This document shows, in pieces, positions 1-20,000 of a stretch of DNA of 20,000 nucleotides. The notes below the pieces were generated by a model that searched no databases, was not told the DNA's origin, and was given only the letters and a program-made list of their open reading frames with translations. Where the stretch lies: the NCBI RefSeq assembly GCF_004010195.1, contig NC_057718.1:63324008-63344007 (forward strand). The letters run 5' to 3'. This DNA comes from Chiloscyllium plagiosum. Its lineage: Eukaryota. Both the position numbers and the translations under genes were made by a program. Positions within the stretch are counted from its first letter, which is position 1; each line of letters opens with the position of its first letter.

Positions 1-312
1 TAGTGAAATACGGTTTCCCACACACAAAGCCATGTTGACTATTGCTAATCAGTCCTTGCCTTTGCAAATACATGTAAATCCTGTCCCTCAGGATTATCTC
101 CAGTGACTTGCCCACCACTAACATCAGGTTCACTGGTCTATGTGTTCCCTGGCTTTTCCTTACCACCTTTCTTAAATAATGGCACCCCTGGCATCCACCC
201 TCCAGTCTTATGGCATGTCACCCGTGGCTACCGATGATACAAATATCTCACCAAAGGGCCCAACATTCACTTCTCTAGCTTCCCACAAAGTTCTGATCAG
301 GTCCTGGGGATT
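1..312 (-). mobile_element. CR1 LINE ORF2 fragment (region just upstream of the RT core)
   Basis: Reverse complement of aaagccatgttgact encodes SQHGF, a CR1 ORF2 motif; the segment is homologous to 12262-12545 in the long CR1 copy. Confidence 0.8.
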
Positions 313-327
313 ATGTGCCAGTGCTCA

Positions 328-570
328 AAAATTAGGAGTCGCCCATTTAAAGAAAACAGATGTAATTATTTCTTTCGTAGGATTGTGATTGTTTGGAATT
401 CTCTTCCAGACAAGGTGATAGATGTAGGTTCTTGAATATTTTAAAGGCAGTGATGGATAGATTCTTGTTATCAAGGAGTTGCAAGATTATCAGGAATAGG
501 TAGGAATGTGGATCTGAAGTTACAATAAGATCAGCCAAGGTTAGCAGGTCAACTCCTTTACTGTAACCTG
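328..570 (+). mobile_element. Degraded CR1 3' end (ORF2 C-terminus and 3' UTR)
   Basis: aggattgtgattgtttggaattctcttcca...ttgaatattttaaaggcagtgatggatagattcttg reads RIVIVWNSLP...LNILKAVMDRFL, typical of the CR1 C-terminus. Confidence 0.7.
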
Positions 571-664
571 GATTCACATAATTTAGTCATGTCTTGCTGT
601 TCTTTTCCCAAGAGAAAAAAAATAACCCCACTATTCTCCTCCTCAAACCAAATGTTTTCTCAGC

Positions 665-1720
665 CTGGGCATATTTCTTAAATGGTGAGATGTTGCAAAG
701 TAAATGTACCAAGGACCTAGGTGTCCTTGTCAATAAGTCACAGAAGGCTAACATGCAGGTACACCAAGCTGTGATGAAGGTTAATGAAATGTTTATTAAA
801 AAAAGTGATTGCTGGAGAAACTCAGCAGGTCTGGCAGCAAATGGGGAGTCAATGCTTTGGGTCCAGTCTCTCAATGACTAGTGGTAGCTAAGAAAAGGTG
901 GTATATATCCTGAAGATGGTGGGGGTGGTAAGGAAGTAAGCAATAGAGGCAATAGGAGCCTTGGGGGGGAAATAAAGACATCAAGGCAGACATAAGGATG
1001 GATAATGGTGATCCAGGGAGAAAGAACAGCTGCTAATGGAAACCATAGGTAAGTGACATTGGGTTGGCAATGATGTAAGCAGCCCACGTGATGACAGGGC
1101 CTACGTTGTTAAAGGACAAGGTTAGGGTTATTGAACTCAATATTGAGTCCTGAAGGCTGCAGGGTCCCCAAGTGGAAAGTGAGATGCTCTTCTTCCGGTT
1201 TGCACTGCGCATCACTGGATCACTGCAACAGGCACGAGACAGAAATGTTGCCCGGTGAACACGGTGGTGTGTTGAAGTGACAAGTGACTAGAAGCTTGGA
1301 TTGTTTTTGTGGAAAGAACATAGGTTTTCTGCAAAGCAGTGACCCAGTCTGCGTTTGCTCTCCCAGTGGAGAAGAAACCACATTGTGAGCAGCGATTACA
1401 ATAGATTAGATTGAATGAAGTGCAGGTTAAGTGCTGCTTCACCTGAAAAGTGTGTTTAGTCCTTTGGATAGTGAGGAGGGAGGAAGGTGCATTGGGCTTG
1501 GGGAAGTGTTGAGAGTGGAGGAGGAGTGGACGAGGGTGTTCTGGCTGGAACGGGCCTGTGGAATGTTGATAAGGGAGGGGAGGGGAATATGTGCTTGGTA
1601 GTGGTGACAGAAGTGGTGACTTATGAAATGTTAGCCTTGATCAAAATAGGATTTGAGGACGGAGATAGTGAAGTTCTGCTTCAACTGTATAGACATTTGG
1701 TTAGAAGCGCTATGTGCAGG
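665..1720 (+). mobile_element. Old CR1 ORF2 fragment split by a Penelope insertion (parts 665-793 and 1623-1720)
   Basis: YFLNGE..KDLGVLVNKSQKANMQV..KVNEM continues after the insertion as EMLALIK...LLQLYRHLVR; atgaaatgtt is duplicated at 784-793 and 1623-1632. Confidence 0.75.
794..1622 (-). mobile_element. Penelope-like element, 3' part (GIY-YIG endonuclease remnant plus pLTR)
   Basis: ORF 1212-1442(-) LTCTSFNLIYCNRCSQCG matches the PLE GIY-YIG start (TCxSxNLIYCIxCxxC..YIGET); pLTR-type tail ctgacctgctgagtttctccagca-like; 10-bp flanking duplication. Confidence 0.85.
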
Positions 1721-1725
1721 TTTAG

Positions 1726-2780
1726 TCTCAGAGTCAAAGAGTTATACAGCATGGAAAAAGACCCTTCAGTCCAACCAGTCCATGCTGAACATAATCCCAA
1801 ACTAAATTAGTCCCACCTGCCTGCTCCTGGCCCATATCCCTCCTAACCTTTCCTATTCGTGTACATGTCTAACATTGTAATTGTACCTGCATCCATCACT
1901 TCCTCAGGAAGTTCATTCTATACCCAAATCACCTTCTGTATAAAGGATTTATTTCTTTTTTTTAAATCTCTCTCCTCTCACCTTAAAAATATGCCCCCCA
2001 GTCTTGAAATCCTCATTCTAGCGAAAAGGCAACTACCATTAACTCTATCTATACCTCTTATTATTTTATAAACTTCTATCATGTCACCTTTCAACTTCCT
2101 ACACTCCAATGAAAAAAGTCCCAGCCTATCCAGCTTTTCTTTATAACTCAAATCTTCCATACCTGGCAACATGTTGGTAAATCTCTTCTGAACCATCTCC
2201 AGCTTGATAATATCTTTCCTGTAACTGGGTGACCAGAACTGGACACAGTATTCCAGAAGAGGCCTCACTAATGTCCTATACAACCTCCACATGACTTTCC
2301 CAATTCCTATACTCAAAGGACTGAGCAATGAAGGCAAGCAAGCCAAATGCCTTTTTAACCACCCTGTCTATTTGTGATTCAACTTTAAAGAATTATTTAC
2401 CTGCACCCCTAGGTCCCTCTATTCTACAACATTACCCAAGGCCCTACCATTAATTTTATAAGCCCTACCCTTGTGTACCAAAATGCAATACCTCATATTT
2501 ATCTAGATTGAACTCCATCTGCCATTTGTCAGCCCATTTGATCAAAATCCCTTTGTAATCTTTAAAAGCTTTTTTCACAGTCTAATATGCCACCAGTTTT
2601 GGTGTAATCCACAAACTTACAAACCAATCCTTCTATATTCTTATCCAAATCATTTATATAAATACCAAATAAAATATGGCCCAGAACCAATCCCTGTGGA
2701 GCAGGTCTTCAGTCTGAAAAGCATCCCTCCACCATTATTCCCTGTCTCCTGCCATTAAGACAATTCTGTGTCCAATTGTT
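1726..2780 (-). mobile_element. 5'-truncated CR1 LINE (RT C-terminal half and 3' UTR)
   Basis: ORF 1978-2346(-) LYRTLVRPLLEYCVQFWSP..LEMVQKRFT..LGLFSLE..KGDMIEVYKI; CR1 3' tail at about 1726-1830. Confidence 0.92.
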
Positions 2781-3241
2781 CTAAGAAGGTTTGAGGAATG
2801 TTCTGTTAATTCACAATAGAATTTTCTGAAGGGACATCATTCATTACAGAATGAATGCAACAATGTTCGAACAAATCTATCTGAATAAACGTGTGTTTGA
2901 TACACTATGCAAAACAAAGAAAACTACTTTGGCAATTGTTTCTGCTTCTGTAAGAAATATTCCATTATGACAAGCAAGGTCATGTGGAATCCATTGAGAA
3001 TTCCTATAGTTACACCTGGTCTCCCCATTGAGCAGAAATGTTTATGACTGACCACCAGTGCGGAAGTTAAATTCAAATCCAGACAGTCTTACTCAGAGTA
3101 TTCCAGTGCACTCATTATTTTGTTCCCCATTTCCTGAAGTTCACTTTCACTCAGATTTCATTCCTGAGTTAATGCCCCAAGTAGCTAGGGAGTGGCTGTT
3201 GATTATTGAGGAGTATGAGGAACAGGCTATTCAATTAAAAC

Positions 3242-3596
3242 GAGATGGAAACGTGTTGCTGGAAAAGCGCAGCAGGTCAGGCAGCATCTAGGGAACAGGA
3301 GAATCGACGTTTCGGGCATTAGCCCTTCTTCAGGAATCTGTGCAGAGGAGATGACCTGGGGGGTGCAGTGAGAGAGGGACTCACTGAAACCTTTGTAGAG
3401 GGAGAAAGAGAGCTTCTTCAAGGAAGGCATCCTTGTAAGAGGATTCGCAGTAGGTTGAAATCTTTGAGGAGAAAGTGAGGTCTGCAGATGCTGGAGATCA
3501 GAGATGGAAATGTGTTGCTGGAAAAGCGCAGCAGGTCAGGCAGCATCTAGGGAACAGGAGAATCGACGTTTCGGGCATTAGCCCTTCTTCAGGAAT
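3242..3596 (-). mobile_element. Penelope-like mini-element: pLTR, ORF 5' stub, partial pLTR
   Basis: 96-bp direct repeat at 3242-3337 and 3501-3596 (1 mismatch seen); spacer encodes MPSLKKLSFSLYKGFSESLSHC, resembling a PLE ORF N-terminus; same pLTR family as 11730-11857. Confidence 0.8.
3298..3338 (-). ncRNA. Minimal type I hammerhead ribozyme motif (PLE pLTR), copy 1
   Basis: Minus strand reads GAUUC-CUGAAGA-A-GGGC-UAAU-GCCC-GAAA-CGUC-GAUUC: conserved CUGANGA and GAAA boxes, perfect 4-bp stem II, palindromic ACGU in place of stem III. Confidence 0.65.
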
Positions 3597-3597
3597 T
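3557..3597 (-). ncRNA. Minimal type I hammerhead ribozyme motif (PLE pLTR), copy 2
   Basis: Identical core CUGAAGA-A-GGGCUAAUGCCC-GAAACGUC on the minus strand. Confidence 0.65.
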
Positions 3598-3859
3598 GAA
3601 ACCTTTGGTCCATTCCCCTATTTTTGCCCAGCATAAATAAATGGTGCTGATTCTTGAAGATTTCAATTCTCCCATTATCCAGAGCCCTATTTAGGAATGA
3701 GTTCTAGATTTTCACTGCCTTTTTACATAAGAGAGATCACTCCCATATGGCAATCTATTATTTCCTCTTTCCCTAAGAATGTTTCTTTTTACTATATTTA
3801 CATTATTGAACTTGTTCATTAAGTGATGAATTTAGAGGGCTGTAGAGTAGACTAGCTCT

Positions 3860-3928
3860 TTTGGGAGATAGTACAGACACGATAAGTTGAATGGCCTCCT
3901 TCTGTACTGCAAAATTCTATGATTCAAT
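3860..3928 (+). mobile_element. Short CR1 3' tail remnant
   Basis: gaatggcctccttctgtactgcaaaattctatgattc resembles the CR1 3' terminus with its attctatg-type repeat. Confidence 0.55.
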
Positions 3929-3929
3929 G

Positions 3930-5530
3930 ATGGACCGAATTGAATTGACTGAAGATGGGAAGACTATGATGTGGAGGCTGAAACTGATGCTCCACTCAGC
4001 ATTTCTGATTGAAGATGGTTGGAAATCCTTCAGCTTTCACTTTTGTACTCATGTTCTAGACTACAACATCATTGAAGATAGAATTTTCATCGAGCCTTCT
4101 TTTCCTCTTAGTTGTTTAATTGTCCAACACCATTCATGACTGAGTGTGATACGACTGAGAGCTCTGATCTGCTCCATTGTTTAAAGGCTCATTTAGATCT
4201 GTCTGCAGAGTGCACTATTGCATTTTTAGGAACCCCTTGTGGTTCTCCAGAAATGTCCTCCTACACTACTTGTTTTAATCAAGTTGATCCCTGGCTGATG
4301 GGCAATGGGTGGGTGAGGAGACACAAGGTTGTGAGATTACAGATATGCTGTCGGCTGACAATATCTCATTGATGCCCAGTAGTGAGCTGCTGGATCTGTT
4401 CAGAATCTATTCCATTTAGCATGTTATTAATACCATACAAGATGGTCAGTTTAAAGTTGGAATTTCGTCTCCAAAAGGTCTATGTTGTGTCCTTTGTGAA
4501 CCCATCTGTGATAGGCAGATTGATGAGGATGAGCTCAAGTAAGTTTTTCCTTCATGTTGGCTTTCTCACCATCTTTTTGCAAGTCAAATCTGGCAAATAT
4601 ATCTTTAGGACTCAGCCAGTAGTGGTGCTACTGTGCACCAGAGTGATAGACATTGATGTCTCCTTTCCCTGGTACATTCTGTGCACTTGCTACAATCAGT
4701 GCCTCTTCCAAAGGAGTTCAATATGAAAGAGTACTGATTCATTGGGTGAAGGGGTGGGCACTGCAGAGGAGGTAGAAACCAGCAGGGGATTTTTGTTGCC
4801 AACTTTGACATGATGGCAGGAGTCTTCCTAGGATTTGGAGCCAATGTTGAGAACGCCCAGGTTCATTCCCTACTGACTGTATCCTACTGTATTGCCACAC
4901 TCCATGGTCTGACCTACTGGTAGAACAAATATACCAAAGCTTGTGATAGAGGAGTCTGGAATGTTGGCTGAAAAATGTTATTCTGTCAATATGACTATGT
5001 CAGACTATTGTTTGACGAGGCTGAGAAACATCTCTCTCTACTTTGGCATGAATGCCCAAATGTTTGAGGATGACTTTACAAGGTTGATTGGTCATGATCA
5101 ATGCTTAGGCAGATGCTGGATAGTACAGACGGTTTTATTATATGCACTTTTGACATAGGTTAATACTACTAAGCAGCTTATTAAACCATTTCAGAGGATA
5201 GTTAGGGATCAATGCTATTTATGATTAGCATTATTGTTGTATGTACTCAAATAATTAGTGAAAAGTTGAAAAATCTCCACTTACAGGATCATCTTAGGTA
5301 CAAAAGTACCTAGGTACAGTTTCTTCAGTCACATGCTTAGTTACAGTGTAACAACGTCATCAATAGATGGCATCATCTTAGGTACAAAGTACCTAGGTAC
5401 AATCCTTTGTTATTTCTGTGGGTCTGGAGTTCCAGATAGAATGGATTAGGGTGAGGGCCACAGTTTTATTCCTCAAAAGGTCCATAATGAACTAGATGGG
5501 ATTTTGTACAGCAAACTGTCAGTTTCAACC
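3930..5530 (-). mobile_element. Highly decayed CR1/L2-group LINE, AP-endonuclease region and upstream sequence
   Basis: Minus-strand remnants SLVKQ*SDIVILTE (4980-5030), GNTVGYS..LGVLNI (4845-4900) and GDINV (about 4650-4665) correspond to the APE motifs DIVILTE, GGGxxVY and GDFN; many stops and frameshifts; interrupted at about 5230-5415. Confidence 0.7.
5288..5401. repeat. Duplicated 30-bp palindromic module
   Basis: atcatcttaggtacaaa(a)gtacctaggtaca at 5288-5318 and 5372-5401; contains the hairpin taggtac-aaa(a)-gtaccta and the palindrome gtacctaggtac. Confidence 0.85.
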
Positions 5531-5854
5531 ATTTATCATAGCAGTGCCCATTAAAAGTACACAAACCCCTGTTTGACAATTGGATAACACAATAGTTAAA
5601 TAAAAGTATGTTTACAGTATTCATAATCAAAATTAAATACAGATAATTATGCCATGTTATATGCCATGAAATGAATTGGAATAACTTACTAAACAAATGT
5701 TATGAGCCTTTTATCCTTCTCTCCTTGAGACACAATTTCTATTTTAGTTAAAGCCACATTAAGAAGATTAATAAATACTGCCTTGGCAGTAACGATTCTA
5801 ACCATCTGTTGAACAAGTTTCTCATTGTATAATTTTGCTGCCAGTACCTGAATT

Positions 5855-6415
5855 CTCACCAATCACCCTGTACTGCAAAACTCCATTGGCTTCTGATCTA
5901 CTAATTACTTGATTTTTAAATTCTGGACTTCAATTTAAATTTCAACCATGGCCTCATCTTCCTTCCTCTCTGGTCTCTTTACTCTTGCAGCATTTTACAT
6001 CCATTAACCAAAGTGGCCTTTAATTACCTTTTGGAATGCATAGACTATTCTTTTGAGTGCACAGATTTATTTGTGTAACTGCATATGTACGATGCCTTAA
6101 AGGAGATGTGCATGGCCTGTGCAGGATCTGTCAGTTTGCTGCATGGCAGTTCACCTTTGAAAGCTCATTGCCTACAAGTCTCTGAAAACCCCAATGCTGG
6201 TCTCTTGTGTATCCATTACTGTTTCTCTCCCGCCACTGGAAATCATGTTCAGCCATTTCAGCTCCAATTCCTGGAATTCGCTACCTAAACATCTCTGCTT
6301 CTCTCTCTTCCAATAAGCTCCTTAAAACCTCTCTCAACTTGTGCAAAGTTTTATTTTGTCATATTCCTGTGAAATGTGCAGAGATGTTTTACTGTGAATA
6401 CAAATTCACAAAATT
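5855..6415 (+). mobile_element. L2-type LINE 3' remnants (5855-5960 and 6235-6415)
   Basis: Degenerate SPITxVL..LHWL..DFKI..HGL and WNSLP motifs typical of the L2 ORF2 C-terminus. Confidence 0.5.
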
Positions 6416-6431
6416 ATTGAAAAATTCGAAC

Positions 6432-6790
6432 ATATAAACATATGAATTAGGAGAAGCAGGCAAGTGGCCCTTTGAGCCTTCTCTGCCATTCAATACGTTG
6501 ATGGCTGATCTGTTTACGATTCGCATTCTACATTTCTATCTACCCGACTAATTGATTCCCTTGTCAAACAAGAATCTACCTACCTCTGCCTTAAAAATAA
6601 TCAATGACTCCACCTCCACCACCCTTGAAGACACCACCCTTAGAGACGAAGCAGTTTCTCTCATCTTCGTCCTAAAAGGACAAACCCTAAATTTGAAAGT
6701 GTGTCCCCTGGTTCTGGACTCACCCACAAGAAAAGACATGGTTTTTACACTATACTTATCAAGACTGTTCAGGATACTATATATTTTATA
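6432..6790 (-). mobile_element. CR1 3' end fragment
   Basis: ORF 6548-6739(-) VGESRTRGH.FK.R..PFRT..RVVEVESLIIFKAEVGRFL; 3' UTR follows. Confidence 0.8.
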
Positions 6791-7344
6791 TAATATAGAA
6801 AAGGAGGAATCTTAAAATTGGAACATATTTTAAAATTCAATTGTAGATAATTTTGATTATTTCCAACATTATTTTTCATCATTCAATTTTAATTCATTTT
6901 TATTTAGAGTACTAATGTCAGCCTAATCTTAAGGATGACTGTATGAATGTTGATGTTATTGTTACATTTCTATTAACATTACTTTGTCTTCTTCATTAGC
7001 AACCTCTGTCAATGTTTAAATAAAACTATTATTAAAAACGGAAATAGGTAGAAATTGAGCCCACTTAGATGAATTGGAAGAGCAGATGAATTTTCCACTG
7101 GGCACGTGAGATTGCAAAAGGGTTTTATATATAGGTTAACTGAGTGGGCAACGATCTGGATAATGGAGCCCACTCCATTATGCCCATATTTGCAGAAAGA
7201 ATTAAAAACAAAATTATCTAAGTAGCGAGAGATTGCAGACATGCAAGATGCAGAAGCATGTAGGTGTCCCACTGCATGAATAGAAAAGGTTTAGTATGCA
7301 GCTACTGCAAGTAATAAAGCTAATAGAATGTTACAGTTTATTAT

Positions 7345-7890
7345 GTATCCTGAATTGATCAAGTCCCATTTGCCAGGAGTTGGCCCATATCCTTCTAAAC
7401 CCTTCCTATTCATATACCCATCCAGATGTCTTTTAAATGTTACAATTGTCCTAGCCTCCACCACTTCCTCTGGCAGCTCAATCCTTACATGTACTACCCT
7501 CTGCATGAAAACATTGCCCCTTAGGTCCCATTCAAATCTTTCTCCTCTCATCCTAAACCCCCTAAACCCATGTCCCAGGAAAATGGCCTTGTCTATTTAC
7601 TCTATCCATGCCCTTCATGATTTTATAAACCTCTATAAGGTCACCTTTCGGCCTCCGACGCTCTAGGGAAAATAACACTAGCCTATTCAGCCTCTCCCTG
7701 TAGCTGAAATCCTCCAACCCTGACAACATTCTTGCAAATCTTTACTGAACCCTTTCAATTTTCACAACATCCTTCCTATAGCAGGGAGACCAGAATTGCA
7801 CATAATATTCCAAAAGTGGCTTAAAATATCTGATCGGCATGGACAAGTTGGACTGAAGGCTCTGTTTCTGTGCTGTACATCTCTATGACT
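7345..7890. mobile_element. CR1 3' fragment with 5' inversion (7345-7821 on minus, 7826-7890 on plus)
   Basis: ORF 7291-7551(-) RGNVFMQRVV..LPEEVVEA.TIVTFKRHLDGYM; the final 65 bp of the tail is on the opposite strand; intact order is visible at 15170-15250. Confidence 0.8.
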
Positions 7891-7975
7891 TAGAGTTGTT
7901 TAATTCTATGAGAATTTAATACAAAGTAAGGATGCTATGTTTCTGTTACACAGGGCTTTGATGAGACCATATCTG

Positions 7976-9146
7976 TATCATATACATGGACTTTAGTAAG
8001 ATGTTTGATAAGGTTCCCCATGGTAAACTAATGGAAAAAGTGAAGTCACATGGTGTGCAGGGTATTCTAGCTAGGTGGATAAAGAACTGGTTGAGCAACA
8101 GGAGACAGACAGTAGTAGTTGAAGGGAGTTTCTCGAAATGGAGAAAAGTGACCAGTGGTGTTCCATAGGGATCAGTGCTGTGGCCAGTGTTGTTTGTGAT
8201 ATACATTAATGATCTGGAAGAGGGCACTTGTTGGTATGATCAGTAAGTTTGCAGATGACATGAAGATTGGTGGAGTAGCAGAAAGCATAGCAGACTGTCA
8301 AAGAACACAGGAGAATATAGATAGACTGGACAGTCGGGCAGAGAAATGGCAGATGCAGTTCAATCCAGGCAAATGTGAGGTGATGCATTTTGGAAGGTCT
8401 AATTCTAGAGCGAACTATACTGTAAACAGAAGAGCCTTGGGAAATGTTGATGGGCAGAGAGATCTGGGAGTTCAGGTCCATTGTACCCTGAAGGTGGCTG
8501 CACAGGCGGATAGTGGTCAAGAAGGTATATGGTATGCTTGCCTTCATCGGACAGAGTACTGAATATAAGAGCTGGCAAGTCATGTTAAAATTGCATGAGA
8601 CTTTGGTTCGGCCGCATTTAGAATACTGTGTACAATTCTGGATGCCACATTACCAAAAGGATGTGGACGCTTTGGAGAGGGTGCAGAGAAGGTTCACGAG
8701 GATGTTGCCTGGTATGGAAGGTACTAGCTATGAAGAGAGGTTGAGTAGGTTAGGATTGTTTTCATTAGAAAAAAGGAGATTGAGAGGGGACCTGATTAAG
8801 GTCTACAAAATCATGAAGCATGTAGACAGAGTGGATCAATAAGGATTCAATAAGGAGAGGTCACATGTTCAAGGTGAGAGGAGAAAAGTTTAAGGTGGAT
8901 ACACGTGGAAAATACTTTACACAGAGGGTGGTAGGTGCCTGGAACACGTTGTCAGCAGAGGGAATAGAGGCAGGCATGGTAGATTCATTTAAGGTACGTC
9001 TGGCCAGACACACGAGTAGGTGGGGAGCAGAGGGATACAGATCCTTAGGAATTGGGCGATAGGTTTAAACAATGGATTTGGATCGGCACAGGCTTGGAGG
9101 GCCAAAGGACCTGTTCCTGGACTGTAAATTTTCTTTGTTCTTTGTA
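7976..9146 (+). mobile_element. 5'-truncated CR1 LINE with RT core and complete 3' tail (defective)
   Basis: DFSKMFDKVPH, VTSGVP*GSVL, SKFADDMKIGG, WQMQFNPGKCEVMHFG, LVRPHLEYCVQFW, RGDLIKVYKI; ends ...ttttctttgttctttgt; contains a stop and frameshifts. Confidence 0.95.
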
Positions 9147-9485
9147 TACACAATATTAATTTCCTTATTTAAAAAGGATATAAGGTGTTGTTAGCGGTTC
9201 AGAGAAGGTTTATCATACTAATATTTGTAATGGGCAGATAACCCTTTGAGTAAAGATTGTATAGACTAGGTTGTAACCTGCTGGAGTTTAGAAAAGAGTC
9301 AATTTATTTGAAACTTATTAGATCCTGAGGGGTATGGACAATGTGGGTAGAAAAAGAATGTTTGTGGAAGAATCTAGAACTATGTTAAAATAAGAAGTCA
9401 CTCATTTAAGACAGAGATGTGAATCCTTTTTCAGAGACTTGTCCATCGATGGCTTTACTTCCTCTAAAGGTGTTGAAAGCAGAGT

Positions 9486-9935
9486 CCATAAGACGAAGTA
9501 AAAGTACACAATTCAGCCCATCAGATCTGATCTGCCATTCAATGAAATTGTCGCTGATCTGATTACCTTAAGTCCACTTTCCTGTCTTATCCCCATAACC
9601 CTTATTCTCCTCATTGATTAGAATTCTGTTTATCTTAATCTTCAATACACTTAACTCAGTCACGTCAGCCCTTTTACGTAAAGCATTCTGTAGATTCATT
9701 GGTGGAGGCAATCATTCACTAATGACTGTGACAATCTACTTCTTATTACCCTATGAGAAAAGAAGTGTCTGCCTTAAATGGGCAGCCCCTTATGCTGAGA
9801 TTATGCCCTCTGGTTCTAGACTCTCCCGTAAGGAGAAACAAATCTCTCTAGATGTTTCAATAAAGATTTACTCCCACTCACCTAAACTCCAATGAGTGCA
9901 AGCCCAAGTTATTCAATCTCCCCTTATATGAAAAT
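9486..9935 (-). mobile_element. Degraded CR1 3' end
   Basis: ccataaga-type tail; reverse complement of gttatgccctctggttctagactctcc-like sequence encodes GESRTRGH. Confidence 0.65.
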
Positions 9936-10271
9936 CCATATATGGAGTCATAGGTTTGCACAACACGAAAACAGAACCTTTGGTCCAACTCATCCATGCT
10001 GACCAGATATCCTGTTAATCTAGTCCCATTTGCCCAGCACTTGGCCAATATCCCTCTAAACCCTTCCTATTCATATACGCATCTAGATGCCTTTTAAAGT
10101 TATAATTGTACTAGCTTCCACCACTTCCTCTGACAGCTCATGTCCATATACGCACCACCCTCTGCGTGAAAAGGCTGCCCCTTAGGTCCCTTTTAAATCT
10201 TTCCCCTCTCACCTTAAACCTATGCCCTCTGGTTCTAGACTCCCCCAGCTTGACTATTTATCCTATCCATG

Positions 10272-10436
10272 ATTTGGAGGTGCCGGTGTTGGACTGGGGT
10301 GTACAAAGATAAAAAAAAAATCACACAACACCAGGTTATAGTCCAACACCTGATGAAGGAGCAGCGCTAGGAAAGGTAGTGCTTCCAAATAAACCTGTTG
10401 GATTATAACCTGGTGTTGTGTGATTTTTAACTTTGT
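10272..10436. mobile_element. Fold-back mini-element of a second PLE family (inverted pLTR halves)
   Basis: Arms 10302-10348 and 10396-10437 are reverse complements; the loop holds CTGATGA-A-GGAGC-AGC-GCTAG-GAAA; flanked by an imperfect TSD atcctatccatg / atcctacctatg. Confidence 0.75.
10345..10382 (+). ncRNA. Degenerate minimal hammerhead motif
   Basis: CUGAUGA at 10350-10356 and GAAA at 10371-10374; stem II is only partly paired. Confidence 0.45.
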
Positions 10437-10945
10437 ATCCTACCTATGTCCTTCATGATTTTACAAACCTCTACAAGTTCACCCCTTAGCTTCTGATGGT
10501 CCAGGGAAAACAGCCCCAGCCTATTCAGCCTCTCCCTATAGCTCAAACTCTCCAACTCTGGCAACATCCTTGTAAATTTTTTCTGAATATTTTAAAGCTT
10601 CACAATATCCTTCATAAAGTAGGGAGACCAAAATTACACACAATGTTCCAAAACTGATCTAACTAATGTCCTGTACAGCCGCAACATGACCTCCCAACAC
10701 CTATACTCAATGCTCTGACCAACAAAGGAAAGCATATAAACATCTTCTTCACTATCCTATCTATCTGCAATGCCACTTTCAAGGAACTATGAACCTGCAC
10801 TCCAAGTTCTCTTTGTTCAGCAACATCCTCAGGACCTTACCATTAAGTGTATAAGTCCTGTCCTGATTTGCTTTTCCAAAGTACAGCATCTCACATCTAT
10901 CTAAATTAAGCTCCATCTGCCACTCCTTGGCCAATCTAATCAAGA

Positions 10946-11857
10946 GTAAAAAAATGTGGCACTGGAAAAGCACAGCAGGTCAGGCAGCATCTGAACAGCA
11001 GGAGAGTCAATGTAAGACCATAAGACATAGGAGTGGAAGTAAGGCCATTCAGGCATAAGCCCATCATCAAGAATATGGAGGGGGAAGTGGGCTGAGAGAC
11101 AAATAGGGGAGTGAGTGTAGGAAGACAGCTGAGAAGGTGATGGTGGATGCAGGTGGGGGGCTAACAGTGGTAGTTCAGTGAGGAGGGTGAAGTGGATAGG
11201 TGGGAAGGAAGATGGACAGGTAGGACAGGTCAAGAGGGTGGTGCCAAGTTGGAGGGTTGGATCTGGGATGAGGTGGGGAGGGGCAGGGGAGATATGGAAA
11301 CTTGTGAAGACACCTTTGATGCCGTGTGGCTGAAGGGTCCCAAAGTGGAAGATGAGACACTCTTCCCCCAGTTGTCGGGTGGCTTGAATTTGGTGGTGGA
11401 GACGGCCCAGGGCTTGCATGTCCTTGGGTAGTGGAGGAAGAACTGGAGGAAGAACGCCTCAACTTCTACTTGGGACCCTTCAACTGCATAGCATCAACAT
11501 CGACTTCATCAGTTTCCAAATCTCCCTTCCCCCCTCATTCCAGATCCAACCCTCCAACTCGGCACCACCCTCTTGAACTGTCCTACCTGTCTATTCTTCC
11601 TTTCCACCTATCCACTCCACCCTCCCCACCAACCTATCACTATTACTCCCGACCTGTATCCACCTATTGCCTTTCCCCCCCAGCCCACCCCTATCCTATT
11701 TATCTCTTAGTCCCCTTTCCCCCTCCACATTCCTGATGAAGGGCTTATGCCTAAAATGTCGACTCTGGTGCTCCTCAAATGCTGCCTGACCTGCTGTGCT
11801 TTTCCAGCACCACACTTTTCAACTCTGACTCTCCAGCATCTGCATTCCTCACCTTCT
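10946..11857. mobile_element. Inverted pair of Penelope 3' ends (10946-11430 minus; 11431-11857 plus)
   Basis: Both arms encode the PLE C-terminus (LGEECLIFHFGTLQPHGI on minus; LEEERLNFYLG on plus) and end in the pLTR; imperfect TSD ccaatctaatcaaga (10931-10945) / cccatctgatcaaga (11858-11872); mutated hammerhead core at 11733-11760. Confidence 0.85.
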
Positions 11858-13399
11858 CCCATCTGATCAAGATCCTGTTGTCGTCTGAGGTAGCCTTCTT
11901 CGCTGTCCACTACATCTCCAATTTTGGTGTTATCTGCAAACTTACTAACTATACTTTGTTTGTTCACATTCAAATCATTTATACAATTGACAAAAAGCAG
12001 TGGACCCGGCACCGATCTTGTGTCACACTATTAGTCACAAGCCTTCAGCCTGAAAAGCAACCTTCCACTAATACCCCGTCTTCTACCTACGAGCCAGTTC
12101 TGTATCCATATACCTCGTTCTGCCTATATTCCATGTGAGCTAACCTTGCTAACCAGTCTACCACAAAGAACCTTGTCAAACACCTTACTGAAGTCCATAT
12201 GGATTACATCAACCTCTCCGCCCTCATCAATCCTCTTCCTTACTTTTCAAAAAAGTCAAATTAGTGAGATGTGATTTGCTAAGCACAAGGCTAAGTTAAC
12301 TATCCCTAATCAGTCCTGGCCTTTCCAAATACATGTAAATCCTGTCCCTCAGGATTCCATCCCATAACCTGCCTACCACCAATGCCAGGCTCTTCCTCAC
12401 CACCTTTCTTAAATAATGGCACCATGTTAACCAACCTTCAGTTCTTCGGCACCTCACCTGTGACTATCGATGATATTTTGATCAGCAATCACTCCCTTAG
12501 CTTCCCATAGAGTTCTAGGATACACCTGATCAGATCTTGGGGATCTATCCATGTTTATGCATTTCAAGCCATCCAGCACCTCTTCCTCTGTAATATAGAC
12601 ATTTTATTTTCCCACATTCCATATCTTCCAAGTCCTTCTCTACAGTAAACCCTGATGCAAAATACTCATTTAGTACCTCCCTCACATCCTGCACTTCCAC
12701 ACGTAGGCTGCCTTGCTGAACTTTGAGATGCCCTATTCTCTCCCTAGCTATCCTTTTGTCTTTAATGTATTTATAAAACCTTTGGATCCTCCTTAACCCT
12801 ATTTGCCAAACCTATCTCATGTCTCGTTTTTGCCCTCCTGATTTTCCTCTTAAGTCTACTCATACAGCCTTTATACACTTCTAAGAATTCACCCGATCTC
12901 TGTTGTCTATACCTGATGTATGTTTCCTTCTTTTCTTAAGCAAAACTTCAACTTCTTTCAACATCCAGCATCCCCTACACTTACTAGCCTTGCCTTTCAC
13001 CCTAACAAGAACATACTGTCTCCGAACTCTTGCTATCTCATTTTTAAAGGCTTCCCATTTTCCAGCTGTCCCTTTAACATCTACTCCCAATCAACTTTTG
13101 AAAGTTCTTGCCTGATACCATCAAAATTGGCCTTCCTCCAATTTAGAATTTTAACTTTTAGATCTGGTCGATCCTTTTCCATCACTACTTTAAAACTAAT
13201 AGAATTATGGTTGCTGGCCCCAAAGTGCTCCCCCATTTACACCTCAGTCACATGCCCTGCCTTATTTCCCAAGAGTAGGTCAAGTTTTGCATCTTCTCGA
13301 GTAGGTCCATTCACATACTGAATCAGAACATTTTCTTGTACACACTTAAATTCCTCTCCATCTAAACCCTTAACACTATGGAAGTACTCCCAATCAAAC

Positions 13400-14170
13400 T
13401 AGTTAATCTACTCTGGACTGCCGAATGCCATTGCCAATATATCTTTTCATAGATCAGGGGACCAAAATAGTTCACAGTATTCCAGGTGTGGCATGACTTG
13501 GGTATTGCATAGTTTCAGCAAGAGCTTCCTATTTTTATACTTCATTCCCTTTGTTTCAAAGGCCAACAGTCTATTTGCCTTCCCTATTATCTGATGGACA
13601 TTAGGGCCCCTAAATACTTCTATGTTGCAGCTTTCTTCAGTCTCTCTCTGCTAATATTAATCTCTTCCTACGAAAATGCCCCTTTATCTCAATTGTAACT
13701 GCTATTAGTTAGCCTGTCCTCTATCCATGTTAATGTTACACTTCCAACACTTTATTTTCTTAAGTAACCTCATGTGATTAGATTAGATTACTTACAGTGT
13801 GGAAACAGGCCCTTCGGCCCAACAAGTCCACACCGACCCGCCGAAGCGCAACCCACCCATACCCCTACATACATTTACCCCTTCACCTAACACTACGGGC
13901 AATTTAGCATGGCCAATTCACCTGACCTGCACATCTTTGGACTGTGGGAGGAAACCGGAGCACCCGGAGGAAACCCACGCAGGCACGGGGAGAACGTGCA
14001 AACTCCACACAGTCAGTTGCCTGAGGCGGGAATTGAACCCAGGTCTCCGGCGCCGTGAGGCAGCAGTGCTAACCACTGTGCCACCGTGCCGCCCACATGT
14101 GCAGTACCTTCTCAAATGCTTTTTGGAAATCCAAATTTATTACATCTTCTGGTTTCCTTTAATTCATACT
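13400..14170 (-). mobile_element. Old CR1 RT remnant hosting the SINE
   Basis: Reverse complements encode PHLEYCELFW (13450-13490) and LDFQKAFEKV (14105-14135); continuous across the SINE. Confidence 0.65.
13777..14094 (-). mobile_element. HE1-type tRNA-derived V-SINE, full length
   Basis: Head gggcggcacggtggcacagtggttagca (A box), B box ggttcaattcc (14029-14039), V-domain tggagtttgcacgttctccccgtg..tgggtttcctccgggtgctccggtttcctcccacagtccaaaga, CR1-like tail ending (taatc)n; TSD catgtg at 13771-13776 and 14096-14101. Confidence 0.93.
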
Positions 14171-14339
14171 ATGTGTCCTATACAAATAACTAGCTGTCAT
14201 TTACACCTATTTTACTTATTTATATCTCTTTTACTATTATTATCACTGTCTTCGACTTTTGCTCTGGATGCCTTCATAATCTGTTCCACTTGCTCATCCC
14301 TTTCTGTCCAGCATTAGCTCCTTTCAATAGTAGAGAAAT

Positions 14340-14412
14340 TGACACCACACTCAAAATATTAATTCTGTTTCTCCCTCCACAAATGGTACCTGACCTGCTG
14401 AGTTTCTATCAC
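14340..14412 (+). mobile_element. Degenerate PLE pLTR remnant
   Basis: ctctccacaaatggtacctgacctgctgagtttct-like sequence resembles the pLTR tail of the element at 794-1622. Confidence 0.4.
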
Positions 14413-15089
14413 AAAATGGATTCTAGTGCATGAAATAAACCCATTCTTCCAAAACCAATCTTTAAGTCATCCACTTAACTCCTTGACTTTATTAACACCA
14501 TGACAGTTTGCTTATGACTCAGAATTTTGAAGGTTCTGATTTTTCCTTTAGGTCCTAACTGTTCAATAAAGAAGATAATTCAGCAGAACTCCTCTCCAGT
14601 CATTTGAATATTATGACCAACATTGCACAATGAGAACTGGATCCCACCCTTCCTACTCCAAATTCCTCTCCAGCCCAAGATGTCCCGAACCACGGCATCA
14701 GGCAAGCAATATAACCTTTGGGACTCAAGCTACGAAGAAAAGTACCTATCCCATAACTGTACTGTTACCCACTACTCCTATATTCCTATTTCCTCCACTC
14801 ACATGAATGGCTCCCTGAACCACAATGTTTTGTTATTAGTTTGCTCATCCTCCCTGCAGTTTCCACTTTGGTCCAAGCTGTTTTCACAGACCTTACAACT
14901 TTTGGAGAACTGCATGACTGAAGCTCCTCGAAAACTGTTTCTTGGGTCCCATACCTGTCTCACCTACAATCACACCCTTCTGTTGCTGATCACAGCCTAA
15001 GTTTGAATGACCTAACTTACGGGGTGTGACGCTTCCTGGAACAATATCCTGGTAAATTTCTCCATTTCTGACGTGACGCAAAATCATTA

Positions 15090-15255
15090 CTGTGGTACTT
15101 ACAAAATTTAAAAGGCATCTGGATAGGTACATGGATAGGAAGGGTTTAGAAGGACATGAGCCAAATGCTGGCAAATGGAACTAGATAAATTTAGGATATC
15201 TGGTCACAATGGACGAGTTGGACCGAAGGGTCCGTTTTCGTGCTGTGTAAGTCTA
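15090..15255 (+). mobile_element. CR1 3' terminal fragment
   Basis: FKRHLDRYMDRKGLEG followed by the same 3' UTR as the 9946-10100 copy. Confidence 0.85.
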
Positions 15256-15599
15256 GCTCCTGGACCAGTGTGCAGAATTACATAAAATACATGGCATTTC
15301 TTGTTAATAAATAACATATTCAATCATCATGGAAATTTCTAATCACATACTCGATCCTCATACTTCAGATAGTTTATACTTGATTCCTGCCATCTAAAGT
15401 TAGTGTGGAAAAGTCCAAATGCCAGATTATACAAATAAAAATGCGGCGACGAGAGCTGCCTTTGAAAGAAAGGTAGACTAAGACAAATACTGTACTTTTT
15501 TTGACGGGGCATAATCAATCCAGATATTAAGAAAAAAAGGCTTTTCCAAGGCAACAGCGCTTAGAAAATTCACACTAACTTGAACAATGTTCATTCTTT

Positions 15600-16300
15600 G
15601 GGTTTCTTACAAGACCGCAAACCCTGGCACTGGAGAAAGGCTGCTATCAACTCAAGCGCCAGGCCTCGTTACCATTGACAACGCGGCCGCCGTGTGTCAA
15701 TGACGTGCCCCCCTCCCCCACAACAACAATCTCAAGGCCCTCACCTCCTCGGCGACCAATGGATTCTGGCTGATTCGTAACGGTTGGGCTTTCCCTCTCT
15801 CATACAGCGTCGAGGGTGTCCTGGTCTTTGGGTTCATGGGAGTTTTGATGCAGGAGGTAATGAGAACCGAGAACCGATGGGGATTCTGCATCCCGTCAGG
15901 ATTTCACCGCCAGCTCTTAGAGCAACGGTCACTCCACCGGAGGGAGGGGGGGGTTAATGTTACGGGGAGCCCGGAGGGCCAAAAAAGGTCATCTTTCCAC
16001 AGCGATTATTCCAATTCGGTCTGTTTTATCTGTCTCTACCGAGAAAAGCACAAAGCTGATTGTAACAATGGCGAACCTATCAATATTCAAGTTAATTGCT
16101 ATAAAAAATGATAGATTTTGGAGTGAGTTTAGGATGTTGTTATCATAGATACCAGGTCAGTGAGCAGGACAGCTGGTTCACCATGCACGGTGACGTCAAT
16201 AAAGCGGTTCATTCCCCACACTGGCTGAGATTATCGAGAAGGTCCAACCTTTTCAACCTCGCCTCAGACGTGTTGAACTGCAGGTTAAACTACCTCCAGT
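15600..16300. promoter_or_regulatory. CpG-enriched putative promoter / first-exon region
   Basis: No recognisable repeat; visibly CpG-rich against CpG-poor flanks; X-box-like GTTACCATTGACAAC 15668-15682, TGACGTG 15701-15707, CCCCTCCCC box, CCAAT 15756-15760, full CRE TGACGTCA 16191-16198. Confidence 0.5.
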
Positions 16301-16456
16301 TGTACCTTTATAGTGAGAAAGCAGCTCATGTCTGCGCTATCGTTAAGATTGTTTACACTTCCATAACACTGTTTGAAACAGCCACTGTTGTAGTTCACCT
16401 GTTACTGCTGCCCTAAATGGCCACTAGCCCAATTGTCCCTTTCCTGCCCAGGGATT

Positions 16457-16845
16457 GTCATGTACCATATTATTGACCAGGCCAGACCCCCTCAAAACAT
16501 TTCAAGAAGGTAACCCAGACCCTAACTTTTCTAGTAGTTTTGAGCAGGTTTAATGTTGATATTCCAGGAGTGATGCAGCTGATCAAAACTCTTCATTTTT
16601 AAACAAAACAACTTATTTTACAGAGTACGAAATGAAACACAAAGAGATCAGAAGACAGAATAACTTAAATTATCCGAAAACCTAATGGACTATCCCAATT
16701 TAGTTAAGCTGTTCCAAATTCCTGCAACAATCCCCATAAGCACCCCTTGCCAAAAACAGGTAAAATCAAACACAGGGTCTCACAGGAGAGAGTGATTCAG
16801 CATGGAACATCTTTATGTAGCTGTTTCTTTTGGATTCTTAGGTAA
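16457..16845. mobile_element. Probable older LTR-retrotransposon LTR fragment, truncated by the ERV
   Basis: Begins TGTCA; resembles a common shark interspersed LTR-like repeat (recognition from memory, no internal second copy). Confidence 0.4.
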
Positions 16846-16849
16846 CAAC

Positions 16850-17504
16850 TGTGGGATATAGGTAAATTAATATTTCTTCTGCAGTTCTGCAATTCTGCAA
16901 TTATAATTTCTGATACAAAGTAAATGAACTCACATCAGTGTGTGGTTGGTTTGGCCGGGAGCTGAGTCAACAAGAATGGAAACTATGTGGAGGAAATATA
17001 TAATTGTATGCCAGCATGAAACGTGATTGCAAAACAATGGTAGAAATACAGGCACTAGGTAAAATGCTGTGAAGAGAGGCCTGTATAAACAGTAGGTTTC
17101 CCACTTGTACAGAGACACAGGAACAAACCCCAATTAAAAGGGCTTAGTGATAAGATGCTGTGAGGGGCAGCGCAGATGGAGGGAGTAGATAATGGTAAGC
17201 AAAGGATGGGATGAGGTCAAACGGCCTTGTGAGGTCAGAGTAAGCATTTTGTCACAGACAAGACCGGATAAACAGGAATAATGGGCCCAGTCTTACGGAA
17301 CTGGAGGAAGAAGATAGGGGAAGAGCAATGTAAAACAAAAGAAGCCAAATTATATAAATATTGAGCGTTTGTCGAATTCAGTGTGTGTTTTGTCCCTGCC
17401 TTGTGACATCACACCCACTTACAAGTGTAAAATAAATGACACCACTGATTCAGATTTTTGTCTCGGACTGAAATTATTGAAGTGTGTGAGCTTTGTTTCT
17501 CACA
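16850..17504 (+). repeat. 5' LTR of the ERV (about 655 bp)
   Basis: TG...CA ends with imperfect inverted termini tgtggga / tctcaca; TATATAAA 17351-17358; AATAAA 17431-17436; PBS starts 2 nt after the CA. The 3' boundary is firm; the 5' boundary is inferred because no 3' LTR is in the window. Confidence 0.75.
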
Positions 17505-17506
17505 AT

Positions 17507-17523
17507 TGGGGGCTGTCCGGGAT
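17507..17523 (+). promoter_or_regulatory. Primer-binding site, tRNA-Pro (copy 1)
   Basis: TGGGGGCT-GTCCGGGAT versus the canonical MLV PBS-Pro TGGGGGCTCGTCCGGGAT (one-base deletion). Confidence 0.92.
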
Positions 17524-17734
17524 TTTCTTCCATCGCCGGGGAGGGGGGTGGCTGGCCTTGGACACTGGGAAGACGCATCCCGTTCCCCATTGAGGAGCAG
17601 TCTCGTGTCCCGGTTTGGTCTGCTCCCTTGGGTGACTGGTACGGATCCCACAAGAGAGACATCTGAATCAGACAGTGATGGGAGGTTGATAGGTAATACG
17701 GCGAAAAGGGGCCAGGCAACTCTGTGCACAGACC

Positions 17735-17743
17735 AAGGTAAGG
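17735..17743 (+). promoter_or_regulatory. Putative major splice donor of the ERV leader (second copy at 18203-18211)
   Basis: AAG|GTAAGG between the PBS and gag, the position expected for a retroviral major splice donor. Confidence 0.6.
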
Positions 17744-17975
17744 AAATTGACTTTTAAGTATTGCCTTGGTGGCCAGGATTGAGTTTTAGTAGTTAATAAG
17801 GGACGAACGAAGGAACTCAATATTGGTTGTGCCGTGGAAAAGGAGACAGCCTCCGGGGAAACAAAAGATGAAAAAGGCAATGGAAATGGAGGAGTGTAAA
17901 ATAAATGACACCACTGATTCAGATTTTTGTCTCGGTCTGAAATTATTGAAGTGTGTGAGCTTTGTTACTCACAAT

Positions 17976-17992
17976 TGGGGGCTGTCCGGGAT
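17976..17992 (+). promoter_or_regulatory. Primer-binding site, tRNA-Pro (copy 2)
   Basis: Identical sequence within the tandem duplicate. Confidence 0.92.
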
Positions 17993-18289
17993 TTTCTTCC
18001 ATCGCCGGGGAGGGGGGTGGCTGGCCTTGGACACTGGAAGATGCATCCCGTTCCCCATTGAGGAGCGATCTCGTGTCCCGGTTTGGTCTGCTCCCTTGGG
18101 CGACTGGTACGGATCCCACAAGAGAGACATCTGAATCAGACAGTGATGGGAGGTTGATAGGTAATATGGCGAAAAGGGGCCAGCCAACTCTGTGCACAGA
18201 CCAAGGTAAGGAAATTGACTTTTAAGTATTGCCTTGGTGGCCAGGATTGAGTTTTAGTAGTTAATAAGGGACTAACGAAGGAACTCAAT

Positions 18290-18605
18290 ATGGGTTGTGC
18301 CGTGGAAAAGGAGACAGCCTCCGGGGAAACAAAAGATGAAAAAGGCAATGGAAATGGAGGCGCGTTCCCTTACAGCATACCTCCAGAAAGTCCTTTGGGC
18401 AGGATGTGGAATTGGAGAAATAATACTTGTACAAGGGAGAAAGATGATTAGATATTGTTGCTTTGTATGTACTAAGGAATCCATTCTTCGTCCTGCTGTC
18501 TTCTGGCCAAAGTACAGGTCGGACGAAGACTGGGTTTGTAAATATCTGAATTTATATGTCAATGTGTGAGAGAGAGAGAATGAAAAGAGCTGTACAGCTG
18601 GTAGA
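18290..18605 (+). pseudogene. gag: gag matrix (MA) domain, frameshifted
   Basis: ATG 18290: MGCAVEK...IPPESPLGRMWNW..TREKD (stop 18449), frameshift to KMIRYCCFV..VFWPKYRSDEDWVCKYLNLYVN; IPxxSPLG and WPxxGS-type motifs of class I ERV matrix. Confidence 0.85.
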
Positions 18606-19309
18606 AAGTTTAACCCTTTGTGATTTGGTCTGAATGAACATTTGTTTGTTGGTGATTGAATATTTGTGTTTTATTCCCTGGAGCTTGAGTTCCAGGACTG
18701 TTTTGAATCTGATTTTTATTATGGAAACTTAACATGATTTCTTTTAAGGTTAAGGATTCTATAGAGATTATGAAAAAAAGAATGATAACTCCTGTTCTTT
18801 TTACAGATCATGACTGCCTTATTATCAGTTTCTAACTAATCTCTTTTATCTTTACATAAAAGTGATTTATGGAGGACAGTTGAAGTTTCAGTTCAACATT
18901 AGATTGTAGTAAAAATAAAATCCTGTGGTTAATATCTGTGACCTTGGATTCGGCCATTGTTCATGCATTAGAAGTTTATTTTTAAACTTGAATAGAAAAA
19001 TTCTTTTAAGGCAGCTCTGATTTTTTTCACGACCTATAGTATTGTAATTGAGCAATGATTGGTCAGGACTACTTAAGAAAACTAATTTTGGATTGAAATT
19101 AAGGGACTAAAACCGGGTGATTACAATGGATTTCAAAATTGGGAACTGTATGCATTTTACATTTTAAATATTAAATACTGAATAAATGAATGTAAATATA
19201 TGAATATATTTACAAGTTTGGAACAGGCTTTAAAGTTAGTCAAGCATGAATTGATGAATTGGTGTTTGAAGATATGGGGAGCTAGAAATATTGCAATATT
19301 TCTTTAAGA

Positions 19310-20000
19310 AAGAAAAAGGGGAAGAATGTAATGACTTATCCCCTTCGGGAGGTACCCATAGGGGACAAAGAGATTGGGTTTGTAAGTGCCCCCCTCACCA
19401 GTGGGGAGGTCAGAACATTTAAAAAGGAGATGAAGGTCCTGGTTGAGGTTGAGGATCCGGTAGAGTTGTCTGAACAAATTGATCAATATTTGGGACCCAG
19501 TCTGTATACGTGGGCTGAGTTAATGTCTATTTTGAATATACTATTTACTGGGGAAGAAAGAGGACTTATATGAGGAGTAGCCACTAAAATATGGGACAGG
19601 GAACACCCGATTGGAGATAGGGATGCTGGACAGGGAGAGGTAAAGTTTCCCCTCAGAGATCTCCAGTGGGAAAACCAAAACCCGGAGCATAGAGAAGAAA
19701 TGAGGGAATTGAAAGACCTGATTCTAAAAGAATCTAAGAGAGGCAGTTCCGAAGTCACAGAATTTGACTAGAGCCTTTGAAGTTAGACAGGAGAAAGATG
19801 AGACTCCGCATTAAGGGACTTAATGCGGAAATATTCTGGAATGAACCCTGAGGACTCAGTGGCACAGGGTCTTTTGAAAGTACATTTTGTGACAAAAGCG
19901 TGGCCAGACATACAGAGAAAGATACAGAAGATAGAAGGATGGAGTGAAAAACCATTAGATGAATTGTTGAGAGAGGCACAGAAAGTGTTTGTAAAGAGGG
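19310..20000 (+). pseudogene. gag: gag capsid (CA, Gag_p30-like), disrupted
   Basis: Y|PLREVP..GFVSAPLTSGEVRTFKKEM..EDP..YTWAEL..LFTGEER, TGA at 19571 (likely from CGA), frameshift near 19735, partly deleted major homology region VRQEKDETP, HFVTKAWPDIQRKIQKIEGW..PLDELLREAQKVFVKR. Confidence 0.92.

Follow-up and report, generated by a model that had tools for sequence, protein, structure and literature searches.

An ERV on the forward strand carries, between positions 17424 and 18360 of the window (the whole 20,000-nt stretch of DNA that was analysed), a head-to-tail duplication that reaches from the end of its LTR across the primer site and the leader into the first codons of gag. The duplication in the sequence is likely a real event rather than an artefact. 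With a probability of about 0.6, we read it as a single blunt genomic tandem duplication that would have taken place on the host side, after insertion, in an already decaying provirus. The element itself is assigned to the class I (gamma/epsilon-like) ERVs on the basis of a Gag_p30 match and two Gag relatives, the window being without pol.

TRF describes the region as one tandem array with a period of 468, 2.0 copies, and 97% matches, and a repeat finder returns the same pair. Copy 1 (17424-17892, forward strand, 469 nt) contains the end of R with its AATAAA, U5, the PBS, the leader, and gag codons 1-24 without the start codon. Copy 2 (17893-18360, forward strand, 468 nt) continues into gag, as family reads do at the equivalent of the unit end. 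The unit starts 7 nt 5' of the AATAAA and ends within gag codon 24; the extent given in an earlier note on this DNA is thus reproduced both by TRF and by the copy comparison. That note spoke of a doubled R-U5-PBS-leader-gag start, which holds from U5 to the gag start, but R is doubled only in its last part, the rest lying outside the unit. Between the copies there are 10 substitutions and one single-base indel, corresponding to a distance of 2.1% (95% interval 1.0-3.9%). About four of some ten differences had been described as CpG transitions, and 4/10 substitutions were indeed counted as CpG-type, which is above chance (P 6e-5 to 6e-4, given 17 CpG sites in either copy). This had been taken as a sign of decay as opposed to an assembly echo; an echo of sequencing errors is excluded by it, but a join of two alleles would differ at CpG too. 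The host is CpG-depleted (o/e 0.22), and its repeats may be of a cartilaginous-fish type.

The region 16600-17945 was compared with 4 of 24 public runs, namely three DNA runs (two of one organism and the third of another) and about 2% of an RNA run. These data place the element in a large family that is present in both organisms sampled. From these family data and a TATA box, the 5' LTR is delimited to about 655 nt on the forward strand (16850-17504), with U3 extending to about 17380, R at about 17381-17452, and U5 at 17453-17504. The LTR 3' end at 17504 is marked by loose ends with mixed continuations in 46, 36, and 48 contigs of three DNA runs, and the poly(A) site at 17452 by A-tails there in 11 family RNA reads. 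The LTR 5' end would lie at 16850, where a TGTG terminus matches the inverted LTR end. Transcription, and with it R, would start at about 17381, judged by the spacing from a TATATAA box at 17351, and the duplication would accordingly begin about 43 nt inside R and not at the RNA 5' end. With the 5' end so placed, the LTR has the TG...CA ends, the TATA box, and the poly(A) signal followed by a PBS that are expected of class I ERVs.

The two poly(A) signals and two primer sites reported earlier are both there. The AATAAA motif of the LTR lies on the forward strand at 17431-17436, with family transcripts ending at 17452, and its second copy at 17900-17905. A PBS-like site of the family-majority form is found on the same strand at 17507-17523, 2 nt after the LTR end, with a second copy from 17976; we take it to be tRNA-Pro-like. 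It is one letter shorter than a minority form of the family, the short form being the majority in all four runs. The possibility that the short PBS is a lesion common to both copies was rejected, as it is the longer form that is in the minority (9 and 17 contigs; 3/24 reads). The two splice donors that had likewise been claimed are present as AG/GTAAG motifs (17736-17742 and 18204-18210, forward strand), but as motif matches alone, with no spliced read among the family reads listed from the RNA run. Within U3, short repeated blocks occupy 17040-17270, and family contigs skip and jump back there, which indicates that the number of enhancer repeats varies within the family.

Downstream of the leader, gag is preserved as remnants. 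A 5' (matrix-like) remnant at 18290-18563 (forward strand), with a frameshift near 18440, shows 45-71% identity to residues 3-89 of two intact relatives (P0001 and P0002), and a separate protein search with the matrix fragment confirmed 0/5 candidates. It is followed by an AT-rich stretch of 776 nt (18564-19339, forward strand, 30% GC) that has no Gag similarity and occupies the place of about 135 Gag residues of the intact relatives; this stretch may be shared by the whole family as the sign of a non-autonomous lineage, or it may have been inserted later. The capsid remnant (19340-20000, forward strand), which leaves the window at its end, matches Pfam Gag_p30 with an E of 1.3e-9 (above the curated cut-off), the p30-type capsid of class I ERVs, and shares 56-59% identity with two full-length Gag_p30 + zf-CCHC proteins (2/319 candidates). 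In all, 5-6 lesions are counted. Against the intact relatives, gag shows the frameshift near 18440, two stops (18567 and 19571), the AT-rich stretch, an offset of 6 nt at 19448, and changes of frame near 19730 and 19810. From its sequence, the gag of this provirus is judged to be dead.

The comparison of the copies confirms that copy 1 has ATT at 17822 where copy 2 has the gag ATG at 18290. The latter had been called the one live ATG, a description that does not fit a frame that closes after 53 codons in a gag with this load of lesions and behind nine further ATGs between the putative transcription start and 18290. One of the nine opens a frame of 88 codons in the ORF list (17868-18134, forward strand), which runs over the junction out of frame with gag and is regarded as a by-product, not as a proposed gene. 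The loss of the start codon in copy 1 therefore clears nothing. The chance that one of 5-10 random changes falls on the start codon amounts to 3-6%, for a site that was chosen after the fact.

Several other features were observed around the provirus. Just 5' of the LTR, at 16670-16790, lies a short hAT transposase-like remnant with a weak Pfam match to Dimer_Tnp_hAT (E 0.14, below the cut-off), a sequence that occurs in many copies in the runs. A CpG-rich island with CCAAT and TGACGT motifs (15600-16300, o/e 0.72, 50% GC), which precedes the LTR by about 600-1200 nt, is possibly a host promoter. Further away, two 96-nt segments (3242-3337 and 3501-3596) are 99% identical and separated by 259 nt; similar copies occur near 10950 and at about 11730-11830. 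They resemble, in our estimation, the tandem ends of Penelope-like elements, an identity for which Pfam gave no support. Rfam returned 0 matches on 16500-20000, and the ARAGORN count was also 0.

The junction at 17892-17893 joins gag codon 24 to mid-R without filler, and it is blunt, with 0 nt of microhomology on both sides. Unequal recombination had been put forward as one origin, but a homologous crossover is ruled out by the 0 nt of identity at the breakpoints. A 6-nt word near both breakpoints was considered as a slippage seed and rejected, since such a word occurs at a chance level of 16% (2870/17744 random pairs) and is absent from the junction. A head-to-tail copy with no homology at its junction is what a blunt genomic tandem duplication would leave, and the lack of microhomology favours this origin; genomic breakpoints are often blunt. 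In the available text of PMC4056370, they account for 35% of CNV breakpoints in fly and 11-19% in human, in a table of mostly deletions; for small tandem duplications (a few bases) that arise where no repeat existed before, the available text of PMC2997547 gives end joining as the source. Under the preferred reading, a class I ERV would have inserted and started to decay, after which one non-homologous germline event (end joining or replication-fork restart) would have copied 468 bp head to tail. That the unit covers the LTR end, the PBS, the leader, and the start of gag would be chance; both copies would subsequently have diverged by neutral drift, and the signals present twice would have no viral role. 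The duplication, its blunt junction, the anatomy of the LTR, and the broken gag are established, whereas a date later than the insertion, the pathway of repair, and the lack of function are inferred. What speaks against a duplication on the host side is the coincidence that the unit covers most of the cis-signals, which an origin in reverse transcription would explain.

A duplication later than the insertion is suggested by the balance of shared differences against private changes, although this dating is not decisive. Among the 143 variant rows against the family, 40 were listed, 21 of which lie inside the unit. Of these 21, 18 set both copies apart from the family and three occur in copy 1 alone; overall, each copy has about five private changes. 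At 9/18 of the shared rows, the other letter makes up at least 90% of the depth in all three DNA runs. At 17443, inside R, both copies have the letter that is rare in the family. Three of the shared changes are CpG losses (17577, 17687, and 17775), where independent decay of the copies would lead one to expect 0.6 overlaps (P(>=3) about 0.009); against this, the family letter is down to 73-88% of the depth in two runs at two of these three sites. A rough CpG clock (two private losses per copy and three shared) would place the duplication at about 40% of the age of the provirus. For gag, the 5-6 lesions compare with about 3.5 predicted from the CpG-clock age (P 0.27) and with 1.4 from the copy split alone (P 0.014). 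If the copy divergence is set to its upper bound, the lesion test becomes weaker, with P 0.12. It assumes that each substitution is accompanied by 0.1 indel and 0.045 nonsense change, and the indel figure is based on the one indel by which the copies differ. The 18/21 shared rows with their three CpG losses, the lesion load of gag, and the breakpoint inside R are suggestive of a duplication after insertion. At a shark substitution rate of 2.2e-10 per site per year, as assumed in the available text of PMC4422223, the 2.1% would translate into roughly 50 million years, neither the rate nor the host being certain.

The shared differences may also go back to a rare source lineage that predates integration, or they may reflect later drift of the family mainstream, and the gag lesions could already have been carried by a non-autonomous ancestor. 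In the 34 listed ERV rows (16850-17892), the locus differs from the family by G for A 13 times and by C for T once (P 0.005), and several of its differences are clustered at 17838-17869. This excess and the cluster indicate differences between lineages. ADAR editing was considered as an explanation for the excess of G for A and is not supported, a 5' G being present at 7/13 sites. More generally, the bases next to the G-for-A sites presumably match neither ADAR nor APOBEC preferences.

A one-off reverse-transcription error at integration is possible but, in our view, unlikely. The unit starts in R and spans exactly the region that is handled in the strand transfers, the shared differences could predate integration, and template switches are known, from the available text of PMC3187697, to yield insertions and duplications. 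With 0 nt of homology between donor end and acceptor site, however, any switch would have to be a non-homologous one, and reverse-transcription switching is homology-dependent, the non-homologous kind being at least 1000-fold rarer than the homologous one (PMC3187697). A run-off would have put the breakpoint at the RNA 5' end, where it does not lie if the start site has been placed correctly from the TATA spacing. Moreover, to judge from the three CpG losses common to the copies and from the number of lesions in gag, the provirus would be older than the split of the copies. The route proposed earlier, in which the minus strand runs through U5 and R and then jumps back into gag, fits poorly on account of the missing homology and of the breakpoint inside R. 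A second route can be conceived from the layout, in which a short minus-strand primer product would jump into gag, run to the RNA 5' end, and transfer normally, so that each end of the provirus would carry a composite LTR (16850-17973). That such an aberrant first strand transfer produced an enlarged LTR of the form U3-R-U5-PBS-leader-gag start-R'-U5 (about 1.1 kb) at both ends, with the second PBS as the true one, strikes us as improbable. If the 3' end had the same composite LTR or if the junction recurred elsewhere, the locus would document a rare error of reverse transcription in nature. Such an error would bear on how LTRs gain sequence and on the tolerance of retroviruses for an internal PBS and poly(A) signal, and a composite LTR would be a germline fossil of an LTR that captured its own leader.

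An assembly artefact, in which two haplotypes or reads were joined head to tail, is in our judgement quite improbable. It would agree with the family data at the equivalent of 17892, where three loose-ended contigs in each of two DNA runs, and all 12 RNA reads as well, continue into gag, and where the RNA depth is about 13 just before and 0 beyond 17905. No read or contig crossing the junction is present among those listed (24/7768 pieces, 15/24 joints, and 24/728 loose ends), a listing in which a short junction contig could be hidden, and allelic differences would also be CpG-rich. However, the RNA reads and contigs at 17892 come from other members of the family (1/276 at >=99% identity), and the runs barely recover single-copy DNA, with 1, 1, and 0 contigs extending past the ends of the stretch in the three DNA runs. 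Given this low recovery and the partly listed tables, the absence of the junction says little on an artefact. The assembly itself also argues against one, as there is no N in the window (count 0), a blunt join offers an assembler no overlap, and each copy has private CpG losses. A divergence of 2.1% would, moreover, be high for two alleles. Searches of metagenome contigs with the junction pattern and of viral contigs with a U5-PBS pattern gave 0 matches each, to which no weight is attached since these collections were not built for vertebrate DNA. With the capsid fragment, the same collections gave 0/240 confirmed candidates (metagenome) and 1/21 candidates (viral), the latter a 23-residue match taken as chance.

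The earlier note had finally hinted that the double-leader form may have been replicated, the loss of the first ATG removing an upstream truncated gag ORF. In such a virus, selection would have eliminated the gag start codon of copy 1; copy 1 does lack that codon, and nearly all of the family depth has the other letter there. We regard this as highly improbable, because the start-codon change is within reach of chance, no open gag lies behind a leader cleared of upstream starts, the copy-1 letters at 17599, 17805, and 17824 reach at most 0-2.3% of the family depth (a rough bound, as depth sums are not copy numbers), the internal poly(A) signal would lie 500 nt into the RNA, and reverse transcription deletes direct repeats efficiently, with a loss of 41% in one cycle for a 110-bp repeat and higher losses for longer repeats (PMC3187697).

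Read as one neutral duplication in a dead provirus, the locus is of little import and serves at most as an internal clock. It is also a reminder that viral signals may occur in duplicate for reasons other than the biology of the virus.

Among known systems, the element is closest in layout to the class I ERVs known from cartilaginous and bony fishes, such as the elephant-shark CmiERV lineages II/III, with which it shares the order LTR-PBS-leader-gag and a Gag_p30 capsid (PMC4422223 and PMC4977317, in the parts available). Unlike in these, its gag is broken and interrupted by the AT-rich stretch. ZFERV, another fish ERV with internal tandem repeats, has a 517-bp region with nine short repeats, whereas a second U5 or PBS is not described in the accessible text of PMC3382231; the similar length is regarded as coincidental. 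A search by title and abstract, in a collection with few subscription papers, listed no published ERV with a duplicated U5-PBS-leader, and PMC8247158 was rejected as a match because it concerns PCR primers. With duplications made by template switching in reverse transcription, the unit has in common that it covers the strand-transfer region, but the homology that such switching requires is absent here and such repeats are removed quickly by the same process (PMC3187697). The likeness to blunt, non-homologous tandem duplications in animal genomes extends to the head-to-tail arrangement, the absence of microhomology and filler, and the neutral, CpG-rich divergence afterwards (available text of PMC4056370 and PMC2997547). 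At 468 bp, however, the unit is far from the few bases of the duplications in PMC2997547 and from the mostly deletions of the table in PMC4056370, as far as both texts were available, so that the pathway is an extrapolation. The exact doubled arrangement may be undescribed; its parts and the process behind it are ordinary.
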